Below, piece by piece: positions 1 through 64,000 of a stretch of DNA of 64,000 nucleotides (positions are counted from its first letter, which is position 1; each line of letters begins with the position of its first letter). The DNA is taken from the NCBI GenBank assembly GCA_944325195.1, contig CALUZB010000005.1, positions 24,011 to 88,010 on the forward strand. Direction: 5' to 3'. This DNA is from an uncultured Desulfovibrionaceae bacterium (GTDB taxonomy: Bacteria; Desulfobacterota; Desulfovibrionia; Desulfovibrionales; Desulfovibrionaceae). Below the pieces are notes generated by a model that saw nothing but the letters and a program-made list of their open reading frames with translations, made no database searches and had not been told where the DNA came from. The translations under genes were made by a program, and so were the position numbers.

Positions 1-1170
1 GATGCCCTTTTTTTCTCCGGTAAATCCAAGCCCCTCTTCCGTAGTGGCCTTCACCGCCACTGCTGTGCGCGGAAGGTGCAGCAGTGAGGCCACATTTTTG
101 GCGATACACTCCTTCCAGGGAGAAATTCTGGGAATTTGCGCGATTATGGTCAGATCCACATGGGTTACCACTACCCCGGCCGCCTGAACGCGGTCGAGCA
201 CTTCCGACAACAGAATACCGCTGTCTATATTATCATAGGCGGCATCAGTATCCGGAAACAGTTCACCAATATCACCTTGGGCCAGACAACCCAGCAAAGC
301 ATCGGTCAGCGCGTGCAGCAGCACGTCGCCATCGGAATGGGCAATGACCTCCGGACCGCCGGCAATGGGCACACCGCCCAGTTTCAACGGCCTTCCCGGT
401 CCATATTTGTGCACGTCATACCCAAACCCGTTGCACGGCAAAAGCGGCGCGGGCGCCGAATGCTGCCGGAGCTTCTCCAGATCACCGGGGTGAGTGATTT
501 TAAGGTTGTCAATCTCCCCTTCCACTACTTCCACCGCCATACCCAACGCCTCCAGCAAGGCGGCGTCGTCGGTAACCGTCAGATTTTCCATTTCCGCTTC
601 CAGATGAGCCCGGCGCAAAGCCGCAAGCTGAAATCCCTGGGGCGTCTGCACCGCGCGCAAACCGTCACGCGGCGGGGTGGCCGTCACATGACAGACGGCG
701 TCGCTGCCCGCCGAAGTAACGGCAGACACCATTTTAATCGTATCCACCACTTCAATACCGGGAATTACCGCCAAGGCACCGGCCTCAAGGCGATCGCACA
801 CCCGATTGATCAGGCGCGGGCTCACAAAAGGCCGGGCCCCATCGTGCACCAGAATATGCGTACATTCCGACGGAAGCGCCTGCAGGCCCGCGCGCACTGA
901 ATCCTGCCGCCGCGCCCCGCCTGCCGCCACCCGCCAAGGCACGCCCAAGTCGTATCCGGCAATCAACCCGCGCAACTCATGTTCACATTCAGCAAGCAAG
1001 GCGGGCGGAAACACAAACACCAAACCGCTGATGCGGGCTACCCGGGCCATGCGGCGGGCACAGGCAAAATACAGCGGCCCGCCCTCAAAATCCAGAAACT
1101 GTTTCGGACAGCCCAACCCGGCAAGCCGACTGCTGCTTCCGGCCGCCAGAATAATCCCCCAGATGTTCAT
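1..1170 (-). CDS. ispDF: Bifunctional IspD/IspF (MEP cytidylyltransferase / MEcPP synthase); 3' end cut by the window edge
   Basis: Absent from the ORF track because no stop lies in the window. My minus-strand translation from the ATG at 1170-1168 gives MNIWGIILAAGSSSRL...ILVHDGARPF (IspD), then GYDVHKY...AHSDGDVLLHALTDA...ATTEEGLGFTG (IspF motifs). Confidence 0.9.
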   Translation of the reverse strand, partial: MNIWGIILAAGSSSRLAGLGCPKQFLDFEGGPLYFACARRMARVARISGLVFVFPPALLAECEHELRGLIAGYDLGVPWRVAAGGARRQDSVRAGLQALPSECTHILVHDGARPFVSPRLINRVCDRLEAGALAVIPGIEVVDTIKMVSAVTSAGSDAVCHVTATPPRDGLRAVQTPQGFQLAALRRAHLEAEMENLTVTDDAALLEALGMAVEVVEGEIDNLKITHPGDLEKLRQHSAPAPLLPCNGFGYDVHKYGPGRPLKLGGVPIAGGPEVIAHSDGDVLLHALTDALLGCLAQGDIGELFPDTDAAYDNIDSGILLSEVLDRVQAAGVVVTHVDLTIIAQIPRISPWKECIAKNVASLLHLPRTAVAVKATTEEGLGFTGEKKGI

Positions 1171-1365
1171 CAAAATTCCTTTATGGTTTGAGTCTCCCCA
1201 AAAGCGGGAAAGAAACAATTGCCGCGTCGGCTTCCCCGACAGACTCATTTTCTGTAACCCCGCTCAAGGGGCAATCCGCGCACCCCCTATCCCTCGGCTG
1301 CGGGAAGCTCAATTTGCGGCTGGAGCGACTGTGGCCTGAACTATCGTCCTTATCCTTTAAATTAT

Positions 1366-1761
1366 GGAGTCGGGCTGTAAGCCGGGTTCTGTTCCCCGAT
1401 GCCGGGGCGACTGTCATTCCTCTGGCACGACGGTTACCCGCCGCGTCTAGCAACCTACCCGAAAGCTCGGCCGGGCCGACCTTGACGCTTTCCTATTTGG
1501 TCTTGCTCCAAACGGGGTATACCTGGCCTGATTTGTCACCAAACCAGCCGGTGGTCTCTTACACCACCCTTTCACCCTTACCCCGCGGCTGCCTCAAATC
1601 GGAAACAGAAACATCTGCTTCCGGTTCAAAGCGACCGCGGGGCGGTTTGCTTTCTGTTGCACTTGCCGGGAATCACTTCCCCTGGACGTTATCCAGCGTT
1701 TTGCCCTGTGGAGCCCGGACTTTCCTCGACTCACAAAAGCCGCGACAGTCCGCCCGACTCC
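1366..1761 (-). ncRNA. rnpB: RNase P RNA, bacterial type A
   Basis: The minus strand reads GGAGTCGGGCGGAC...GAGGAAAGTCCGGGCTCCACAGGGCA...GGTAAGGGTGAAAGGGTGGTGTAAGAGACCACC...ACAGAACCCGGCTTACAGCCCGACTCC. The universal P4 and J-region motifs are present. P1 is closed by GGAGTCGGGC/GCCCGACTCC. Confidence 0.93.
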
Positions 1762-1819
1762 AAATTCCTTCTTTCTGAACGCTCAAACAGCTTCCTGAGC
1801 CAGCCGCCCCGGTCTGCTG

Positions 1820-2623
1820 TTATTCTTCTGAACCTTCCGTTTCAGTTGCTTCCGACTGACCGGACTGTTCAGACTGTGCAGTCCGCCTGAAGGCGGCGCT
1901 GGGGTCGAAGTGTTCCTCCCAGTAAATCAGGCGCTGACAGTTGGGGCAACTTAAGATCTGCTGAATTTTCTGCAACTCGATAAAGGTTTGAGGCGGAATG
2001 GCAATGTTGCAGCCCTTGCAGACGCAGTTCGCCACCGGTACAATAACCGGATTTTCCAGGCGTTCGCGGATAAATTCATAGCGGGAAAGCACCGGCGGCG
2101 GCACTTCCCGGGCAGAGTCGGCCCGGCGCTCCATAAGTTTGCTCAACTCAGCGTTCATTTCATCAAGCTTGCTTTGCAGATTCCGGCTCTTAAGCTCATA
2201 TTCCGCTTTCACCTCGTTATAGCGGGCGTCCACATCGGCGAACAGATCCTGCTGGCGTTGAATTTCTTCCATAAGGATCATTTTCTCTTCCTCACGGGTG
2301 CGGTTGGCGCGCTCCATATTATCCACTTCTCGGATCATGGCGTGATATTCGCGCGTGTTTTCCACCTGCATCATCTTGTTTTTACTGTCCTCAATGCGCC
2401 TGACGTCTTCTTCAATATCGGAATTCACCCGTTTTTCCTGGGAAGTCAGGTATTCCATTTTATCGGATATACGGCTTCTTTCCTCATTGATCGCCGCAAA
2501 TTGCTTTTCCATTTCCGACACTTCTTGCGGCAGTTTCTTTATCTCCTGCCTGATGTTGAAAATTTCATGGTCAATTTGCTGCAAAGCCACCAACTGCTCG
2601 ATTTGTTTCTTATATAAGGTCAC
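1820..2623 (-). CDS. COG1579-type coiled-coil protein with C-terminal C4 zinc ribbon
   Basis: 267-aa ORF. It has a long heptad-rich coiled coil followed by CKGCNIAIPPQ...CPNCQRLIY. It lies immediately downstream of the Nif3 gene. Confidence 0.8.
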   Translation of the reverse strand: MTLYKKQIEQLVALQQIDHEIFNIRQEIKKLPQEVSEMEKQFAAINEERSRISDKMEYLTSQEKRVNSDIEEDVRRIEDSKNKMMQVENTREYHAMIREVDNMERANRTREEEKMILMEEIQRQQDLFADVDARYNEVKAEYELKSRNLQSKLDEMNAELSKLMERRADSAREVPPPVLSRYEFIRERLENPVIVPVANCVCKGCNIAIPPQTFIELQKIQQILSCPNCQRLIYWEEHFDPSAAFRRTAQSEQSGQSEATETEGSEE

Positions 2624-2626
2624 GGT

Positions 2627-3412
2627 TCAAGCTCCTTTAGGATAATACGGCGCAATCGGGTCGGCGGCTTCAAAAAACTTCACCTCAACCCCCGCAAGGC
2701 GCATTTGCAAATCAGCGGCAAAGCGCCGCATCATTTCTTCTTCCAAACAGAAATGCCCCACATCCAGAATACAGACTTCCGTTTCCAGAGCGGTATGATA
2801 CTTCACATCGCCGGTAACCAGCAAATCGGCGCCCAAAGCGGCCGCCGCGGCCCACAGACCGGAGCCGGAACCGGGGCAACAGGCCACCCGGCCTACCCGC
2901 GCCGGGCGGGGGCCGCACAGGTTCACCCGATTGGCTCCTGTTTTTGCGGCAAGCAGGGCGATAAAATCATTGAACTCCCGCTTTGCGGGCAGGTCACCGC
3001 AAAAACCGAAACCATAGGGGCCGCTGTTTTCCGCAGGCTCCAACAGGCAGACCGCGCTCAGCTCCAACTCCCGCGCCAGCCAGCGCACCGGGCCGTCCGG
3101 CCGGCCGTCCAGACTGGTATGCGCGCTGTAAAGCCATGCGTCCGCCTGCATCAGCTTGCGTAAGATCCGACTGCAGGGGGTGTCTTTATTCGGGAAAACC
3201 GGCTCAAACCACAAAGGATGATGACAAAGCACGAAATCGGCCTGAAAAGCCAACGCTCTGTCAATAGTGGATTCAGACGGGTCAAGGGCCACAGCCACCC
3301 GCCTGATGTCCTGTTTGCCGCCAATCACCTGGATACCGGAGTTGTCCCAAGCGGCGGCCGCCGCCGGCGGGGCAAGCTCTTCCAGCAATTTTATCAGTTC
3401 AGGGCACTGCAT
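2627..3412 (-). CDS. Nif3-family dinuclear metal-centre protein (YbgI/YqfO-like)
   Basis: The ORF spans 2627-3451. Motifs: WDNSGIQV, CHHPL, TGDVKYH. I prefer the internal Met (MQCPELIKLLEE, 3412) as the start. The track start at 3451 has no SD. Confidence 0.85.
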   Translation of the reverse strand: MQCPELIKLLEELAPPAAAAAWDNSGIQVIGGKQDIRRVAVALDPSESTIDRALAFQADFVLCHHPLWFEPVFPNKDTPCSRILRKLMQADAWLYSAHTSLDGRPDGPVRWLARELELSAVCLLEPAENSGPYGFGFCGDLPAKREFNDFIALLAAKTGANRVNLCGPRPARVGRVACCPGSGSGLWAAAAALGADLLVTGDVKYHTALETEVCILDVGHFCLEEEMMRRFAADLQMRLAGVEVKFFEAADPIAPYYPKGA

Positions 3413-3574
3413 AATCTTACTCTTGTGCCTTTGTTGCAGATTAAAAGACATTGTTTATCCGAACAACAAATTGAGGTCAAGAAGAAGTGTGAGCGCTTAC
3501 CTGAATTCGGCATTGCCATGTTAAAGCTTCTTCTATAAAGTTGAAGGAAAACAGCCATTCAACAGGAGGCGGCA

Positions 3575-4180
3575 ATGCAGATTCTCATTCCTTTTTATTC
3601 ACTGTATGGTCATGTGTACGCGCTTGCCCGGGCAATTGCCCAGGGGGTGGAAAAAGCCGGCGCAACCCCGAAGCTGATGTTTGTGCAGGAAACCTTCACC
3701 CCGGAAATTCTCGCAAAAATGGGAGCGCCGGAGCCTGAGTTGCGCGGCGCGCATCTGCCCGCCCCCACGCCTGATGACCTGGTGGACTCGGGCGGGATTA
3801 TTTTCGGCTGTCCCACCCGTTTCGGGGGAATGCCCGCGCAAATGCGGGCGTTTCTCGACCGCACCGGCGGCATCTGGACCAAACAGGCGCTGGCCGGAAA
3901 GGTGGGCGGATCGTTCGTTTCTACAAACACCCGGCACGGCGGTCAGGAAATGACCCATTTCGCCTTTCACACGTTCATGCTGCATCACGGTATGCTGGTG
4001 GCGGGCGCGGGGTTTTCCTACCCCGGACTGTTCGATCATACCGCAGTGAACGGCGGCAGCCCCTATGGGGCGGGAACCATTGCCCGGGACAACGCCGTAA
4101 TGCCCACAGACGAGGAATTGGGCCTGGCCCGGTTGCAGGGCGAAACCATTGCCGGCATAGCGCTTAAGCTGGCCTCTTAA
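3575..4180 (+). CDS. wrbA: NAD(P)H:quinone oxidoreductase, flavodoxin-like WrbA
   Basis: 201 aa. Sequence: MQILIPFYSLYGHVYALARAIAQG...GCPTRFGGMPAQMRAFLD. An AGGAGG SD lies upstream. Confidence 0.9.
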   Translation: MQILIPFYSLYGHVYALARAIAQGVEKAGATPKLMFVQETFTPEILAKMGAPEPELRGAHLPAPTPDDLVDSGGIIFGCPTRFGGMPAQMRAFLDRTGGIWTKQALAGKVGGSFVSTNTRHGGQEMTHFAFHTFMLHHGMLVAGAGFSYPGLFDHTAVNGGSPYGAGTIARDNAVMPTDEELGLARLQGETIAGIALKLAS

Positions 4181-4463
4181 CCGGCTGCAAGACGGCATTA
4201 GCGGCGGCCCGGCGCCATGCCCTGAACCGCCGCCGTCCGCCCTTTTCCCACCTGTTTCCCAACCGGCCTGTTCTGTCTGAAAAATCAATTTAGCGCTTTA
4301 CATCTTGAGAACTTTAAGTATAGTAATAATAAAGGGGAATTTACACCCTTTGTTTGGGACGATTCTACTATTATCACCGGTTTATTCTCTTAAACAATAT
4401 ATAGAAATCGGTTGTTGATTAACGGGGCGCGTCGGCGACCCAATCTGCAAACAGGTTATTCCA

Positions 4464-4982
4464 GTGTTCAGCCCAGGTCAGATAGTTGTGTATCCCGCGC
4501 AGGGAGTAGGCGTTATTGAAAGGATAGAAACCCAGGAACTGGCAGGTGTTTCCGCCGAGTTTTACACAGTGCACATCATCAGCACCAACATCAATGTACT
4601 GGTACCGGTAAAAAATGCAGCCGGGGCCGGACTGCGCGGGTTGTGCTCTGTATCTGAAGCTGAAAAAACACTGAACGATCTGAAAGACTACCGTCACACC
4701 CAGGTACATGCCGGGCAGAACTGGAACCGGCGGCAGCGCGAATATACCGAGCGGCTTAAAGAGGGGCGCCTGGAAAGTGTGGGAGCGGTATTAAAGGAAT
4801 TGATTTTAATCAGCGCCCAAAAAGAGTTGTCCTTCGGCGAAAAACGCCTGCTGGAACAGGCCATGGGTCTGGTTGCCGGCGAGCTGGCCTATGCGCTGGG
4901 AAAAGACGAAGAAGAAATTAAGAACCTCATCAATGCGTTTTATGCCGATTTATTCCCCGCCAACGCCGACTGCGATGACTGA
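4464..4982 (+). CDS. carD: CarD/CdnL-family RNA polymerase-binding transcription factor
   Basis: 172 aa with a GTG start. Sequence: FSPGQIVVYPAQGVGVIERIE...FYTVHI. Confidence 0.85.
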   Translation: MFSPGQIVVYPAQGVGVIERIETQELAGVSAEFYTVHIISTNINVLVPVKNAAGAGLRGLCSVSEAEKTLNDLKDYRHTQVHAGQNWNRRQREYTERLKEGRLESVGAVLKELILISAQKELSFGEKRLLEQAMGLVAGELAYALGKDEEEIKNLINAFYADLFPANADCDD

Positions 4983-5496
4983 ACGCGGGCGGGGAGCCTG
5001 GAACAAGTCACACTTTCGGAAAGAAGGACAAACAGGACCGGACGCCGGGAGCATTGCGGTTTAAAGTCCGGATTAGTCGGCAGTTTATATATCCATTCCT
5101 TATATAGGGGGAGCCGGTTGCGCTTCCGCAAAAAATTTGGATTAAAAATCCATTTACCCTTGTAAAAAAAACGCTAATAGGCTAGAAGCATGTTTGCCGG
5201 GCCAATCGTATTAACACAGTGCCGGTTTCAAGGGACAGAATTCCTCAGAACAAACGATTTAAACCATATCCGGATTTCCGGTGTGGTTTTACTGCCCAAT
5301 CAATCATTTAGGAATGGGCTTCAGTAGCTTACAGCCTGGCGCAGGCTGAAAATCCATAAATAGTCGTACAGATTCGATATAGTCGGTAAAATGTCTTTAT
5401 CATTTCATTTTGCTCGCAAAACGCCGATAAACCCTGCCCGCAAGAAGCGCGCGGTTCATTACATTAACAAATCTAAACCCACAAAACAGGACAGTT

Positions 5497-6747
5497 ATGA
5501 ATCTTTCTGAGTTGAAAACCAAACCAATGGCCGAACTTATGGAGATGGCCGACGAACTCAACATCGAGAACTCCAGCTCCATGCGCAAGCAGGAGCTGAT
5601 TTTTGCGCTTTTGCAGGAAAACGCCTCGCAAAACGGCGCCATTTTCGGCGATGGGGTCTTGGAAATTCTGCCCGACGGCTTTGGCTTTCTGCGCTCGCCC
5701 TTAAGCAGCTATATGCCGGGTCCGGACGATATTTACGTTTCCCCCTCGCAAATCCGTCGCTTCAACCTGCGCAAAGGCGACGTCGTGTCGGGGCAGATCC
5801 GGCCGCCCAAAGAAGGGGAACGCTATTTCGCCCTGCTCCGGGTCAATGAAATCGGCTATCAACCGCCGGAAACGGCTAAAAACCTGGTTCTTTTCGACAA
5901 CCTCACCCCTGTTTACCCCAACCGCCCCCTGCGTATGGAAAACGGCGCTGAAAATTACTCAAACCGGGTCATCGACCTGCTCTCCCCCATCGGCTGCGGC
6001 CAGCGCTGCGTTATCGTCGCACCGCCCCGCACCGGTAAGACCATGATGCTGCAGGGCATAGCCAACGCCATTAACGCCAATAATCCCGACGTTTTTCTCA
6101 TTGTCCTGTTGATTGACGAACGTCCGGAAGAAGTGACCGACATGGAGCGCACCGTGAAAAATGCGGAAGTGGTCAGCTCCACCTTTGATGAACCCCCCAC
6201 CCGCCATGTGCAGGTGTGCGAAATGGTGTTGGAAAAGGCCAAACGTCTGGTTGAGCGCAAGCATGACGTGGTGATTCTGCTCGACTCCATCACCCGCCTG
6301 GGCCGCGCCTACAACGCGGTTACCCCCTCGTCCGGCCGGGTACTGTCCGGCGGTCTGGACGCCAACGCCCTGCAACGCCCCAAACGCCTGTTCGGTGCCG
6401 CCCGCAACCTGGAAGAAGGCGGCAGCCTGACCATTATCGCCACCGCGCTCATCGATACCGGTTCGCGCATGGATGAAGTGATTTTTGAAGAATTCAAGGG
6501 AACCGGCAACTCGGAAATTTACCTCGACCGGCATCTGGCGGAAAAGCGGGTGTTCCCGGCCATCGACATCAACCGCTCCGGTACCAGAAAGGAAGAGCTG
6601 CTGCTTGATGAAGACGTGCTCAACCGGGTTTGGATCCTGCGTAAGCTGCTTTCGCCCATGAGTTCCATCGACAGCATGGAATTCCTGCTGGACAAGATGC
6701 GCGGCACGAAAAACAATAAAGACTTCCTGAACACCATGAACAAGTAA
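5497..6747 (+). CDS. rho: Transcription termination factor Rho
   Basis: 416 aa. It has the N-terminal Rho_N segment ([23 protein letters not shown]), an RNA-binding domain, Walker A PPRTGKT, and a 3' [21 protein letters not shown] segment. Confidence 0.97.
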
Positions 6748-6757
6748 GCCGGGAATT

Positions 6758-6796
6758 GAGGGCGGGCGGAACAATTACTGTCCGCCCTCAGTTTTT
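6758..6796 (+). terminator. Intrinsic terminator downstream of rho
   Basis: GAGGGCGG...CCGCCCTC stem followed by GTTTTT. Confidence 0.6.
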
Positions 6797-7019
6797 ACAG
6801 TTGAACGCTCAGGTGCAGCCGGAAGGGCCTCCATTCAAAAATGCGGATCTGTCCGCTTGTGCAAAGCGGCTTGTCATTTGCCGGAAAACGCTTATAGTTA
6901 AAGCAAATGGAAGTCACCTGCAAACCCGATTGCACAGCCGCCGCAGTGCAGACCTTCCGCAAACCGCTTCCGCTCCGGCAACAAGTAACCGCCGTCAACC
7001 GATAAACAAGGATTGAGTT

Positions 7020-7301
7020 ATGTGCCTCGCCATTCCGGCCCGGATTGAAGAATTGAAGGATAACCAGATGGCAATAGTGTGCGTGGAAGACTTCACCGCT
7101 GAAAACGCCGCCCACACCGCCGCCGGGCAGAACGCCTCGGTCACCCGACTGAATGTATCCACCGCCCTGCTGCCCAATCCACCCCAAATCGGCGACTATG
7201 TAATGGTTCACGCCGGGTTCGCCATCAATCGCATGGACCCGGAAGAAGCCCGGGAAACTCTGCTGCTGTTCCGGCAAATGGCGGAATTGCAGGGGCTGTA
7301 A
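7020..7301 (+). CDS. hypC: Hydrogenase maturation chaperone HypC/HupF family
   Basis: 93 aa. It has the N-terminal MCLAIPARI signature and GDYVMVHAGFAI. It carries an internal insertion of about 15 aa relative to typical HypC (75-80 aa). Confidence 0.85.
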   Translation: MCLAIPARIEELKDNQMAIVCVEDFTAENAAHTAAGQNASVTRLNVSTALLPNPPQIGDYVMVHAGFAINRMDPEEARETLLLFRQMAELQGL

Positions 7302-7593
7302 CCATTTACGCGGGGCACTTGCGCAATAGACTTATTTTCAAATTTGGTTTAGTTAGTACCGGGTAGCCGCGGGGAGGTTGCCCGGTCATTTTAACGGACG
7401 CCCGCATGCCCGCAAAAAACACTGACTATGCGGCGGGCAAGGCCCGCTTGCGGAAATCATGCCGCCTGATTTGTGTGAAGTCCGCTTCACAGGATAAATA
7501 CACCGGGAAGCGCTGGGCCGGTTGAACCGCCGCTTCAGAAATCAAGCGGATCATTCTGACCTTAATAATCTTAACGCCTTTAAAGGAATTACC

Positions 7594-10401
7594 ATGAGCG
7601 ATTATAAATCCACTCTCAATCTGCCTGAAACATCGTTCCCCATGAAGGCCAACCTGGCGAGCAAAGAGCCGGATACCCTGAAATACTGGAATGAAATCAA
7701 CGCCTACGCCGCGATGATCGATTCCAATCGGGACGCTCCGGTCTATTGCCTGCACGACGGCCCCCCCTACGCCAACGGCAATATTCACCTCGGCACCGCC
7801 ATGAACAAGATTATTAAGGATATCATCATCAAGGCCCGCAATATGCGCGGCCTGCGGGCGGAATATGTGCCCGGCTGGGATTGCCACGGCCTGCCCATTG
7901 AACACAAGGTGGCCCAAGAACTGCGGGCCAAGGGCAAAGTTCTGCCTCCGATTGCCGTGCGCAAAATCTGCCGCGAATATGCCGGCAAATACCTGGACAT
8001 TCAACGCAAGGAATTCCGCCGACTTGGCGTGCTGGGCGACTGGGACAATCCCTATGTGACCATGAAGCCGGAATATGAGGCCATAACCACTAAAGAACTG
8101 GTCAGGTTCATGCGCAACGGCTCGGTGGTGCGCAGCAAGAAGCCCATTTACTGGTGCGCTTCCTGTCAAACCGCTCTGGCCGAAGCTGAGGTGGAATATC
8201 ACGATCACCACTCTGATTCAATTTTCGTGCGCTTCCCCCTGTCCGACCCCAACTTAAGCAAGGTGTTCCCTCAGGCGGATCTGAACAACACCTACGCCGT
8301 CATCTGGACCACCACCCCCTGGACCATGCCCAGCAACCTGGGCATTATGCTCAACCCGGAATTTGAATATGCACTGGTGCAGACGGGTGACAGCTTCTAT
8401 ATTGTGGCTGTGGAAATGCTCGACAGTCTGCGCCCCAAACTGGGTTGGGAAAACGCCGCGGTTGTGGCCACGGCCAAAGGCCGGGAACTGGAAGGCCTGA
8501 AAGCCCGCCACCCCTTCCTCAAGCGCGACTCCCTGCTGATTCCGGCCGATTGCGTAACCCTGGACGCAGGTACCGGCCTTGTGCACTGCGCACCCGGGCA
8601 CGGTCCCGACGACTATGTGGCCGGGCAACGCTATGGTCTGGAAGTTTACTCGCCGGTCAACGATCAGGGGGTTTACCTGGACGAGGTGGAGTTTTTCGCC
8701 GGAATGCAGGTGTTTGAAGCCAACCCTGCCGTAGTAGCCAAACTGGCGGAAGTGGGCAATCTGCTCGCCGCCGAAAAAATGAGCCACTCCTACCCGCACT
8801 GCTGGCGCTGCAAAAATCCGGTGATCTACCGGGCCACTACCCAGTGGTTCATTCTCATGGACGCAAACAATCTGCGCCAAAAAGCCCTTTCCGCAATCAG
8901 CAATGAGGTGAAGTGGATTCCGGCCTGGGGCAGAGACCGCATTTATAATATGATTGAAAATCGCCCCGACTGGTGCATTTCCCGGCAGCGGGTCTGGGGT
9001 GTGCCGATTGTCTCCCTGATTTGCGAAAGCTGCGATACCGCCTGGAACGATCCGGACTGGGCCGATGCCGTTGCCGACAAATTCGCCGCTCACCCCACCG
9101 GCTGCGACTACTGGTATGAAACGCCGGTGGAAGAGCTGACCCCGCCCGGCCTGACCTGCCCCAAATGCGGAGCGGCCAAGTGGCGCAAGGATAACAACAT
9201 TCTGGACGTCTGGTTCGACTCGGGCACCAGTTTCGCCGCCGTGCTGGAAACGCGCAAGGAATGCCGCTTCCCGGCCGACCTCTATCTGGAAGGCTCCGAC
9301 CAGCACCGCGGCTGGTTCCACTCCTCACTTCTGGTCAGTGTGGCCAACCGCGGACAGGCCCCTTACAAGTCGGTGCTCACCCACGGCTATGTGGTGGACG
9401 GGGAAGGCAAGAAGATGTCCAAATCCGTGGGCAACGTCATTGCCCCGCACGAAATAATCGATAAGTTCGGGGCGGAAATTCTGCGCATGTGGGTGGCCTC
9501 GGTGGAATATAAGGAAGACGTGCGCATTTCCGACGAAATCATCTCCCGCATGGTCGATGCCTACCGCCGCCTGCGCAATACCTGCCGCTATCTGCTCGGC
9601 AACCTGAACGACTTCAGTCGGGACGCTCTGCTGGCGGACGACGAGCTGGACGATCTCGATCGCTACGCCCTGCATCTGGCCTGCGAAGCCCACAAAAAAG
9701 TGCAGGAAGGTTACGAGAATTTTGAATTCCACAAGGCCTTCCACACCCTGCACAACTTCTGCGCCGGTGATCTGTCGTCCTTCTATCTGGATATCATCAA
9801 AGACCGCCTCTATGTTTCCGGCAAAAACAGCAAGGCCCGACGCAGTGCCCAAACCGCCATGTACCGTATCCTGATGCAGTTGATTACTGATATGGCGCCC
9901 ATTCTCTCATTCACCGCCGAGGAAGTGTTCGCGCACCTGCCCGCCGGTTTGCGTCCGGAAGTGAAAACCGTGTTCGCGCTCAAGTCGGAACAACCGGAAT
10001 TCACCCTGAACCGGGCTGAACTGGACACCTGGAAAACTCTGCAGACAGTGCGTGAGGAAACTACCGCCGCTATTGAGCCCCTGCGCAAGCAGGGTGTGGT
10101 GGGGCACGCCCTGGATACCCATGTGACCATTTACGGCGATGAAAAACTGCTGGCACAACTGAACAGCCTGAACACGGAACTGCGCGCCCTGTTCATCGTG
10201 TCCCAACTGAGCCTGGTTCCTCTGAGCGCGGCCCCGGCCGACGCTATCCGCTCCGGCCGCCTGGAAGGACTGGCAGTGGGGGTGGAACGGGCTAAAGGTG
10301 AAAAATGCCAACGCTGCTGGGTGTACTGTGAGGAACTTGGGGCCGATGCGGACTATCCCGGCATCTGCCCGCACTGCACCGCGGTGCTGAAGCAAAGTTA
10401 A
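7594..10401 (+). CDS. ileS: Isoleucine--tRNA ligase (type 1, C-terminal Zn finger)
   Basis: The ORF spans 7522-10401. The likely start is [21 protein letters not shown] at 7594. Motifs: HLGTA (HIGH), KMSKS, CQRCW...CPHC. Confidence 0.97.
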
Positions 10402-10661
10402 CGGCCTAAGCGCCGCCGCCCGAATATCACCGGCTCCGGCGGCGCTTCCTTCAATAACCAAGATCAAACCTGTGAGCAGTGTTGCCGAAAACAGGCAGAC
10501 CAGAAACGCCTACTTGCCGGAAAACGGCAAGATTTTCGCTCCAGGCTTCCCGGACGGTGGTTTTCGTTAGTGCCAAGGGGTGTGTTTTCTGCAATTCACC
10601 GTGGCATCCGTTCCCCGGGAACCTGCTTTTCGGCTCACATTGCCCAAAACCGCGAGGTCTG

Positions 10662-11165
10662 ATGCGCCCACGCTACTTTCTGTTCTTTCTGATCAGCGCC
10701 CTGGTTATCGGACTGGATTTCAGCACCAAGCAACTGGCGTTAAGCAGCCTGGCCGGGGTTCAGCCTGTGGCGGTCATCCCCGGCTGCTTCAACCTGGTGC
10801 TGGTGTTCAACCGGGGCGCGGCCTTCGGATTTCTGAACAATGCCGACACCTCATGGCAAATCTGGCTGTTTCTGGGAGTAACAGTCTTAACAGCCGGCCT
10901 GGTTCTTTACCTCCTGCGCCGGGTGCACCGCAACCGGGCCGCGTTTTTCGGCCTGGCTCTCATTCTGGGCGGTGCCTTGGGCAATATGATTGACCGGCTC
11001 CGTTACCAGGCGGTAGTGGATTTCCTGGACTTTTACTGGAAAAACTGGCACTGGCCCGCCTTCAATGCGGCCGACATCGCCATTTGCGCAGGAGCGGGCT
11101 TAACCCTGCTGGCCCTGTGGCGTCAGGACAAACAGCAAAAAGCGTCCGGCGGGGAAAAACAATGA
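10662..11165 (+). CDS. lspA: Lipoprotein signal peptidase II
   Basis: The internal start MRPRYFLFFLISALVIGLDFSTKQ is preferred over the track start at 10479. Motifs: NRGAAFG and VVDFLDF. This is the classic ileS-lspA linkage. Confidence 0.9.
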   Translation: MRPRYFLFFLISALVIGLDFSTKQLALSSLAGVQPVAVIPGCFNLVLVFNRGAAFGFLNNADTSWQIWLFLGVTVLTAGLVLYLLRRVHRNRAAFFGLALILGGALGNMIDRLRYQAVVDFLDFYWKNWHWPAFNAADIAICAGAGLTLLALWRQDKQQKASGGEKQ

Positions 11166-11422
11166 CCCTACCACTCACCGAATTCATAAATAAATTTGAC
11201 TTACCACCGGCAATTATCTTATTATTGCTGAGTATTCCCATACTGCCCAACCTCTGGTGCATATGGCACGCTTACCGGCGCAATTTCCCCAGCCAGGTGG
11301 AAAAAATAGCCTGGGTGATGGTGGGGATCTTTTTCCCGGTCATCGGCGGTTTGGTGTACATTTTCGTAGGAAGGAAACGCAGCAGCCCCTATCCTGTTCC
11401 GGAAGACGCCGGAAACGCCTAG
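11162..11422 (+). CDS. Small membrane protein with PLD-nuclease N-terminal (PLDc_N) type domain
   Basis: The start overlaps the lspA stop (ATGA). Two TM segments are present. Sequence: NLWCIWHAYRR...VGIFFPVIGGLVYIFVGRKR. Confidence 0.65.
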   Translation: MTLPLTEFINKFDLPPAIILLLLSIPILPNLWCIWHAYRRNFPSQVEKIAWVMVGIFFPVIGGLVYIFVGRKRSSPYPVPEDAGNA

Positions 11423-11722
11423 CGGCTTAACCTCTAAAATAAGGCAAATTTGTATGGCTCAGCCCGCGGTCGGCTCTGTCTGCCGATTGAGCAAGCCAAC
11501 CGGCTCCTGTCCCGCATTTTTCCGGGCGCGCTTCCGCCGCCTGCTTCAGCCCATATCGGCAATGACCGGAAAGGGAAAAGACGATGCAGCAAATGTCGCG
11601 GGCTTATTGTTGCCTCGCCTTGTGGACGGAAATTGCGGAAACAGACGTTTCATCGGCTTAAATCCTGTCAACCCATTCTTCCCCTGTTTAGGGCGGTTTC
11701 AGACCATTAGAGGAAAAATTCG

Positions 11723-12805
11723 ATGAAGAAATTGCAGTTAAAACGCATTGGCGGCCTGGCGGCCCTGGTTTGCGCAATTGCGGGCCTGAGCGCCTGCGCG
11801 ACCGGGGGCGGACGTTCCGGCTCTGATGTTAATTCTCGCATCAGTCAGTTGGAAAGCCGGGTGAACACCATCAGCACTCAGATTGACGGCACCCAGTCGG
11901 CGGAAGTGTGGAGCCGGATGCAGAGTATGGAAGGCGACCTGAACATTGTGCGCAATCAGATGAACGACCTGAGCCAGCGCATGAGCGGCCCCAAAGGTAA
12001 TGAAGTGCTTTCGGCAAACCAGCGCCTCGACCGTATGGAAGCCGCCTTGAAGGAAATCTCCACCCGTCTGGGCATCACGGTGGAAGCCATGGAAGAGCCC
12101 TATACCCCCGCGCCCGCGCCAGGCCCCGAGCAGATGTATAACAACGCCGGGGCAACCGCCGGAACAGCCGCTCCCGCCCTGGCCCCCGCGGGAGAAGCCG
12201 GTTCAACCCCAACCACCCCCACCGGCATTCAACAGCCGGGCGCCACTCAGGTGATCAATTCCGACGGCACAGTTACCGTGCTGATTAACGGCGAGCCCCA
12301 GCGCGTGCCCATTGCCCCGGGCGCCGTGCCGGGTCAGGCTAATCCGCCGGCTGCCACTCCTCAGTCCGGGGCGGATGCCGGAGCAGGCGCGGGCGGCGTG
12401 ATGACCGCCCCGACCGGCGGCGGCTCTGCCGATGTGGCCCAGAACCTGTATAATCAGGGCCTGGAGCTGTTCAACAAATATCAGTATAACGATGCCCTCA
12501 CCTGCTTTAAGGATTTCACCGATAACTATCCCGAACATCGACTTACCTCCAACGCCTGGTTCTGGCAGGGCGAATGCAGCTATCAGCTCAAAGACTACCC
12601 GGCCGCGGTGGTGGCCTACCAGCGGGTGATTACCGATTACCCCGATAACAATAAGTACGTCTCTTCCCTGCTTAAGCAAGGCATGGCTCTGGCGGCCAAC
12701 GGAAACCGCGAGCAGGCTAAAGTGCGTTGGCGGGAAATAACCACTCGTTTCCCGGACAGTCCGGAAGCTACCCGGGCCAAGCAATTGCTGGCCGGGAAGG
12801 CTTAA
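11723..12805 (+). CDS. TPR lipoprotein, YbgF/CpoB-like (coiled coil, P/A/G-rich linker, C-terminal TPRs)
   Basis: It has a lipobox (LSACA), an N-terminal coiled coil and C-terminal TPR repeats (YNQGLELFNKYQYNDALTCFKDF...WFWQGECSY). Confidence 0.7.
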   Translation: MKKLQLKRIGGLAALVCAIAGLSACATGGGRSGSDVNSRISQLESRVNTISTQIDGTQSAEVWSRMQSMEGDLNIVRNQMNDLSQRMSGPKGNEVLSANQRLDRMEAALKEISTRLGITVEAMEEPYTPAPAPGPEQMYNNAGATAGTAAPALAPAGEAGSTPTTPTGIQQPGATQVINSDGTVTVLINGEPQRVPIAPGAVPGQANPPAATPQSGADAGAGAGGVMTAPTGGGSADVAQNLYNQGLELFNKYQYNDALTCFKDFTDNYPEHRLTSNAWFWQGECSYQLKDYPAAVVAYQRVITDYPDNNKYVSSLLKQGMALAANGNREQAKVRWREITTRFPDSPEATRAKQLLAGKA

Positions 12806-13066
12806 ACCCGGCTCAAGTGCAAAGTGCGCTGTGTGAGATGAACCGGGATTTAACGGCAATGACTGACCCGGCCGACTCCGAGGAATTCACTGCCCCCGGA
12901 GCAACTTGACTCTGTAACCTGCTTTCCCATTGGGGCGGAATGGGACGGCTGCTTTTTGCAAGGAGATCAACGAATATTCAGATACCGGTAACGGTGCTGT
13001 ACCCGTTGAAAAGTTGATTTACTTCGGTTGTGATTTCGCTGTACCCGTTCTCTTGGAGTACCGGAT

Positions 13067-13612
13067 ATGAGAAAATTTTCCCGTGTCGTTCTGCTTGCGC
13101 TTGCAGTGTTGCTTATTTTCCCTCCGTATTTTTCTCTTGCCGAAGAAGATCAGGAAAAGGCAGCGGCTTTCAGCAAGCGTTATTTGACCGTAACCCCGCC
13201 CCGTGACTGGAAAATTGAACAAGGCTCAGTGGGAGGATTGGTTGACGATAATTGCATCTCCTATGTGCAGGAAGACAGCAGATTGGGAGTATTCGCCTGT
13301 CCCGGATTTGGGCGGGAACATAACTTTGCTGAGACAAGAGCCGACTTCATGCAGGATGAACAATTTACCCGTCACGCCCACTGCCTCATCGGAAAAGATG
13401 AAGAGCTGGCCATACTTTTGGTTCCCCTGAAAGACGACAGAGAAGATAAGCAAGGTGCAATTTTTATTGTCATGAACGAAGAGTCTATGGAAGAGTCTGT
13501 GATGGAAGGCGGCAGTGCTGAGGAGGGGGATATTTTACAAAAGGCCGGCCCCTTGCTGCGCCTTTTCACGCATTTTGACTGGCCCAGAGGTCTTCTTGAA
13601 GGCAAAATGTAA
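13067..13612 (+). CDS. Hypothetical secreted protein
   Basis: 181 aa with a signal peptide (MRKFSRVVLLALAVLLIFPPYFSLA). I recognise no domain. Confidence 0.55.
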   Translation: MRKFSRVVLLALAVLLIFPPYFSLAEEDQEKAAAFSKRYLTVTPPRDWKIEQGSVGGLVDDNCISYVQEDSRLGVFACPGFGREHNFAETRADFMQDEQFTRHAHCLIGKDEELAILLVPLKDDREDKQGAIFIVMNEESMEESVMEGGSAEEGDILQKAGPLLRLFTHFDWPRGLLEGKM

Positions 13613-13756
13613 CGTGCCCCACGGGCGGACGCAGCTATGCTGCAGCAGTCTTCACCTGAACTTGCAGTTAAGCGCAGAAAGCGGTGGGAAAGCGGTTTTC
13701 AGAGTGCCTGTCAGCCCCTTTTCCCCGGAAAAGCCAGCAGCTTATAAGGAAACTCA

Positions 13757-14284
13757 ATGAACGGGACAGATGAAAACAAGTATATACAGGTTGATGTTTA
13801 TTTGCAGGGACTGATGCGCAGGCTGAGCAACCCTGATGAACTGCCTAAATTCAACGGTTATCTGGAGGAGAACCGAAATTTGGCGGAACTGATCACAGAA
13901 AGCAAGCTTCCGGAAGAGCTGGTGATGTTTATGGAAGATATGAATTCCAAGCTCGAGCATATCATCGCCCTGCTCGAACACAACCGCATGGAAGCAAACT
14001 TCCCCATAGACATTGAAGTGTTCAGCCTCAGCGCTGCCGGGGCCGGTTTCCGGACCAAAAGCAGACTGGAACCGGGTCAGATGGTTGAAGTGGTTCTGCC
14101 CCTAAGCCAACTGCCTCTGGTTACAGCCGGCGGCATCGGGAAAGTGGAGCGGGCAGAACACCCGGAATACGGATCGGTCTGGAAGCTTTCCTTTACCCGC
14201 ATTCGCGAACAGGATATGGAAAACATCGTCCAGTTTGTCTTCCGGCAAGAGCGCAAACGCATTCGGGAAATTCGCTGGGAATAA
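13757..14284 (+). CDS. PilZ-like domain protein (putative c-di-GMP receptor)
   Basis: 175 aa with a good SD (AAGGAA). The C-terminal beta-rich half contains a DIEVFSLSAAGAGF motif (D/NxSxxG-like). No canonical N-terminal RxxxR is evident. Confidence 0.5.
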   Translation: MNGTDENKYIQVDVYLQGLMRRLSNPDELPKFNGYLEENRNLAELITESKLPEELVMFMEDMNSKLEHIIALLEHNRMEANFPIDIEVFSLSAAGAGFRTKSRLEPGQMVEVVLPLSQLPLVTAGGIGKVERAEHPEYGSVWKLSFTRIREQDMENIVQFVFRQERKRIREIRWE

Positions 14285-14447
14285 CCCCGGGCTTTTCCCG
14301 AAAGCTGTTTGACCGACTTAAGACGAATTGGCCGGAGGCCGACAGATCGGTCGGAGCGATGTGCGGCAGACGTAACCAGAAACGCCTTTACGGTTTACCA
14401 CCTCTCCCCATACCCCCCAAAAAAACAGAAGGTGATGGGGGTGTTCA

Positions 14448-14616
14448 TCAAAAATTCATTTGCGGTTTGAAACCTCCCGATGATTTGACAAAACTTTGAG
14501 CCGGTAATATCCTTTTGTCCTAACCTCTCGCCTTTCGGGAGAGGCAATCAGCACGCCCCCTATCCGTCGGCGGCTTCAGTCAGTCGGCGGATAGGGGGCG
14601 TGTGGATTGAAACATG
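14448..14616 (-). repeat. Mosaic multi-hairpin repeat, copy A (inverted orientation; lacks one hairpin module)
   Basis: The reverse complement aligns along its whole length with the copies at 20926, 54419 and 57605. The plus strand ends in ...GTCGGCGGATAGGGGGCGTGTGGATTGAAACAT. Confidence 0.9.
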
Positions 14617-14972
14617 CTGTTGGAAAGAAGACCGGACCGCTTCGCTGCTGAAAGCCTTTTTCCGTAAGGGGTAATCCGCCCTTCCCTGTCCCTGTCCGCC
14701 GCCCGGCTTAGGCTACTGCTTACGGACAGACTGATCGGGGGTTGAGACTGCACACTCAGGCCATACAGGACGCTCAACCGGAAACGGAAAGGCGGGCCAA
14801 TCTACTTTGAAAGCGGACTTGCTCCGGGGGCTGTGTAAACTGCTCCCGTACCGAAAAAGCGGGAAACTGCTTCTCCCTGCGAAATGCAAACAGGGCAATG
14901 ATTATTATTGAAAATGTCATTCCCATCTGAAAGCGCCCTGAAAGCAGGTCTGGAGCAACAAGAGGTATTAAG

Positions 14973-16493
14973 GTGAAGATCATAAAATTTCTGGCGGCGG
15001 TTACCGGCGCCCTGGCGATTATTCTCACCAGCCTGAGCGTCTGGACAACCAGAAACTTCGGTGACGTGTCCATTGACCAGGCGGTATGGCATATCTTTCA
15101 TTCCAGGCTGACCGGAATGAACCCGGATTATGTGGTGAGGGGGATAAAATATCTGGCGTCCACCACTGCGTATATCCTTTTGTGGTTAAGTATCGTTTAT
15201 TTGAACCACTATCTTATCAGCGCGGTTAAAATCGGCTGCAAACTGCTCAAACAGACACTGCTGAGGCTTAAACAAGCAGCAAAGGCCTCTCCCCCGCCAA
15301 CCTCAAAAGCTGTCAACGTGTTGCTGCTTATCTTGGGCGTGTCGGGCTGCTGCCTGGTTGCGGCAGATGTAAACCGGAAGTTTAAGATATCCGATTATAT
15401 AAAATACTCCTATCTGACTGAAACTACAGACTTTATCCAAGCGCATTACCATGTTCCCGCCCCGGAAGACATCCGGTTTGAAAAGCAAAACAACCTGGTC
15501 ATCGTATCGGTGGAATCGCTGGAAAACAGCTTCGCCCACAAAGCTCTGGACCAATCGTATATCCCCAACCTGGCGCAATTGCGGCAGCACTCCGCCCGGC
15601 ACCCGTGTCTGCTTACTCTGACCGGCACTTCCTGGACTATCGGCGCATTCACCGGGCACTTTTTCGGTCTGCCCCTGAAAACGCCTGCCGGCATCGAGGG
15701 TAACAGCTATCGTGATGAACGAGGATTTCTGCCCGGCGCCCTGAGCATTTTCGATATTCTGAAAAGTAACGGCTATGAAACCGTGCTGGTCATCGGTACT
15801 GACAGCAGCTTTCAGTCCAAAGACCAGCTTTTTCCCCAGCACGGCGCATTCAGAATTCTGGACAGGAAATATTTCGAGAGCGCGGGCTGGAGTTTGGAAG
15901 AGCATGGCGGCACAGGCTGGGGATTCAGCGATGAATTTGTGCTTAAACGCGCCGCTGAGGAATATGCACACCTGCAGAAAGCCGGAAAACCGTTCGTGTT
16001 GTTTGTGGAAACAGTGGATACCCACTCGCCTGACGGCTATTGCCCGGCGGAATTGAAAAAATATCACGATATCCGGGACGCTATCCTGAATTCAGACCGT
16101 AATTTAGGCGAATTTTCCAAACTCTTTACCGAACAGGACGGTCTGGTTTATGTGGTGCTGGGCGACCACCTGTTCATGGGAAATCCCGATTTTCTGGCCC
16201 CTGTGGAGCAGCGCACAATCTATAACATCTTCCACGGCAATCTGCCGGAAATTCCCGCGGTCAAACAACAGGGCAAGGTGTCGGCCCTGGATATCGCCCC
16301 TACCCTGCTCTGGTGCGCCGGTGCAAGATGGGGAAATAACAGCGAGCAGTTCGGTCTGGGCATCAACCTTTTTTCCGAAACGCCCTCCCTGCTGGAACAA
16401 TACGGCGAGGCGGAGTTTAACAAACTGTTATTGCAGAAGTCGGCGCTCTACTCTCGGTTTTATGAAAGTCCGGACAGGGGAAACGCTTTTTAA
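14973..16493 (+). CDS. Sulfatase-like hydrolase/transferase (LTA synthase / phosphoglycerol transferase family) with N-terminal TM segments
   Basis: 506 aa with a GTG start. N-terminal TM helices are followed by NLVIVSVESLEN...TSWTIGAFTG...VETVDTHSP, which is alkaline-phosphatase-superfamily-like. Confidence 0.7.
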   Translation: MKIIKFLAAVTGALAIILTSLSVWTTRNFGDVSIDQAVWHIFHSRLTGMNPDYVVRGIKYLASTTAYILLWLSIVYLNHYLISAVKIGCKLLKQTLLRLKQAAKASPPPTSKAVNVLLLILGVSGCCLVAADVNRKFKISDYIKYSYLTETTDFIQAHYHVPAPEDIRFEKQNNLVIVSVESLENSFAHKALDQSYIPNLAQLRQHSARHPCLLTLTGTSWTIGAFTGHFFGLPLKTPAGIEGNSYRDERGFLPGALSIFDILKSNGYETVLVIGTDSSFQSKDQLFPQHGAFRILDRKYFESAGWSLEEHGGTGWGFSDEFVLKRAAEEYAHLQKAGKPFVLFVETVDTHSPDGYCPAELKKYHDIRDAILNSDRNLGEFSKLFTEQDGLVYVVLGDHLFMGNPDFLAPVEQRTIYNIFHGNLPEIPAVKQQGKVSALDIAPTLLWCAGARWGNNSEQFGLGINLFSETPSLLEQYGEAEFNKLLLQKSALYSRFYESPDRGNAF

Positions 16494-16543
16494 AGCCGAA
16501 CACTCTACATATACATTCCAATCCGCCGTCGCTCAAGCCGCAC

Positions 16544-16972
16544 TCATCTTCTCCGAACAAGCGAACAAGCGGATTCCGCCAATAGTTTCAATGTATTCTG
16601 GAAATCCATCTTCTCAGTATCTGAAAGCAGGCGTGTAACATGGGCGTCCCACTTCTCCACAGCGCGCATGATTTTCGGATAAAGCGCATAGGCCTTTTCT
16701 GTAGGCTGAACATGGGCCGTGCGTTTGTCGCGACTGCTGCATATCCGATAGATAAAGCCGGATTTTTCCAACTGGGACAGGCAGCGCGTTACATTGCTCT
16801 TATTAATGCCGATACGCTCCGGGAGTTTGTCCTGGGTAATACCCGGCTCCCTGCAGACAACAATAATGTAAAGATACTGGCTTGCATTGATCCCGTAAGG
16901 CTCGAGACTGTCATTCAGATACATGTAGTAATATCGACTAACCAATGTAATCCATTTGCAGGTCAATTCCAT
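16544..16972 (-). CDS. MarR-family transcriptional regulator
   Basis: 142 aa with a winged HTH (ITQDKLPERIGINKSNVTRCLSQLEKSGFIYR...DKRTAHV). It is divergent from the MFS gene. Confidence 0.88.
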   Translation of the reverse strand: MELTCKWITLVSRYYYMYLNDSLEPYGINASQYLYIIVVCREPGITQDKLPERIGINKSNVTRCLSQLEKSGFIYRICSSRDKRTAHVQPTEKAYALYPKIMRAVEKWDAHVTRLLSDTEKMDFQNTLKLLAESACSLVRRR

Positions 16973-17308
16973 TCTTACCCCTCGCTTCCGCAGCTGCTCG
17001 CACGCCCTTTTTCTCTATCTTTCAGGCTGCTTATAACGTAACTTCCTGTTTAAAGCCACTGTCTTTCTTTCATAGCAAACCAACTTTGAAATGTCCGCAG
17101 GTACAAGTCCATCGCCTTCCTCAGGTTTGCGCCTAAAGCGCAGCGCTTACCTTCGCAATGCAACAGAAAGTCGGACGTACGGCTCCGGCTGAATGTCCGC
17201 CGCAACGCACTGTGCCGCGTAACAGGAACACTCGACCGGGCAACCGGTCCAGTCCCCACAGTTGCTTACAGTGTGCATTGGGTCAGACTGAAACTCGCAG
17301 GGCCTGAC

Positions 17309-17349
17309 TTGACAAACAGAAGCAAAAACAGGATAGTTGCGTACGCAAC
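17309..17349 (+). promoter_or_regulatory. Candidate sigma70 promoter with overlapping perfect 14-bp palindrome (putative MarR operator) for the MFS gene
   Basis: TTGACA (17309-14), a 17-nt spacer, then GATAGT (17332-37). The palindrome GTTGCGTACGCAAC lies at 17336-17349, 34 nt before the MFS ATG. Confidence 0.5.
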
Positions 17350-17382
17350 GACATTGGATTTAATATTTCAGGAGGAGTACTC

Positions 17383-18654
17383 ATGCCAAAACGCTGCCCG
17401 CGCTCCACCGCTAACCCTACGGAGCCGGAAACACATATTGTGGAAACTGTTAAGCGGATCTGCAATCGCAATTTCAACATTGCAACAGTTATAAATCTGT
17501 TGGTAATGACCATTTATTATCTTATATTCGTGACCAGTACCGATTATATCCGCGCAACCTACGCCGTAAGCCTGAGCACGGCCGGGTTTACCGCCGGGAT
17601 AATGGTTATTGGCTGCCTGGTCGGGCGGTTCATCAGCGGCAATCTGCTTTCACTGATCGGCTGCAAATCCGTTTTATTCCTGGGTCTGCTTGTCCATGCC
17701 GTTTCCCTTGCTCTGTTCTTTATTGCCGGTTCCTTATTTCAGATATTCATCATCAGATTTCTAACCGGCTTGGGGGTTGGAGTTACCGGCACAGCCACAG
17801 CAACAGTTATTGCCTATGTCATTCCCAAAGGGCAACAGGGCTTCGGCATCGGTTTATTCAGCATGAGCACGGCACTGGCCTTAGCGCTGGGTCCTTTTCT
17901 GGGCATATTTCTAATACGGCATATCGACTACAACACCATAATGCAGCTCAATTTTGCCGCTGCCCTCCTCTGCGGAGCAGTTTCTCTCAGTCTGAAAAAA
18001 CTTCCCCGGGCAGCGCACAGACGGCGCCCTTTTTTCCACATCAACAGTTATACGGACCCGCGGGTGGTTCGTTTTTCCTGCGTGGTGTTGCTGGCTTTCC
18101 TGAGCTATGGCTGCATTCAGGCATTCATGACCGCTTTTGCCGCTGAACGCGGTCTTTCCGGGCCTGCAAGCCTGTTTTTCCCTGTATATGCCGTCGCCGC
18201 GCTGGCCAGTCGTCCCTTAACCGGACGACAACTTGACAGCAGAGGCGAAAACATCATTTTCTTTCCCATTTTCATCTTGATTACCCTTGGCTTGTTCCTG
18301 CTGGCCAAGGCCGCAACCGGTTGGCTGCTGCTTGCCTCCGGGCTGCTTTTCGGATTGGGATTCGGGAATCTCCAATCTGTGGGGCAGGCAGTGTCGCTTA
18401 CTCTGGTCACCCCCTCGCGGTTCGCCCAAGCCACAACCACTTTTTTTATTTTTATGGATTTAGGGATAGGTCTGGGACCGTACCTTTTCGGATTTCTCGT
18501 TCCCATAGTCGGATTTGACGGTATGTATCTGTCCCTGATCACAACCATAGTAATGGCGGCGCTCCTCTACTACCAATTACACGGGAAATACGTCTCCAAA
18601 GCGTCCCGTCACGGAAAGACATCTGTAAGCCTAAAAGGCTCCGGCGCGGCCTAA
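17383..18654 (+). CDS. MFS transporter
   Basis: 423 aa with about 12 predicted TM segments and an AGGAGG SD. Confidence 0.85.
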   Translation: MPKRCPRSTANPTEPETHIVETVKRICNRNFNIATVINLLVMTIYYLIFVTSTDYIRATYAVSLSTAGFTAGIMVIGCLVGRFISGNLLSLIGCKSVLFLGLLVHAVSLALFFIAGSLFQIFIIRFLTGLGVGVTGTATATVIAYVIPKGQQGFGIGLFSMSTALALALGPFLGIFLIRHIDYNTIMQLNFAAALLCGAVSLSLKKLPRAAHRRRPFFHINSYTDPRVVRFSCVVLLAFLSYGCIQAFMTAFAAERGLSGPASLFFPVYAVAALASRPLTGRQLDSRGENIIFFPIFILITLGLFLLAKAATGWLLLASGLLFGLGFGNLQSVGQAVSLTLVTPSRFAQATTTFFIFMDLGIGLGPYLFGFLVPIVGFDGMYLSLITTIVMAALLYYQLHGKYVSKASRHGKTSVSLKGSGAA

Positions 18655-18865
18655 ACTGTTGGTTGTACAGCGCAACAAACCCCAACGGCAGACCGAACCT
18701 CCCGGGGCAGCGGGAAGCACCGACGCGGGATATACCGGCAGCAGTGCCGCGAAAACCAGGCAAGAGCGAAAATATCAGGTTTATATCAGCTTGCCCCCGG
18801 ACGCATTAACCAGTATATCACGCCATTGAAGCAATTCCGGTCATTCCGCAAAGCCAGGAGTTTTT

Positions 18866-19513
18866 ATGGTTCAGGATATAAACGCCATTGAAGAAGCGCT
18901 GTTGAGCATATTCAACTATTTGGGGCTGTTCGTATTCGCAATCAGCGGGGCCGCCGCCGGCATCCGCAGGCAGACCGATTTGTTCGGCATTGCCGTGCTG
19001 GCTTTTTCCGCAGCGTGTTTCGGGGGGATTATCCGCGATGTGCTCATCGGTTCTCTGCCGCCGGCAAACATCATGTCATGGGAACCTCTGGCCACATCAC
19101 TGCTGGCCACTGCGGCAACCGTGTTTTTTTATTCGTATCTGGCCGAAAAATTAAACAACCCGGTACAGGTGTTCGACGCCTTCGGCCTCGGCCTGTTTAC
19201 CGTTATCGGCGTGGAAAAAGCGCTGGTGTACGGAGTGGGCCCGGTATGGGCGGTAGTATTGGGAATGATTACCGCCGTTGGCGGGGGCATGGTACGGGAT
19301 ATTCTGCTGGCGCACGTTCCCATGGTGCTGCGCGGGGAAATTTACGCCACCGCTTCCATTGCCGGGGGCAGTATTGCAGTTGCGGGATATATCTGGCCGG
19401 TGATTCCACCTCAATACACCATGATTCTGGGGGCCGCTGTGTGCATTGTGCTGCGTTGTCTGACCATTAAATATCACTGGACCATTCCCACCGTGCGGGT
19501 ACGGAAAAAATAG
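18866..19513 (+). CDS. Trimeric intracellular cation channel family protein (UPF0126, YadS/YicG-like)
   Basis: 215 aa with two UPF0126 repeats (FAISGAAAGIRRQTDLFG...GGIIRDVLIG; VGGGMVRDILL). Confidence 0.85.
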   Translation: MVQDINAIEEALLSIFNYLGLFVFAISGAAAGIRRQTDLFGIAVLAFSAACFGGIIRDVLIGSLPPANIMSWEPLATSLLATAATVFFYSYLAEKLNNPVQVFDAFGLGLFTVIGVEKALVYGVGPVWAVVLGMITAVGGGMVRDILLAHVPMVLRGEIYATASIAGGSIAVAGYIWPVIPPQYTMILGAAVCIVLRCLTIKYHWTIPTVRVRKK

Positions 19514-19935
19514 CCGCCCGGCCGCCCTGACCCGGTTTGCCGAAGCGGTTTTCCGACTTCAGGAAAAGAGCCGCCTCCAAAAATCAGAGCAGAAATGTCA
19601 GCCAGACTATGTTGATTTGCCGGGAAGCGTGTGCCGCTTCCTCCAGCCGCCCCTGTTTGCGAAAACGTCTGCCGGTCAGATAGCCGAAAACCGACACCAC
19701 ACCACTCCAAGGAACAGAAGATATCGGAAGTAGAGGGAAAATGCGAACATAAACAATAACACATAACCAATCCACAAAGGAGCGGTATTTCTGATACATC
19801 GCACTTCCACAACACTTTCCTGAAAAGTATGGGCGGCCTGGTTAACCGCATTATCCGGCCAGGAAGAAAGCGGACACGTCTCAAATCAGCACAAGAACTG
19901 CGCCGTTTCGCAACAACTTCTTTCGTAAGCCAAAG

Positions 19936-20268
19936 CTACTCAATGCTGGCTGTGCCGTCATTGTGCAGAATAATCCTGGAAGCACCGGACAGGTCGAGAT
20001 CGGTAAAAGTGATGACTGTGCCTTCCTCATCCTCGGCCATCAGATCAATGGCCTTGTTGACGTTCAGCTCCACCCTGATCCCGTCTCCGGGAGCCAGGGG
20101 AGCAGTGATCAGATTGTCGCCCTCGTCCTCGCCGGTGTGCACCAAGGCCAAGCCATACAACGGAAAGTCACAACCGTTGGCAATGATGATTTCCTGGGCA
20201 AGGGCCGCTGTAGTACTGAAAACAGTCACGGCAACGGCGGCAAAAAGAGAAACAATAGTTCTTTTCAT
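19936..20268 (-). CDS. Hypothetical small secreted protein
   Basis: The start MKRTIVSLFAAVAVTVFSTTAALA has a GGAG SD 7 nt upstream. It appears co-transcribed with the upstream HdeA-like gene. Confidence 0.6.
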   Translation of the reverse strand: MKRTIVSLFAAVAVTVFSTTAALAQEIIIANGCDFPLYGLALVHTGEDEGDNLITAPLAPGDGIRVELNVNKAIDLMAEDEEGTVITFTDLDLSGASRIILHNDGTASIE

Positions 20269-20302
20269 GTTCAATCTCCACTGACTGAATTATTGTGGAT
20301 AA

Positions 20303-20602
20303 CTAATCTGCAGGCATGGCCTTCATAGCATCCATGATCGTCTTATCGGGATTTTCAGAGCAGAATTCGCCTATGTGGGTTCCCAACTTTTCCATCCAAC
20401 TATCGCTGATCTTGGTGTTGCCGCTGGCAGCACTCATATAACCGTCAATCCAGATGAACAGATAAGAGAGGTCTTCTTCACTTTCGCTTTCCAAAACCTC
20501 CCGGCAGGAAAACTTTGCTACATCAACCTCGTCGGATGCGGAAGCCGCAGCCGGAATGCTGAACATGGCAGCGGCCAGCATTGTCAGTATGAGTTTTTTC
20601 AT
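20303..20602 (-). CDS. HdeA/HdeB-family-like periplasmic chaperone (acid/envelope stress)
   Basis: 99 aa with a signal peptide. Sequence: KFSCREVLES...FIWIDGYMSA, and an acidic composition. It has an AGGAG SD. Confidence 0.55.
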   Translation of the reverse strand: MKKLILTMLAAAMFSIPAAASASDEVDVAKFSCREVLESESEEDLSYLFIWIDGYMSAASGNTKISDSWMEKLGTHIGEFCSENPDKTIMDAMKAMPAD

Positions 20603-20925
20603 ATAAGCTCCTGTAAAATGTATTCCTATTACCTGAAAATTTGCATTATTTTTGACATTTTATCTCATATTTGTCAAGTTTTCAGGGCAGAATTCGCTAT
20701 TTTTGCGGATTACAGGCCTGTCCGGTACATGCTTTGCCGATGCAAAGCCAACGGCCGGAGCGGATTAACTTTTAAGACTTAATCTGCATATGATTTCTCA
20801 AGAACTTCCCGCAAAAGTTTAGCCTCTTAAGATTTCCTTAAGCTTCATATGGTTATATCCAACTCAAGGAAGAAGGAAAGTCAACTAATCATCTGATTCA
20901 AGCAATCTGATATATGGAGGTTAAT

Positions 20926-21106
20926 ATGTTTCAATCCACAGTCGCCCCACCCGCCGACTGACGGAAGCCGCTTACGGATAGGGGCGTGCGGATTACCTCT
21001 CGCCTTTCGGGAGAGGTTACGGCAAAAGGATATTATCGGCTCAAAGCTTTGTCAAATCATCTTTTCCCCCTGAAGGGGGGAGGTTTCAAACCTCAAAGGA
21101 GTTTTT
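20926..21106 (+). repeat. Mosaic multi-hairpin repeat, copy B
   Basis: ATGTTTCAATCCACAGTCGCCCCACCCGCCGAC...CGGATAGGGGCGTGCGGATT, then CCTCTCGCCTTTCGGGAGAGG...TTTGTCAAATCATC...CCCCCTGAAGGGGGG, GAGGTTTCAAACCTC, AAAGGAGTTTTT. Confidence 0.9.
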
Positions 21107-21108
21107 TT

Positions 21109-21528
21109 ATGAACAGAACTTTTCTTTCCCGCGTGAAAACTCTTTGCGCAGCCGGCGCTCTGGGCGCTTTGCTGCTGTTCGCGGTCGGCTCTGAAAACGC
21201 CGCGGCCCAGTTCCAGGGCAATACTGCTCAAAACGCCCCGGCTATGGGCGGCTTCACCGGCCCGGCGACCGCTCCCAACACTGTGGCCCAGGCGAAAAAA
21301 ATGTGGGACGACACCCCGGTTGTCCTCAGAGGCAACATCGTCAACTCGCTGGGCGGTGAATACTACACTTTCCGCGATCAAAGCGGGGAAATCATGGTTG
21401 AAATAGACCACGACGTGTGGTGGGGCGTGCAGGTTGACCCTAAAGATACCGTGGAAATTTACGGAGAAGTGGAAAAGGATTTCGGAGAAGCTGTTAAAAT
21501 AGACGTAAAGCGGCTTATCAAGCGCTGA
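21109..21528 (+). CDS. ygiW: YgiW/YdeI-family OB-fold (BOF) periplasmic stress protein
   Basis: The start [19 protein letters not shown] carries a signal peptide. Sequence: [43 protein letters not shown]...[11 protein letters not shown]. The track ORF at 20986 runs through the repeat and is not credible upstream of this Met. Confidence 0.85.
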
Positions 21529-21784
21529 TGCCTGTCTGCCCGCCCTGTTGCCCCGCCGGAATTCAAGGTTTCGGCGGGGCAGAAATTATGTTAGGCTGGC
21601 GGCGTTAAAACCTTCGGACGCAACTGCATGCACTTGCACTGCAGGCGGTCTGCTTTCGCCGAATGTGTTCACAGGACGGAGTGGCGCAGACCGCTGGGGC
21701 GAACGTTGCCGCTGTCGGCAACAGGCATGTCGGCCCGTCCGCTGCTCCAGGCTTATACGCTGCTTTACAGGAGGGAACCAGGCC

Positions 21785-22447
21785 ATGCGGATATTATTGA
21801 TTGAAGACGACATGTTGATCGGAGACGGCATAGAAGCCGGGTTAAAGCTCCTCGGCTTTTCCGTTGACTGGTTCACGCACGGTCAGGAAGGCCAAAGCGC
21901 CCTTGCCGCCGCCGCTTACGACGCGGTAATTCTGGACCTGACCCTGCCCGGAATGGACGGTCTGGAGATCCTGAAAAGCTGGCGGCGCTCCGGCAAGACC
22001 GTGCCGGTGCTTATCCTCACAGCCCGCGGCGCCATTGACGAACGGGTGCAGGGTTTGAACCTGGGGGCAGACGACTACCTGCCCAAACCCTTTGCCCTGG
22101 AAGAGCTGGCCGCGCGCTTGCGCGCCCTGATCAGACGCAGTCACGGCACACCTACCCCCACGCTACGCCACGGTGCTGTGGAGTTTAACCCGGATACCCG
22201 ACAGATCAGCCTGAACGGGGAACCCGTTCGATTCAGCCCCAAGGAAGTGAGCCTGGTAGAGCTGTTTCTGCTGCACAAAAACAGCCTGCTGACCAGAGAG
22301 ATGATTGAAGAAAAGCTCTACTCCTGGGACGACGAGGTAAGCAGCAACGCCATTGAGGTGCACATCCACCACATTCGGCGCAAGCTGGGCTCCACCTTCA
22401 TCAAAACAGTGCACGGCATGGGCTACGCCCTGGGAGAAATCCGGTGA
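21785..22447 (+). CDS. OmpR-family response regulator (QseB/BasR-like)
   Basis: The start [15 protein letters not shown] has an AGGAGG SD. It has the receiver Asp ([12 protein letters not shown]) and a winged-helix C-terminus. Confidence 0.9.
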
Positions 22448-24078
22448 AACAAATCATCCCGCCCCAACTGACACGCCTTGCCCGGACAGTGAAGCCGGGA
22501 AAACCAAGAAGCCTGTTGCTTCGGCTGGTGTTGTTCATCGCCCTGCTGCTGAGCGTGGGCTGGCTGGCCGCCGCTATCGCCTGCTGGCAGGAAGCACGCG
22601 AATATATTGATGAATTTTACGACACCCGGCAAATGCTCTTTGCCAAACGTCTGGCCGCCTCAAGCCTGGAGGGCATTGTGGCCGCCTATCCACCCGAAAG
22701 CAAGCGTCTGCTTGAATTTGCCGATAAAGAGCAACGCGGCGAGCTGGAAGAAGAGGCGCTGAGCTTTGCTGTTTTCGATCACGACGGGCAGCAGGTGCTG
22801 AACGACGGCGAGGAGGGGCGCAATTTTCTCTACTCTGACCACCCCCCCGGATTTTTCAATACTTATATCTATGGTTCCGATGAACTGTGGCGGCTGGTCT
22901 GGCTGGACTCCTCAGACGGCCGGTTCCGGGTGGCAGTGGGACAGGAGTTGGATTACCGCCTGGATATGACCTGGGACTTGCTGGAGCAGCAATTTTTCCC
23001 CTGGCTGCTGCTGCTTCCCTTACTTTTACTGGGAGTAGTCGTGCTGGTATATCGGGAGCTGTGCCCTCTGCGCGTGGTTACCGGACAGCTTAACCAACGC
23101 AATCCGCAAGACTTCAACGAATTGAGCGTGAACGGACTGTTCTCTGAGGCGGCCCCGCTTGTCACCGCCCTGAACAAGCTGTTCGCCCGCACTGCCGATA
23201 TGTTTGAGCGGGAACGCGCCTTTATTTCCGACGCCGCCCATGAGTTGAAAACCCCGCTCACCGCCTTGCGCATACAGGCCGAGGTGGCCGGTTTGCCCGG
23301 AGCGGACGCCGCGGTAAAGGAAAAGGCCCTGGCCCAACTGCTGCAAGGTATAGACCGCAGCGCTCATCTGGTGGAGCAGTTGCTTAACCTCTCCCGTCTG
23401 GAAGCCATGCGGCCGGACCGACGCATTACGGACGCAAACCTGCTGAGCCCAAATTCCCGGCAGACCGATTCTCTGCAAGCGGAGCCCTGTCAGACGGGAA
23501 ATTGCGGGCAAAGCCCCGCCCCCCTGCCCTGGGACGCGCTTGTGGCTGAGGCGGTTGCCCTGATCGCTCCCCTTGCGGAGAAGAAGCACATCACCCTGCA
23601 AATGAATATTCCCGCCCCGCCGCCGCAAGTTTGGGGGCAAGCCCCTCTGATTGCGCTTATGTTGCGCAATCTGCTTGAAAATGCAGTGAAATATACCCCG
23701 AACAACGGCAACGTCGGGCTTGAACTGAACCGGTTTGAGCTGACAATACGCAACAGCGGGCCGGGGGTTGCTCCGGAACATCTGCCCCGCCTGGGCGAAC
23801 GCTTCTTCCGCCCGCCCGGTCAGAGCAATTCCGGAAGCACCCCGCCCCGCGGGGGTCTTCCGCGCAGCGGAGACGGCGCAAACATTGGCCCGGCCCCCGA
23901 TGCGGGGGTTTTGTCCAACCCGATATCCGCTCTTAACGTGGGTTCCGGTCTGGGTTTATCCATTGTGTTGCGGGTGGCTGAACTGCATGGGTTTAAAGTG
24001 AATTTCCAGAATATGTATCAGTCCGACTCGGGTGCCGTTACCGGATTTTGCGTCCGCGTGCGCTTTCAAGATGCATAA
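22444..24078 (+). CDS. Sensor histidine kinase (QseC/BasS-like) with low-complexity insertions
   Basis: The GTG start overlaps the RR stop. It has two TM segments, the H-box [14 protein letters not shown], the N-box [10 protein letters not shown] and the G2 motif GSGLGLSIV. Confidence 0.88.
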
Positions 24079-24566
24079 ACCTGTCTCCCCCCCAGCCTTT
24101 CGGGGGGAGCTGCGTGGTGATGACCGCCACTGACCATATCAACATTTATTCCGCTCATCCCTTGCTAAAATCGCTCAATAGGTATATAGCCTGTGGGCCT
24201 GTCGAAACCTAAGCGCCGGAAGCTCAATGCGCTTTTGTTTCGCACGGAAACGGATATTTGGATAGCTTAAGATCCCGAAACGTAAACGGTGCCGGGTTGC
24301 ATCTTCCTTGCACTGTTAAACAGCCTGAACAAATGGCCACACCCGGTCTACAAGGCAAATTCCGGTGTGCAACGCGGTTTTGCTCCGACGCTTAACCGTT
24401 GTGTTTTATTTTTAACGCGCAACCGATCAGCACTGTTTACACCCGTTTCCGACGTCGAGGCACAGAAGGCTTTGGGCAATTCAAATTAAATCTGTTGTTA
24501 GAATCCGACCTAACCGGCCCGCCGATTTACGGGCCACAATGCTGCCCTGTAAGGAGCGGGTGGGAC

Positions 24567-26285
24567 ATGTCTTTTCCATTTAAATTCAGACCAAAACTGT
24601 TCGACTGCATAGGCAATTACAATATGGTCACGTTCCGGGCCGATGTTTCCGCCGGCGTAACCGTGGGCATCATCGCCCTGCCCATGGCCATGGCCTTTGC
24701 CATCGGCTCAAACGTCACCCCGGCGGCCGGGATTATCACCGCGGTGGTGGCCGGGTTCCTTACCTCGCTTTTCGGCGGTTCAAAAGTGGCCATTGGCGGG
24801 CCTACCGGCGCTTTTGTGGCCATAGTGGCGGGCATTGTGGCCAGCTACGGCCTGTCGGGCCTGCTGATCTGCACCATGATGGCCGGAGCCATGCTGTTCT
24901 TAATGGGCCTGGCCCGGGTGGGCGGGCTGATCCGCTATATCCCGGCTCCTCTGATCCGCGGCTTCACCACCGGCATTGCGGTGATCATTCTTACCGGGCA
25001 GATTAAAGACTTTCTGGGCATTAAGGAAGATATCGGCAACACCTCCAACATTATCGCCACGTTCAACGCCCTGCTGCCCTATATCAAAAACGTGAGCCTG
25101 CCCACAGTGATTGCGGCCTCAGTTTCCCTGCTCGGCATCTATTTCTGGCCGAAAAGAATTGCTAAAATCCTTCCCGGCTCCATTGCCGTTCTCCTGCTGG
25201 TTACCGGAGTTACAGCCGTCATCGGCATGTTCACCGAGCTCGATATCGCCACTATCGGCAGTAAATTCGGCGGTATTCCGCGCGAACTGCCCGCCCCCAG
25301 CCTGCCGGCAATCACCCTTGATACCTTCCAGGATCTGCTTACCCCGGCAGCAACCATAGCCATGCTCGGGGCCATTGAATCTTTGCTTTGCGCCACAGCG
25401 GCCGACGGAATGATTGATGACGAACATGACCCTGACCAAGAGCTGATGGCCCAGGGTATAGCCAATTTTATCACTCCCCTTTTCGGCGGCATTCCCACTA
25501 CCGGTGCCATTGCCCGCACAGCCGCGAACATCCGCAACGGGGGCAAAACCCCGGTGGCAGGCATAGTGCATGCGGTGGTGCTGTTGCTGATCATGCTGAT
25601 AGCGGCGCCGCTGGCCAAATATATCCCTCTGGCCGTGCTTTCGGCGGTGCTGATTATGGTGGCCATAAACATGGGGGACTGGCGGGAGTTCGTGCGTCTG
25701 TCGCGTTACCCGCGCAGCGACACCACCGTATTTCTGGTCACTTTTCTGCTGACCATTATTTTCGGCCTTACTCAGGCGGTAATGGTGGGCATGTTCGTGG
25801 CCTGCGTGCTGTTCATTAAACGCATGTCCGACCAGACCAGCGTGGGCATTCATCCCATGCAGCATTTCCTGACCAAAAGCTTCAGCGATACCCGCCCGGG
25901 TGATTTGGTGCAGGGCCGGGTTCCCCACCAGGACGTACTGGTAGTGAGAATAAGCGGAGCCATGTTCTTCGGAGCGGCGAACAAGTTGAAAAACATTCTG
26001 CTTTACCTTCAGCACGAGCCGAAAGTGCTGATTCTGAAAATGGCCAACCTGATCAGCCTGGACGCCACAGCCATTCTGGCCCTTGATGAAATCATTTACA
26101 AATGCCGCAAGAAAGGCATCGTAATCATCCTGGTGGGGCTGGAGAACCAGCCGCGCGCCTCAATGTCGCGAGCCGGATTGCTGGACGACATCCCCAGAGA
26201 GAACATTCTGGACGATCTGGAGATGGGGCTGGATCGGGCTGAGGAAATTCTGCACGACGGACACCAAAGCTCCTTATTCGGATAG
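24567..26285 (+). CDS. SulP-family anion transporter with C-terminal STAS domain
   Basis: The start MSFPFKFRPKLFDC has an AAGGAG SD. Motifs: ADVSAGVTVGIIALPMAMAFA and a STAS tail (VLVVRISGAMFFGAANKL). Confidence 0.9.
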   Translation: MSFPFKFRPKLFDCIGNYNMVTFRADVSAGVTVGIIALPMAMAFAIGSNVTPAAGIITAVVAGFLTSLFGGSKVAIGGPTGAFVAIVAGIVASYGLSGLLICTMMAGAMLFLMGLARVGGLIRYIPAPLIRGFTTGIAVIILTGQIKDFLGIKEDIGNTSNIIATFNALLPYIKNVSLPTVIAASVSLLGIYFWPKRIAKILPGSIAVLLLVTGVTAVIGMFTELDIATIGSKFGGIPRELPAPSLPAITLDTFQDLLTPAATIAMLGAIESLLCATAADGMIDDEHDPDQELMAQGIANFITPLFGGIPTTGAIARTAANIRNGGKTPVAGIVHAVVLLLIMLIAAPLAKYIPLAVLSAVLIMVAINMGDWREFVRLSRYPRSDTTVFLVTFLLTIIFGLTQAVMVGMFVACVLFIKRMSDQTSVGIHPMQHFLTKSFSDTRPGDLVQGRVPHQDVLVVRISGAMFFGAANKLKNILLYLQHEPKVLILKMANLISLDATAILALDEIIYKCRKKGIVIILVGLENQPRASMSRAGLLDDIPRENILDDLEMGLDRAEEILHDGHQSSLFG

Positions 26286-26523
26286 CAGGTGGTCAGACCG
26301 GGCGGAATAAACCGGCGGCAGCGATTGGCGCCGTCAGTCGGCTGCTGCCCCGGATAGCGCGGAACAAATTCAGATTATGCTTGAAATTACTCGTCGAATG
26401 GCCTATAAACAGCTTTCGGTTTTGTGATTTGAATTGCCGGATTGACTTCTGCTTTGGAAGATCCAAAAGCGCAACAAAAGTGCTTCGGCCTGAAATCAAG
26501 ATTATGAAACCGCCGGAATTTGC

Positions 26524-26618
26524 GGAGAGGTAGCGAAGTTGGCCGTAACGCGCCCGACTCGAAATCGGGTTACCGGTGTTGAGCCGGTACGCGGGTTCAA
26601 ATCCCGCCCTCTCCGCCA
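26524..26618 (+). tRNA. tRNA-Ser (anticodon CGA), CCA encoded
   Basis: Acceptor stem GGAGAGG/CCTCTCC. Anticodon stem-loop CCCGA-CTCGAAA-TCGGG. Long variable arm. T-arm GCGGG-TTCAAAT-CCCGC. Discriminator G followed by CCA. Confidence 0.92.
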
Positions 26619-26910
26619 GAAGCAAAAACAACGGTGTGCAGCCTGCTCTGAAAAACCTTGCTGCGCGCCGTTTTTCTGTACCGGCAGACATAGCGCCGTT
26701 GAGGAGTCTTCAGGCCCGCCGCCACTGAGCAGAACAGACGCGTGGCCGGTAGCTGAACCGTCCGAATGACTGTGCCTGTTCCGCCGATTCCGCTGTCCTG
26801 TAACGGATAATCCGGACAGGCGACGGTCATCCCCGGGCTGCACTCCCCCGGGCAGAACGCTCACCTTCAGTTTGAAAAGGTACCTGTTCCAAGCATTATC
26901 CCGCCTTTCA

Positions 26911-26939
26911 TCCAAAATTCCTTTGTAGTTTGAAACCTC
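26911..26939 (-). repeat. Solo fragment of the mosaic repeat (right-end module)
   Basis: TCCAAAATTCCTTTGTAGTTTGAAACCTC matches TCAAAAATTCATTTGCGGTTTGAAACCTC of copy A. Confidence 0.6.
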
Positions 26940-27138
26940 GGCCTTCAGGCCAAGCTTAAGCCCCAGCCCGCGCCAGCACTCAAACCGGGCGCCCGGCCAC
27001 AACCCAAGACTGGAGAATTGCTTGTCAACACTACAGGGACAACACCCGACATTTCCCCCCCCCCTCCAACCGCCAACCTCTGCTCAGCAGCAACCGCCAA
27101 AGCGGATTTCAAAATTCAGTTGACATTCACTTTCAATT

Positions 27139-27158
27139 ATAATACCCCCTAGGGGTAC
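27139..27158 (+). promoter_or_regulatory. TATAAT hexamer abutting a CsoR-type GC-rich inverted repeat (putative operator)
   Basis: TATAAT lies at 27139-44. The inverted repeat TACCCC-CTA-GGGGTA lies at 27144-58, about 24 nt upstream of csoR. A TTGACA at 27121 is only 12 nt from the -10, which is non-canonical spacing. Confidence 0.55.
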
Positions 27159-27181
27159 CTGGTATTTATAAGGAGAAGCAT

Positions 27182-27457
27182 ATGCGCGAATGTATGGATG
27201 TGGACGCGGTGGTTGCCCGTCTGAAGAGGATTGAAGGACAGGTGCGGGGCATCATGAACATGGTGCAGAAAGACATTCCCTGTGAGGACATTCTGGTTCA
27301 GATTGGAGCCGCCAAGTCTGCCCTGCACAAAACAGGGCAGGTAATTCTGGAAGGGCATCTTCATCATTGCGTATTGACCGGCATAGCCCAAGGCAATGCG
27401 GACGATACGCTGAATAAACTGGCGAATGCGATAGAACAGTTTTCCCGCATGACATAG
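27182..27457 (+). CDS. csoR: CsoR/RcnR-family metal-sensing repressor (C-H-C ligand pattern, Cu(I)-type)
   Basis: 91 aa. Sequence: RLKRIEGQVRGIMNMV..IPCEDILVQI...GHLHHCV. The Cys and HxxxC ligands sit at the CsoR positions. Confidence 0.85.
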   Translation: MRECMDVDAVVARLKRIEGQVRGIMNMVQKDIPCEDILVQIGAAKSALHKTGQVILEGHLHHCVLTGIAQGNADDTLNKLANAIEQFSRMT

Positions 27458-27471
27458 GAGTTGGAACAGGT

Positions 27472-29397
27472 ATGTTGAGAAACTTGCTTGAAGACGAGGA
27501 AAAAAGGCACCTTGGGTTCGCGGCAACCGGCGGCATTTCTCTGGTGTTCAGCTTTTTCAATATTCGGGGGCCGCTCCCGTTTGACCCGGCCTGGCTGGCC
27601 ATTGTGCTGTGCGGCCTTCCCATACTGAAAGAGGCCATAGCCGGCCTTGTAGCCAGGTTCGATATCAAGGCGGACGTACTGGTTGCAATGGCCCTGATTG
27701 CCGCGGTTTATATCGGCGAAATATTCGCTGCGGGCGAAGTGGCGTTCATCATGTCGCTGGGTTCTATTCTGGAAGAACGCACCGTGCGCAAGGCCCGCGA
27801 AGGCATTGAAAAACTGGTGGGCATGACGCCCCGCACGGCCCGCGTGCTGCGGGACGGCTCTGAAACCGTCATTCCCGCGGAAGACGTGAAAGTCGGCGAC
27901 AATCTGCGCGTTTTTCCCGGTGAAACCATTGCGGTTGACGGAGTAATCACTTTCGGCCGGACAGCGGTTGACCAGTCTCTGATGACCGGCGAATCCCTGC
28001 CTGTGGACAAAGAGGTTAACGATGAGGTCTTCAGCGGAACCGTCAACCAGTTGGGCGCATTCGACATGCGGGCAACCAAGGTAGGCGGGGACAGTTCCCT
28101 GCAACGCATGATCCGGCTGGTGGAATCTGCAAATGCTTCCCAAACGCCTATAGTGCGGATTATGGATCGTTGGGCCACCTGGATTGTCATCGCCGCCCTG
28201 CTTACGGCTGTCGGCACCTGGTGGTACACCGGAGAAATCATCCGGGCCGTTACCATTCTGGTTGTCTTCTGCCCGTGCGCTCTGGTGCTTTCAACCCCCA
28301 CGGCCATTATGGCGGGCATCGGCAATGCAACCCGCTTCGGCGTGCTCATTTCCTCCGGCGAAGCCCTTGAGCGACTGGCCAAAGTCACCCGCGTGGTTTT
28401 CGACAAAACCGGCACCCTGACCTATGGCAAACCGGCAGTAACGGCTGTGCGTTCTTTTTCACCGGAACTGACGGACAGGGAACTGCTTGGCCTGGCAGCC
28501 ACTGTTGAACAGCGCTCAGAGCACCCGCTGGGGCAGGCGATTGTACGCCATGCCGAAAGTCTGGGGGTAAAGCCGCAGGAGCTGGAAGAGTTCAGCGCTG
28601 TACCCGGCAGAGGCGTTCTGGTCAGATCCTGCGGCAAGCAGGCGCTTGGCGGCAACTTACAACTCATGTTGGAGCACGGTCTGGAGCCGGGCGAAGAGAT
28701 TGCCGACGCCGTTGCGCAATATAAGGAAGCAGGCGGCACGATTATTTACCTTGGCCTGGAAAAAACGGTGGCAGGAATTATTGTGCTTGCGGACACCCTG
28801 CGCTCCGACGCCAAAGAAACAGTCGGACGGCTTCATTATGAACGGCTCCAAACCATGCTTCTGACCGGCGACAACGCCCAGGCCGCAAACAACATTGCCC
28901 GGGCGGCCGGAATCGATCTGGTCAGGGCTGAACTGCTGCCGGAAGACAAAGTTGACATCATCAGGGAACTGCAGAAATTCAGTTTTGAAAAGGTGTGCAT
29001 GGTTGGCGACGGAATTAACGACGCCCCGGCGCTGAAAACAGCCTATGTCGGCCTTGCCATGGGCGGCGTGGGCAGCGACATTGCCGTGGACGCCGCCCAC
29101 GCCGTGCTGGTGCAGGACGACATCAAGCGTCTGCCCCAGCTCATCATGCTGGCCCGCAAAACCGCACAGACAATCAAGGTCAACATTGCCATGTCAATGC
29201 TTCTCAACCTGGTCACTGTAGCGCTTGCGGCTCTGGGGCTGATGGGGCCCGTGCCGGGAGCGCTGGCCCATAACGCGGGAGCCTTGCTGATTGTGTTGAA
29301 CTCCGCCCGCCTTTTGAAGTGGCGGTACAGAGATGACCCCGCCGACACTGCGGGCAACGCCATAAGCAGGTCTGTCCCTAGCGGGCAGGCCGCTTAA
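27472..29397 (+). CDS. P1B-type heavy-metal-translocating ATPase lacking an N-terminal metal-binding domain
   Basis: 641 aa. Motifs: TGES, CPC in a TM helix, DKTGTLT, GDGINDAP. No CxxC HMA domain is present. Confidence 0.9.
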   Translation: MLRNLLEDEEKRHLGFAATGGISLVFSFFNIRGPLPFDPAWLAIVLCGLPILKEAIAGLVARFDIKADVLVAMALIAAVYIGEIFAAGEVAFIMSLGSILEERTVRKAREGIEKLVGMTPRTARVLRDGSETVIPAEDVKVGDNLRVFPGETIAVDGVITFGRTAVDQSLMTGESLPVDKEVNDEVFSGTVNQLGAFDMRATKVGGDSSLQRMIRLVESANASQTPIVRIMDRWATWIVIAALLTAVGTWWYTGEIIRAVTILVVFCPCALVLSTPTAIMAGIGNATRFGVLISSGEALERLAKVTRVVFDKTGTLTYGKPAVTAVRSFSPELTDRELLGLAATVEQRSEHPLGQAIVRHAESLGVKPQELEEFSAVPGRGVLVRSCGKQALGGNLQLMLEHGLEPGEEIADAVAQYKEAGGTIIYLGLEKTVAGIIVLADTLRSDAKETVGRLHYERLQTMLLTGDNAQAANNIARAAGIDLVRAELLPEDKVDIIRELQKFSFEKVCMVGDGINDAPALKTAYVGLAMGGVGSDIAVDAAHAVLVQDDIKRLPQLIMLARKTAQTIKVNIAMSMLLNLVTVALAALGLMGPVPGALAHNAGALLIVLNSARLLKWRYRDDPADTAGNAISRSVPSGQAA

Positions 29398-29403
29398 GAG
29401 ATT

Positions 29404-29445
29404 AAAGCGCATAAGTCCAAACCAAACCGGACTTATGCGCTTTTC
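29404..29445. terminator. Strong hairpin with T-run between the convergent ATPase and mscS genes
   Basis: AAAGCGCATAAGTCC-loop-GGACTTATGCGCTTTT. Confidence 0.65.
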
Positions 29446-29602
29446 AGATCAGTGCGGCGTTCAGACTCTCTGTTCGCCACTGCTCACCTTCCTTTTCCTT
29501 TATCCCGACAAGCGACAGCGGTACAGAGCCCGCGCCTGATTTCTACGGGTTGCAGACCCCGATTCTGCCTGACTGCCGAAGTCGGCCACGCCGGACAGGC
29601 GG

Positions 29603-30796
29603 CTAATTTTCCCGGGTTTGCGGACTTGAATCGGGTAGTGGTTGTGGCGAGGCCGGTTTCGGCGGAGTCATGTCCGTAAGCAGAATGGTTTGAGTGGGAT
29701 ATGCTCCGGGTATTTTTTCCTCGTTCAGTCTGTCCTGAATTGCCAGATTTACCTCTGACTGAGTATTCATGAAGGCGTTCAATCCGCCGGCTTGCGGGCT
29801 TACCTTGTAAATCAACTGAAAAAGAAAATTGGCCGGGCCGAACTTGAGCATGCAGCAGCGTTCATATCTGCATTGCGGAAAAGAGTTTACAACTTCCTTG
29901 ATCAGTTCGGGGAATTTCCGCACAACCGGCATAGGGTTTGTGTAGGCTATGGCAAGTTCCACCTCTACTTCCCGTTCCTTTATGCTGCCCTGGTTGACCA
30001 GAACCCCGCTGGTCATTTCCGCGTTGGCACAAACTACTGTATCTCCGTCAAGGCTGATCAGCCGGGTAGTCTTGGGGCCCACATATTCCACACTGCCCGA
30101 CTTGCCGTTGGACAACTCCACAAAATCTCCGACCTGGAACGGCTTATCGAGCAGGATTACAATATAGCTGAAGAAATCCTTCAATATTGCCTGACCGGCA
30201 AGGCCAACCGATACTCCCACGATTCCAAGTCCGGCAACAATGGTTGAAACATGCAGGCCGAGATTGTCCAGAAGAAAAGTTCCGCCTATCGCCCATATCA
30301 GCCCCTTGATTATCGGCAAGAGTGACTTGGCCTGAACTTCGTTCAAAGTGCTTCCGCGTCTCCTGAAATAAACATCCATTTGGAAGGGTATGAAACCGGT
30401 GACAAACCTGATGGCCGCCAGCGTACACAAGGCTGTGAAAATCAGATTTACGGCGTTAAGATAAACCGGGCCTATGACCACCTGATGCATGCCCCAGCCC
30501 AGGATTAACAGGTAAAGCAGGATTCTTGCATTCCTCATTGCCCGGGTGAAAAGATCTTCATCCATGAGTTGCTGAAGCTCTTCCGCTTCCTGTTCCCCTG
30601 AGCCGGTCTTTTTGTGCTTACCCAAAGCGTATTTGATGATCTTTTTCCTGATGAATTCACATACAAAATACGCGACAATCACCATGACAAGCATGGTTCC
30701 AAAGATTGAAAGCAGTTTGAGAGGATGATTGTTGGCGATGAAGTGTTTCAGGTTAAAATATTCTATGAAGTATTTCAAGGTATCCATGCTGTTCAT
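29603..30796 (-). CDS. Mechanosensitive ion channel (MscS family)
   Basis: 397 aa with TM segments, then LLDKPFQVGDFVEL..GSVEYVGPKTTRL (MscS beta-domain signature). Confidence 0.88.
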   Translation of the reverse strand: MNSMDTLKYFIEYFNLKHFIANNHPLKLLSIFGTMLVMVIVAYFVCEFIRKKIIKYALGKHKKTGSGEQEAEELQQLMDEDLFTRAMRNARILLYLLILGWGMHQVVIGPVYLNAVNLIFTALCTLAAIRFVTGFIPFQMDVYFRRRGSTLNEVQAKSLLPIIKGLIWAIGGTFLLDNLGLHVSTIVAGLGIVGVSVGLAGQAILKDFFSYIVILLDKPFQVGDFVELSNGKSGSVEYVGPKTTRLISLDGDTVVCANAEMTSGVLVNQGSIKEREVEVELAIAYTNPMPVVRKFPELIKEVVNSFPQCRYERCCMLKFGPANFLFQLIYKVSPQAGGLNAFMNTQSEVNLAIQDRLNEEKIPGAYPTQTILLTDMTPPKPASPQPLPDSSPQTREN

Positions 30797-31004
30797 TGCG
30801 GCCTCTCCCTTTTAAGAAATATATCTTCCCAAAGCGTCAAATCTCTTTCAGTCAACCCACAAACGTATAAAGGTCTTAGTACCATATCATTGAAGGAATT
30901 TCCTTAAAACCTCTTTTCGTAATTTCCAACATATTACTCTGAAGCACTTGTCAAAATCAGATATGTGACTTATTCTTATTTGAGATAATCAATCAGAATG
31001 CCTT

Positions 31005-31365
31005 GGGGGCGCCCTGGTTTCGACGGGGGTGCAGAAACCAAAGCGGCAGGTCGAGGCGCCGCTGGCCTCGTAAAAAGCGGCAAAAATGTAATTGCCAACG
31101 ACGATTACGCATACGCTTACGCTGCTTAATTAAGCAACGGGTCCGGGTGAATGACGCCTGATAGTTCAGTCGGATTTTAAAAAATTAATCAGGCTGGCTG
31201 CAACGGGGGCCGGTTGCCGTTGCAGTGAGATTCGACAATCGGCTGGCCGCCGACCGCCCGGTCAGGGGCAAAACCGGCTGCGAGACCTTAAAACCTGACC
31301 TAAACCTGTAGAAGCTTTGCGTGGAGCATTCTCGGACGCGAGTTCGATTCTCGCCGCCTCCACCA
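31005..31365 (+). ncRNA. ssrA: tmRNA (SsrA), tag ANDDYAYAYAA
   Basis: 5' GGGGGCGCCCTGGTTTCGACGGGGG. 3' GGACGCGAGTTCGATTCTCGCCGCCTCCACCA, with a G3:U pair. The tag ORF is GCC AAC GAC GAT TAC GCA TAC GCT TAC GCT GCT TAA at 31094-31129. Confidence 0.95.
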
Positions 31366-31396
31366 ATTTTCATCTCCGTAAAGTCCCGTAACGCCT

Positions 31397-31425
31397 CAAA
31401 AGCCTTGCGGGGCTTTTGCTTTTGC
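31397..31425 (+). terminator. Intrinsic terminator after ssrA
   Basis: CAAAAGCC-TTGCGG-GGCTTTTG followed by CTTTTGC. Confidence 0.6.
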
Positions 31426-31840
31426 AGACCAGACGGTCTTGCCTTGCGCAAGTCTCAGGCTATTTGCCTGACGACGTGCTCTGCCGTTCTTGTGTTAAAG
31501 ATAAACCGGCAGAACACCGTCACGCGCATTGCGACGGTCTGCGTCACCAGATTAAATGCCCGCCGAAACGCGGCAACAGCTTATTGCCATTGTCTAACCG
31601 GAAAAAGAAGATTATACTTAAGTGAATGAGCTATGGTTGTGTCGCCATAGGCAACCGGACGCCCGGCGCCTTTGGTATGGCTTAATCCCGGCACAGTCTG
31701 CGCAACATCGGACAAATCTCGGGAAATCAGCCGCTTGAAACGGCCCGCACAACCCCAAGGCAAAAAGCAGGCGTATCCGGCGGACCGGTTCACCAGATGC
31801 CCGTTTACCGGGCAGGCAAACCCGGAAAGCAAATGAGATT

Positions 31841-32554
31841 ATGGAATTTGATAAACCATTAAAAGGACTTAACGTCATTCTTGACCGGGACGGCACAGTC
31901 ATTGCGGAAAAGCATTATCTGTCCGCCCCGGAGCAGGTGGAGTTGCTGCCCGGCGTGGCCGCCGCCCTGCGCAGGCTTTGCCGGGCCGGAGCCAGACTGT
32001 TCATTGTGACCAATCAATCGGGCATCGGGCGGGGCTACTTCAGCCTGGACGCCTATGAACAGGTGGCGGCAAGGCTGTCCGCCCTGCTTAAGGCGGAAGG
32101 AGTGGAATTGGAAGCCACGCTTTTCTGTCCTCACGCCCCGGCGGACCGGTGCGCCTGCCGCAAACCGGACATCGGAATGTGGCTGGAATTGAGCCGCAAA
32201 TTCGCCCTTGCCCCGGAACAGAGCGTGATGATCGGCGATAAAATGGACGACATCAGATTCGGCCTGAACAGCGGGCTTGCCGCCGTGATTCTGGTGCTTA
32301 CCGGGCACGGCCGGGAAACAGCCGCCAAGTATGGGTTCCGCACGCCCGCCTCTGCCGCTGGCGTTTGCGCTCCCACAGCCCTTTCCCCCAACCGCCCACT
32401 GCACCGCCAAAGTGCCGCCGCCGGAACCGGCCCCGCCGTTCCCCTTGCACCGGACGCTCCGGACGCGCCCGCTCCTCACCTCATTGCCCATGACCTGCCC
32501 GCGGCCGCGGACTGGATTATGCGGAACCTCAGGCAAGACCGGCCATGCGCATAG
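31841..32554 (+). CDS. gmhB: D,D-heptose 1,7-bisphosphate phosphatase (HAD-IIIA) with a P/A-rich C-terminal tail of about 70 aa
   Basis: Sequence: ILDRDGTVI...VTNQSGIGRGYFS...CPHAP..CACRKPDIGM...IGDKMDDI. Confidence 0.85.
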   Translation: MEFDKPLKGLNVILDRDGTVIAEKHYLSAPEQVELLPGVAAALRRLCRAGARLFIVTNQSGIGRGYFSLDAYEQVAARLSALLKAEGVELEATLFCPHAPADRCACRKPDIGMWLELSRKFALAPEQSVMIGDKMDDIRFGLNSGLAAVILVLTGHGRETAAKYGFRTPASAAGVCAPTALSPNRPLHRQSAAAGTGPAVPLAPDAPDAPAPHLIAHDLPAAADWIMRNLRQDRPCA

Positions 32555-33633
32555 CTGTCTGGAACACCGCCTGGCTGGGCGACAGTGTGCTCACCCTGCC
32601 CCTGATCGAACTGGTGAAAAACCATTTTCCCAATGCCGCTATCGACTTTTATGTGCGTCAGGGCCTGGGCGGTCTTTTCACCTGTCATCCGGCCATTGCC
32701 CGGGTCTTTGAATTCAATAAGAAACAGCACACCGGCCCGGCTACACTATACCGCTACGGGCGCGGTCTGGCCGCGCGGAAATATTCCATCTGGCTCAGCG
32801 CCCACCGCAGTTGGCGCAGCAGTTTCATTGCCCAACTGGCCAGCGCGCCGATCCGCATCGGCTACAATTCCGGTCCGCTCAGCCGCCTGATTTACACCCA
32901 CACTGTGGAACGGGATTTTTACAAGCTGGCGGAAATCGAGCGCATTCTCAAGCTGGCCGTTCCTCTGGGCATTGAGCTGAACCTGGATACAGATTTGAAC
33001 ATGAACGCCGCCCCCGACAAGTCCAGCCCCGCCCATTGGCCGCATCTGGCGCTCTGCCCGGAAGCGGAAGCAAAAGCGGACGCAATCCGGCAAAGTCTCG
33101 CCCCGGACCGCCCGGTGCTGGGCATTCACCCCGGCGCCGCCTGGCCCACAAAACGCTGGCCCGTGGAAAACGTAATTGCGGTGGCCCGCCTGGCTGCAGC
33201 GCATCAGGTGCAGATCATCCTGTTCGGGGCTCCCGGCGAACAGGTGGAAACGGACGCGGTGAGCGCGGCCATGCAGGATTACCCCGGGTTCATCAATCTG
33301 GCCGGGCAACTCAGCCTGCCCCAACTGGCTGCCTGTCTGGGCCGCCTGGACTGCTTTCTGAGCAACGACTCCGGCCCCATGCACCTGGCCTGGGTGCAGA
33401 ACACCCCGGTAACCGCGGTGTTCGGCCCCACAGTACGCGCGCTGGGCTTCTTCCCGCGCGGGCCGCACAGCACGGTAATTGAAACCAAGCTGTCTTGCCG
33501 CCCCTGTGGGCTGCACGGACACCGTAAATGCCCGAAAGGGCACCACGCCTGTATGCGCAACATCACCCCCCAACAAGTCTGGGCCGATATTGCAAGGAAG
33601 TTGAAACTGGCTGGGAGCACAACGACTTGTTAA
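32545..33633 (+). CDS. Glycosyltransferase family 9 (LPS heptosyltransferase)
   Basis: 362 aa. Sequence: MRIAVWNTAWLGDSVLTLPLI...NDSGPMHLA. It overlaps gmhB by 10 nt. Confidence 0.85.
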   Translation: MRIAVWNTAWLGDSVLTLPLIELVKNHFPNAAIDFYVRQGLGGLFTCHPAIARVFEFNKKQHTGPATLYRYGRGLAARKYSIWLSAHRSWRSSFIAQLASAPIRIGYNSGPLSRLIYTHTVERDFYKLAEIERILKLAVPLGIELNLDTDLNMNAAPDKSSPAHWPHLALCPEAEAKADAIRQSLAPDRPVLGIHPGAAWPTKRWPVENVIAVARLAAAHQVQIILFGAPGEQVETDAVSAAMQDYPGFINLAGQLSLPQLAACLGRLDCFLSNDSGPMHLAWVQNTPVTAVFGPTVRALGFFPRGPHSTVIETKLSCRPCGLHGHRKCPKGHHACMRNITPQQVWADIARKLKLAGSTTTC

Positions 33634-33640
33634 ACTTAGA

Positions 33641-33676
33641 GGCGGTTCCAAAAAACCGTAAAGGATTTTTGATGAA
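33641..33676 (+). repeat. Solo fragment of the mosaic repeat (right-end hairpin + AAAGGATTTTTGATGAA)
   Basis: GGCGGTTCCAAAAAACCGTAAAGGATTTTTGATGAA compares with GCGGTTTCAAACCGCAAAGGAATTTTTGA (copy D) and ...TTTTTGATGAAC (copy A). Confidence 0.55.
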
Positions 33677-33815
33677 TGTAAAATTACTCCGCTCTATTGA
33701 CTTTAAAGCGCCCGACCGGATAAAATGATTTCAAGGCGAGAGGGTAAGCTGCTTAAAAACAGGGACAAATCTAAAGCGACCCGCCAATCGCCAACCCAGG
33801 GAGACGAGGTGCTGC

Positions 33816-34571
33816 ATGGGACTGATCAAAACCAGCGAAGATGTGATCTGTCGTTGTGGAATTTGCATGAGTCAGTGTATTTTCCCCTTTGACAGTCAGG
33901 ATATGGAAATACAACGGCATAATTTCGGGGCGATTTCCGGCAAAACCCTGACCACCATTTTGAACTGCACCCATGTGCCTAAACAGGCCGCGGTTATTTT
34001 CGTGGGCGGCTTTATGGATACGCTTTTCTGCAGTCTGCTCAAGCTGGCCCAAACCTACTCCGGCCTCAATCCCACCCAGGACGTGTGGTATGCCTCTTAT
34101 GATGCCCCGAAGCAAATCGCGGAAATTCTGCGGGCATACAGCCTGGCAAAGCAGCCGATTGTTCTGGTGGGGCACAGTTGGGGCGGAGATGCCGCCGCCC
34201 GCCTGCCCGCTGCCTGCCCGGAATTCCATGTGGATCTCCTGGTCACCCTTGACCCGGTATCGAAAAAAGGTCCCCCGCCCAAAAGCCCCAATCTGGGCGC
34301 CTGGGTCAATTTTTATGTTGACTACCAGCTCAGCCGCCCCCACCGTTCAAACTTTCTGGCCAAAATCGGCGGCCCCTGGAACGCTGTTCCTCAAGCCGAT
34401 CTGAACGTATCCCAGAAAGAATGGGGCAAACTACCCCACTCCACCGGCCGGAAACAACTGGACGAGCTGCACCATGCCGACGTGCTCTGGATGCTGTGCT
34501 ACGAACCCCTGGCCCGCCTCTGGAATCAGGTTCTGCCCAACTCCAATCCGGTCTGTCCGCCCGCTCCTTAA
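33816..34571 (+). CDS. Putative alpha/beta-fold hydrolase (GHSWGG nucleophile elbow); start uncertain
   Basis: 251 aa. Sequence: VFVGGFMDT...IVLVGHSWGGDAA...TLDPVS...LHHAD, a Ser-Asp-His-like order. Confidence 0.5.
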   Translation: MGLIKTSEDVICRCGICMSQCIFPFDSQDMEIQRHNFGAISGKTLTTILNCTHVPKQAAVIFVGGFMDTLFCSLLKLAQTYSGLNPTQDVWYASYDAPKQIAEILRAYSLAKQPIVLVGHSWGGDAAARLPAACPEFHVDLLVTLDPVSKKGPPPKSPNLGAWVNFYVDYQLSRPHRSNFLAKIGGPWNAVPQADLNVSQKEWGKLPHSTGRKQLDELHHADVLWMLCYEPLARLWNQVLPNSNPVCPPAP

Positions 34572-34909
34572 AGCGTTTGCTTCCGAAACTGCAATCCGGC
34601 AGGCGGCTTGCGCTTGGGGGTGCTCACCCGGCCCGCAAGTCTGCTGTCGCCAAAGCGGTAAGGTACTGGCCAAAGCAGGGTAAAGCCTGTGCGGTGTGGA
34701 AAAGGGCAGGCCACATTCGCTCTGCGCGCTTTTCACGTCCGCCGGAAGAAGCGGTCCGGCTTTGAACTTATTTTCACAAAAGCCGCCCCTACCCCTTGAA
34801 CATCTGATAGGTTTGACGTAAAGTCAGGGTTGGGAAGGCTGTTCCGCCAACAGGCGGCGTCTCGCCCGGATAGTCAGTTTTCGTAAATTCAAGGATTATC
34901 GGAGCAGTT

Positions 34910-35992
34910 ATGCAAATAGATTATCAATTACTGGAAAAAAGCAAACAGAAACAGCCGATCACTTCCGTCAAGGGCGTTTCCTTCGGCAGTATCCGCACCA
35001 ACCATATGTTTGTAATGAATTATGAAGACAATGAATGGAAAAACCCGCGGATAGTGCCGTATGGGCCGTTCAGCATTGCTCCGGGGGCGATCTGCCTGCA
35101 CTACGCTCAGGAAATTTTCGAGGGGGCCAAGGCCTACATGCACAGCGACGGAGAGCTGCGGCTGTTCCGCATGGACAAAAACGCGGAAAGATTCAATCAC
35201 TCGGCGGCGGAACTGATGATGCCGGAAGTGCCGGTGGAGCTGCACCTGGAAGCGGCCATGCGCCTGATTGACGTTGAGCGCGACTGGTGCCCCAATGAGC
35301 CGGAATCTTCCCTGTATATCCGCCCGTTTATGTTCGGAACCCAGGATTCACTGGGGGTGAAAATAAGCAACTCCTATATCTTCTGCATCATGGTTTCACC
35401 TTGCGGGCCCTATTATCCGGGCGGTTTTTCCAAAACAATCCGCCTGCTGATTACGGAAAAATTCCACCGCGCCGTGTCCGGCGGAACCGGCACAGCCAAA
35501 TGCGGCGGCAACTACGCCGGATCGCTCAAACCCGCGGCTTATGCGCAGAAAATGGGCGCGGACCAGGTGCTTTATCTCGACGCCAACAACCGCTTCATTG
35601 AGGAAGTGGGCACTACCAACCACTACCATGTGTTGAAAGACGGCACTTTCATCATTCCCCAATTCAGCGACTCCATTTTGAAATCCATTACCTCCCGCTC
35701 GGTGCTCGAGCTGGCTGATATGGGCAAAGTGAAAGCCCGCAACGAGCGCATCGGCATCGACGATTTCATTGCAGGGGTGAAAAGCGGCGAAATCATTGAA
35801 GCGGGCGGGTTCGGAACCGCCGCGGTAATTTCCCCGGTGGGCTCGTATGTCTTCGACAACGGCGAGGTCATTACTGTGGGTAACGGAGAAGTAGGACAGT
35901 ACAGTAAAGACCTGTATAAGCTGTACACGGACATTCAGACCGGCAAGACCCCGGCGCCCGCGGGCTGGCTGCAAACAGTTCCCCGCTATTAG
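34910..35992 (+). CDS. ilvE: Branched-chain amino acid aminotransferase
   Basis: 360 aa, long-form class IV aminotransferase. Sequence: FEGAKAY...RPF..G....LGV...GGTGTAKCGGNYA. Confidence 0.93.
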   Translation: MQIDYQLLEKSKQKQPITSVKGVSFGSIRTNHMFVMNYEDNEWKNPRIVPYGPFSIAPGAICLHYAQEIFEGAKAYMHSDGELRLFRMDKNAERFNHSAAELMMPEVPVELHLEAAMRLIDVERDWCPNEPESSLYIRPFMFGTQDSLGVKISNSYIFCIMVSPCGPYYPGGFSKTIRLLITEKFHRAVSGGTGTAKCGGNYAGSLKPAAYAQKMGADQVLYLDANNRFIEEVGTTNHYHVLKDGTFIIPQFSDSILKSITSRSVLELADMGKVKARNERIGIDDFIAGVKSGEIIEAGGFGTAAVISPVGSYVFDNGEVITVGNGEVGQYSKDLYKLYTDIQTGKTPAPAGWLQTVPRY

Positions 35993-36025
35993 GGCGCATT
36001 AAAAGTTCATCAGGGCTTGAGGCTT

Positions 36026-36054
36026 TCCCGAAAGGCGGGATTGCGGATTGAAAC
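36026..36054 (-). repeat. Solo CRISPR-repeat-like unit (small hairpin + GCGGATTGAAAC on the plus strand)
   Basis: TCCCGAAAGGCGGGATTGCGGATTGAAAC lies 34 nt after the ilvE stop. It shares GGATTGAAAC with the four full copies. Confidence 0.5.
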
Positions 36055-36909
36055 TTTACTGAACAGCTCCGGCGTCGGAGAGGAAACCCGCTGAGCAGGT
36101 TGAAGCAGCCGGGTTACAGTGTGGCGTTTGCTCGCCCGACGCCCGGAGCCTGATTGGGTAAAGGGACTGACCAGGACAGAGTATTGAACTGCAAACACAA
36201 TGCTCCTGAATTCCAGGGTACACAAGCATGCGCCGCCAAACCCTTCAGGACGGGGTGGGGCTCCATTCGGCCTGAAGGCCGAGCTCTCAGACTCCAAAGA
36301 AATTTTGGATAACGGGTAATGCCTCTCAGAATATTGAATTGCAAATCAAGTCTTTAGACGGACGCCGGGAGTGGATGTAAAAGCGATATCCGGCATCTGA
36401 AACCAAGCCGAAAATGGGATATTGTAAGGCCGGTGAGCTCAATTGTCCGGCGGCGGCTGTAAACAGGCCGGGAAATCGCGGTTTTGGCGGCATGCTTCGC
36501 ATAAATCAACCGGTCTGACCGGGCGTTATGCAATGAGTTACAGGCAGTCGGCGCAATATCGGCCGGAACGTAAGGAAATGGCGGATCTGACCGCCGATCC
36601 GGAGAGTTGAGTCACGTAATATCTGAGCAGAACAGGGCCTGAACCGATCCCGGTAAGCGGTAAAGCGCCCGGATAGTGCGGGCACAGCGACCACCACGAC
36701 CGTTCGCGGTTCAACCTTGCAGCGGAACGAAAAGCAATGCGGCAGCCATGCGGCTGTTTCTCGTTCCGTCTCTGCTGTTCTGACGATGCGCCGGGTTGCC
36801 GGTTATGGTTGTGGCGCCGGTAATGGACAGGTTGTTTCGCGCGGCTGGAATATCGGGCAAACCACTCTGAAAGCATTGAAGGCAGACCTTAGACCTTAAG
36901 GAAGCTCAA

Positions 36910-37998
36910 ATGACAAATCCTACCCCGTTAGCCAGTGTAATCATGCCCAGCTATAATGGGGCCCGGTTCATTGAACCGGCTGTTCGCTCCATTCTCGCGC
37001 AAACCTGGCCGAACCTGGAACTGGTGATTGTTGACGACGCCTCCAGCGATTCCACCCCGCAAATTGTGGAGAAAATCAGCCGCGACTATTGTGGGCCGCA
37101 CCGCATCAAGTTGGTCAGACGACAGTGCAACGGGGGCATTTCCGCCGCCACCAACACCGCCCTGGAAAACGCGGCGGGAAGCTATATCCTGCCTATGGAC
37201 CACGATGATCTGGCTTTGCCGCACCAGGTGTCCACCTGTGTGCGCTTCCTTGAACAGCGGCCGGAACTGGCCGGGTGTGGGGCCGGGCATGTGGTTTTAC
37301 ATAAATGCGCCCTGCTGAACCGTATCCGGGCGGCAAAAACAACGGCAAGCGCCGCCCTCATCAACCCGGAACAGGTGTTTGCCTCGTCGCTGTTCGGCGG
37401 AATGCTGTTCAATCCTACTGTCTGCTTCCGGGCGGAAGCCCTGAACCTGCTTGACTACCCGTTCGACCCGACCCTGAGCGTGGGCGCCGACAACGACTTC
37501 TACGCCCGCCTGCAACAGGCCGGCGCCGCGTTTGCGGTTCTTCCGCAAGTGGTCACCCTCTACCGCCGCCACGGCGGCAATGCCTCCTTGAACAATAAAG
37601 ACGCCGCGCGCACCTGCCGCCAGATGATTGCAACTCGGGCCGCCCTCAACCTGGTTCCCGATGCAAGCCCGGCTGAGCTGGCCCTGCACGCCCGCCTGAC
37701 CGCCCGCGACAAAAGCTTTGCTCCGGCCGATTTGCCGCCCCTGCGGGCCTGGTTTCTGCGTCTGCTGAGCTCTCCCGCCCCTCGCGCCCGCGCTGCCGAC
37801 CCCGCCGGTGCGGGCCTGAAATCTGTTCTCGCGCTCAACTGGAACCGGGCTTGTGTGCTGGCCGCTTTAATCAATTTCAGAGCAGGCTGGCGCGCATATG
37901 GCGGCATCCCTGAGCTTGCCCCCTACCTGCCCTCACGCCGCACCTTTCTATACCAATATCAAAAGCGTAAGTTGGGCAGAATATTCAAGGGCAGATAA
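36910..37998 (+). CDS. Glycosyltransferase family 2
   Basis: 362 aa. Sequence: VIMPSYNGARFIEPAVRSILAQTWPNLELVIVDDASSD...MDHDD. Confidence 0.85.
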   Translation: MTNPTPLASVIMPSYNGARFIEPAVRSILAQTWPNLELVIVDDASSDSTPQIVEKISRDYCGPHRIKLVRRQCNGGISAATNTALENAAGSYILPMDHDDLALPHQVSTCVRFLEQRPELAGCGAGHVVLHKCALLNRIRAAKTTASAALINPEQVFASSLFGGMLFNPTVCFRAEALNLLDYPFDPTLSVGADNDFYARLQQAGAAFAVLPQVVTLYRRHGGNASLNNKDAARTCRQMIATRAALNLVPDASPAELALHARLTARDKSFAPADLPPLRAWFLRLLSSPAPRARAADPAGAGLKSVLALNWNRACVLAALINFRAGWRAYGGIPELAPYLPSRRTFLYQYQKRKLGRIFKGR

Positions 37999-38277
37999 AG
38001 GAAAATCCACTCTTCTTACGCGCTGTCCGGCGGACGGAGCGACAAAGAAGCGGCCGCCGCGCACTTAACCGTCAAATTATGCGCAATCAGCCGATGAGCA
38101 GCAATGCCGCAAGGCAGTCTGCCGGTTTGCCGGCAAACCGGCCCGCTCAGTCAGATACTCCCAATCCTCTCCCCCGCCAAGCAAATTAACCTGCAATTCA
38201 TTTGCTCTAAGCGCGGCGCCCGCCCCCTCCAAAGGCGGGTTGGTTGCTGCCTTGGCTTGGAGATACTCTCCCATGCA

Positions 38278-38312
38278 AAAGTCCCGACATTCTGCTCAAA
38301 TGTCGGGACTTT
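38278..38312. terminator. Perfect 13-bp hairpin; a T-run follows it on the minus strand
   Basis: AAAGTCCCGACAT-TCTGCTCAA-ATGTCGGGACTTT. The minus-strand reading is followed by TTTTGCA. Confidence 0.45.
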
Positions 38313-38714
38313 CCGCCCCCAAGGAATACCCCTGAGGACTGTTTGGAGGACTGACTGATAAATTCACATCAAAAATTGCTCACATCTTCCGCTGCTGTTT
38401 TCCTTCCGACTGTCCGTTCTTCCGGGCAGACAACGCCTGATATACTCCGGATTGCTTGTTCCCTCTGTTCTGTTTGTTTCAATCCTTAATCCGCCTGTCC
38501 GTCTGCTTGCGCCGTAACTGCCGGACAGAGTTTGCGGGCTTGCCCCCGCATTTCGGAAAGAGTCAAGGAAAACAATTTCCTCAATTTCGCCGCTTTCTCA
38601 ATGACTTTCTTCACTTCAAGGAGTGAGTTGCAACCCCAAGAGGAGTTCCGGGAAACAGATAATCACCTGTAAGCACCCAGCCAAGGCGCCCTCTCCAACA
38701 CCTGTTCCTGCAGC

Positions 38715-39251
38715 TTAAAAACTATACCCGTAAGATACGCCCCACGTATCATATCCCGGATCGGTATCGGTAATTCCCCAAGTGGAGTAATGAGTATATT
38801 GTCCTTCAATTCTGTGTTGAAGTCTGTCGCCGAAATCCACGCCCACCGCGCCCTTGGTCATAATCAGCACGTTGCTTCCCAAATCCTTGTGATCCAGGTG
38901 GTCATCAGACAGAATGGTGGGGCCGATTGCGCCGGACAGATACGGCCTGAACCCGGCGGTAGTGAACATTCTGAAACGCAGCCCCATAGGAATAGTGGCT
39001 CCCCACACGGTATCGCCGTGGTCCGGCACCCAAGCGTGGGCGCTGATGCCCAGCGACGGGGTAATGTCGAACAAATCGCCGGAATAAAACGGATCAAACT
39101 GCTGCCTTACCCCAAGCTGATAAGCCATAGAATCATCATCTCCGCCGGCGATGCTTCCCTCCAGAGTCACGTCATTGGCATAAGCCATTGCCGATGTGGC
39201 AATCAAAAGCCCGGTAACAAGGCACACCATGTAAAGAAATTTCCGCATCAT
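38715..39251 (-). CDS. Outer-membrane acyloxyacyl hydrolase / lipid A 3-O-deacylase (PagL-like)
   Basis: 178 aa with a signal peptide, beta-barrel-like alternation, an HYS motif (QYTHYSTWG) and a C-terminal aromatic residue (YSF). Confidence 0.7.
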   Translation of the reverse strand: MMRKFLYMVCLVTGLLIATSAMAYANDVTLEGSIAGGDDDSMAYQLGVRQQFDPFYSGDLFDITPSLGISAHAWVPDHGDTVWGATIPMGLRFRMFTTAGFRPYLSGAIGPTILSDDHLDHKDLGSNVLIMTKGAVGVDFGDRLQHRIEGQYTHYSTWGITDTDPGYDTWGVSYGYSF

Positions 39252-39703
39252 TGCACCTCTTGAGGAACGCTACAAACCGTCGGCCACTGCCCGACCTGCT
39301 GAACTCCTTTCTGCTTGTTTATAGTTACTGAATTTTCTAAAGAATGTCTAGAGTTTTTTTAGGTAATCTGAAGGAAGCCGACTTGTATATTGCGACATGC
39401 TGCAAAAGCCCCCGAACAGACTGGATTTAAAAGCTGATTGCTCCGACGCCGCGCGCCGACGAACATCCATGCCGGTTGTTTACGGGAAAGCCACGGTTTT
39501 TCTGAAACAAACGGCACACAAGCTCTGACATACGGAACATTCATCGGGAAACGCTCTGAGCCGCAAAACCGGCGCTGAACCCCCCGCCGGAAGATAACGC
39601 AAGCGAAAATGCGGCGGCGGCATATCTCCCCACCAACAAACAGTAAGCAACAACGGAATAGACGCCCGGACAATAACCGGCCGCATTCGTCCCTCGGTGT
39701 CGC

Positions 39704-39940
39704 TCACAGGAAGTCGGGATCCATGGCGGCCTTGCCCCCGGCGAGCATCAGCTTGACAAACCGCACCGAACGCTCATCCACCGGCATAACCGGAAAGTTC
39801 TTTGAGCAGGAATCACACACGGCCATAGAGGGCCGCCCGGTGGCGAGCAACGGGTTTTTCCGTCCGCAATACGGACAGGCGTAGAAGAAAATCAGTTCCA
39901 CCGCTTCCGGCCGGGCCGGTTCAATGGGTTTACGACGCAT
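39704..39940 (-). CDS. Small Zn-ribbon protein (CPYC...CDSC), function unknown
   Basis: 78 aa. A GGAGG SD lies inside the gpmI 3' end. The start is 2 nt after the gpmI stop. Confidence 0.6.
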   Translation of the reverse strand: MRRKPIEPARPEAVELIFFYACPYCGRKNPLLATGRPSMAVCDSCSKNFPVMPVDERSVRFVKLMLAGGKAAMDPDFL

Positions 39941-39942
39941 GG

Positions 39943-41487
39943 TCAGGCCTCCAAAAGCAGGTTGTCGCCGCGCATTTCCGCTGGAATTTCCAGACCCCAG
40001 GCGGCCAGAATGGTGGGGGCGATGTCGCCCAGCCGCCCTTCCGGCTTGAGGGTGAAACGGCTGTTGCGCTCAATCAGAATAAAGCGCACCGGGTTAAGGG
40101 TGTGCGCGGTCATCGGTTTGCCGTCCGGGTCAAGCAGCTCCTCGGCGTTGCCGTGGTCGGCAGTTAAAAATACCCGGCCGTCCGCGGCCAACACCGCCTC
40201 AACTATCCGGGCCACGCAGCGGTCAACCGCTTCACAGGCTTTGATGGTGGCCGGAATATTCCCGGAATGTCCCACCATATCCAGATTGGCCAGGTTGCAC
40301 ACCACAAATTGGAAACGGCCCGTCCGCCATTCCTCAACCAGCAAGTCAGTCACGGCCGCCGCGCTCATTTCCGGCTTCAAATCATAGGTGGGCACATCTT
40401 TGGGCGAGGCAATCAGGCGTCTTTCCTCACCGGGAAACGCTTCTTCCCGCCCGCCGTTAAAGAAATAGGTCACATGCGCGTATTTTTCCGTTTCCGCAAT
40501 ACGCAACTGCCGCCAACCCAGGCCCGACACCACCTCGCCCAGGCCGTTTTTCAGACTTTCCCGGCCAAAGGCCGCCGGAATATCAAAATCGTCCTCATAA
40601 CGGGTCATGCTGACAAAAGCGGAAAGCAGCGGCGTTCTTTCCCGCTCAAAGCCCTGAAAATCGGGGGTGATGAAGGCGCCGGTCAGTTGGCGGGCCCGGT
40701 CGGCCCGGAAATTGAAGAAGAAGATGCCGTCGCCGTTGTTGACCACAGACGGAGCGGCATCCGCCCGCACATACAGACGCGGCCGCATGAACTCGTCGGT
40801 TTCGCCGGCCTGATAAGCCCGCTCAATTTCGCTCAGGGCGTCGCCCGGCGCAACCCGCTCGCCTTTGCCCAGCACCAGACTGTCCCAGGCGACTTTCACC
40901 CGCTCCCAGCGTTTATCGCGATCCATGGCATAATAGCGCCCACAGACCGAACCGAGCTCGCCCCAACCGATTTCTTCCATAAATACAAGCAGTTGCCGCA
41001 GATATTCCGCGCCGGAAGTGGGCGAGGTGTCGCGCCCGTCCAGAAAAGCATGCACCACAGCCGGAATTCCGGCCGCCTTGGCCGCCTGCAGCAGGGCGAA
41101 CAGGTGGTTGATGTGGCTGTGCACCCCGCCGTCGGACAGCAGTCCCATGAAATGCACTTTGCCTTGGGTTGCGCGGGTTTTGACAAACAGTTCCTGCAGT
41201 GCGGGGTTGGCCTGCAGTTCGTGCTTCTCAATGGCCAGATCAATGCGGGTCATGTCCTGATACACAATCCTCCCGGCCCCGATATTCATGTGCCCTACCT
41301 CCGAATTGCCCATGAACCCGGCGGGCAGCCCCACATCGCGGCCGGAGCAGCGCAACAGCGCGCCCGGATACTTTTGAATGAGCGCGTTGACGCAGGGCAT
41401 TTCCGCCCGGCTCACCGCATTGCCCGGCCCGGGCGCGGCCACGCCCCAGCCATCCAGAATTAACAGCAGGGTTGGTTTATTATCCAT
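39943..41487 (-). CDS. gpmI: 2,3-bisphosphoglycerate-independent phosphoglycerate mutase
   Basis: 514 aa. Sequence: LLILDGWG...GNSEVGHMNIGAGR...TADHGNAE. Confidence 0.96.
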   Translation of the reverse strand: MDNKPTLLLILDGWGVAAPGPGNAVSRAEMPCVNALIQKYPGALLRCSGRDVGLPAGFMGNSEVGHMNIGAGRIVYQDMTRIDLAIEKHELQANPALQELFVKTRATQGKVHFMGLLSDGGVHSHINHLFALLQAAKAAGIPAVVHAFLDGRDTSPTSGAEYLRQLLVFMEEIGWGELGSVCGRYYAMDRDKRWERVKVAWDSLVLGKGERVAPGDALSEIERAYQAGETDEFMRPRLYVRADAAPSVVNNGDGIFFFNFRADRARQLTGAFITPDFQGFERERTPLLSAFVSMTRYEDDFDIPAAFGRESLKNGLGEVVSGLGWRQLRIAETEKYAHVTYFFNGGREEAFPGEERRLIASPKDVPTYDLKPEMSAAAVTDLLVEEWRTGRFQFVVCNLANLDMVGHSGNIPATIKACEAVDRCVARIVEAVLAADGRVFLTADHGNAEELLDPDGKPMTAHTLNPVRFILIERNSRFTLKPEGRLGDIAPTILAAWGLEIPAEMRGDNLLLEA

Positions 41488-41630
41488 AAACGATATCCTT
41501 AAAGAGCAGATTTACACCACAGAAGCGGCAAATACGGTCAGCCTGTGTGCTTAAACTTCCTTCATACGCACCGCCCAAACCCCGCGCGCCTGCAACTGTA
41601 CGCCGCCGTCCGCAGGGCAACCCTCGGTCT

Positions 41631-41999
41631 TCAGTTAAACTCCAGGCGGGGCGCATCGGCCCAAAGCCCTTCCAGATTATACAGCTCGCGGGCGTGCGGC
41701 TGGAAGATATTCACCAGCACGTCATTCAAATCGAGCAGAATCCACTGCCCGGCCTGAAAGCCCTCGTAATGCAGAAATTCGTAACCCGCCGCCTTGGCCT
41801 GCACACGCACATGTTCGGCCAGCCCCCGGGCGTGGCGCACCGAACTTGCGCTTACAATCACAATGCCGTCGGCGTAGGCCTCTTTGCCCCGCAAATCAAT
41901 AATCACCGCTTCCCCGGCCTTTTTATCCTCAAGCCAGGCGCTGATCTGCCTGAGTTTCTCATCCACCGCCACCCCAACGTGTTTTTCAGCGGCATCCAT
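41631..41999 (-). CDS. rsfS: Ribosome silencing factor RsfS (iojap-like)
   Basis: 122 aa. Sequence: DGIVIVSASSVRHARGLAEHV...WILLDLNDVLVNIFQPHARELYNLEGLW. Confidence 0.9.
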   Translation of the reverse strand: MDAAEKHVGVAVDEKLRQISAWLEDKKAGEAVIIDLRGKEAYADGIVIVSASSVRHARGLAEHVRVQAKAAGYEFLHYEGFQAGQWILLDLNDVLVNIFQPHARELYNLEGLWADAPRLEFN

Positions 42000-42345
42000 G
42001 CTGTTGCCTACCCTCCATATTTTATAGCTTGCACAACAAAGATTCTATCATAAATGATTTATGCCCGGGCGGCAACGCATTTTCACTTGACCTGGCCGGA
42101 CGCATGGGGCAAAAGGAGTGGGCGGAGCGGACAAACCGGGCAATCCGACACTGTCGGCGCACTTAAAGCGCGCTAGCCGGGCGTCAGCCCCAAAGGCGCC
42201 GCCGCGACGAACGCCCGGAAGGACGCCGGAATCGCTTCCGCGGATTGGCGGTTGGCGTTTGCGCATTGAAAAACAATGCTTATCATTATACATACAGCAT
42301 CAAAGTCAATTCAATCTATAATATTCAGCCTGAAAGGAGAGCAAA

Positions 42346-42696
42346 ATGCCTTACGATATAAGACTGGTGAAACTGACCGGGGGAGAAATGGTTGTGGGCA
42401 AATACAATGCGGAAAAGGACGCGCTGGAAGATGCGGCCGTGCTGCAAACCCTGCCCAGCGAGCAGGGAGTGCAGATTCTGCTTCTGCCCTACGGTTATCC
42501 CTTTGACCAGAAGTTCGACGGGGAAATCGCCTGGCGGCACGTCATGTTCCAATACAAAAATCTGCCGGAAGACATCAAAGACCGCTACCTGGAAGCCACT
42601 TCCAGCATTACCCTGTCCAGCGGCAATCTCGGCCTGGATCTGAAAAGCGACAGTCCGGCCAATCTCGCCGATATTTCATCGCTGCTGAAGAAGTAA
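42346..42696 (+). CDS. Hypothetical protein
   Basis: 116 aa with a strong SD (AAAGGAGAG). I recognise no domain. Confidence 0.6.
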   Translation: MPYDIRLVKLTGGEMVVGKYNAEKDALEDAAVLQTLPSEQGVQILLLPYGYPFDQKFDGEIAWRHVMFQYKNLPEDIKDRYLEATSSITLSSGNLGLDLKSDSPANLADISSLLKK

Positions 42697-43053
42697 CTCG
42701 CTTTGCAGTGTTTCCTGTTCCGGGACGGGCGACCTGACCCGGAACAGGCGCGGGTGCGGGCGCAAGCGGTGTAATTGCGGAAAAACAGCTCCGCCGGGAG
42801 CGGTTTGACCCACGCTTACGCTTCAGTCGCCTGTTCAAACGACAAGTATCGACAGGCCGCGGCAGACCGCTCCGGCTCAAGCTCGGGCGACAGTACCGCT
42901 CCGGACGACACGCCCGGCAACCGGTTGCGGCAAGGATCTGAATACAGAGCCCCCAAGCGGTTCATCCCGGCTGTCCGCTGCTGCCCGTCGCCACACATTC
43001 ACGGCGTTAATCCTCAACCCCCGGCTTGCGCGCAAGCCCTAAAGCAAATTGAA

Positions 43054-45876
43054 ATGCGTCACCTGCTGCCCATATTGCCCCGCCCCAGCCGTTACCTGGG
43101 CATAGAAGAGGGCTCGGTTCATAAATCCCCGGAAGCAAGCGCCCTGCACATCGCCCTGGCCTTTCCCGATTTATATGAAGTGGCCATGTCATATCTGGGG
43201 CAAAAGATCCTATATGACCTGATCAACCAACGCCCCAACTGGTACGCTGAGCGGGTGTTCTGCCCCTGTCGGGACGCCGCCGCCCTGTTGCGCGAACACG
43301 GCGTGCCCCTGGCCAGCCTGGAAAGCGACACCCCGCTCGGCCGGTTTGACGCAATCGGGTTCAGCGTGACCCATGAGCTGTGCTACACCAACATTCTGTT
43401 GATGCTGGACCTGGCCGGCATTCCGCTGCGCGCGGAGCAGCGCAACGAAAACCACCCCTTGATTCTGGCCGGGGGCGGCTGTACTGTGGCCTGCGAGCCC
43501 ATTGCCCCGTTCATGGATCTGATGATTCTGGGCGAGGGGGAAGAGTGCGCGCTGCAACTGTTTTCTCTGCTGGAGCAGGCCGGACAGGCCGCCTGGCCGC
43601 GCCGCCGCCTGCTGGCGGAAGCGGTGCGGATTCCCGGGGTATATGTCCCGCAACTGCAAGGCCCGGACGGCCTGGCCGCAAACGCCCCCCGCCCCACCCG
43701 TCAGATTGTGCCCGTGCTTGACGCCGCCCCCTACCCGGAAAATCAGGTAGTGCCGTTTGGAGCGGTGCACAACCGGCTGGCTTTGGAAATCGCGCGCGGC
43801 TGCACCCGCGGTTGCCGCTTCTGTCAGGCCGGCATGATTTACCGCCCGGCCCGCGAGCGCAGCGTTGCCGCGCTCACCCGCCTGACTGAGGCCTGCCTCA
43901 ACGCCACGGGTTACGACGACTTATCCTTTCTCTCCCTTTCCACCGGCGACTTCTCCGCCCTGAAAACCCTGTTCCTGCAAACCAGCGAGCGCTGCGCCCG
44001 CGAACAGGTTTCGGTATCGCTCCCGTCCCTGCGGGTGGGCTCGCTTGACAGTGAAATCATGAGCCGCATGGCCGGTATCCGGCGCACCGGAGCCACTCTC
44101 GCCCCGGAAGCGGGCAGCCAGCGCCTGCGCGACGTAATCAATAAGGGTATTACGGAAGAAGCAATCCTGACCCATGCCCGCAAGCTGTTCGAGCACGGCT
44201 GGCAACAAATCAAACTCTATTTCATGCTCGGTCTGCCCACCGAAACCGACGCCGACCTGGACGCGGCCGTTGAGCTTTGCCGGAAAGTGCGCGACGCCGC
44301 CGGTAAAGGCACGCAGCGCCTGCAGGTGACCGCCGCATTTTCCACCTTTGTGCCCAAGGCCCACACCCCCTTCCAATGGGAAGGCCAGATTCCGCTTTCA
44401 GAAATAGAGCGCCGGATTTCCTACCTGCTGGAGCGGTTCAAAGCGGAAAAACACCTGAAAATGCGCTGGCATGAGCCGAAAATGAGCTTTCTGGAGGGCA
44501 TAATGTCGCGCGGCGACCGCAAACTGGCGGCAGTGGTGGAAACGGCTTATCGAAAAGGCGACATCTTCACCGCCTGGCTCGATGAATTTTCCCTTGACCC
44601 CTGGCTGGCCGCTCTGGCTGAGCACGGGCTTGACCCGGCGGAGTACACCGGCCCGCGCAACCCGAACAGCCCCCTGCCCTGGGAGCATATTCAAAACGGA
44701 GTGAGCCGGGAATTTCTGCTGAGGGAGCGCGCCAAGGCCTTTGCCGGGCAAACCAGTCCGGATTGCCGCTACGCCGCCTGTCAGGCCTGCGGCGCCTGTG
44801 ACCGCCCCGGCGCACCCTCGTTGCTTCACCCCCAAGCCGCTTCCGGTGATACGGGTGGACAGGAAACACTCGGGGCTGATTGGGCTCACAAAACGGACAG
44901 AACCGCTGGAGCGGGTAAAGCGGCCGGAACTCTCATCATCAACCGCCTGAACTTTACGGAGCGCGACCAGCGGGAAGACCCGGCCGGAGAGCTTGCACCG
45001 GTTGCATCGTCCCCGTCGCCCAAGCAGTCCCCAGCCGGTGCGGACGCGCAGGATCGGTTCGCCCCCACGCCGGACGCTCCAAACGCGCCCGCTTCCAGCG
45101 CTTCCGCGCTCAACGCGGCTCAACGCCCCGCGCCCGCGCTCAATCCTGCGCCCACAAGCAGCGTCACCACACCGCCGCGCAAACCGCACAAGAACCACCC
45201 GCCGGCCATTGCCGCCGCGCTGGCCCATAAAGAGGCCATTTACCGCATCTGGTACAGCAAAACCGGGGCCGCGGTTTACTTAAGCCAGCTTGAGCTGCAA
45301 CCGGTCATGGAGCGGGCCCTGCGCCGGGCCGCCCTGCCCCTGTCGTTTTCACAGGGATTTCACCCGCTGCCGCTGCTCACCTTCGGCCGGGCCCTGCCTG
45401 TGGGCGTGGAAAGCCGCTGCGAATGGTTCGCCATTACTTTGAGCGAGCGCCGCGATGTCCACAGCTTGCGCAAAAGTATCGGCAAAAGCCTGCCCAAAGG
45501 CCTGGAAATCCTGTATATTGAGGAATTACCCGTGCAGCGCAATCTGCCGCAGGCGGTGAGCGAAAACTATCTGCTCACCCTGACCCCGGAAAGTCGGCTT
45601 GAATGGGAGCGGTTCGCCGCTGACTGGCGCGGGTTTGAGCAGGCGAAAACGCGCATCTGGACCAGAGAGACTAAAAAAGGCCCCAGAACGGCTGATTTGC
45701 GCGGCTTTTTCCGCAAAATCAGCGTTGGAGACAGGCAGATTGAACTGAGTTTTGATTGGCACGAGAAATATGTATCACCGCTCACCCTTTGCCTGGCCGC
45801 AATTCCCGCGGCGGACATTCTGGATCTGAAGCTGGTCAAAATCTCACAGGAGCTGGATTTTCCCGGTCATAGCTAA
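43054..45876 (+). CDS. Fused radical-SAM protein (B12-binding-like N-domain + rSAM core, TIGR03960-like) joined to a DUF2344/TIGR03936-like domain by a P/A-rich linker
   Basis: The start is preferred at MRHLLPILPRPSRYLGIEEGS. The rSAM Cys triad is GCTRGCRFCQAGM. The C-terminal module begins IWYSKTGAAVYLSQLEL. Confidence 0.8.
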   Translation: MRHLLPILPRPSRYLGIEEGSVHKSPEASALHIALAFPDLYEVAMSYLGQKILYDLINQRPNWYAERVFCPCRDAAALLREHGVPLASLESDTPLGRFDAIGFSVTHELCYTNILLMLDLAGIPLRAEQRNENHPLILAGGGCTVACEPIAPFMDLMILGEGEECALQLFSLLEQAGQAAWPRRRLLAEAVRIPGVYVPQLQGPDGLAANAPRPTRQIVPVLDAAPYPENQVVPFGAVHNRLALEIARGCTRGCRFCQAGMIYRPARERSVAALTRLTEACLNATGYDDLSFLSLSTGDFSALKTLFLQTSERCAREQVSVSLPSLRVGSLDSEIMSRMAGIRRTGATLAPEAGSQRLRDVINKGITEEAILTHARKLFEHGWQQIKLYFMLGLPTETDADLDAAVELCRKVRDAAGKGTQRLQVTAAFSTFVPKAHTPFQWEGQIPLSEIERRISYLLERFKAEKHLKMRWHEPKMSFLEGIMSRGDRKLAAVVETAYRKGDIFTAWLDEFSLDPWLAALAEHGLDPAEYTGPRNPNSPLPWEHIQNGVSREFLLRERAKAFAGQTSPDCRYAACQACGACDRPGAPSLLHPQAASGDTGGQETLGADWAHKTDRTAGAGKAAGTLIINRLNFTERDQREDPAGELAPVASSPSPKQSPAGADAQDRFAPTPDAPNAPASSASALNAAQRPAPALNPAPTSSVTTPPRKPHKNHPPAIAAALAHKEAIYRIWYSKTGAAVYLSQLELQPVMERALRRAALPLSFSQGFHPLPLLTFGRALPVGVESRCEWFAITLSERRDVHSLRKSIGKSLPKGLEILYIEELPVQRNLPQAVSENYLLTLTPESRLEWERFAADWRGFEQAKTRIWTRETKKGPRTADLRGFFRKISVGDRQIELSFDWHEKYVSPLTLCLAAIPAADILDLKLVKISQELDFPGHS

Positions 45877-45927
45877 TATAATGATGTTGCGATAATCTCC
45901 AGCGCAAAATGCTTATAAGGATACGCC

Positions 45928-48789
45928 ATGTTGAAATATCTTCATCATATTACAGGAGCATTGGTCATGTCTTTGATTTTCCTGCTCAACCCTCAGGTTG
46001 CGCCCGCCCAGTCCGCGGCGAATGTCCCGGCCGCGTCCGGGCAGACGGCGCCGGAACAGGACGCCGCCCATGTCGGCGCCGGGAACGCCACGCCCGCCCC
46101 GGACGCAACCGCCGACAGGCAACCGGGAGAGCTTTATCATCTGCCCAACTCACTGCCGGTGTTGATCATTCAGGACGAACGCTTTCCGCTGGCCTCAATC
46201 CGGCTGTACGCCCACGCCGGTTCCGCCTATGAAACGGACGAACAGGCCGGGATCAGTCACCTGCTCGAACACATGGTGTTCAAAGGCACTCCCACCCGGC
46301 CCAAGGGGCAGATCTCCAAGGAAGTTGAACACCTGGGCGGCTACCTGAACGCCGCCACCAGCTACGATTACACGGTGTATATTGTGGATCTGCCTTCCTC
46401 TCATTGGGCGCAGGGCCTTGAGATTATTCATGATATGGTGTTTAACGCCAGCATCGATCCGGACGAACTGGAAAGCGAAAAGAAGGTGGTAATCTCTGAG
46501 CTGGAGCGCAATGAAGACAACCCGTCCAACTACCTCTTCCAGCAAATCACCAAACGCGCCCTGGCCGGCACCCCTTACGAGCGTCCGATTATCGGTTTTC
46601 GCGAAACCGTGTCGGCCATTACCCGCGACGACATCAAGAATTACATCTCCACCTGGTACCAGCCCCAAACCATGCTGCTGGTGGTCTGCGGCAACGTCCG
46701 GCCGCAAGCGGTGCTGGCGGAAGCGGAGAAGCTGTTCGGCGCGCTTAAAAACAGCGGCGTGGTCTCGCCCCGTACCCCGCTCGTCCCGGCCGCCCTGCGC
46801 CAGACTGCGCTGAGCTTGGAGCCCCGGCAAGACGGCGCGGCGGACAACAGCGCTCCGGCCGCGGAACAGCAGACCGGGGAAACTCCGGCCGCAAAAACCC
46901 GGGCAACTGCTTCCACTCCCGCCCGGAACGTCCCGGCCCCCACGGTGCTGCTGGAAAGCCGCCCTCTGAACAAGATCTATTTCAACGCGGCCTTCCCCGT
47001 ACCCGGCTATCTCTCCGATCAGGATCCCACTCTGGAGCTGCTTGCCGCCCTTTTGGGCGGCGACCGCACCTCACTGCTTTACCGCACCCTCAAATATGAG
47101 AAGCAGTTGGTGGACGATATTTCCGTGGGCTACTACAATTTTGAGCGGATCGGGCTGATTTACTTCAGCGCCCTGGTCGATGCGGACAAATTCAACGCCT
47201 TCTGGCAGGAATTTTCCCGCACTCTGCCCAAAATCAGTGCGGCCGACTTCACGGTGGAAGAGCTGGCCCGGGCCAAACTGAACATTGAAGACGGCCTGTT
47301 CAGAAGCAAGGAAACCGTTTCCGGTCTGGCCTCCAAAGCGGGCTACTTCTTCATGCAGACCGGATCGCTTACCGCCGAGCGCGACTATTTGAACAACCTG
47401 CGCAACGTCAGTCTGGAAGATATCGGCAAGGCGATTAAGCTGTGGTTCCGGCCGGAAGCCCTGACTCTGGCCGTCCTGACCCCGGAAGATTTCGCCGCTC
47501 CGGACCTGAAAACCGATCTGCTCCAGGCCTGGCCCCCGGCCGCTCAATCCAGGCCAAGCAGCGCGGCCGCGGAAGCAGGCGATATGGAAACCATTGAAAT
47601 CGGGCCGGGCCAGAAGCTGATTTTAATCCCCGACCACACCCTGCCCTACATTTCCCTGAACTTGGCGTTCAGCGGCGGCGATTTGCTGATCAACGCCGAT
47701 GAGCAGGGGTTGAACGATCTGGCCGCCGCCACCCTGACCCAAGGCGCCGGTGCACTGACCGCCCCGGAACTGGAAGTTTACCTTTCTGAGCGGGCCGCCG
47801 GGCTTTCCGCCGCGGCCGGGAAAAAGACCTTCAACATCGACAGCAGTTTTCCTGCCCGGTTCAAGAACGACATGTTCGAGCTGATCCGCACCACCCTTAC
47901 CGCGCCCGCGTTTGCCCCGGAAGAGGTGGAGCGGGAAAAATCCAGCCAGATTGCGGCAATTAAAGCGCGGGAAGACCAGCCGCTGGGCCTGGCCTTCCGC
48001 CGCCTGATGCCCTTCCTGTTCCCCGCGCAGATGCAAGGTTATTACCGCATGGGCACGCCGGAACAGGTTGCGGGCTACACTCCGGAACAAGTGCGGGCTT
48101 ACTGGAACAGGCAGTTGCAACAACCTTGGGTGCTGGCGGTGTGCGGGGACTTTGACCGCGACGAGATCATCGCCTTTGCCGAAAGCCTGCCCAAACCGCC
48201 GGACGCGGCCCCGGTCATGCCCGCCCCGCAATGGACGGCGGACCGGCAGTTGAACCTGCACATGCCCGGGCGCAACCAGTCGCATCTGCTGGTGGTGTTT
48301 AAAACCGTGGGCTCAAAAGACCCGGACAACCCCAAACTCGATCTGCTCAACACCTATCTGTCCGGCATGGGCGGCTTGCTGTTTACCGAGCTGCGCGACA
48401 AGCAGGGCCTGGGCTACACAGTCACTTCCATTAAATGGCAGTCGGAAGAAACCGGGTTGTTGGCCTTTTACATCGGCACTGAACCCGATAAGACCGAAAC
48501 AGCCCTTGACGGATTTAAAAAAATCATTCATCAACTTCAAACCCGGCCGTTGAGCCCGGCGGAACTGCAGGGCGCGGTCAATCAGATGGAAGGGGAATAC
48601 TACCGCAATCACCAAAGCCTGGGCAGTCGGGCCGCGGAAGCAGCCGGGCTGGCGGTTCTGGATTACCCGCTCGATTACAGCCTGAACAACATCCGACAGG
48701 CCCGGGCGGTTACTCCGGCGGAAATTCAGGATTTGGCGAAAAAGTATCTGAATTGGGACGACGCCTACATCATCAGGGTGGACCCGTAA
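45928..48789 (+). CDS. M16-family (pitrilysin/insulinase-like) zinc peptidase, double-length, secreted
   Basis: 953 aa with a signal peptide. It has the HxxEH motif (HLLEHMVFKGT) and two M16 active/inactive unit pairs. Confidence 0.88.
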   Translation: MLKYLHHITGALVMSLIFLLNPQVAPAQSAANVPAASGQTAPEQDAAHVGAGNATPAPDATADRQPGELYHLPNSLPVLIIQDERFPLASIRLYAHAGSAYETDEQAGISHLLEHMVFKGTPTRPKGQISKEVEHLGGYLNAATSYDYTVYIVDLPSSHWAQGLEIIHDMVFNASIDPDELESEKKVVISELERNEDNPSNYLFQQITKRALAGTPYERPIIGFRETVSAITRDDIKNYISTWYQPQTMLLVVCGNVRPQAVLAEAEKLFGALKNSGVVSPRTPLVPAALRQTALSLEPRQDGAADNSAPAAEQQTGETPAAKTRATASTPARNVPAPTVLLESRPLNKIYFNAAFPVPGYLSDQDPTLELLAALLGGDRTSLLYRTLKYEKQLVDDISVGYYNFERIGLIYFSALVDADKFNAFWQEFSRTLPKISAADFTVEELARAKLNIEDGLFRSKETVSGLASKAGYFFMQTGSLTAERDYLNNLRNVSLEDIGKAIKLWFRPEALTLAVLTPEDFAAPDLKTDLLQAWPPAAQSRPSSAAAEAGDMETIEIGPGQKLILIPDHTLPYISLNLAFSGGDLLINADEQGLNDLAAATLTQGAGALTAPELEVYLSERAAGLSAAAGKKTFNIDSSFPARFKNDMFELIRTTLTAPAFAPEEVEREKSSQIAAIKAREDQPLGLAFRRLMPFLFPAQMQGYYRMGTPEQVAGYTPEQVRAYWNRQLQQPWVLAVCGDFDRDEIIAFAESLPKPPDAAPVMPAPQWTADRQLNLHMPGRNQSHLLVVFKTVGSKDPDNPKLDLLNTYLSGMGGLLFTELRDKQGLGYTVTSIKWQSEETGLLAFYIGTEPDKTETALDGFKKIIHQLQTRPLSPAELQGAVNQMEGEYYRNHQSLGSRAAEAAGLAVLDYPLDYSLNNIRQARAVTPAEIQDLAKKYLNWDDAYIIRVDP

Positions 48790-48999
48790 ACAACGGCGGG
48801 CCTCGGCTTTTCAGAGACTATGCGGGAAATGCACTCTGAAAAGCCCTGCCCGCGCTTGCGTCCGGAGCGGGTGGATTTTCCCGGCGGCAACCGGCGTGGG
48901 CTCTTTTTCGCGGCGGAAAACCCGGAACCATAAGTCCCTGAAGGCGGCTAAGCCTACTTTCAGCTTTAAAGAACGTGAAATTCAAGGAGCAGTTCAATC

Positions 49000-50100
49000 A
49001 TGGCACTTTCCATCGGCATTGTAGGCCTGCCCAACGTGGGCAAATCAACTCTGTTCAACGCCCTGACCAAAGCCCAGAACGCTCAGGCCGCGAACTTTCC
49101 GTTCTGCACCATTGAGCCGAACAAGGCCACCGTGCCGGTTCCGGACGCGCGCCTGGCTCCTCTGGAGAAAATCGCCCGGCCGCAACGGGTAATTCAGGCC
49201 ACTGTGGACTTCATCGACATTGCCGGGCTGGTGCGCGGCGCCAGCAAGGGAGAGGGTCTGGGCAATCAGTTTCTGGCCAATATCCGCGAATGCGCGGCCA
49301 TAGTGGAAGTAGTGCGCTGCTTTGAAGATGACAACATCACCCATGTGGACGGCGGCGTTGACCCCTTGCGCGACATTGAAACCATTGAAACAGAGCTGCT
49401 GCTGGCCGATATTCAGACCCTGGAGCGGCGCATAGAGCGCGCTTCCCGCATGGCCAAGGGCAGTAAGGAAATGGCGGCCCTGACCGCTGATCTGGAGAAA
49501 CTGCTGGTCCACCTGAACAGCGGCAAGCCCGCGTCCGGTTTTGCCTGGCCCGATAACGAGCTCATGCTCCAAACCCGGCGCGAGCTGGGCCTGCTTACCG
49601 ATAAAAAGATCATTTACTGTGCCAATGTCGATGAAAACGGACTGGGCAGCCCCAATAAACACCTGGAAAGCGTGCGGCAATACGCCGCCGCGAAAAACGC
49701 GGAAACCGTGGTGATCTGCGCCCGCCTGGAAGAAGAGCTGCAAGGCCTTTCCGAGTCGGAACAGTTGGAAATGCTGGCCTCATACGGGGCTGACGAAGAC
49801 GGCCTTTCCCAGATTATCCACACCGGCTACAGAACCCTGGGCCTGTTGAGCTATTTCACCGTGGGCGAAAAGGAAGTGCGGGCCTGGACCATTGAAAACG
49901 GCTGGAAAGCGCCCCAGGCCGCCGGGGTGATTCACACCGATTTCGAGCGCGGCTTTATCCGGGCGGAAGTGATCGGCTACAACGATTTCATCAAGTGCGG
50001 CTCAGAGGCGGCCTGCCGCTCCGCCGGACTGCTGCGGGTTGAGGGCAAGGAATATGTAGTGCAGGACGGCGATATCGTGCACTTCCTGTTCAATGTTTAG
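49000..50100 (+). CDS. ychF: Redox-regulated ribosome-binding ATPase YchF
   Basis: 366 aa. Sequence: [18 protein letters not shown]...FPFCTIEPN...TGD/TGS C-terminal ([11 protein letters not shown]). Confidence 0.96.
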
Positions 50101-50480
50101 ACGCCCTGTCTGAAGGCCGCCCCCCTCGGTACAGCGGCGGCTCCGGCCTTCAGGTTCCGGCTTATCAAAAGGCTGTGCAGCAGGAAATGATTAATCGGGT
50201 ATTCTGCCTGTAACCAGGCTCCTCCAGGTTAATCGGTAAATTTAACATCGTGCTTCCCGGTACACAGCCTATCAGAAACAGAGGGTACAGGCGGGCAGCC
50301 CGATTGCAGTGGGAGCAGTTTCAAACAGGCAGGCGGGCGCGTCCCTGCAGCGTCGGAGCACTCTCCCGCCCAGAGCGGATTGACTGTCAAGGTCAATTTG
50401 CCCCGGCATCTGCACAGGCAGACGCCCTCGCTGTAAGCAAGCGGAAAAACCGCGTTTTTCACCAAACAAAAGGCCGCCAA

Positions 50481-50508
50481 GATAGATAGATAGATAGATA
50501 GATAGATA
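50481..50508. repeat. Tetranucleotide microsatellite (GATA)7 followed by an AGTC-rich degenerate tract
   Basis: gatagatagatagatagatagatagata, then ttagtcagtcagatagttagtcag. Confidence 0.95.
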
Positions 50509-50653
50509 TTAGTCAGTCAGATAGTTAGTCAGCGGTTGAAAGTTCAACATTCCAAGCTGAAAATGTTCCGGGCTGAGCGCTCTTAAGTTCCACCCGGAGC
50601 GGTTGTCAACCGGAAGGGCGGCCCCGCCGGGGCCGCCCTCAAACTCAAACTAT

Positions 50654-51562
50654 ATGCTTCGTTTCATCAACAGTTGGATTCTTCCCATTGCCATGCTGGG
50701 CGGTGCAGCGCTGCACCCCTGGATCGGCCGTTTGAGCCCTTACATTCCGGTGCTCCTGTTCATCATGCTGTTCATCACGTTCTGCCGTATTTCCCCGCGC
50801 GATTTACGCTTCCGCAAACTGCACTTTCTGATGCTGGCTCTGCAAATCGGCTTAAGCGTGCTGGTTTATCTTGCGCTTCGCCCGGTAAACCCAATCCTCG
50901 CCCAAGGAGCAATGATCTGCCTGCTGGCCCCACCGGCCACAGCCTCGCCGGTAATCACCGGACTTCTGGGCGGCGACCTGTCCTACTCCACTTCCTTTCT
51001 GTTCCTGAGCAATCTGGCTGTGGCGGTTGCCGCGCCGTTGTTTTTCACCTGCATTGAGCCTGAAGGCGCCGGGCAGATCTCCTTTGTCGGTTCAGCCGCA
51101 CTGATTGGGGCCAAGCTCTTCCCCATTCTGCTGCTGCCGCTGGCCTGCGCCTGGTCGGTGCGGGCATGGCTTCCGAAATTCCACGCCTGGGTAATCTCAA
51201 AATCCACCTTTGCCCTTTATTTATGGGCCTGCTCTCTGGCTGTGGTTACCGGGAGCACGGTTTACTTCATCGTGCATCAGGAAAACCCGGATTACCGCCT
51301 GGAACTCTCGCTTACCGGCGCCGCCCTGCTGCTTTGCATAATTACCTTTGCAACCGGCAAGTTATTGGGCCGACTGTTCCACGACCCCATTGCCTGCGGC
51401 CAGTCCTTGGGTCAGAAAAACACCGTTCTGGCGATCTGGCTGTCGCTCAGCTTCCTGAACCCGCTTGCTTCCGTGGCCCCGGCCGCCTATGTGCTCTGGC
51501 AGAACCTGTTCAATTCATGGCAGATCTGGCGCAAACAGAAAAAGAGCCGCTTGCCCGGCTAA
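50654..51562 (+). CDS. BASS/SBF-like (bile acid:Na+ symporter family) membrane transporter
   Basis: The start MLRFINSWILPIAML is preferred, but it has no clear SD. The alternative TTG at 50603 is possible. Sequence: CLLAPPATASPVITGLLGGD. It is polytopic. Confidence 0.6.
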   Translation: MLRFINSWILPIAMLGGAALHPWIGRLSPYIPVLLFIMLFITFCRISPRDLRFRKLHFLMLALQIGLSVLVYLALRPVNPILAQGAMICLLAPPATASPVITGLLGGDLSYSTSFLFLSNLAVAVAAPLFFTCIEPEGAGQISFVGSAALIGAKLFPILLLPLACAWSVRAWLPKFHAWVISKSTFALYLWACSLAVVTGSTVYFIVHQENPDYRLELSLTGAALLLCIITFATGKLLGRLFHDPIACGQSLGQKNTVLAIWLSLSFLNPLASVAPAAYVLWQNLFNSWQIWRKQKKSRLPG

Positions 51563-51762
51563 CCCGAATCAACTTGCAAAGTCGGTCTGCTTTGGTAACG
51601 GCACGGGGCGGATACCGGCGCCGCCCGTTCCGTGGGGAATGCGTTTTTCCACGAAACGGGCGGTTGTGCAAGAATTGAAAGATGACATCTCCGGCAGGCG
51701 TTTAAACCTTGACCGGCTGCGCTTCCGAGCCTGCCCGGGCAAGTCGCGGCGGCTGAAAACCG

Positions 51763-52296
51763 TTATGCCCCCTGGATATCTGACTCCGGAACGCCGCGCA
51801 TGGACCTTGCCGCGCTGTCCAGAATGCCGTTGATAAAGGCCAGGGCCTTCTGATCGGCATACTGCCGGGCCAGTTCCAGGGCTTCGCTGATCACCACTTT
51901 TTCCGGCACGTCCAGGTTGAATTTCAATTCATACAGAGCCATGCGCAGCACGGTAAGCTCCACCCGGCCCAGACGCTCCACTTTCCACCCTTCTGAAAAA
52001 GCGGCGATCAGCCTGTCCAGGTCCGCGCTCCCCGCCCATACCCCATAAACCAGGTCCCAAGCGAACCCTTCCGGCCGGGCCGGCGGCGGAACTTCTTCGC
52101 CCTCCAGCAGCGACGCATCCTTAATGGTATTGGCGTTGGAGAAAATCCGCGCCAACTCCTCCGGGTTGTCCGGCGGATTGAAGCCCAGACTGTAAAGCAC
52201 CTGAAAGGCATAGCCGCGGGCAATCCGCCGATTTCGAACAAAGGACCGGGGACGTTTCGGGGCGGCTCCGCCCGGGTTGTTCTGAACTTTCTGCAT
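51763..52296 (-). CDS. nusB: Transcription antitermination factor NusB
   Basis: 177 aa. Sequence: ARGYAFQVLYS...LRMALYEL....PEKVVISEALELAR...FINGILD. The start overlaps the ribH stop (TAATG). Confidence 0.9.
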   Translation of the reverse strand: MQKVQNNPGGAAPKRPRSFVRNRRIARGYAFQVLYSLGFNPPDNPEELARIFSNANTIKDASLLEGEEVPPPARPEGFAWDLVYGVWAGSADLDRLIAAFSEGWKVERLGRVELTVLRMALYELKFNLDVPEKVVISEALELARQYADQKALAFINGILDSAARSMRGVPESDIQGA

Positions 52297-52778
52297 TACA
52301 ACTGCTCCAATACCCGCGCGGTTTCAAGCATGGCCAAAGCAGCCTCAACCCCTTTGTTTCCGGCCTTACTGCCAGCCCGCTCCACCGCCTGCTCCAGATT
52401 ATCACAGGTGAGCAACCCGAACCCCACAGGAATGGAGTGCTTCAGCGCAACCTGGGCAATGCCCTTGGCGCACTCGGCGCACACATAGTCAAAATGCGGG
52501 GTGGCTCCCCGGATTACCGCGCCCAGAGCCACCAGGCCCGCGTACTTTCCGCTTTGAGCGGCCCGGTCGCAAACCAGAGGCAGTTCAAAAGCGCCCGGCA
52601 CTTTGATCACCGTAAGGTCGGCCCGCTCTGCACCGTGCCTGACCAGACAATCCAGCGCCCCGTCCAGCAGACGGCCGGTAATGAAATCGTTGAAGCGGCT
52701 GACTACCAGGCCCACTTTCAATCCCCGGGCGTTCAACACGCCCTCGATCCGCTTTACAGATGTATCCACAAAACCCAT
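52296..52778 (-). CDS. ribH: 6,7-dimethyl-8-ribityllumazine synthase
   Basis: The internal start [13 protein letters not shown] is preferred over the track start at 52877. Sequence: VVSRFNDFI...VPGAFELP...[14 protein letters not shown]. Confidence 0.92.
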
Positions 52779-53010
52779 AAATCCCCCTTTGGGAGTATGT
52801 TTGATGGTTAAATCAACCGCCAGCCGCGCCGCCACCGCCTGTTGCCGCTTCAGCCGGCAGTCGGACTTTGCCTGCATTCAGACCGGCGACAGCACGCCGT
52901 CGGCAAAACCGCCCGCCCTCATCACCGGCGACAGGATTTAAAGCCGTCTTTCGCGGGGCGTTTCCGGCCTGAAATCTCCGGAGCGGGCCGGCCTTGAGAG
53001 TCAGTCGGCT

Positions 53011-54231
53011 CTAGCGCCTGCAGGTGCAGGTTCCGGCAAGCAGGTGACCCATTTTTTCCTTTTTAGTGCGCAGATAGGCCTCATTGAACGGACTCTGGCC
53101 CAACTCCAGCGGCACCCGCTCCACAACGTTCAGGCCGTAGCCTTCCAGGCCGATGATCTTTTTGGGGTTGTTGGTAAGCAACCTGATTTTCCTGAGCCCC
53201 AAATCCAGCAACACCTGAGCCCCGATGCCGTAGTCGCGCAAATCTTCCTTGAACCCCAGCCGCAAATTCGCGTCCACCGTATCCAGCCCCTGATCCTGCA
53301 GGGCATAGGCCTTGATTTTGTTGGCCAGACCGATGCCGCGCCCTTCCTGACGCATATACAGCACCACCCCGCGCCCGGTTTCGCTGATTGCCTGCATGGC
53401 GGCGTGCAGTTGCGGGCCGCAATCACAGCGCAGGGAAGCAAAGGTGTCGCCGGTAAGGCACTCGCTGTGCACCCGCACCAGTACCGGCTCACTGCCGCTG
53501 ATATCGCCTTTAACCAGGGCCACCGGAGTATCTTCCCCCAAATTGGACTCATAGGCAATGATTTTGAACTCGCCGAAAACTGTGGGCAAGGCAGCTTCGC
53601 CAACCCGCTTAATCGACGTTTCCCCCAGACTGAGCCGGTATTTTATCAAATCGCGGATTGTGGCGATTTTCAGATGATGTTCCGCTGCAAACCGTTCCAG
53701 ATCGGGCATGCGCGCCATTTTCCCGTCTTCCCGCAACACCTCGCAAATTACCGCCGCCTGCTTCAGCCCGGCCAGACGGGCCAGATCGGTGCTGCCCTCG
53801 GTTTGCCCGGCCCGGGTCAGCACGCCGCCCTCCTGAGCGCGAATGGGAAAAATATGGCCGGGGCTGACCACATCGCGGGGCCCGGCATCGTCGGCCACAG
53901 CCCGCAAAATGGTGGTGGCCCGGTCGGCCGCGGAAATTCCGGTGCTCACGCCCTCGCGGGCCTCAATGGACACCGTGAAGTTGGTGCCGAATTTGGACTC
54001 GTTGCTTTGGGTCATCATCGGCAGTTCAAGCCTGTCCACCAACTCGCCGCTCAGGGCCAGACACACCAGGCCCCGGGCATGGGTAACCATGAAATTAATC
54101 ACTTCCGGGGTAACGAACTCGGCCGCTATGGTGATGTCGCCCTCGTTCTCCCGGTCTTCATCATCCACCAGAATAATCATTTCGCCGTTTTTAATCAGCT
54201 GAACGGCTTCAGTAATCGAGCAAACGCCCAT
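53011..54231 (-). CDS. ribBA: Bifunctional DHBP synthase / GTP cyclohydrolase II
   Basis: The start [11 protein letters not shown] has a GGAGAG SD. Sequence: [11 protein letters not shown]...[10 protein letters not shown]...CDCG...[11 protein letters not shown]. Confidence 0.95.
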
Positions 54232-54418
54232 TTCAATCTCTCCGCCAACGCAAATTGTCATATCTGCCCGGTCTGCGTTTATCCCGGGCGAACGCGGGCC
54301 GCCCAACCGGCCCGACTTAACACCGGGAACCGGTTACAGGGTGCGCCTCACCCGGCTCCGCCCCCGGTTTATTGGCCGGGCCTGGCCCGCTTAAGCGGCT
54401 TAATTAAACCCGTTATTG

Positions 54419-54602
54419 ATGTTTCAATCCACAGTCGTCCCCAGCCGCCGACTGACTCTCGCGCGCGGCGGACAGGGGGCGTGCGGATTGCCTCTCCCTC
54501 AAGGGGGAGGTTACAAAAAAAGATTTCATCGGCTGCGCCGTATTGTCAAGAACTTTTTCCCGCCTTTCGGAGGCGGTTTTAAACCATAAAGGAATGTTTG
54601 AT
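54419..54602 (+). repeat. Mosaic multi-hairpin repeat, copy C (most diverged; overlaps the ribE 3' end)
   Basis: ATGTTTCAATCCACAGTCGTCCCCAGCCGCCGAC...GGACAGGGGGCGTGCGGATTG, then CCTCTCCCTCAAGGGGGAGG...TTGTCAAGAAC...CCGCCTTTCGGAGGCGG...AAAGGAATGTTTGA. Confidence 0.85.
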
Positions 54603-55289
54603 AAAAAAGTCCGGACCAAGCCCCGTCCCTCTGCTTTCAGCACTGCCCTGAGCCCGGCCGCTGCCCGGCCCGGCCGCCGGATCCGCCTGATGCAGGCGAA
54701 GCATTTTCGCCACATACTTGCCCAGCAAATCCACTTCCAGATTAGCGGCATGGCCCGGGCGCCAGAAACGGGCGGTTGTGGCACTCCAGGTTGCGGGAAT
54801 AAGGTTCAGCTCAAAATAACCGGGGCCGCAGGCGTTGACCGTAAGACTGATTCCATCCACACAAACAGAGCCCTTGTTCACAATGTACATATCCAGGGCC
54901 GGGTCACAGGCGAATCGAACCAGATGTGAAGCGGAGCGGTTTTCCAGGCGACTTACTTCCGCCAGACCGTCCACATGCCCACTGACAATATGCCCGCCCA
55001 GACGCTGCCCCAAGCACAGGGCCGGCTCAAGATTCACCCTGCTGCCGGGGGTCAGTCGGCCCAGAGTGGTGTTGCTTAGAGTTTCCTCGGAAGCATAAGC
55101 GCTGAAAGCCAGAGTAGTGCCGATGAAGCGGGTTTTTTCAGCGGTGAGACACACCCCGTTCACGGCCACGCTGTCGCCGGGCAACACCGCGTCCGCCGCC
55201 AGAGGGGCATTGATTTCCAGGCGCAAATCCCGCGCCTGCCTGGAAACTTCCTTAACCACGCCTAGCGCGGCAACCAGCCCTGTAAACAT
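54579..55289 (-). CDS. ribE: Riboflavin synthase alpha chain, with an atypical C-terminal tail of about 30 aa
   Basis: Sequence: MFTGLVAALGVVKEV...SVAVNGVCLT...VNLE...GHIVSGHVDG. The last 8 codons and the stop lie inside repeat copy C. Confidence 0.92.
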   Translation of the reverse strand: MFTGLVAALGVVKEVSRQARDLRLEINAPLAADAVLPGDSVAVNGVCLTAEKTRFIGTTLAFSAYASEETLSNTTLGRLTPGSRVNLEPALCLGQRLGGHIVSGHVDGLAEVSRLENRSASHLVRFACDPALDMYIVNKGSVCVDGISLTVNACGPGYFELNLIPATWSATTARFWRPGHAANLEVDLLGKYVAKMLRLHQADPAAGPGSGRAQGSAESRGTGLGPDFFIKHSFMV

Positions 55290-55447
55290 TCAGCCCCCTT
55301 ACAATTCCTTTGTAAGTTAAACCGCCCTGCCGGGGCAAACCAAAGCGTTCACTGGTGAGCCCCCGGTCGCCAATCGGCTTTGCCGGTAATTATCTTCCGC
55401 CCGCTCGTAAACACGAAGCTTCCACCCGACGCATGGAAGCAGCGCGC

Positions 55448-56806
55448 TCAGTCCGCGCTTGAAGCCGCCTGCGGATTGGAACAAGCATAGCGGGAAATGA
55501 TATCCCCGCCCAGACTGCCTACCTGCAGCAACTGCAATCGGAGCGCATCGTCCGGCGCTGTTGGGGCGAGCCCGTCAAACAGATTCACAGCCTGCCGGTC
55601 GGCCATGAGCAACGGGGCCTGATGCAGCTCGAACTCCTGCACCAGACCGGCCTGGAGCAAACTCAGCCCCAAACGGCCGCCGCCTTCACACAAAATGCGG
55701 TGCAGACCAAACTGAGTGCGCAGGCGCGCCAGAATTTCCCGCAGGTCTTGCCGGCTGAAGCCGCCGCCCGTCCGGCCCGGCTCCGCGACGGACTGACTGC
55801 TGCCGCTTAAGCTGAAGCAAAGCAGTTCGGCTCCATACACCGCCAGCAGCTCCCGTTGTCCGGCCAGCGGAGAATTGCTTGCGGTGACGAAAATCAGATC
55901 TCGCCCACGTTCACGGAGCAGCCGGGGCAAAGCCGCCGGGTTCAGGGCCCGATTGCCCAGCACCACCGCCACCGGCTGACTGACAGTTTGGGGCCACTCC
56001 AAATCCGGCCAGAGGTAAGCGGACCGGGCGCCGCTCCGGCCGGAGAGCCGGAATGCGTCAGGCGGGGACACACCGTTCAAACCAATGCCCTTTTCAGATG
56101 CGGGCACCGCGCCCACCCCGGAAGCAGCCACGGGGGCAGAACCGGGAAAAGGAGTCGGGAAATCGGCCGGACGCACGTTGAGCAAAGGATCATCCGCCCG
56201 CAGAGTGCCGCCGCCAATCAACACCGCGTGGTTTCTGCTCCGCAGCAGGTGCACCCGCTCGCGGGCGGCGGGACCGGTAAGCCAACGGGATTTGCCGGTG
56301 CGGGTGGCAATAAATCCGTCCAGACTGGCGGCCATTTTCAGAGTGAGAAACGGCAAATCGCCGGTCTGCCAGTGCAGGAAATCGGCAATCAGCTCTTTGC
56401 AGGTCTGCGCCAGCAACCCCACTTCCACCCGCACGCCGTGCCGCCGTAAAAAATCCGCTCCCCCGGCCGCTTTTGGGGTGGGATCGGCGCACCCGACAAC
56501 AACATGGCGGATACCGGCGCGCAAAATCGCCTCAGTGCAGGGCGGGGTTTTCCCGTGATGATTGCACGGCTCAAGGGTAACCAGCAAAGTGCAATGTTCC
56601 GGCTCCACCCCTCTGCGGGCGGCGTCGGCCAGACAATTGATTTCAGCGTGCGGCCCGCCGTATTCCCGGTGCCAGCCCTCGGCCACGATTTCGCCGTTGC
56701 GCACCAGCACCGCCCCTACCGCCGGATTGGGAGCAACCGCCGGATATCCCCGTTGCGCCAGCAGAATAGCCCGGCGCATGGCCCGTTCCCAAACAGGCCT
56801 GCTCAT
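55448..56806 (-). CDS. ribD: Bifunctional riboflavin deaminase/reductase RibD, with an insertion of about 50-60 aa in the reductase domain
   Basis: Sequence: HAEINCL...[13 protein letters not shown]...[10 protein letters not shown]...LCEGGGRL. Confidence 0.93.
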
Positions 56807-57285
56807 GGGGCAATCACCGGAAAAGCAGCGGGGTCAACGCACAGGGTTTGAAAAGGAATGCCCGACTGCCCGGCCATTTCAGCGGCCAGTTCATCCGGGT
56901 AGGGATTGGCGAAATAAACGGCGCTGACCCCACAGTTGATCAGCATTTTGGTGCAGATCAGACAGGGCTGATGTGTACAGTAAATCTCCGCCCCGGCAAG
57001 GGAAATGCCGTGCACTGCGGCCTGGATAATCACGTTCTGCTCCGCGTGCAGGCCGATGCACACCTCATGCCGCTCGCCGGACGGAATGCCCAACTGCCGG
57101 CGCAGACAGCCGGTATCCAGGCAATGAGGAATGCCGGACGGAGCGCCGTTGTAGCCTGTGGCGAGAATACGCCGGTCTTTCACGGCCAATGCCCCCACCT
57201 TGCGCCGCAAGCAGGTAGAGCGTTGCGCCACGATATAAGTGATTTGCATAAAATATTGCGGCCAGGGCAAACGTTGCACGCTCAT
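56803..57285 (-). CDS. dCMP / cytidine-deoxycytidylate deaminase family protein
   Basis: 160 aa. Sequence: HAEQNVI...[13 protein letters not shown]. It overlaps the ribD start by 4 nt. Confidence 0.88.
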
Positions 57286-57604
57286 TCACGAGCCTCCGGG
57301 CTGAATTGTCTGAAACTGGAATAACCCGCTTTGAACAGCCGGGCGGGCGGCAGCATCTTCAGAGCATACCCCAATCGGACTGCACCCGCAAGCGGAACAG
57401 GCGTCCGGGCCGGAAAGCTCTGAACGTATTTCCGGAAGCCTCTGCCGGACGACTATTCGGAACGCTCCGCCGAAAACATGCGGGACGGCCGTTCACAGCG
57501 GCTTTACCATCACGCCGGGCAAACTCCCGGCGAAGTCATTTATGGGAATGACTTCTGAAAACACACAGACTGCTGTGCAGCCGGAACAGATCCACCTGAA
57601 TTAC

Positions 57605-57784
57605 ATGTTTCAATCCACAGTCGCCCCACCCGCCGCCCGCCTCTCGCCGCGGACGGATAGGGGGCGTGCGGATTGCCTCTCGCCTTTCGGGAGAGGTTAC
57701 GACAAAAGGATAGGCTTCACCGTTTTGTCAAATCATCTTTTCCCCCTGAAGGGAGCGGTTTCAAACCGCAAAGGAATTTTTGAG
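57605..57784 (+). repeat. Mosaic multi-hairpin repeat, copy D
   Basis: ATGTTTCAATCCACAGTCGCCCCACCCGCCG...CGGATAGGGGGCGTGCGGATTG, then CCTCTCGCCTTTCGGGAGAGG...TTTGTCAAATCATC, CCCCCTGAAGGGAG, GCGGTTTCAAACCGC, AAAGGAATTTTTGA. Confidence 0.9.
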
Positions 57785-58299
57785 CAACCCTCTGTTTAAG
57801 TGCAGGCAACTCTGACAAACTGCGGTAAAAAGGGATACCTTTACATACGGCGGACCGGGACAGCGGACACAACAGCGCTTGCAGTAAAGCCGACACATCT
57901 CTCCCGGCGCGGACACACCGCGTGCTTCAACTACGCTTATCGGCAGTAAGCGCCGTATTCGCCGTCAAACAAGCGGCGACAGTATCACCGGCGGGCGGCA
58001 AAGCCCCTGTCCATATTCGACGACAGGGGCTTGAAAACAAATCTCATCAGAGCCGTCCCGCCGCAAAAATGCTCTGACAGCGGGCGCAACTCAAACCGAT
58101 CAGACGCAATCGCCCCCAGGCTACTGGTATCGCGCCGATCTGACCGCCGGACGGGTTTGCTGTTCCGCCTGGATCTGCCTGACGTCAACGGTCAGTTCAA
58201 TGTCGTCTGCCGCGGGCCGACACCCGGCACACCCACGAGCAGCCCGGCCCGGCTCATCTCAATGGTCAGCTAAACTGCGTCCGCGCGCGAGCCCCACCC

Positions 58300-59538
58300 C
58301 TACCAGGCAAATAAAGGATAAGCGCTGGCGAACCGGGCCACCTCGCGGGAAATATCCTTGAGTTTGGTCTGGTTGCCGATGTTAGCCAGGGCGTCGCTGA
58401 TCCAGCCGGCAATCTGCTCCATTTCCTTTTCCTTCATTCCCCGGGTGGTGAGCGCCGGCGTGCCCAGCCGTAACCCGGAAGTGATGAAGGGGGAACGGGT
58501 TTCAAACGGAACGCTGTTCTTGTTGGCGGTAATCCCGGCCTCATCCAGGGCCAGTTGCGCGTCCTTGCCGGTGTATTCCTTTTCAGTCAGGTCAACCAGA
58601 ATCAGGTGATTATCGGTTCCGCCGGAAACCAGTTTGAACCCGGCGTCCTGAAGCCGGGCAGCCAGCACCGCCGCATTTTTCACCACCTGTTCCTGGTATG
58701 TTTTATAAGCGGGGCGCAAGGCCTCGCCCAAGGCCACGGCTTTGGCCGCAATCACATGCATCAGCGGCCCGCCCTGCATACCGGGGAAAATCATGCTGTT
58801 CAGCGGCTTGGCGAACTCGTCTGAGGAGAGGATCATCCCGCCGCGCGGCCCGCGCAAGGTTTTATGGGTGGTGGTGGTGGTTACGTGCGCGTGAGGGACC
58901 GGGGAAGGATGCAGCCCGGCGGCCACCAGCCCGGCAATGTGGGCCATATCCACCACCAGCTTTGCTTCCACCATATCGGCGATCCGGCGGAAACGCTGGA
59001 AATCAATCACCCGCGGATAGGCGCTGGCCCCGGCCACAATCAGTTTAGGGCGGTGTTCCTTAGCCAAAGCCTCCACCTGGTCATAATCAATGGTGCCGGT
59101 TTCCCGGCTCACGCCGTAACCCACAATCTTATAGAAGCGGCCGGAGAAGTTCACCGGACTGCCGTGGGTAAGGTGTCCACCGTGGGACAAATCCATTGAA
59201 AGAATGGTGTCGCCGGGTTCAATCAGCGAAAAATACACGGCCATATTCGCCTGTGAGCCGGAGTGCGGCTGTACGTTGACATATTCCGCGTCGAACAGCT
59301 TCTTAGCCCGGGCAATGGCCAGATTTTCCACCTCGTCCACATATTCGCAACCGCCGTAATAGCGTTTGCCCGGGTAACCCTCGGCATATTTATGGGTAAG
59401 CACGCTGCCTTGCGCCTGGCGCACTGCTGTGGATACAAAATTCTCCGACGCGATAAGCTCGAGCTTGGAAGTTTGGCGCTCAACTTCCCGCACAATGGAA
59501 CAGCCGACTTCCGGATCCTGAATCAACAATTCTTCCAT
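58300..59538 (-). CDS. glyA: Serine hydroxymethyltransferase
   Basis: The internal start [11 protein letters not shown] is preferred over the track start at 59634. Sequence: ELIASENF...[11 protein letters not shown]. Confidence 0.96.
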
Positions 59539-59554
59539 GACACATCCTTCCCGC

Positions 59555-60799
59555 TTAACGGTATTTCTTATACAAAATGCTGGCGTTAGTGCCGCCGAAC
59601 CCCGCCGAATTGCACAGGGCATATTCCGGAGCAAGCTTTTCAGGGCCGTTGCCCATGTAGTTCAAATCGCATTCCGGATCGGGCTCTTCATAGTTAATGG
59701 TGCCGGGAACCAGGCCGGTTTCCAGGGCTTTTACGGTGAATACGCTCTCCATGCCCCCGGCCGCGCCCAGCAGGTGCCCGGTTTGCGACTTATTGGCGCA
59801 AATGGCGATGTTATATGCGTGCTTGCCGAACACAGCCTTAATGGCCTTGGTTTCCATCAAATCGTTGAGCTGGGTGGAAGTGCCGTGCGCGTTGATGTGG
59901 GTGATTTGCTCCGGCGCTATCCCCGCTACCTGAATGGCCTGGCGCATGGCCTGGGCCATGCCCTCGCCGCTTTCAGAGGGCGCGGTCATATGATAAGCGT
60001 CGCCGCTGGCTCCGAACCCGATTATTTCCGCGTAAACAGTCGCTCCCCGCGCCTGAGCCGATTCCAGCGATTCCACCAGCAAAAACCCGGCTCCCTCGCC
60101 CAACACAAACCCATCCCGGTTTTTATCGAACGGGCGCGACGCCTTTTGCGGGTCATGATTATGGGAAGTGGACAGGGCCTTCAAAGCAGTGAACCCGGAA
60201 ACTCCCATAGGGGTAATGGTCGACTCCACCCCACCGGTAATTACCGCATCGCACCGGCCCAGCATCACCTCCATTGCCGCATAGCCAATGGCGTGCAGAC
60301 CGGAAGAGCAGGCGGAAGTCATTACCAGATTGGCGCCTTTGGCGCCGGTGGCAATGGACACCTGCCCGGGCGCCATGTTTGAAATCAGCATGGGGATCAT
60401 GAACGGCGAGACTTTATTCGGCCCGCTTTCCATCAGTTTGGTGTGGAACTGTTCAATGGTGCTTAAACCGCCCAACCCCACGCCCAACATCACTCCGATC
60501 TTCGCGGCGTTTTGTTCGGTAATTTCCAGACCGGCGTGCTCAAGCAGCATTTTCCCGGCCGCCACGGCGTACTGGGAAAAAATATCCATGCGCCGCGCTT
60601 CTTTCGGATTGATATACGGCTCAGGTTTGAAATTCTTTACTTCACCGGCAATGCGCGCGGCGTATTCGCTGGCGTCGAACCGGGTAATTGGGCCGATTCC
60701 GGATTTACCCGCCAGCAAATTATCCCAGGATTCACCAAGGGTGTTTCCAAGCGGAGTAATCGCGGAAAGCCCCGTTACCACAACACGTTTTATCTGCAT
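59555..60799 (-). CDS. fabF: Beta-ketoacyl-ACP synthase II
   Basis: The start [11 protein letters not shown] is preferred. Sequence: SACSSG...HGTST...[10 protein letters not shown]. Confidence 0.95.
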
Positions 60800-61032
60800 G
60801 CGTTCTCCGGCTTTGGTTTCAATCTTAAATACAGCCCATTGCCTGCCGCAACCACCGACTGAGCCGCGCCGAACCGGCAACATGCCGAAACAGCGGACGG
60901 TCACGAGCAACAACAAACCTTACGCCGCGTATGCAGCGCAAAAACAAAAACGCGGACAACCACGCCCGTTTTACGGAAGCGGTCCGCGCAGGCTGCCCCC
61001 CCCACAGGCGGAAGGCAGCCTTCGCACCAAAG

Positions 61033-61263
61033 CTACTTGTTATTTTCAATAAAGGAAATCGCGTCTTGTACCTTCAGAATTTTCTGAGCGTCGTCGTCGC
61101 CGATTTCAATGTTGAATTCTTCTTCCATAGCCATGATCAATTCGGTAAGATCCAGGGAGTCTGCGCCCAAATCATCCACAAAAGACGCTTCCGGCTTCAC
61201 TTCTTCTTCATTCACACCAAGCTGTTCAACAATGATCTTTTTCACCTGTTCTTCTACAGACAT
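61033..61263 (-). CDS. acpP: Acyl carrier protein
   Basis: 76 aa with the DLGADSLD phosphopantetheine site. Confidence 0.97.
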
Positions 61264-61333
61264 AAATCCTCCCGGTGGTAAACCAAGGTCTTTTCGGGTT
61301 TAAAATGTTGCTTAGGACAGGCCTGCCCCCGAT

Positions 61334-62077
61334 TCAGCAGTACAGGCCGCCGTTTACGCCTATTACTTGCCCGGTAATGTAACCGGCCTTTGAAGAAACC
61401 AGGAAAGTTACCAGGTCGGCCACATCTTTGGGCTCGCCGAAACGGGCCAAAGGAATGGCGGAAATATAATCGGCGCGCACCTCATCGGAGAGGGCGCGGG
61501 TCATGTCGGTTTCTATAAAACCGGGCGCGACAGCATTTACAGTGATATTGCGGGCGGCGAGCTCCTTGGCCGCGGATTTGGTAAGACCGATCAGCCCGGC
61601 CTTGGCCGCGGAGTAGTTCACCTGTCCGGGATTGCCCATCTGCCCCACCACAGAGGTGATGTTCACAATCCTGCCCGCCCGTTGCCGGCTCATGATTTTG
61701 GCGGCTTCCCGCAGACAGTTGAAAGCTCCCTTCAGATTAACGTCCAGCACGGCGTTGTAGTCCTCATCCTTCATTCTGATCAGGAACCCGTCTTTAGTAA
61801 TGCCCGCGTTATTCACCAGGGCGGCCAGATGCACCTTGTCTTTAATTTCATCCCGGAAAAAAGCGGCCACAGCCTCAGAGTCGGCCACGTTCAGGGCAAA
61901 CGCGCGCGCCCGGCCCCCTTCGGCAACAATGGCGTCCACCGTCTGCCCGGCCTCTTCCGGGCGGGACACATAGGTCAGGTAAACCTGCAGGCCTGCGCCC
62001 GCCAGACTTTCAGCAATTACCCGCCCGATGCCGCGGGAGCCTCCGGTAACCACTGCGGTGTGCATCAATTCACTCAT
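61334..62077 (-). CDS. fabG: 3-oxoacyl-ACP reductase
   Basis: 247 aa. Sequence: VTGGSRGIG...NNAGIT...YSAAKAG... Confidence 0.95.
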   Translation of the reverse strand: MSELMHTAVVTGGSRGIGRVIAESLAGAGLQVYLTYVSRPEEAGQTVDAIVAEGGRARAFALNVADSEAVAAFFRDEIKDKVHLAALVNNAGITKDGFLIRMKDEDYNAVLDVNLKGAFNCLREAAKIMSRQRAGRIVNITSVVGQMGNPGQVNYSAAKAGLIGLTKSAAKELAARNITVNAVAPGFIETDMTRALSDEVRADYISAIPLARFGEPKDVADLVTFLVSSKAGYITGQVIGVNGGLYC

Positions 62078-62749
62078 CTTCCTTCCATTTCCTGTTCTGA
62101 AGCGGTTATTGTCCGAAATTACGCGCCGGATTCAGCCCCTTCTCGAAGCGAAACGAGCTGAAACGGCTGAAACGCGCAAAACCGGCTCCTCTCCCACAGC
62201 CGCCCTGCTTTGCGAAGCAGGACTGTCCGCGGCGGCCGCGCCGCAAATCGGCGCTGCCGATTTGGCTCAGGCTCAAATTTGTTTATAATCCAAACCACAA
62301 GCAACTGCAACCGGGAATTTCAAGCCGGGCTGCCGGAAGCGGCGGCTGGCGAAAGCAGGCCCAACCGGGAACAACGGAAGTTAAGCGTTGACGAATAAGG
62401 CCGGTCCGCCCACCTGAGTTCAATCCTCTTACATATAGTGGAATATCCAAAAATGCAAGGGAATACCTTATTTATAAACTCCGGAACAGCACAGATTGAC
62501 CGGCCCTGCTCGAATTATGATAAATATTGAACTATTTTCATTCTTCCCTCCCTCTTATCTACCATAAACCCGGATAAAAGTACTAAAAAGTACCTTTACA
62601 GCTCACTACCGCCCCTTTTTGGTGAAAAATGATTGACAAGCCGCCCCGCCAATGATTAGCTTACCTGTAATCCCAGTGGGAGCCCCAGCCGCAACCGAAG
62701 CAGGTTGATGAACAACCGGCGGCCGGAGCTGATGTGGGGATTTTCAGAC

Positions 62750-63979
62750 ATGATCATTAAAATAGCAACTAAAGACCTTGTGCCGGGCATGAAAGTGGTG
62801 GATCTTGACCTGCCCGGTCAGGCCGACCCGTTTTTATACGCCAAAGAGGGCGTGCTGCGCACCCGGAAAGAGGTGGATCAGGTACTGGTGGAAGGGTATC
62901 TTGATGCCTATATAGATACCGTCGCTCCGGAATCGGGGGATCTGGAAGAGGAAATAGAGGAAAGCATTCCGCCGCAGGAGCAGGCCGGCCCCTATAAAAA
63001 CCGGCTGCCGCCCAAAGTTGCGCTTGAGAAGGAACTGCCGGCGGCCCGCGCCCTGTTTGACCACTCGGTGCATTTTGCCCGCGACGCTCTGACAGGTCTG
63101 TGCCAGGGCAATGAACTTCCGCTGGAAGCCGGCAACGCAATCGTTGACGCCATCTTCAACAGCATCACCCGGAACTACAACGCTTGGCTCGGCCTGGTGA
63201 AACTGCGCCGACGCGATGAATACACCTATACCCACTGCATCAATGTTTGTGTGCTGGCCCTGCTGCTTTCAGCCCAGCTCGGAAATGATGAGTCAATCAC
63301 AAAAAAGGTGGGGCTGGCCGGACTGTTCCATGATATAGGAAAAGTGTTCATCCCTGAGGAAATCCTGAACAAAAACGGTCCGCTCACCTCTGAGGAGTTC
63401 ATGGTGATGAAGAAACACCCGGAGCTGGGTTGCCAATATGTGAAACGCTACAATCTGCCCGATGAGATTGTCAGCGGCATCCGCGATCACCATGAAAAAC
63501 TGAACGGCAAAGGCTATCCACGCGGGCTTATGGGGGCTGAAATCAGCGAAACCGCCCGCCTGATCAGCATTGCGGACATCTATGACGCCCTGACCAGCCG
63601 CCGGGTATATAAAGACCCCATGCTGCCCCACCAGGCTTTGTGCCTGATGTATTCCATGTGCGGCGACGAGCTTGACGAACAGCTGTTTGCCGCCTTCATC
63701 CACTCGCAGGGCATCTATCCGGTGGGCAGTGTGGTGGAGTTGTCTTCCGGCTGGCGCGGAGTGGTGCTGCAAATCAACCCCAACAAGCCCCTCTGCCCAC
63801 AAGTGGCCCTGATACGCAGCCCGTTGGGCCACTTCCGAATGGGCGAGGTAGTGGATTTGTCCGCGCAGTCACAGGTAAAAATCACCAAAGTAATGACCCC
63901 GGTGGAAGCGGGCGTTGACCCGGCACTGGTCTTTCCCGGCTGCAACACCCCGCCGATACAACAGTATGTAAGCTCCTGA
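62750..63979 (+). CDS. HD-GYP domain c-di-GMP phosphodiesterase with a DUF3391-like N-terminus
   Basis: The start MIIKIATKDLVPGMKV is preferred. Sequence: HDIGKVFIP...HHEKLNGKGYPRGL. Confidence 0.88.
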   Translation: MIIKIATKDLVPGMKVVDLDLPGQADPFLYAKEGVLRTRKEVDQVLVEGYLDAYIDTVAPESGDLEEEIEESIPPQEQAGPYKNRLPPKVALEKELPAARALFDHSVHFARDALTGLCQGNELPLEAGNAIVDAIFNSITRNYNAWLGLVKLRRRDEYTYTHCINVCVLALLLSAQLGNDESITKKVGLAGLFHDIGKVFIPEEILNKNGPLTSEEFMVMKKHPELGCQYVKRYNLPDEIVSGIRDHHEKLNGKGYPRGLMGAEISETARLISIADIYDALTSRRVYKDPMLPHQALCLMYSMCGDELDEQLFAAFIHSQGIYPVGSVVELSSGWRGVVLQINPNKPLCPQVALIRSPLGHFRMGEVVDLSAQSQVKITKVMTPVEAGVDPALVFPGCNTPPIQQYVSS

Positions 63980-64000
63980 CCTGGCTGCCCGAACGGATTA

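Follow-up and report, generated by a model that had tools for sequence, protein, structure and literature searches.

A type I-C CRISPR repeat-like unit at the right end of a gene-less mobile element in Desulfovibrionaceae

The segment at 14546-14613 of the window, that is, of the whole 64-kb stretch of DNA analysed here, is, with good support, the right end of a non-coding mobile element of ~170-185 bp, and it is likewise well supported that the last ~35 nt of this element make up a type I-C CRISPR repeat-like unit in which a hairpin is followed by an 11-nt handle. The element is abundant, and Mailhella-like Desulfovibrionaceae (relatives of gut sulfate reducers) and their phages are well supported as its hosts. 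Judged by sequence, there is also good support for homology between its terminal unit and the solitary repeat units of related phages. Tentatively, we propose that in this gene-less family with a repeat-mimicking end each insertion would turn the neighbouring DNA into a crRNA spacer and would thereby conscript Cascade-Cas3. The initial annotation had offered three readings of the segment, an orphan repeat acting as a Cas-binding RNA, a repeat-derived MITE or convergence; a MITE that carries the repeat fits best, with the correction that the unit is not an isolated RNA gene but the terminal ~35 nt of a transposon-like element.

Anatomy and distribution of the element

The right-end 12-mer GTGGATTGAAAC terminates four intact copies in the window and is present as variants in two degenerate copies (Table 1). 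Counted over the window, it occurs four times exactly and once with one mismatch, against 0.21 occurrences expected in shuffled sequences, and none of 100 shuffles reached five. The earlier expectation that other copies would conserve the 12-mer was confirmed, copies B, C and D ending the same way. The boundaries (TTCAT/CAAAA…GGATTGAAACAT/, slashes marking the junctions) were sharp in an alignment of 35 copies. Read on the strand of copy A, the order of parts is TTCAT/CAAAAATTCCTTTGTGGTTTGAAACC, the P1 hairpin, a TTGACA promoter-like site, GTAACC, P2, GGCAATCCGC, the long P3 stem and GT CAGTCG-loop-CGACTG TGGATTGAAAC AT, after which the flank begins. GGATTGAAAC is present in 34 of the 35 aligned copies, including all intact ones, the exception being the degenerate copy E with GGCCTGAAC. 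P2 (helix 3) was paired in 96.6% of alignment cells with compensatory changes in two pairs, and in a GC-rich subfamily it reads CCCGCCG/CGGCGGG. A promoter inside the element is predicted from its match to the consensus; copy B has the same promoter-like site as copy A and TTGACA is kept in nearly all of the 35 aligned copies, the -10 being weak in most copies.

Table 1 Copies and parts of the element in the window
Feature	Position	Strand	Remark
Target motif TTCAT, left of copy A, outside the element	14444..14448	+	Reverse complement of ATGAA
Copy A, 167 bp, without P1 hairpin	14449..14615	+	nhmmer E = 2.8e-53; covariance model 78 bits
Predicted sigma-70-like promoter TTGACA-17-TATCCT, toward right end	14485..14513	+	10/12 consensus matches
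P2 hairpin (CCTCTC…GAGAGG), conserved (G/C)TAACC just before	14524..14544	+	Helix 3
5' arm of P3 stem, including 'anti-handle' CAATC(A/C)GC pairing with GTGGATTG	14545..14566	+	Helices 4-6
Type I-C repeat-like unit	14581..14613	+	Most copies: GT-CAGTCG-loop-CGACTG-TGGATTGAAAC
11-nt handle TGGATTGAAAC	14603..14613	+	Same as 3' 11 nt of real type I-C repeats
Terminal AT (…AACAT/)	14614..14615	+	Conservation ends; variable flank from 14616
Copy B	20926..21108	-	Left end abuts start codon (21109) of YgiW/BOF-family gene
Copy C, ribE/ribBA intergenic	54419..54600	-	Target motif TTTAT (54601-54605)
Copy D, glyA/dCMP deaminase gene intergenic	57605..57782	-	Target motif decayed to TTGCT
Copy E, degenerate, end GTGGCCTGAACTAT	1171..1344	+	51 bits
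Copy F, strongly diverged	38474..38646	-	27.6 bits
Minimal derivative TTCAT/CAGGGC… small hairpin … GCGGATTGAAAC	36006..36054	+	Direct reading of sequence
Copy G, decayed, left-end module retained	11534..11716	-	SD and ATG of ybgF-like gene (11723) come from module
Left-end-only module (SD, GGTTTCAAAC and hairpin, opposite-strand reading)	26908..26950	+	
Module similar to that at 26908-26950	36263-36312	-	
Module similar to that at 26908-26950	33618-33675	-	

The ribE reading frame terminates within copy C. The left end of copy E abuts the ATG of a minus-strand gene, and RNase P RNA adjoins this copy. Copy F has retained GGATTGAAAC together with a stem of different sequence (CTGTCCG/CGGACAG). 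No protein gene was found within or adjoining any copy, and the copies contain no ORFs. Terminal inverted repeats were found neither in the 35-copy alignment nor by comparison of filled with empty phage sites; therefore, a classical MITE with inverted termini and duplication was rejected.

Outside the window, 40 more copies were found in MAGs of Mailhella/Desulfovibrionaceae and 47 loci in gut metagenomes, and copies are present in the phage contigs L063, L064, L113, L116, L117 and L120; the distinct insertion sites number 70. Mailhella massiliensis and its relatives are among the carriers, with JAVBLG01, JAEXGX01, CAKTDV01, CAJTSU01, DXIB01, JAFTCE01 and JAITGC01. Of the eight genome matches that belong neither to the Desulfovibrionaceae nor to a 'Methylococcus' MAG, seven (Oscillospiraceae, Alkalispirochaeta, Dehalococcoidia, Chloroflexi, Bacteroidales and Prevotella) fell below the model threshold and were discarded as chance pattern matches; the eighth is L031. 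Searched by blastn, the plasmid and phage collections of GenBank gave no match to the element. At the strain level, every contig around copies A and D of the window either has the element or breaks inside it. The element fragments metagenome assemblies of gut Desulfovibrionaceae and produces chimeric joins.

Three other identities were rejected. Within the window Rfam recognised no families but RNase P, tmRNA and tRNA, and it gave no meaningful match on the element itself, which speaks against a known RNA family. A conserved leader peptide (MFQST…, starting from the ATG of …GAAACAT read backwards) was dismissed because its frame varies between genomes. Integron attC sites have the core sites RYYYAAC/GTTRRRY, which do not fit.

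Insertion site and mode of transposition

Insertions are placed directly 3' of TTCAT, and on the opposite strand this pentamer often represents a start codon (ATGAA). The pentamer is present at 39 of 48 scorable insertion sites, and AT ends the element at 65 of the 70 sites. Real gene starts account for about half of the left flanks, and the left end carries its own Shine-Dalgarno at the right distance for the start codon that it abuts; when the right flank was read as its reverse complement, an SD-like motif was present at 24% of sites, compared to 8% of random CAT sites. Two sites turned up empty, both with TTCAT. The first is in phage L127, which reads GCTGACTTCAT/GTAGGAGGTGACACC, and the near-identical L120, L117 and L113 are filled at exactly that point. 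The second is the start of a ttcA-like gene (ATGAAATG), empty in L037 and filled in L005. The target site had gone unnoticed in the initial annotation.

The target site, the lack of inverted repeats and the features of the left end with its SD point, on the anatomy of the element, to a non-autonomous member of the IS200/IS605 type ('peel and paste', PATE-like) whose transposase is encoded elsewhere. Indeed, a target motif (TAM) is accompanied by a related motif at the right end (TEM), and subterminal hairpins are found on the top strand, P1 being close to the left end while P2 and P3 belong to the right one; on the strand of copy A, G.U pairs outnumber A.C pairs by 99 to 19, with 96% of alignment cells paired. 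TTCAT and TTTAT are both published TAMs of IS200/IS605 elements, TTCAT being that of ISGst5, and gene-less PATEs with guide RNAs are known (Meers et al. 2023, 10.1101/2023.03.14.532601). CAT is common to both junctions, which fits no duplication as well as a 3-bp duplication, and a 3-bp duplication of CAT is conceivable as an alternative to the IS200/IS605 mechanism. With IS200 and IS608 TnpA sequences as queries, tblastn gave no match to a Y1 transposase in 0.77 Mb. A weak match to a candidate autonomous partner turned out to be glmM, and L018 contains carAB-type genes only; both were rejected.

The repeat-like unit and its relatives in phages

The handle UGGAUUGAAAC is identical to that of the type I-C repeats of Xanthomonas, of D. 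vulgaris pDV1 and of an array from gut Desulfovibrionaceae, and it is identical in copies A-D and at nearly all of the 70 sites. A 6-bp hairpin, CAGTCG/CGACTG, directly abuts the handle in the same register as in the D. vulgaris repeat; it was 94.6% paired, with compensatory changes in three of six pairs and a covariation score that was reached by none of 500 shuffles. Both the identity of the handle with real type I-C repeats and the covarying hairpin that ends where the handle starts bear out the repeat anatomy put forward in the initial annotation. Also the sequence given for 14583-14613 (+), GTCGGCGGATAGGGGGCGTGTGGATTGAAAC, and the upstream arm 14546-14566, AATCAGCACGCCCCCTATCCG, were as described, and RNA folding confirmed that the two pair. 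The reading quoted for the other copies was exact for copy B; copy C has one extra base and copy D has GGGCGG instead of AGTCGG, so that the 5' GTCG is not universal. The statement that the internal hairpin is absent was wrong for the family: most copies have CAGTCG-loop-CGACTG, and it was missed because copy A, the exception, lacks it. Where most copies have CGACTG as the 3' strand of this hairpin, copy A has GGCGTG, and its long P3 stem stops at the handle.

The type I-C resemblance is not due to chance. A chance or convergent origin, with the 12-mer kept only for pairing with CAATCCGC and for its position at the cleavage site, was already disfavoured and is hardly credible: the hairpin stands in the exact type I-C register and covaries, solitary units of phages are 27/31 identical to the unit of the element, and TTC occurs in register twice, independently. 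What speaks for it is that the unit has little sequence in common with canonical type I-C repeats beyond the 12-mer and the position of the hairpin, and that the CRISPR-DR models of Rfam gave no match on copy A even at E <= 10; true type I-C units from L045 and L031, the positive controls, gave weak matches to CRISPR-DR9/10.

The phage units, of which L118 and L119 contain textbook examples, come with a promoter, a spacer-like stretch of 17-23 nt and a terminator, and with no other part of the element; in L112/L115 two units lie 64 nt apart. Only the 35-nt type I-C-like module is common to them and the element, the upstream RNAs of the phages being unrelated. A search for the target of the L119 unit gave only chance 17-mer matches. 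At a phage sRNA locus, alleles with the repeat read …GAAAC/CTGGTGAGCC… and alleles without it …GCGTTC/CTGGTGAGCC…, which is a second, independent case of TTC in register. A canonical type I-C solitary repeat is present in the related MAG L045, and an exact search for this repeat in viral contigs gave none.

The window has no array periodicity and no cas gene, as the initial annotation had stated. Regularly spaced repeats with unique spacers were found neither there nor in any fetched locus, the copies being kilobases apart, and tblastn with seven type I-C Cas proteins of D. vulgaris gave no match in the window or in 0.94 Mb of fetched loci. One fetched type I-C locus (L131-L134) has no copy of the element, and its spacers match none of the fetched phages. 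A search for Cas7c homologues was saturated, with at least 8000 matches.

The RNA of 14515-14620 folds with -65.4 kcal/mol (z = -8.5 compared to shuffles). In the most stable fold the handle is paired with the anti-handle and ~13 kcal/mol are needed to free it, so that Cas5c should be hindered. This cis 'anti-repeat' probably acts in transposition, as the DNA hairpin of the right end, and may also restrain the RNA. The element could carry transposition signals only, its hairpins and conserved single-stranded motifs being read by a Y1 (HUH) transposase on single-stranded DNA; the unit would then have no present Cas role and be left over from a solitary repeat that was captured, or the phages would have taken their units from it. 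The IS200/IS605 anatomy (target pentamer, similar terminal pentamer, top-strand hairpins, no inverted termini), a P3 stem far more stable than the small hairpin and the lack of cas genes in the window and the 0.94 Mb are in line with this explanation, yet we consider it unlikely, since the small hairpin keeps covarying though the long fold leaves its 3' strand unpaired, the 31-35 nt unit is an RNA gene module in phages without the rest of the element, and the identity of the handle with type I-C repeats in 11 of 11 positions is left unexplained.

The P2-P3 RNA could also be a short ωRNA for a TnpB acting in trans, with TTCAT as TAM and the flank as guide. The geometry is that of TnpB elements, and PATEs with ωRNAs are known, but tnpB adjoins none of >100 copies, Rfam gave no match, and it is only the type I-C-like module that recurs in the phage units, behind different upstream RNAs. 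Moreover, a scaffold of ~95 nt is short for a TnpB ωRNA, and we regard this explanation as very improbable.

Possible use of the host Cascade and relation to known systems

We infer a Cas-dependent role for the unit of the element, and the most specific functional lead is the target site TTCAT, because its TTC is the type I-C PAM in the right register. An RNA that runs out of the element would read handle, AU and flank, and the empty site reads TTC, AT and flank. In type I-C systems the PAM is 5'-TTC directly upstream of the protospacer, and for crRNA-like RNAs (crlRNAs) one 5' repeat-like unit suffices to give a Cascade-loaded RNA, which is trimmed at its 3' end and has targets with this PAM (bioRxiv 10.1101/2024.12.27.630466). 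Since insertion occurs after TTC-AT and the element ends in …GAAAC-AT, PAM and protospacer come together only on the element-free allele. TT-rich target motifs are common in IS200/IS605 elements, which makes the TTC in the target weaker evidence than 1/64 suggests.

From this geometry, we give only slightly less than an even chance to the idea that the element borrows the type I-C Cascade of its host against its own empty site, as TnpB ωRNAs do. The internal promoter would give a transcript through the repeat-like unit into the adjoining DNA, Cas5c of the host would cleave 5' of UGGAUUGAAAC, and Cascade would be loaded with an RNA whose 'spacer' is AU plus flank. An element-free locus, TTC-AT-flank, would then present a type I-C PAM followed by a perfect protospacer, and the occupied locus would be spared, as AAC, the end of the repeat, would stand in the PAM position. 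By attacking empty or excised sites, Cascade-Cas3 of the host would enforce retention and favour the conversion of element-free alleles, and element-free competitor phages would be targets as well. The system would be a type I counterpart of the TnpB/IscB ωRNAs in IS200/IS605 elements.

The unit could instead be a Racr-like RNA decoy whose many copies soak up Cas5c/Cas7c by repeat mimicry and blunt type I-C immunity to the benefit of phages and other mobile DNA with the element, the flank being irrelevant. A type I-C RNA anti-CRISPR, RacrIC1, has been validated experimentally, and 82.9% of the solitary repeat units of prophages have a cas operon of the matching subtype in their host (Camara-Wilpert et al. 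2023, PMC10651486). Like Racrs and solitary repeat units, the unit described here is a single type I-C-like repeat mimic on mobile DNA, has a promoter-like site upstream and does not lie beside cas genes, and the element is present in several phage contigs. Unlike Racrs, it forms the end of a transposon-like element that is present in many chromosomal copies, variable host DNA replaces the terminator that follows the phage units, the anti-handle pairs in cis and a PAM-bearing target motif lies at the other end. A decoy needs neither an exact placement at the boundary of the element nor a target motif that gives TTC in register, what a decoy must expose is just what the anti-handle sequesters, and dozens of chromosomal copies would leave the host's own system permanently disabled; a decoy function is, therefore, doubtful.

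If Cascade is borrowed, the unit would resemble the type I-C crlRNA/CreR type, which also has one repeat-like unit with the hairpin directly 5' of an 11-nt handle. The crlRNAs lie inside cas operons and match promoters partially, which leads to repression without cleavage (bioRxiv 10.1101/2024.12.27.630466), whereas the units of the element are scattered genome-wide, away from cas genes, and the predicted match to the empty site is full-length. With the TnpB/IscB-containing IS200/IS605 elements and PATEs the element has in common the insertion 3' of a pentamer, the lack of inverted termini and the top-strand hairpins, and, as proposed, an RNA that leaves the right end with the flank as guide and the donor joint (TAM and flank) as target. 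Unlike these, it has neither a nuclease gene nor an ωRNA-like scaffold, the module next to the guide is a type I (Cascade) repeat, and the nuclease would be the CRISPR system of the host and not a transposon protein. Virus-borne mini-CRISPR arrays, as summarised in PMC10651486 from Medvedeva et al. 2019, rely on host Cas proteins and target related phages in virus-virus conflicts. The L112/L115/L118 locus and its L064/L122/L125 alleles are similar to that, but the spacer of the element is not acquired; it is the DNA beside the insertion. Correia, ERIC and REPIN sequences (MITE/REP-type) are short, structured, high-copy intergenic repeats that can carry promoters. Like them, the element is more alike within than between genomes and breaks assemblies, but it has no terminal inverted repeats, an asymmetric pentamer as target, often a start codon, a built-in SD and a CRISPR-repeat-like end.

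To our knowledge, solitary CRISPR repeats are so far known as decoys of phages and plasmids and as regulators inside cas operons, and RNA-guided self-preservation of transposons only where the element encodes its own nuclease (TnpB/IscB). If the proposal is true, the element would be an RNA-guided 'homing/retention' drive without an element-encoded nuclease and the first analogue of the TnpB/IscB ωRNA strategy with a type I, multi-subunit effector. It would join the fields of solitary repeats and transposon guides and reveal a new way for selfish DNA to exploit immunity, with a design that amounts to a minimal recipe for type I-C guides that program themselves. Moreover, it would be a natural case of a transposon end that is a CRISPR repeat, which bears on the origin of repeats and guide RNAs, and it would account for the persistence of the element at dozens of start codons.

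Right end of the element and its likeness to type I-C repeats

In copy A of the element, a non-coding mobile repeat of ~170-185 bp, the sequences read by the initial annotation at 14583-14613 (+) (GTCGGCGGATAGGGGGCGTGTGGATTGAAAC) and 14546-14566 (AATCAGCACGCCCCCTATCCG) were found as described, confirming the observation. The repeat/anti-repeat pairing proposed there was borne out by a long stem between the two arms, and 14515-14620 folds at -65.4 kcal/mol (z = -8.5). As the annotation had noted, the window contained neither a periodic array nor a cas gene (the D. vulgaris I-C Cas proteins have no homologue in it), and tblastn with these proteins gave no hit in 0.94 Mb of fetched sequence either. 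Its interpretation of the site is partly supported. The 12-mer GTGGATTGAAAC has four exact occurrences in the window and a fifth with one mismatch, where 0.21 would be expected, and every exact site is the end of a copy of one repeat family. A profile of the four copies A-D, used for searching the window, matched two diverged full copies, E and F, as well as a decayed copy G and several left-end-only fragments; a covariance model of the right half found six right ends in the 64 kb. Degenerate copy E immediately adjoins the RNase P gene.

The hairpin P2 and the long stem P3 of the right end are supported by RNAalifold and pair counts (96% of cells paired, some compensatory changes), and both are kept with different sequence in a GC-rich subfamily (L032, L063). 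In P3, the 12-mer bases GTGGATTG pair with CAATCCGC, the 'anti-repeat'. In an alternative pairing exclusive of P3, CAGTCG pairs with CGACTG across a loop of 10-13 nt, and this small hairpin ends precisely at the start of the 11-nt handle TGGATTGAAAC. The small hairpin had been reported as absent, and copy A has indeed lost it, but this is wrong for the family, in which 94.6% of its cells are paired. Compensatory double changes affect three of the six pairs (CGCCCG/CGGGCG in L032, CGGTCG/CGGCCG in L036, CAATTG/CGATTG in the L027 group), and the covariation score of the hairpin was reached by 0 of 500 shuffles. Since its 3' strand is unpaired in the long fold, this covariation would be hard to explain without selection on the small hairpin itself. 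In copy A, it is the long stem that runs up to the handle (GGGGGCGTG, then TGGATTGAAAC; in D. vulgaris GGGGGCG, then TGGATTGAAAC).

The I-C repeats of Xanthomonas (GTCGCGTCCTCACGGGCGCGTGGATTGAAAC), D. vulgaris pDV1 (GTCGCCCCCCACGCGGGGGCGTGGATTGAAAC, 25/28 copies) and a gut Desulfovibrionaceae array (GTCGCGCCCTTCACGGGCGCGTGGATTGAAAC) all have a 7-bp hairpin ending at G21, followed by the 11-nt handle. The terminal unit of the element, GT-CAGTCG-loop-CGACTG-TGGATTGAAAC, follows the same plan with an identical handle. Rfam CRISPR-DR models did not match the element unit and matched true units weakly, so similarity beyond the handle is low. The strongest evidence for I-C likeness is homology with units of related phages, of which that in L118 (GTCAGTCGGCGAACGCGGCGACTG, then TGGATTGAAAC) is identical to copy B in 27/31 positions. 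From these comparisons we conclude that the resemblance is real and the I-C-like identity of the right end well supported; against the covarying hairpin in I-C register and the phage homology, chance resemblance is most improbable, the low similarity beyond the handle notwithstanding.

A canonical-looking I-C-type unit (GTACTCCGGAAATACCGGACGTGGATTGAAAC) lies between rpsJ and rplC in a Lachnospiraceae MAG (L031); it is preceded by GTAACC, enclosed by an anti-handle 13-mer (GGCAATCCGCACG) identical to that of the element, and scores 33 bits with the element right-end model. Either distant kinship across phyla or convergence would account for it. In a gut Desulfovibrionaceae I-C locus (L131), which has no element copy, another repeat-like unit (TTTAGTCGTTCAGCATGGACGCGGATTGAAAT) was found between cas3 and cas5c, where crRNA-like regulators of I-C operons have been described.

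Solitary repeat units in phages and relatives

Downstream of the L118 unit come 23 nt and an intrinsic terminator. The L119 unit (CAGTCGCATTTTGCGACTG, then TGGATTGAAAC) has a TTGACA-17-TACAAT promoter upstream and, after 17 nt, a terminator downstream, and L112 and L115 have two units each, 64 nt apart. Units of this kind are textbook cases of the solitary repeat unit. The repeat module is all that is shared, since the RNAs upstream of it are related neither among themselves nor to the element. L117 and L118 are the same phage contig, so that element and solitary unit occur together, which ties these phages to the hosts of the element.

Two alleles of the phage small-RNA gene were seen, with CTGGTGAGCCACACC preceded either by the I-C-like repeat (ending GAAAC) or, in the repeat-less L064, L122 and L125, by GCGTTC. 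The GCGTTC allele supplies the TTC PAM for the guide of the repeat allele, which, judged from sequence, suggests phage-versus-phage targeting via the host I-C system.

In a related MAG (L045), 2.2 kb from an element copy and amid small phage-like genes of a prophage-like region, a canonical I-C repeat of 32 nt (GTCGCACCCCACGCGGGTGCGTGGATTGAAAC) stands alone ahead of a terminator-like hairpin; it resembles solitary repeat units of the Racr type (Racr, RNA anti-CRISPR). For 82.9% of prophage solitary repeat units, a host cas operon of matching subtype was reported (PMC10651486). A Racr-like decoy is conceivable for the element itself but unlikely; the PAM arrangement at its insertion sites would rather suit use of Cascade-Cas3.

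Features in the window and in fetched loci
Feature	Source	Position (strand)	Remark
Copy E	window	1171-1344	profile match, diverged full copy
RNase P RNA	window	1362-1761 (-)	class A, ~42-nt insertion in one helix
tRNA-Ser	window	26524-26618 (+)	
Left-end-module leader	window	26908-26950 (+)	
tmRNA	window	31005-31365 (+)	tag ANDDYAYAYAA
Left-end-module leader	window	33618-33675 (-)	
Minimal derivative	window	36006-36054	~50 bp
Left-end-module leader	window	36263-36312 (-)	
Copy F	window	38474-38646	profile match, diverged full copy
ribE end in copy C	window	54579-54600	
GC-rich subfamily	L063	8474-8650	viral contig
GC-rich subfamily	L032	6846-7019	
Phage small-RNA locus	L118	1880-1960	
Phage small-RNA locus	L064	2230-2310	
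Phage small-RNA locus	L112, L115		two units each
Phage small-RNA locus	L122, L125		
Lone I-C repeat	L045	4143-4216	JAEYDL010000035.1
I-C-type unit	L031	4805-4886 (-)	
Repeat-like unit	L131	1379-1410	
~155-bp palindromic family	L043	4380-4532	MAG JAVBLG01
~155-bp palindromic family	L017	4640-4793	MAG JAVBLG01
~155-bp palindromic family	L023	5402-5554	MAG JAVBLG01
~155-bp palindromic family	L019	1105-1233	MAG JAVBLG01

Distribution, insertion sites and mobility

Scanning one genome per species for the pattern gave 48 stretches, 40 from Mailhella, 'Desulfovibrio sp.' or Desulfovibrionaceae MAGs of gut and rumen and one (L032) from a MAG labelled Methylococcus; except for L031, the rest were chance matches. 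A metagenome scan added 47 loci, mostly from human gut, and viral scans revealed copies in phage contigs. The GC-rich subfamily lies outside Desulfovibrionaceae and ends in GCGGATTGAAACAT, a G.U pair of the anti-handle helix being G-C there; one copy is at the start codon of a P2-like tail gene adjoining a tape-measure gene. A second repeat family, unrelated to the element and self-matching in both orientations, lies near element copies in MAG JAVBLG01. The organism of the window is known from metagenome contigs only, typically broken within the element. L001-L003 begin inside the element, metagenome contigs start or end there, and one left flank is joined by assembly to three distinct right flanks (L072/L087/L104, L080 and L108). 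The repeat thus causes assembly breaks and chimeric joins.

In a 35-copy alignment, conservation begins sharply between TTCAT and CAAAA and ends sharply after GAAACAT. Among 70 distinct insertion sites, 48 could be scored for the left flank, and in 39 of these the adjoining pentamer is TTCAT; the element ends in AACAT at 65 of the 70 and has no terminal inverted repeats. TTCAT is the reverse complement of ATGAA, and roughly one left flank in two is a genuine gene start (e.g., a YgiW-like gene at copy B and a ybgF-like gene at copy G). On the gene strand, the left end reads GGTTTCAAACCnCAAAGGAATTTTTG directly before ATG and supplies a correctly spaced Shine-Dalgarno (SD) sequence. A displaced native SD was found in the right flank on the gene strand at 24% of sites, compared to 8% at random CAT sites, and at ~45% where a gene follows, by hand count over the insertion sites.

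Two empty sites fix the insertion point. A ttcA-like gene starts ATGAAATG in L037, which lacks the element, and in L005, where the element sits between native leader and ATG. Among near-identical phages, L127 reads GCTGACTTCAT directly followed by GTAGGAGGTGACACC, and L120, L117 and L113 carry the element at exactly this point, each with different deletions. Therefore, from empty sites and phage copies, the element is mobile and recently active and passes between chromosomes and phages; its mobile nature is secure. The ribE (riboflavin synthase) frame enters copy C and stops inside it, so that the last few codons are element-derived. Some genes have the left-end module alone as 5' leader (small hairpin, GGTTTCAAAC, SD, ATG); these are probably decayed insertions with the SD retained by selection.

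Like IS200/IS605 elements and their gene-less derivatives (PATEs), the element has an asymmetric target pentamer, a related terminal pentamer and hairpins near both ends, and lacks inverted termini; TTCAT and TTTAT are published IS200/IS605 target motifs. G.U pairs exceed A.C pairs on one strand (99 vs 19), which fits folding as a single strand. From these likenesses we infer an IS200/IS605-type (PATE-like) element; no transposase was found by tblastn with approximate IS200/IS608 TnpA queries in 0.77 Mb of loci, and the CAT common to both junctions is compatible with a 3-bp duplication.

A proposed use of the host I-C system

Copies A and B contain TTGACA-17-TATCCT, a consensus match of the sigma-70 type; directed towards the flank, this putative promoter would read through P2, P3 and the repeat-like unit into neighbouring sequence. 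Cas5c cuts 5' of the handle in I-C crRNA-like RNAs with one repeat-like unit (10.1101/2024.12.27.630466); here, such a cut would yield UGGAUUGAAAC + AU + flank. The I-C PAM is 5'-TTC immediately upstream of the protospacer. An empty site reads TTC-AT-flank, as in L127 (TTC, then ATGTAGGAGGTGACACC), i.e. PAM plus perfect protospacer, and an occupied site has AAC at the PAM position; the same PAM logic recurs independently in the GAAAC and GCGTTC alleles of the phage small-RNA locus.

Against use of Cascade stand the sequestration of the handle in the most stable fold of the full right-end RNA (-60.4 vs -47.7 kcal/mol with the handle forced free), the promoter being a mere consensus match, and the frequency of TT-rich target motifs in the IS200/IS605 family. 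A pure transposition signal or relic, which the anatomy would fit, is unlikely given the covarying small hairpin, the phage units that consist of the repeat module without the rest of the element, and the identical handle. TnpB/IscB ωRNAs target the IS200/IS605 donor joint with the same geometry (Meers et al. 2023, 10.1101/2023.03.14.532601), which in the element is made up with a type I repeat and without an element-encoded nuclease. A TnpB ωRNA is very unlikely.

The separate parts, i.e. solitary repeat units, PATE-like elements and flank-derived guides, are already known kinds. In the literature searched, no example was found of their combination, in which a high-copy element that targets start codons and carries an SD has a repeat mimic for its terminal module and a PAM within its target motif. 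Based on PAM and protospacer at the empty site, AAC at the occupied site and the phage parallel, we propose, as a plausible function, that the element may turn the host I-C Cascade-Cas3 on its own empty sites and on element-free competitor phages.

Follow-up and report, generated by a model that had tools for sequence, protein, structure and literature searches.

The presence of sigma70-like promoters on small bacterial repeats is well established, both for the Correia elements (CREE or NEMIS) of Neisseria and for other MITEs such as MITEAba12, BrickBuilt, QMITE1 and SonMITE_1 (PMC10969869). These repeats are short, non-coding, multi-copy and mostly intergenic, often lying just upstream of genes, and their sigma70-like promoters are able to drive neighbouring genes and give rise to hairpin-rich transcripts. 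Correia elements are bounded by 26-bp terminal inverted repeats, and their subtypes carry two promoters. Promoters that face outward are known on insertion sequences as well, in which an inward-facing promoter near one end is also usual. Insertion sequences encode a transposase, and they are mobile DNA whose complete or partial promoters read into the flanks (reviewed in PMC9330008).

Other described systems are connected with CRISPR-Cas. Racrs and solitary repeat units are lone CRISPR-repeat-like hairpins situated away from cas genes, with a predicted promoter shortly upstream and, in the host, CRISPR-Cas of the same subtype (Camara-Wilpert et al. 2023, PMC10651486). A predicted promoter is often found immediately before a solitary repeat unit, and its presence within 250 bp was a criterion for selecting such units. 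Racrs are single genes on viruses or plasmids, often beside acr genes, and their inhibition of CRISPR-Cas has been demonstrated (PMC10651486). CreA RNAs, crlRNAs and mini-arrays (PMC10120712; bioRxiv 10.1101/2024.12.27.630466) are likewise repeat-like units outside the array, with their own promoter and a potential to load into Cascade; they are found inside or beside cas loci and have two repeat-like units around a spacer that matches a promoter.

Here we analyse a dispersed repeat found in a 64-kb stretch of DNA (the window) from the genome of a Mailhella-like gut sulfate reducer of the Desulfovibrionaceae, following an earlier note in which a promoter-like sequence was recognized within several copies of the repeat. 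The element resembles Correia elements and other MITEs in size, copy number and placement, its promoter and hairpin-rich transcript being predicted here from sequence, but it has no significant terminal inverted repeat and a single internal site on one strand; unlike Correia elements, it has a CRISPR-repeat mimic of the host type as its end, and its left end donates a Shine-Dalgarno sequence and an ATG to genes. It shares with Racrs the lone repeat-like hairpin, the predicted promoter and the matching host system, yet there are about 50 copies in the chromosome, an anti-repeat pairs with the handle to form a stem of far greater length, and any activity of the unit is putative. As with CreA and crlRNAs, it has a predicted promoter of its own outside the array and could load into Cascade, but its copies are dispersed and have no second repeat downstream; unlike insertion sequences, the element is non-coding, and a parent element was not noticed among the hit lists examined. 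We judge it an evenly balanced question whether the two conserved hexamers are the -35 and -10 of a working sigma70-type promoter, built into the repeat of about 185 nt as a conserved part.

A dispersed, multi-hairpin repeat family

An nhmmer profile seeded with four copies from the window (A to D) and iterated once gave 48 non-overlapping matches (E<1e-5) in the 2.48-Mb, 27-contig genome. The repeat is short (<300 bp; about 185 nt at full length), non-coding, dispersed and composed of several hairpins. Among 60 relatives searched it was also found in two other genera of the same family, such that 3 of 61 genomes (the window's own included) bear the element; further copies are present in several Mailhella and Desulfovibrionaceae assemblies and on a few IMG/VR contigs, and most copies are chromosomal. 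An Rfam search with the element returned no match at the gathering threshold and none beyond noise at E<=1.

The consensus has no significant terminal inverted repeats (left 40 nt compared with the reverse complement of the right 40 nt: local score 8, equalled by 8.5% of shuffles); in place of these, it has a direct repeat, TGGTTTGAAAC / TGGATTGAAAC. A CAT conserved at both ends could be a 3-nt target-site duplication, although filled and empty sites were compared at ispG only, where the copy is too diverged to decide on a duplication. A Y1 (IS200/IS605-type) transposase was considered as the mobilizer and the source of strand specificity and was rejected, having no match in the window's genome and only fragments in three others (G004, G018 and G001).

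Coding potential within the element was also considered. A sense-strand open reading frame starting at the ATG in GATGAAATCC is open in the consensus, but the A/B subfamily lacks this ATG, and differences between copies in the length of stems and loops shift the frame, so the candidate was dismissed. At the left end, the element supplies a Shine-Dalgarno sequence and an ATG to neighbouring genes: in 31 of 78 left ends (about 40%), the CAT of a conserved TTCATC is the start codon of a leftward open reading frame (>=80 aa).

A promoter-like module in the copies of the window

Copy A occupies positions 14442 to 14615 of the plus strand (nhmmer E=2e-45, supported by alignments); hairpin 2 is missing from it, and hairpin 4 has the opposite orientation to that in copies B and D. 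The earlier note had reported a TTGACA and a TATCCT separated by 17 nt in copies A and B, and this is what is read directly from the sequence, at 14485-14513 of the plus strand in copy A (TTGACA 14485-14490, TATCCT 14508-14513) and at 21055-21027 of the minus strand in copy B (TTGACA 21055-21050, TATCCT 21032-21027). Copy B (20925-21114, minus strand) lies in a divergent site between a BOF/YgiW gene (ATG at 21109) and an HdeA-like gene; the latter, which lies below the copy, has its own, better-placed candidate promoter (TTGACA-18-AAAAAT at 20677-20648).

Copy D (57604-57787, minus strand), between glyA and the dCMP-deaminase/ribD genes, retains both hexamers with a 13-nt spacer, as had been noted before (TTGACA 57731-57726, TATCCT 57712-57707; 57731-57707 in all). 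The shortening is due to a 4-nt deletion, and with a spacer of this length the promoter site is probably dead. Copy C (54417-54607, minus strand), between ribE and ribBA, had been described as having TTGACA with a poor -10; there is indeed no good -10 at 17 nt from its TTGACA (54549-54544), but at 18 nt a TGn followed by AATCTT (54525-54520) is present, which is the family-consensus form of the module.

There are five further copies in the window. An old, diverged copy, 48% identical to the consensus (62584-62737, plus strand, in a divergent site), retains TTGACA (62633-62638), an 18-nt spacer and TAGCTT (62657-62662). A full copy at 1164-1345 (plus strand), antisense to both of its neighbours (a minus-strand open reading frame ending at 1248 and the minus-strand RNase P RNA), has a degenerate module (TTGCCG, no -10, score 4.9). 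A truncated copy at 11610-11729 (minus strand; model positions 2-121) has no repeat-like end and lies antisense in a co-directional site, with its left end abutting the start of a TPR/YfiO-like gene; it has TTGACA and no -10 (score 6.5). A second old, diverged copy, in a convergent site (38474-38647, minus strand), has TTGAGA and a weak -10 (score 8.8), and a left-end fragment is found at 26906-26949.

Strength of the module as a predicted promoter

The hexamers of copies A and B match the -35 consensus at 6/6 and the -10 consensus at 4/6 positions, and a consensus scanner ranks the two sites first in their 8-kb neighbourhood, with 10/12 matches. All genome positions were scored with a -35/-10 matrix made from classical E. 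coli frequencies, with spacer weighting and a bonus for TGn, and its calibration in this organism is rough; no usable promoter consensus for Desulfovibrio was found in a literature search. On this scale the A/B form scores 14.5 bits. Such a score is attained at 1.6e-5 of the positions in the genome, which corresponds to a chance of about 0.5% per random 185-nt stretch (both strands). The family-consensus form scores 11.3 bits, reached at 2.6e-4 of positions, or about 8% per random 185-nt stretch (both strands). The best sites within 250 nt upstream of 1032 genes have a median of 9.1 bits, with the 75th and 95th percentiles at 11.1 and 14.0, compared with a median of 7.2 for random windows; the A/B score is therefore above the 95th percentile of gene-upstream sites, and the consensus form is near the 75th. 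In the tmRNA gene, used as a rough calibration, TTGTCA-17-TATTCT is situated 34 nt before the 5' end.

When 88 copies, drawn from the window's genome and from others, are compared, the module most often consists of TTGACA, an 18-nt spacer (15 nt plus TGn) and AATCCT, and so combines an exact -35 with an extended -10 (-35 6/6, -10 3/6). The spacer of this form contains a small CGGC..GCCG hairpin. In the young subfamily to which A, B and their relatives belong, GATAATATCCT replaces GATGAAATCCT, with the result that the spacer is 17 nt, the TG is lost and the hexamer is improved to TATCCT. The subfamilies differ in their -10 (TATCCT, AATCCT, AATCAT, TACCGT, TAGCTT, CATCCT and AATAAT, with TGn preceding AATCCT, TACCGT, AATCAT, CATCCT and AATAAT), but they keep (T/A)AnnnT, the second letter remaining A and the sixth T, at a spacing of 17-18 nt and often with TGn. 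When the -10 found at 16-18 nt was compared with composition-matched shuffles, it exceeded 90% of them in 17 of 35 cluster representatives; the Fisher-combined p value for these tests, 5e-10, is overstated by the kinship of the copies.

Uniqueness and conservation of the module

When both strands of 67 near-full copies were scanned, a single consistent promoter-like site emerged, at model column 59 in the sense direction, with a median of 11.1 bits and a score of >=9 bits in 60% of the copies. An antisense promoter, which could serve genes starting at the left end, was not found in these 67 copies, no antisense column having a median above 1.4. The exact TTGACA is present in 34 of 58 copies, and at least five of its six positions are matched in 47 of 58. 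In the 20 most diverged copies, whose mean identity to the consensus is 60%, the TTGACA columns are 84% conserved, on par with both termini of the element, and the hexamer is intact in 8 copies where 1.1 would be expected. The 30-column segment comprising -35, spacer and -10 is the least variable part of the element in length, being within +-1 nt in 93% of copies (sd 1.2), compared with 67-85% (sd 2.4-5.6) elsewhere. Conservation between copies partly reflects descent from master copies and not selection at each locus. The persistence of the module across diverged copies adds to the case that this putative promoter exceeds what chance would produce.

These observations bear on the possibility that the module is a leftover of a parent element (for instance, the promoter of an insertion sequence transposase after internal deletion), unselected and only incidentally active. 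An inward promoter near one end would be typical of an insertion sequence, and the lost spacing of copy D would fit such an origin. Against it stands the intact TTGACA at about seven times the neutral-decay expectation in the oldest copies, together with the fact that the spacer segment is the most length-constrained of all; nor was a longer parent element noticed among the nhmmer hit lists or fetched loci. We consider this origin very unlikely.

A different alternative takes the conservation as real but assigns it to something other than initiation: the TTGACA block and its fixed distance to GCCGATG and TTTT would be kept as a recognition site for a mobilizing enzyme or a host DNA-binding protein, or by the fixed geometry of a whole element acting as single-stranded DNA or RNA, the -10 likeness being incidental and no RNA starting internally. 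In its favour, the -10 is weak in most copies (3-4/6), and the best-conserved letters near it are GCCGATG (the 3' arm of the spacer hairpin plus TG) and TTTT rather than A2 and T6 of the hexamer. On the other hand, TTGACA is the exact -35 consensus, divergent subfamilies have each kept the (T/A)AnnnT motif at promoter spacing, and no other position or strand of the element shows such a pattern. No candidate enzyme was found either: there is no Y1 transposase in the genome and no significant terminal inverted repeat in the consensus. On balance this alternative seems possible but rather unlikely, and further evidence on it comes from the strand constraint and the orientation of copies described below.

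Constraint on one strand of the element

The stems (hairpins 1-4 and the long 3' hairpin) were named by hand on the profile columns, and mismatches were then counted. In the stems of 69 cluster representatives, there are 260 G.U pairs and 141 A.C pairs. Where copies depart from the consensus, C>T is commoner than G>A in paired columns (308 vs 178) but not in unpaired ones (132 vs 148; odds ratio 1.94, p=1.5e-5). Because a general mutation bias would also have affected the unpaired columns, the stems are kept on the GGATTGAAAC-sense strand, either as RNA or as single-stranded DNA, and tolerance of G.U far above A.C marks this strand as the functional single strand of the whole element. Such a test of wobble asymmetry is a cheap and general pointer to the functional single strand of hairpin-rich repeats.

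The asymmetry is equally strong in hairpins 1-3, upstream of the predicted transcription start (141:65), and in hairpins 4-5 (244:150), and this suggests a single-stranded form of the whole element rather than specifically an RNA born at the promoter. The idea of selection at the RNA level, raised in the earlier note, thus gains a sense-strand constraint (the excesses of G.U and of C>T) but not one specific to a promoter-born transcript. That the constraint spans the whole element, hairpins 1-3 included (141 C>T vs 65 G>A), also favours conservation of the module for a reason other than initiation, since a single-stranded species of the whole element would exist with or without an internal promoter.

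In the hand-named 3' structure 82% of cells are paired, compared with 38-50% when the structure is slid along the alignment, and covariation is modest (20 double-change cells, equalled by 17 of 500 shuffles); RNAalifold, applied to 27 diverse copies, recovered only part of hairpin 4. The RNA predicted for copy A folds at -69.5 kcal/mol (z=-5.7).

Orientation of copies relative to genes

Genes were called with a codon-usage ORF picker trained on the long open reading frames of the genome (1894 genes, 79% coding), and because starts are those of the longest reading frame, distances are approximate. The names given earlier to the genes flanking the copies (sulfatase-like, RibBA, dCMP deaminase/RibD and HdeA-like) proved right, and a BOF/YgiW gene can be added to them. 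In its co-directional sites (A, C and D) the element had been said to lie always in the sense direction of its neighbours, and in the divergent site (B) to point to the HdeA-like gene; this is true of these four copies, but the copies at 1164-1345 (plus strand) and 11610-11729 (minus strand) are antisense, and the co-directional sites of the window divide 3:2 and not 3:0. With split hits merged, co-directional sites of the genome account for 19 copies in sense and 13 in antisense orientation; 10 others are divergent and 3 convergent. The genome-wide count that had been proposed as a check does not bear out strict co-orientation (19:13 sense to antisense, p=0.38), and the "always" of the window is a small-sample impression.

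Pooling with the other genomes gives 46:27 in favour of sense (63%, p=0.034), and the right end faces the start of a gene in 68 cases against 41 (62%, p=0.012), p values that are optimistic because the data are non-independent, related genomes possibly sharing insertions. Convergent sites are rare (8 of 99). Within the window's genome, no significant departure from background is seen in how copies are shared among intergenic types (p=0.08-0.13). Copy orientation is near-random; there is at most a 60:40 tendency in the direction expected of a rightward promoter. An explanation through the replication strand was examined and rejected, the strand of copies showing no clear link with the sign of the local GC skew (11/5 vs 15/17). 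GC skew barely follows gene strand in this genome (r=0.12).

The quality of the predicted promoter is not related to its setting. Scores of >=9 bits are found in 33 of 52 copies pointing at a gene start and in 18 of 29 pointing at a gene end (p=1.0), and the median is 11.3 both in copies that donate a start codon and in the rest. Decay of the promoter according to context can accordingly be set aside, antisense or convergent copies and start-codon donors being no different from the others. This independence of context is what neutrality predicts, and so what a leftover of a parent element would show; it equally suits a module conserved for reasons other than initiation, as does the placement of many copies at sites in which transcription coming from outside would run into a strong outward promoter. 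For genes that start at the left end of the element, transcription must enter it antisense, head-on to the promoter, which argues against a strong constitutive promoter.

The proposal of a portable outward promoter made in the earlier note can be retained as regards a conserved, directional and correctly spaced sequence module, but not as regards a strict rule of orientation (19:13 in the genome, 46:27 pooled); overall, its observation is partly confirmed and its interpretation partly supported.

Copies placed directly before genes

Three copies lie where the predicted promoter could serve a particular gene. On contig C8, a diverged copy is situated directly upstream of ispG, inserted between the ancestral promoter and the ATG: the ancestral ispG upstream sequence, with its TAAAAT -10, is retained about 170 nt upstream, and the same-genus genomes compared at ispG have no element there. 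This copy contains the best predicted promoter of the set (TTGACA-18-TGn-AATAAT, 15.0 bits), about 50 nt before the ATG, and its degenerate GGATTGAAAC end adjoins the start codon. The copy at C19:35965-36120 takes up the whole of a divergent intergenic region, with a GNAT acetyltransferase gene on one side and an unassigned gene on the other; its TTGACT-17-TGn-AATCAT is the only promoter-like site seen facing the right-hand gene. In the window, the degenerate right end of the old copy at 62584-62737 abuts the ATG (62751) of an HD-GYP-type gene, with the promoter module about 90 nt before the ATG. The three cases are anecdotes, and they fit with use of the module as a promoter.

Resemblance of the element's end to the type I-C CRISPR repeat

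The host genome has a complete cas3-cas5c-cas8c-cas7-cas4-cas1-cas2 locus on contig C16, and after it an array in which GTCGTCCCCCGCACGGGGGCGTGGATTGAAAC is repeated 16 times. The terminal sequence of the element is ...GGGGCGACTGTGGATTGAAAC (...GGGGGCGTGTGGATTGAAAC in copy A), and its last 12 nt (GTGGATTGAAAC) together with the G-rich arm of its stem match the host repeat. Compared with that repeat, the element's stem is about three times longer, 2-4 nt are inserted between stem and handle, and the handle is paired, the handle-like GGAUUG being sequestered in the long stem with an anti-repeat. In full copies the -10 lies about 95 nt upstream of GGATTGAAAC, which places the predicted promoter within 250 bp of the repeat-like end. 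The predicted layout is that of a promoter followed by a solitary repeat look-alike, and given the resemblance of the element's end to the host repeat, the predicted transcript would be a promoter-proximal unit of this kind.

These features raise the possibility that the promoter exists to express the CRISPR-repeat-like hairpin, the RNA being bound or cut by the host's type I-C Cas5c/Cascade; it might serve as a repeat decoy (RNA anti-CRISPR-like), or else be a crRNA-like RNA guided by the flank. Several observations favour it: the complete cas locus and 16-repeat array of the host, the shared GTGGATTGAAAC and G-rich stem arm, a predicted promoter about 100 nt upstream, matching the layout published for solitary repeat units (PMC10651486), and the occurrence of some copies on IMG/VR contigs. 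In addition, cas8c is found in 3/3 element-bearing genomes (61 searched), compared with 12/36 in the family overall, but this co-occurrence is weak evidence, given the kinship of the genomes and the fact that ATTGAAAC is the ending of nearly every I-C repeat.

The same sequences contain features that are difficult to accommodate. The GGAUUG handle is paired within the long stem, with its 2-4 extra nucleotides between stem and handle; the two modules are uncoupled by deletion, as C26:20051-20178 has the repeat-like end without the promoter, and the copy at 11610-11729 has TTGACA with neither a usable -10 nor the repeat-like end; and it is difficult to see why a host with an intact system should carry about 50 inhibitors of it. 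No homology links the element to the CRISPR leader as far as the genome-wide nhmmer search extends, which gave no match on the array contig C16, the leader being AT-rich and unrelated. Expression of the hairpin for the benefit of Cas binding is thus a quite unlikely purpose of the module. The most elaborate form of this idea, in which each copy is a transcription unit (promoter, stabilizing 5' hairpin and I-C repeat mimic) and the RNAs of about 50 copies would be fed continuously to Cas5c/Cascade, as an immunity-damping decoy or as flank-guided crRNA-like RNA, we regard as highly doubtful.

Predicted transcription from the element and its significance

If the hexamers do act as a sigma70-type promoter, RNA polymerase would start about 7 nt after the -10, just before hairpin 4. 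In copy A, sigma70 geometry places the predicted start at 14519-14521 of the plus strand (6-8 nt after the -10), 5 nt from hairpin 4 (14524-14544, plus strand; assigned from the fold and pair counts), which would thus lie close to the 5' end of the RNA. The transcript would then cover hairpin 4 and the long hairpin, a mimic of the type I-C CRISPR repeat of the host; in copy A the latter occupies 14545-14613 of the plus strand, ends in GGATTGAAAC, has an anti-repeat (CAATC..) paired with ..GGATTG, and resembles the 3' half of the host repeat. As no terminator follows, transcription may read out through the GGATTGAAAC end into the flank, where its effect would be set by the landing site. Where a gene starts to the right (62% of copies), the element might provide a proximal or extra promoter and a structured 5' UTR; in sense co-directional sites it might act as an internal operon promoter, and elsewhere as a source of antisense RNA.

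As a promoter-bearing repeat, the element is a new example of a known phenomenon. It is set apart by the lack of significant terminal inverted repeats, by a one-way internal site feeding a CRISPR-repeat mimic, and by the donation of start codons and ribosome-binding sites to genes; in the literature searched, a promoter and a CRISPR-repeat mimic joined in one dispersed chromosomal repeat were not found described. If the module is inactive, it is an ordinary conserved block of a repeat. If it is active, the 2.5-Mb genome would contain dozens of extra promoters, most of them within 100-150 nt of start codons, and housekeeping genes, including ispG and riboflavin genes, would be among those affected; a small repeat would then have rewired expression on a genome scale, as Correia elements have in Neisseria, and every such transcript would contain a look-alike of the host's type I-C CRISPR repeat. 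Should these transcripts in fact supply repeat mimics to the Cas proteins, a dispersed mobile repeat would thereby be linked directly, and in function, with CRISPR-Cas.

Distribution of the element and its genomic setting

Copies of the element, a non-coding, multi-hairpin dispersed repeat of about 185 nt, are spread very unevenly over the contigs of the window's own genome (G000), individual contigs ranging in GC content from 48% to 61%. Contig C5 (124 kb, 56.6% GC) holds 12 of the 48 element hits and contig C8 a further seven, while contig C4 (736 kb, 49.9% GC) has only seven despite its size. Within the window, the riboflavin genes (dCMP deaminase-ribD-ribE and ribBA; 53011-59634) gave no FMN riboswitch match in Rfam; their two entry points are occupied instead by two element copies, C and D.

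The same genome carries a complete type I-C CRISPR-Cas locus (L001; contig C16:6700-16509), comprising cas3, cas5c, cas8c, cas7, cas4, cas1 and cas2 together with an array of 16 repeats. The leader-distal repeats of this array are degenerate (GTCGCCCCCC...), and the last one is without the GGATTGAAAC end. In the window itself, the tmRNA gene (31005-31365) has a promoter-like site 34 nt upstream (TTGTCA-17-TATTCT; 30948-30976), a useful calibrator for the organism's housekeeping promoters.

Internal rearrangements and composite copies

Hairpin 4, the stem-loop between the promoter-like module and the CRISPR-repeat-like 3' hairpin, reads CCTCTCGCCTTTCGGGAGAGG in the element sense of copy A (14523-14544 in the window) and CCTCTCCCGAAAGGCGAGAGG in that of copies B (20995-21016) and D (57675-57696). 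Because the first of these is the exact reverse complement of the second, hairpin 4 has been flipped inside the element, as if by an inversion at a palindrome.

Composite copies are found at loci L074, L103, L063 and L128 of Mailhella MAGs and at C9:37956-38321 of G000; in these, 100-190 nt of additional sequence separates the left half (to about column 107 of the element profile) from the right half (which begins near column 110), so that an insertion or additional module lies after hairpin 4 and before the repeat-like one. Copy A is directly followed, in the same orientation, by a weak, degenerate second match (window 14623-14748) that spans model positions 49-187 (E=2.6e-4) and may represent an old tandem duplicate.

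Element ends and start codons

A second handle-like motif, TGGTTTGAAAC, is present in the left part of all copies (model columns 22-32; 14461-14473 in copy A). It forms a direct repeat, with one mismatch, of the terminal TGGATTGAAAC, which gives the element a loose resemblance to a pair of repeat-like units flanking a middle of about 140 nt.

The trinucleotide CAT is conserved at both ends of the element (TTCAT..., columns 5-7; ...GAAACAT, columns 186-188). The right end can also fall exactly on a start codon (GAAAC-ATG), as it does at ispG (C8:99090-99260 of G000; L176:1590-1760), at an HD-GYP-type gene in the window (62737-62753), and in 8 of the 89 intact right ends. At such sites the GGA of GGATTGAAAC precedes the codon by 7-8 nt and resembles a weak Shine-Dalgarno sequence. 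The terminal CATs could stem from duplication of a 3-nt target (CAT/ATG), and this, if true, would account for copies landing on start codons.

Follow-up and report, generated by a model that had tools for sequence, protein, structure and literature searches.

What kind of sequence is the hairpin-rich repeat that recurs through this stretch of DNA, and how has one of its copies come to lie on the start codon of a ygiW-like gene? The DNA analyzed here (the window) is a 64-kb stretch from an uncultured Desulfovibrionaceae bacterium, in which a sequence-only reading had reported four full copies of a mosaic, multi-hairpin, intergenic repeat. The family is confirmed as a real, hairpin-rich dispersed DNA repeat of ~185 bases, and it is more abundant than first stated and mechanistically more interesting than a plain intergenic repeat. 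We read it as a non-autonomous repeat of the REPIN/BIME/MITE kind, and consider it likely to be a genus-restricted mobile DNA repeat, which comprises a REPIN-like long palindrome and short hairpins and integrates at ATG(AA) with a portable ribosome-binding site (RBS).

Copies of the repeat in the window

All four reported copies were located, with ends shifted by a few bases to those listed below, and they align over ~185 nt with a mean column identity of 77%. The leading 15-mer ATGTTTCAATCCACA has exactly four occurrences in the window and, when up to two mismatches are allowed, five, where shuffled sequences would give 0.13; the patterns of three further modules proved likewise non-random in the window search, and chance is ruled out as the source of the four copies. 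An nhmmer search of the window with a profile of 31 full copies retrieved at least six more copies that are diverged, internally deleted or partial, giving a total of at least 10 copies or fragments, ~1 per 6-9 kb:

1166..1344, minus strand: old diverged copy between rnpB and ispDF (nhmmer 85.6 bits); its terminal ATG (1170-1168) opens an IspD-like ORF
11584..11727, plus strand: old copy with an internal deletion in hairpin 1 (nhmmer); its terminal ATG (11723) opens a 360-aa lipoprotein-like gene, and a host Shine-Dalgarno sequence (SD) lies before its first ATG
14444..14615, minus strand: full copy without hairpin 6, antisense between two plus-strand genes
20926..21111, plus strand: full copy on the start codon of the ygiW/BOF-like gene (nhmmer 155.8 bits)
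26908..26949, minus strand: solo 3' module with hairpin 6 variant GGCCTGAAGGCC, hairpin 7, SD and ATG
36042..36056, minus strand: small 5' remnant
36261..36312, plus strand: solo 3' module with hairpin 6 variant GGCCTGAAGGCC (nhmmer)
38474..38650, plus strand: diverged full-length copy in a convergent intergenic region (nhmmer E = 4e-12)
54419..54604, plus strand: full copy, antisense between a riboflavin-synthase-like gene and ribBA (both minus strand)
57605..57787, plus strand: full copy, antisense between glyA and a dCMP-deaminase-like gene (both minus strand); its 3' ATG is mutated (GAGCAA)
62584..62736, minus strand: doubtful, very diverged copy (nhmmer E = 4.6e-5)

Features absent from the sequence-only reading include the sharp ATG...SD-ATGAA ends, the positions on start codons, and the old, decayed members. 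Its description of all copies as intergenic needs amendment at two of them: the ygiW-like gene starts (21109) with the 3' ATG of the 20.9-kb copy, and the 54-kb copy contains the end of a riboflavin-synthase-like ORF (54579-55289, minus strand). The latter ORF enters the element by ~12 codons, its stop being a TAA in hairpin 7, and the insertion is probably the source of its annotated C-terminal tail. The two solo 3' modules, taken at 26975-26908 (minus strand) and 36235-36312 (plus strand), have in common the variant GGCCTGAAGGCCGAG...CAAAGRAATTTTGGAT together with some upstream sequence, and may form a separate short subfamily. The RNAs matched by Rfam in the window are RNase P RNA (1362-1761, minus strand), tmRNA (31005-31365, plus strand) and a tRNA (26524-26615, plus strand), and one repeat copy adjoins the 3' end of rnpB.

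Anatomy and boundaries of the element

The module order previously proposed for the repeat is correct in the four full copies, and the G/C hairpin 6 is indeed optional, being missing in the 14-kb copy. The 20.9-kb copy contains the following features, with hairpins numbered by their modules:

20926..20961, plus strand: mini-ORF from ATG to TGA (MFQSTVAPPAD-stop), with its stop in the loop of hairpin 1
20933..20994, plus strand: hairpin 1 (62 nt), a long imperfect palindrome of two inverted ~28-nt units (REPIN-like doublet)
20996..21016, plus strand: hairpin 4, CCTCTCGCC TTTC GGGAGAGG
21017..21061, plus strand: module 5, mostly unpaired, AAAAGGATA ... TTTGTCAAATCATC
21066..21079, plus strand: hairpin 6, optional, CCCCC TGAA GGGGG
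21082..21092, plus strand: hairpin 7, GGTTTCAAACC
21095..21111, plus strand: element-borne SD (AAAGGAG), spacer and ATG

The element has defined termini (5' ATGTTTCAATCC... and 3' ...AATTTTTG). The 5' end of every copy is sharp at ATGTTTCAATCC, with no conserved signal in the 20 nt upstream when the flanks of the copies are compared, and intact copies all end in AAAGGAATTTTTG-ATGA(A). Family-wide, hairpin 7 has the consensus GGTYTCAAACC, and an SD-like AAAGGAA lies 7 nt before the final ATG. Terminal inverted repeats (TIRs) are absent, as had been claimed: end-to-end local alignment, comparing the first 50 nt with the reverse complement of the last 50 nt, gave a score of 9 against a shuffle mean of 10.9.

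Helices 1 and 2 of hairpin 1 are 95% and 88% paired, and the stems are 90% paired across 32 copies compared with 39-51% for slid controls. Covariation assessed by RNAalifold and pair counting did not exceed shuffles (7 pairs versus 4.6; 73 of 500 shuffles gave at least as many), and the aligned copies display no strand asymmetry of wobble pairs. Thus, the hairpins are real, given their high pairing, while covariation at shuffle level and strand-neutral wobble pairs lend no support to selection at the RNA level. An early sign that the minus strand folds better did not generalize. In two copies (window 14545-14608, minus strand, and L023 1089-1274, minus strand), the 5' arm of hairpin 1 is the exact complement of the 3' arm, and the 14-kb copy has hairpin 4 in exactly reverse-complemented form. 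These perfected palindromes and the inverted hairpin look like templated quasi-palindrome corrections or inversions, changes of a kind typical of DNA palindromes. In the shorter forms, material between two similar GC hairpins is lost, and copies consisting of the 5' part only or the 3' part only also exist, which makes 'mosaic' an apt term.

The first ATG of the element opens an 11-codon ORF that is kept in ~25 of 32 aligned copies, usually with the peptide MFQSTVAPSAD-stop; in the 20.9-kb copy (MFQSTVAPPAD-stop) it is preceded by the host SD GGAGG at 20916-20920. The mini-ORF is not a gene, since the peptide is unconserved and indels shift the frame. Many copies have a second stop in another frame (TGACTGA), and the frame ending at TGATG is out of phase with the 5' ATG. 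A coding role was rejected, the mini-ORF and a longer internal frame being conserved neither in phase nor in sequence.

Start codons and the probable ATG(AA) target

The terminal ATG opens an ORF of at least 139 aa at 18 of ~50 intact 3' ends, and in about a third of the copies (~15 of 50) it serves as the genuine start of an unrelated gene. The start-codon copies in the window precede the ygiW/BOF-like gene (21109-21528, Pfam BOF), the IspD-like gene (1170, minus strand) and the gene for the 360-aa lipoprotein-like protein (11723). Ten of the downstream ORFs were scanned against Pfam, and nine are real proteins (CobS, FMN reductase, EF-G paralogue, MotA/ExbB, ABC-2 permease, alkyl sulfatase, LarC-like, YbaK-like and DUF1440), with the Pfam domain beginning within residues 6-39 in eight of the nine; the tenth ORF is probably spurious. 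Inspection of the flanks by eye indicates that GGAG or AAGGA, the host's own ribosome-binding site, precedes the first ATG of the element by 6-12 nt in most start-codon copies, which sets them apart from the other copies.

When the junctions were read by eye, 16 of the 18 start-codon genes were found to begin with ATGAA, compared with ~21% of the other ATG-start genes in the same DNA, and GATGAA is kept also at copies that have no downstream gene, suggesting that the target, or the junction, is ATG(AA). The ATGAA conserved at the 3' boundary could be part of the target or of the element. Among all non-disruptive ATGAA sites, gene starts make up ~13-27% (crude gene calls), while 30-36% of the copies are at start codons. 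Thus, a short target combined with purifying selection explains most of the start-codon association, the enrichment over such a model being modest, and active recognition of initiation regions is not needed. By approximate counts, the copies between co-directional genes include 10 in sense at a start codon, ~2-6 in sense elsewhere and 13 in antisense, and six further copies lie in convergent spacers. It is rather unlikely that the element actively recognizes initiation regions and acts as a portable expression cassette, providing SD and ATG in the sense orientation and an outward promoter in the antisense orientation; if it did, dozens of housekeeping genes would be rewired in their translation or transcription, and a common regulatory layer would be possible in a gut sulfate reducer.

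Distribution and copy identity

The expectation that the window's copies imply many more elsewhere was borne out, with the at least 10 copies and fragments in the window joined by 34 further loci, found by one exact-pattern scan of species-representative genomes. These loci belong to five Mailhella-type bins (Ca. M. excrementigallinarum, Mailhella sp. MGBC107932, a rabbit bin, OH_HBB_87 and Ca. M. merdigallinarum), which are labelled Mailhella or, in one case, just 'Proteobacteria bacterium'. The family thereby appears to be genus-restricted, found only in Mailhella-like gut sulfate reducers. Beyond the bins, a small number of contigs classified as viral have copies, and a circular rat-gut element has a 40-nt fragment. 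The virus-classified contigs (IMG/VR) carry full or truncated copies at the following positions:

L044 5441-5257, minus strand
L046 1770-1587, minus strand
L045 840-946, plus strand
L048 7954-8010, plus strand

L045 and L048 represent homologous sites, with differently truncated copies before the same ATGAAGTCAGCG gene start. A further viral contig, L047, was rejected as a family member, its match being a chance one within a coding region. The rat-gut sequence (L043, HG796367.1, plasmid pRGI00788, a 2.9-kb circular element) contains at 313-352 (minus strand) nt 3-42 of the repeat, corresponding to the 5' arm and loop, with 97.5% identity, and the rest of the repeat is absent from it; the phage and plasmid collections contained nothing beyond this 40-nt fragment.

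Within bins, copy identity is high (mean 95%, up to 99% in MGBC107932; 89% in M. excrementigallinarum), and the near-identical copies lie in unrelated surroundings. Copies from different bins share 73-89% identity, and those of the window, at 64-83%, are older. In assemblies of the window's species from other samples, contigs break at the element edge, the behaviour expected of a repeat. No tandem arrays of the element were found in the sampled Mailhella DNA. The family had not been recognized by the sequence-only reading, and it has no match in Rfam at gathering or relaxed thresholds (best sub-threshold scores 20.1 bits for drz-agam-1, threshold 37, and 16.9 bits for CRISPR-DR9, threshold 45) and no description found in literature searches. 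It matches neither a known IS end nor a MITE with TIRs and target-site duplication (TSD), and extends well beyond the four loci first reported.

Empty sites and decay

The ygiW site provides the clearest view of the junctions. In the window it reads GGAGGTTAAT-ATG-TTTCAATCC...(183 nt)...GGAGTTTTTTT-ATG-AACAGA. The ygiW-like orthologues in L039 and L042, with 66-68% protein identity to that of the window, both keep the upstream motif CTTAAGATTTYCTTAAGC...TATATGG, followed by GGAGGTTA(A/G)T-ATG-gene, and the element is absent from both sites (sequence read; nhmmer negative). The N-terminus of the protein is equally long with and without the element (orthologue MKRSILSRVK). The empty orthologous sites and the unchanged N-terminal length thus place the element exactly on the ygiW start codon, with an ATG on both sides. 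The rnpB-ispD spacer of L034 also has no element, in a pair of sequences (L034 and the window) that otherwise would not align. In L033, a 30-nt spacer is present where L008 has a 370-nt insert containing the element. The L008 insert (3525-3920, versus L033 5726-6209) comprises the element and ~165 nt of other sequence with its own hairpin, and has on its two sides imperfect ~22-nt direct repeats of a sequence that is single in L033 (CTTGGGTCAGGTGCAAAAGG). The intergenic alignment of L021 with L032 was too diverged to be usable.

The search for empty sites, proposed as a check on the family, was thus productive in other species; within the window's own species it yielded none, exact-protein look-ups with three flanking genes returning contigs that all carry the element or break there. 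The claim of mobility therefore rests on between-species comparisons and on the identity of copies. Older insertions appear to decay unevenly. For example, the 3' module serves as the leader of the PHP-domain orthologues in both L017 and L023, the 5' 130 nt persisting in L017 only, and in the old copy at 1344-1166 (minus strand) the 5' ATG is now ATA (1344-1342), with the 3' SD and ATG intact. Decay of the 5' part with an intact 3' SD and ATG is what one would predict for a donated RBS in use and a dispensable remainder.

Proposed mechanism and alternative explanations

In the proposed mechanism, the element would integrate at ATG(AA), with one end being ATGTTTCAATCC and the other, AAAGGAATTTTTG, abutting ATGAA. 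On landing at a start ATG, the host SD and ATG would now open the 11-codon mini-ORF, which stops in the first hairpin loop, and the element's SD, 7 nt before the downstream ATG, would restart translation of the unchanged host protein; insertions at start codons would be tolerated because the element carries its own RBS. With time, the 3' module would become the working RBS of the gene, accompanied by decay of the 5' part. The remaining copies survive between genes, frequently in antisense to their neighbours.

As to the mobilizing enzyme, our first guess is an HUH/Y1 single-strand transposase of the RAYT or IS200/IS605 type acting in trans, and our second a site-specific recombinase with an ATG core. 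A single-strand enzyme acting on hairpins is suggested by the absence of TIRs, the asymmetric ends with subterminal hairpins, the fixed boundary pentanucleotide, and the palindrome corrections. The copies in the window occur on both strands (~6 plus, 5 minus) though the GC skew is uniformly negative, which speaks against a strictly lagging-strand single-strand transposon, in a comparison that is confounded by selection on orientation. Neither a transposase nor a recombinase partner emerged from the ~400 kb sampled, in which tblastn with IS200 TnpA (an approximate query sequence) and E. coli RayT gave no credible match. A weak match to E. coli RayT at 32519-32630 (minus strand) lies antisense inside real genes and was discarded.

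The presence of ATG on either side of the element could equally reflect a 3-bp target duplication or a target ATG joined to an element-borne ATG, and a recombinase exchanging at an ATG core fits the junctions equally well. Under this alternative, a site-specific recombinase (IS110-like, serine or tyrosine) would act via a circular intermediate with crossover at the short ATG core, consistent with the paired ATGs at sites such as ygiW, with the absence of TIRs, and with the 40-nt piece of the 5' arm on the small rat-gut circular element. However, none of the copies has a visible recombinase gene nearby, a core of 3 nt would be very short among known systems, and nothing resembling a bridge or seek RNA was found in Rfam, and we consider this explanation unlikely.

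A different explanation is that the repeat is primarily a family of cis-regulatory leader RNAs or small RNAs, whose hairpins and mini-ORF control translation or mRNA stability. This would account for the location of about a third of the copies in 5' leaders with SD and ATG, for the well-paired hairpins, and for conservation of the 3' module upstream of orthologous genes in two species. Against it, the genes downstream have no function in common, at least 13 copies run antisense to the genes on both sides, six occupy convergent spacers, copies within one genome are up to 99% identical in unrelated flanks, and orthologous sites in other species are empty, to which may be added the shuffle-level covariation, the strand-neutral wobble pairs and the lack of an Rfam match. 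A primary role as a leader RNA is thus distinctly improbable.

A classical MITE mobilized by a DDE transposase, with TIRs and a 3-bp ATG target duplication, would fit the ATG at both ends and the size and abundance of the element, but is made very improbable by ends that align no better than shuffles.

The least probable alternative is that the 5' arm is a CRISPR-derived solitary repeat, serving as a decoy or regulator through Cas-bound RNAs. Type I-C CRISPR repeats have the termini GTCG...GTGGATTGAAAC with the same spacing as the reverse complement of nt 3-33 of the element (GTCGGCGGATGGGGCGACTGTGGATTGAAAC), a match in both termini and length, and the solo arm on the circular element and a sub-threshold CRISPR-DR9 match on the L024 arm (16.9 bits, E = 0.36) point in the same direction; however, genuine repeats have an internal stem that the arm lacks, 400 kb of Mailhella DNA contained no array, metagenome arrays with repeats ending in CTGTGGATTGAAAC share with the arm only that 14-nt search terminus, and the Rfam score is far below the 45-bit gathering threshold. 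In the window copy, the reverse complement of the arm (20928-20958) reads GTCGGCGGGTGGGGCGACTGTGGATTGAAAC.

Comparison with known small repeats

MIRUs are 40-100 bp units, often arranged in tandem, with an ORF that spans the unit and overlaps the stop and start codons of the neighbouring genes. They apparently insert at start codons and leave downstream expression intact, the ORF within the unit being coupled to the gene at -4 nt spacing (PMC12548453). By analogy, they are the nearest functional precedent for the mobile repeat proposed here, with a position on start codons in both and preserved expression expected for the present element. By contrast with MIRUs, the element is ~185 nt long, hairpin-rich and never tandem, its host belongs to the Desulfovibrionaceae, and its frame-0 ORF stops at codon 12 (in the ~25 of 32 aligned copies), so that restart from the element-borne SD would be needed.

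In structure, the repeat has more in common with REPIN/BIME mosaics and IS200/IS605-derived elements than with MIRUs. Like REP, REPIN and BIME sequences, it is extragenic, abundant and vertically persistent within a genus, without TIRs and, unless the paired ATGs are a duplication, without a TSD; hairpin 1, as an inverted doublet of a ~28-nt unit with many extragenic copies, resembles a REPIN, and the whole element, as a mosaic of palindromes and linker motifs, resembles a BIME. It is set apart from REPINs by its greater length, strong asymmetry, defined ATG...SD-ATGAA ends and association with start codons. REPINs go with a cognate RAYT gene in the genome, typically with the repeats on both sides of it, and tblastn with E. 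coli RayT matched no RAYT in the ~400 kb sampled. With the IS200/IS605-derived PATEs, it shares the absence of TIRs, perhaps that of a TSD, the hairpins near both ends, and a boundary that abuts a conserved pentanucleotide (TTCAT on the reverse strand). IS200/IS605-type elements insert beside a fixed target of 4-5 nt, such as TTAC or TTGAT, on one side only, and the hairpin-to-end distances on the reverse strand (~18 nt left, ~7 nt right) resemble those of IS608. It differs from PATEs in that no TnpA or TnpB partner was seen, the window copies show no strand bias, and the two end hairpins are unlike.

The Neisseria Correia, enterobacterial ERIC and pneumococcal BOX families are also structured intergenic repeats of 100-200 nt that are co-transcribed with their neighbours and can donate expression signals, but there are no reports of any of them occupying a start codon and supplying an SD. 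The Correia type is bounded by 26-bp TIRs and duplicates TA at its target, and ERIC consists of a single long palindrome. BOX is modular, with BOX-encoded ORFs that have no good SD candidates (PMC3049150). The distinguishing trait of the present repeat is the self-contained RBS/ATG end, which lets a genus-specific repeat occupy start codons; the repeat belongs to none of the families compared here, and remains within the known world of small bacterial repeats.

Implications and outward promoter-like motif

The built-in RBS would represent a second, structurally unrelated route to start codons without gene silencing, distinct from the overlapping ORFs of MIRUs. Many core genes, including those for IspDF, the EF-G paralogue, CobS, the ExbB-like protein and YgiW, may have a working RBS of mobile-element origin, and start-site annotation in Mailhella genomes is affected. 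The repeat also explains fragmentation of assemblies and bins of these organisms, offers a compact natural design for an 'insulated RBS', and provides a tractable case for finding an enzyme that recognizes ATG(AA).

A minor observation concerns the reverse strand of module 5, which contains TTGACA-17 nt-TATCCT (window 21055..21027, minus strand), a candidate sigma-70-like promoter match pointing out of the 5' end of the element. In other species the -10 is weak, and in the 57.6-kb copy the spacer is just 13 nt. The same motif is present in the 14444-14615 copy, and in the three antisense window copies it would be aimed at the ribBA, dCMP-deaminase-like and sulfatase-like genes.
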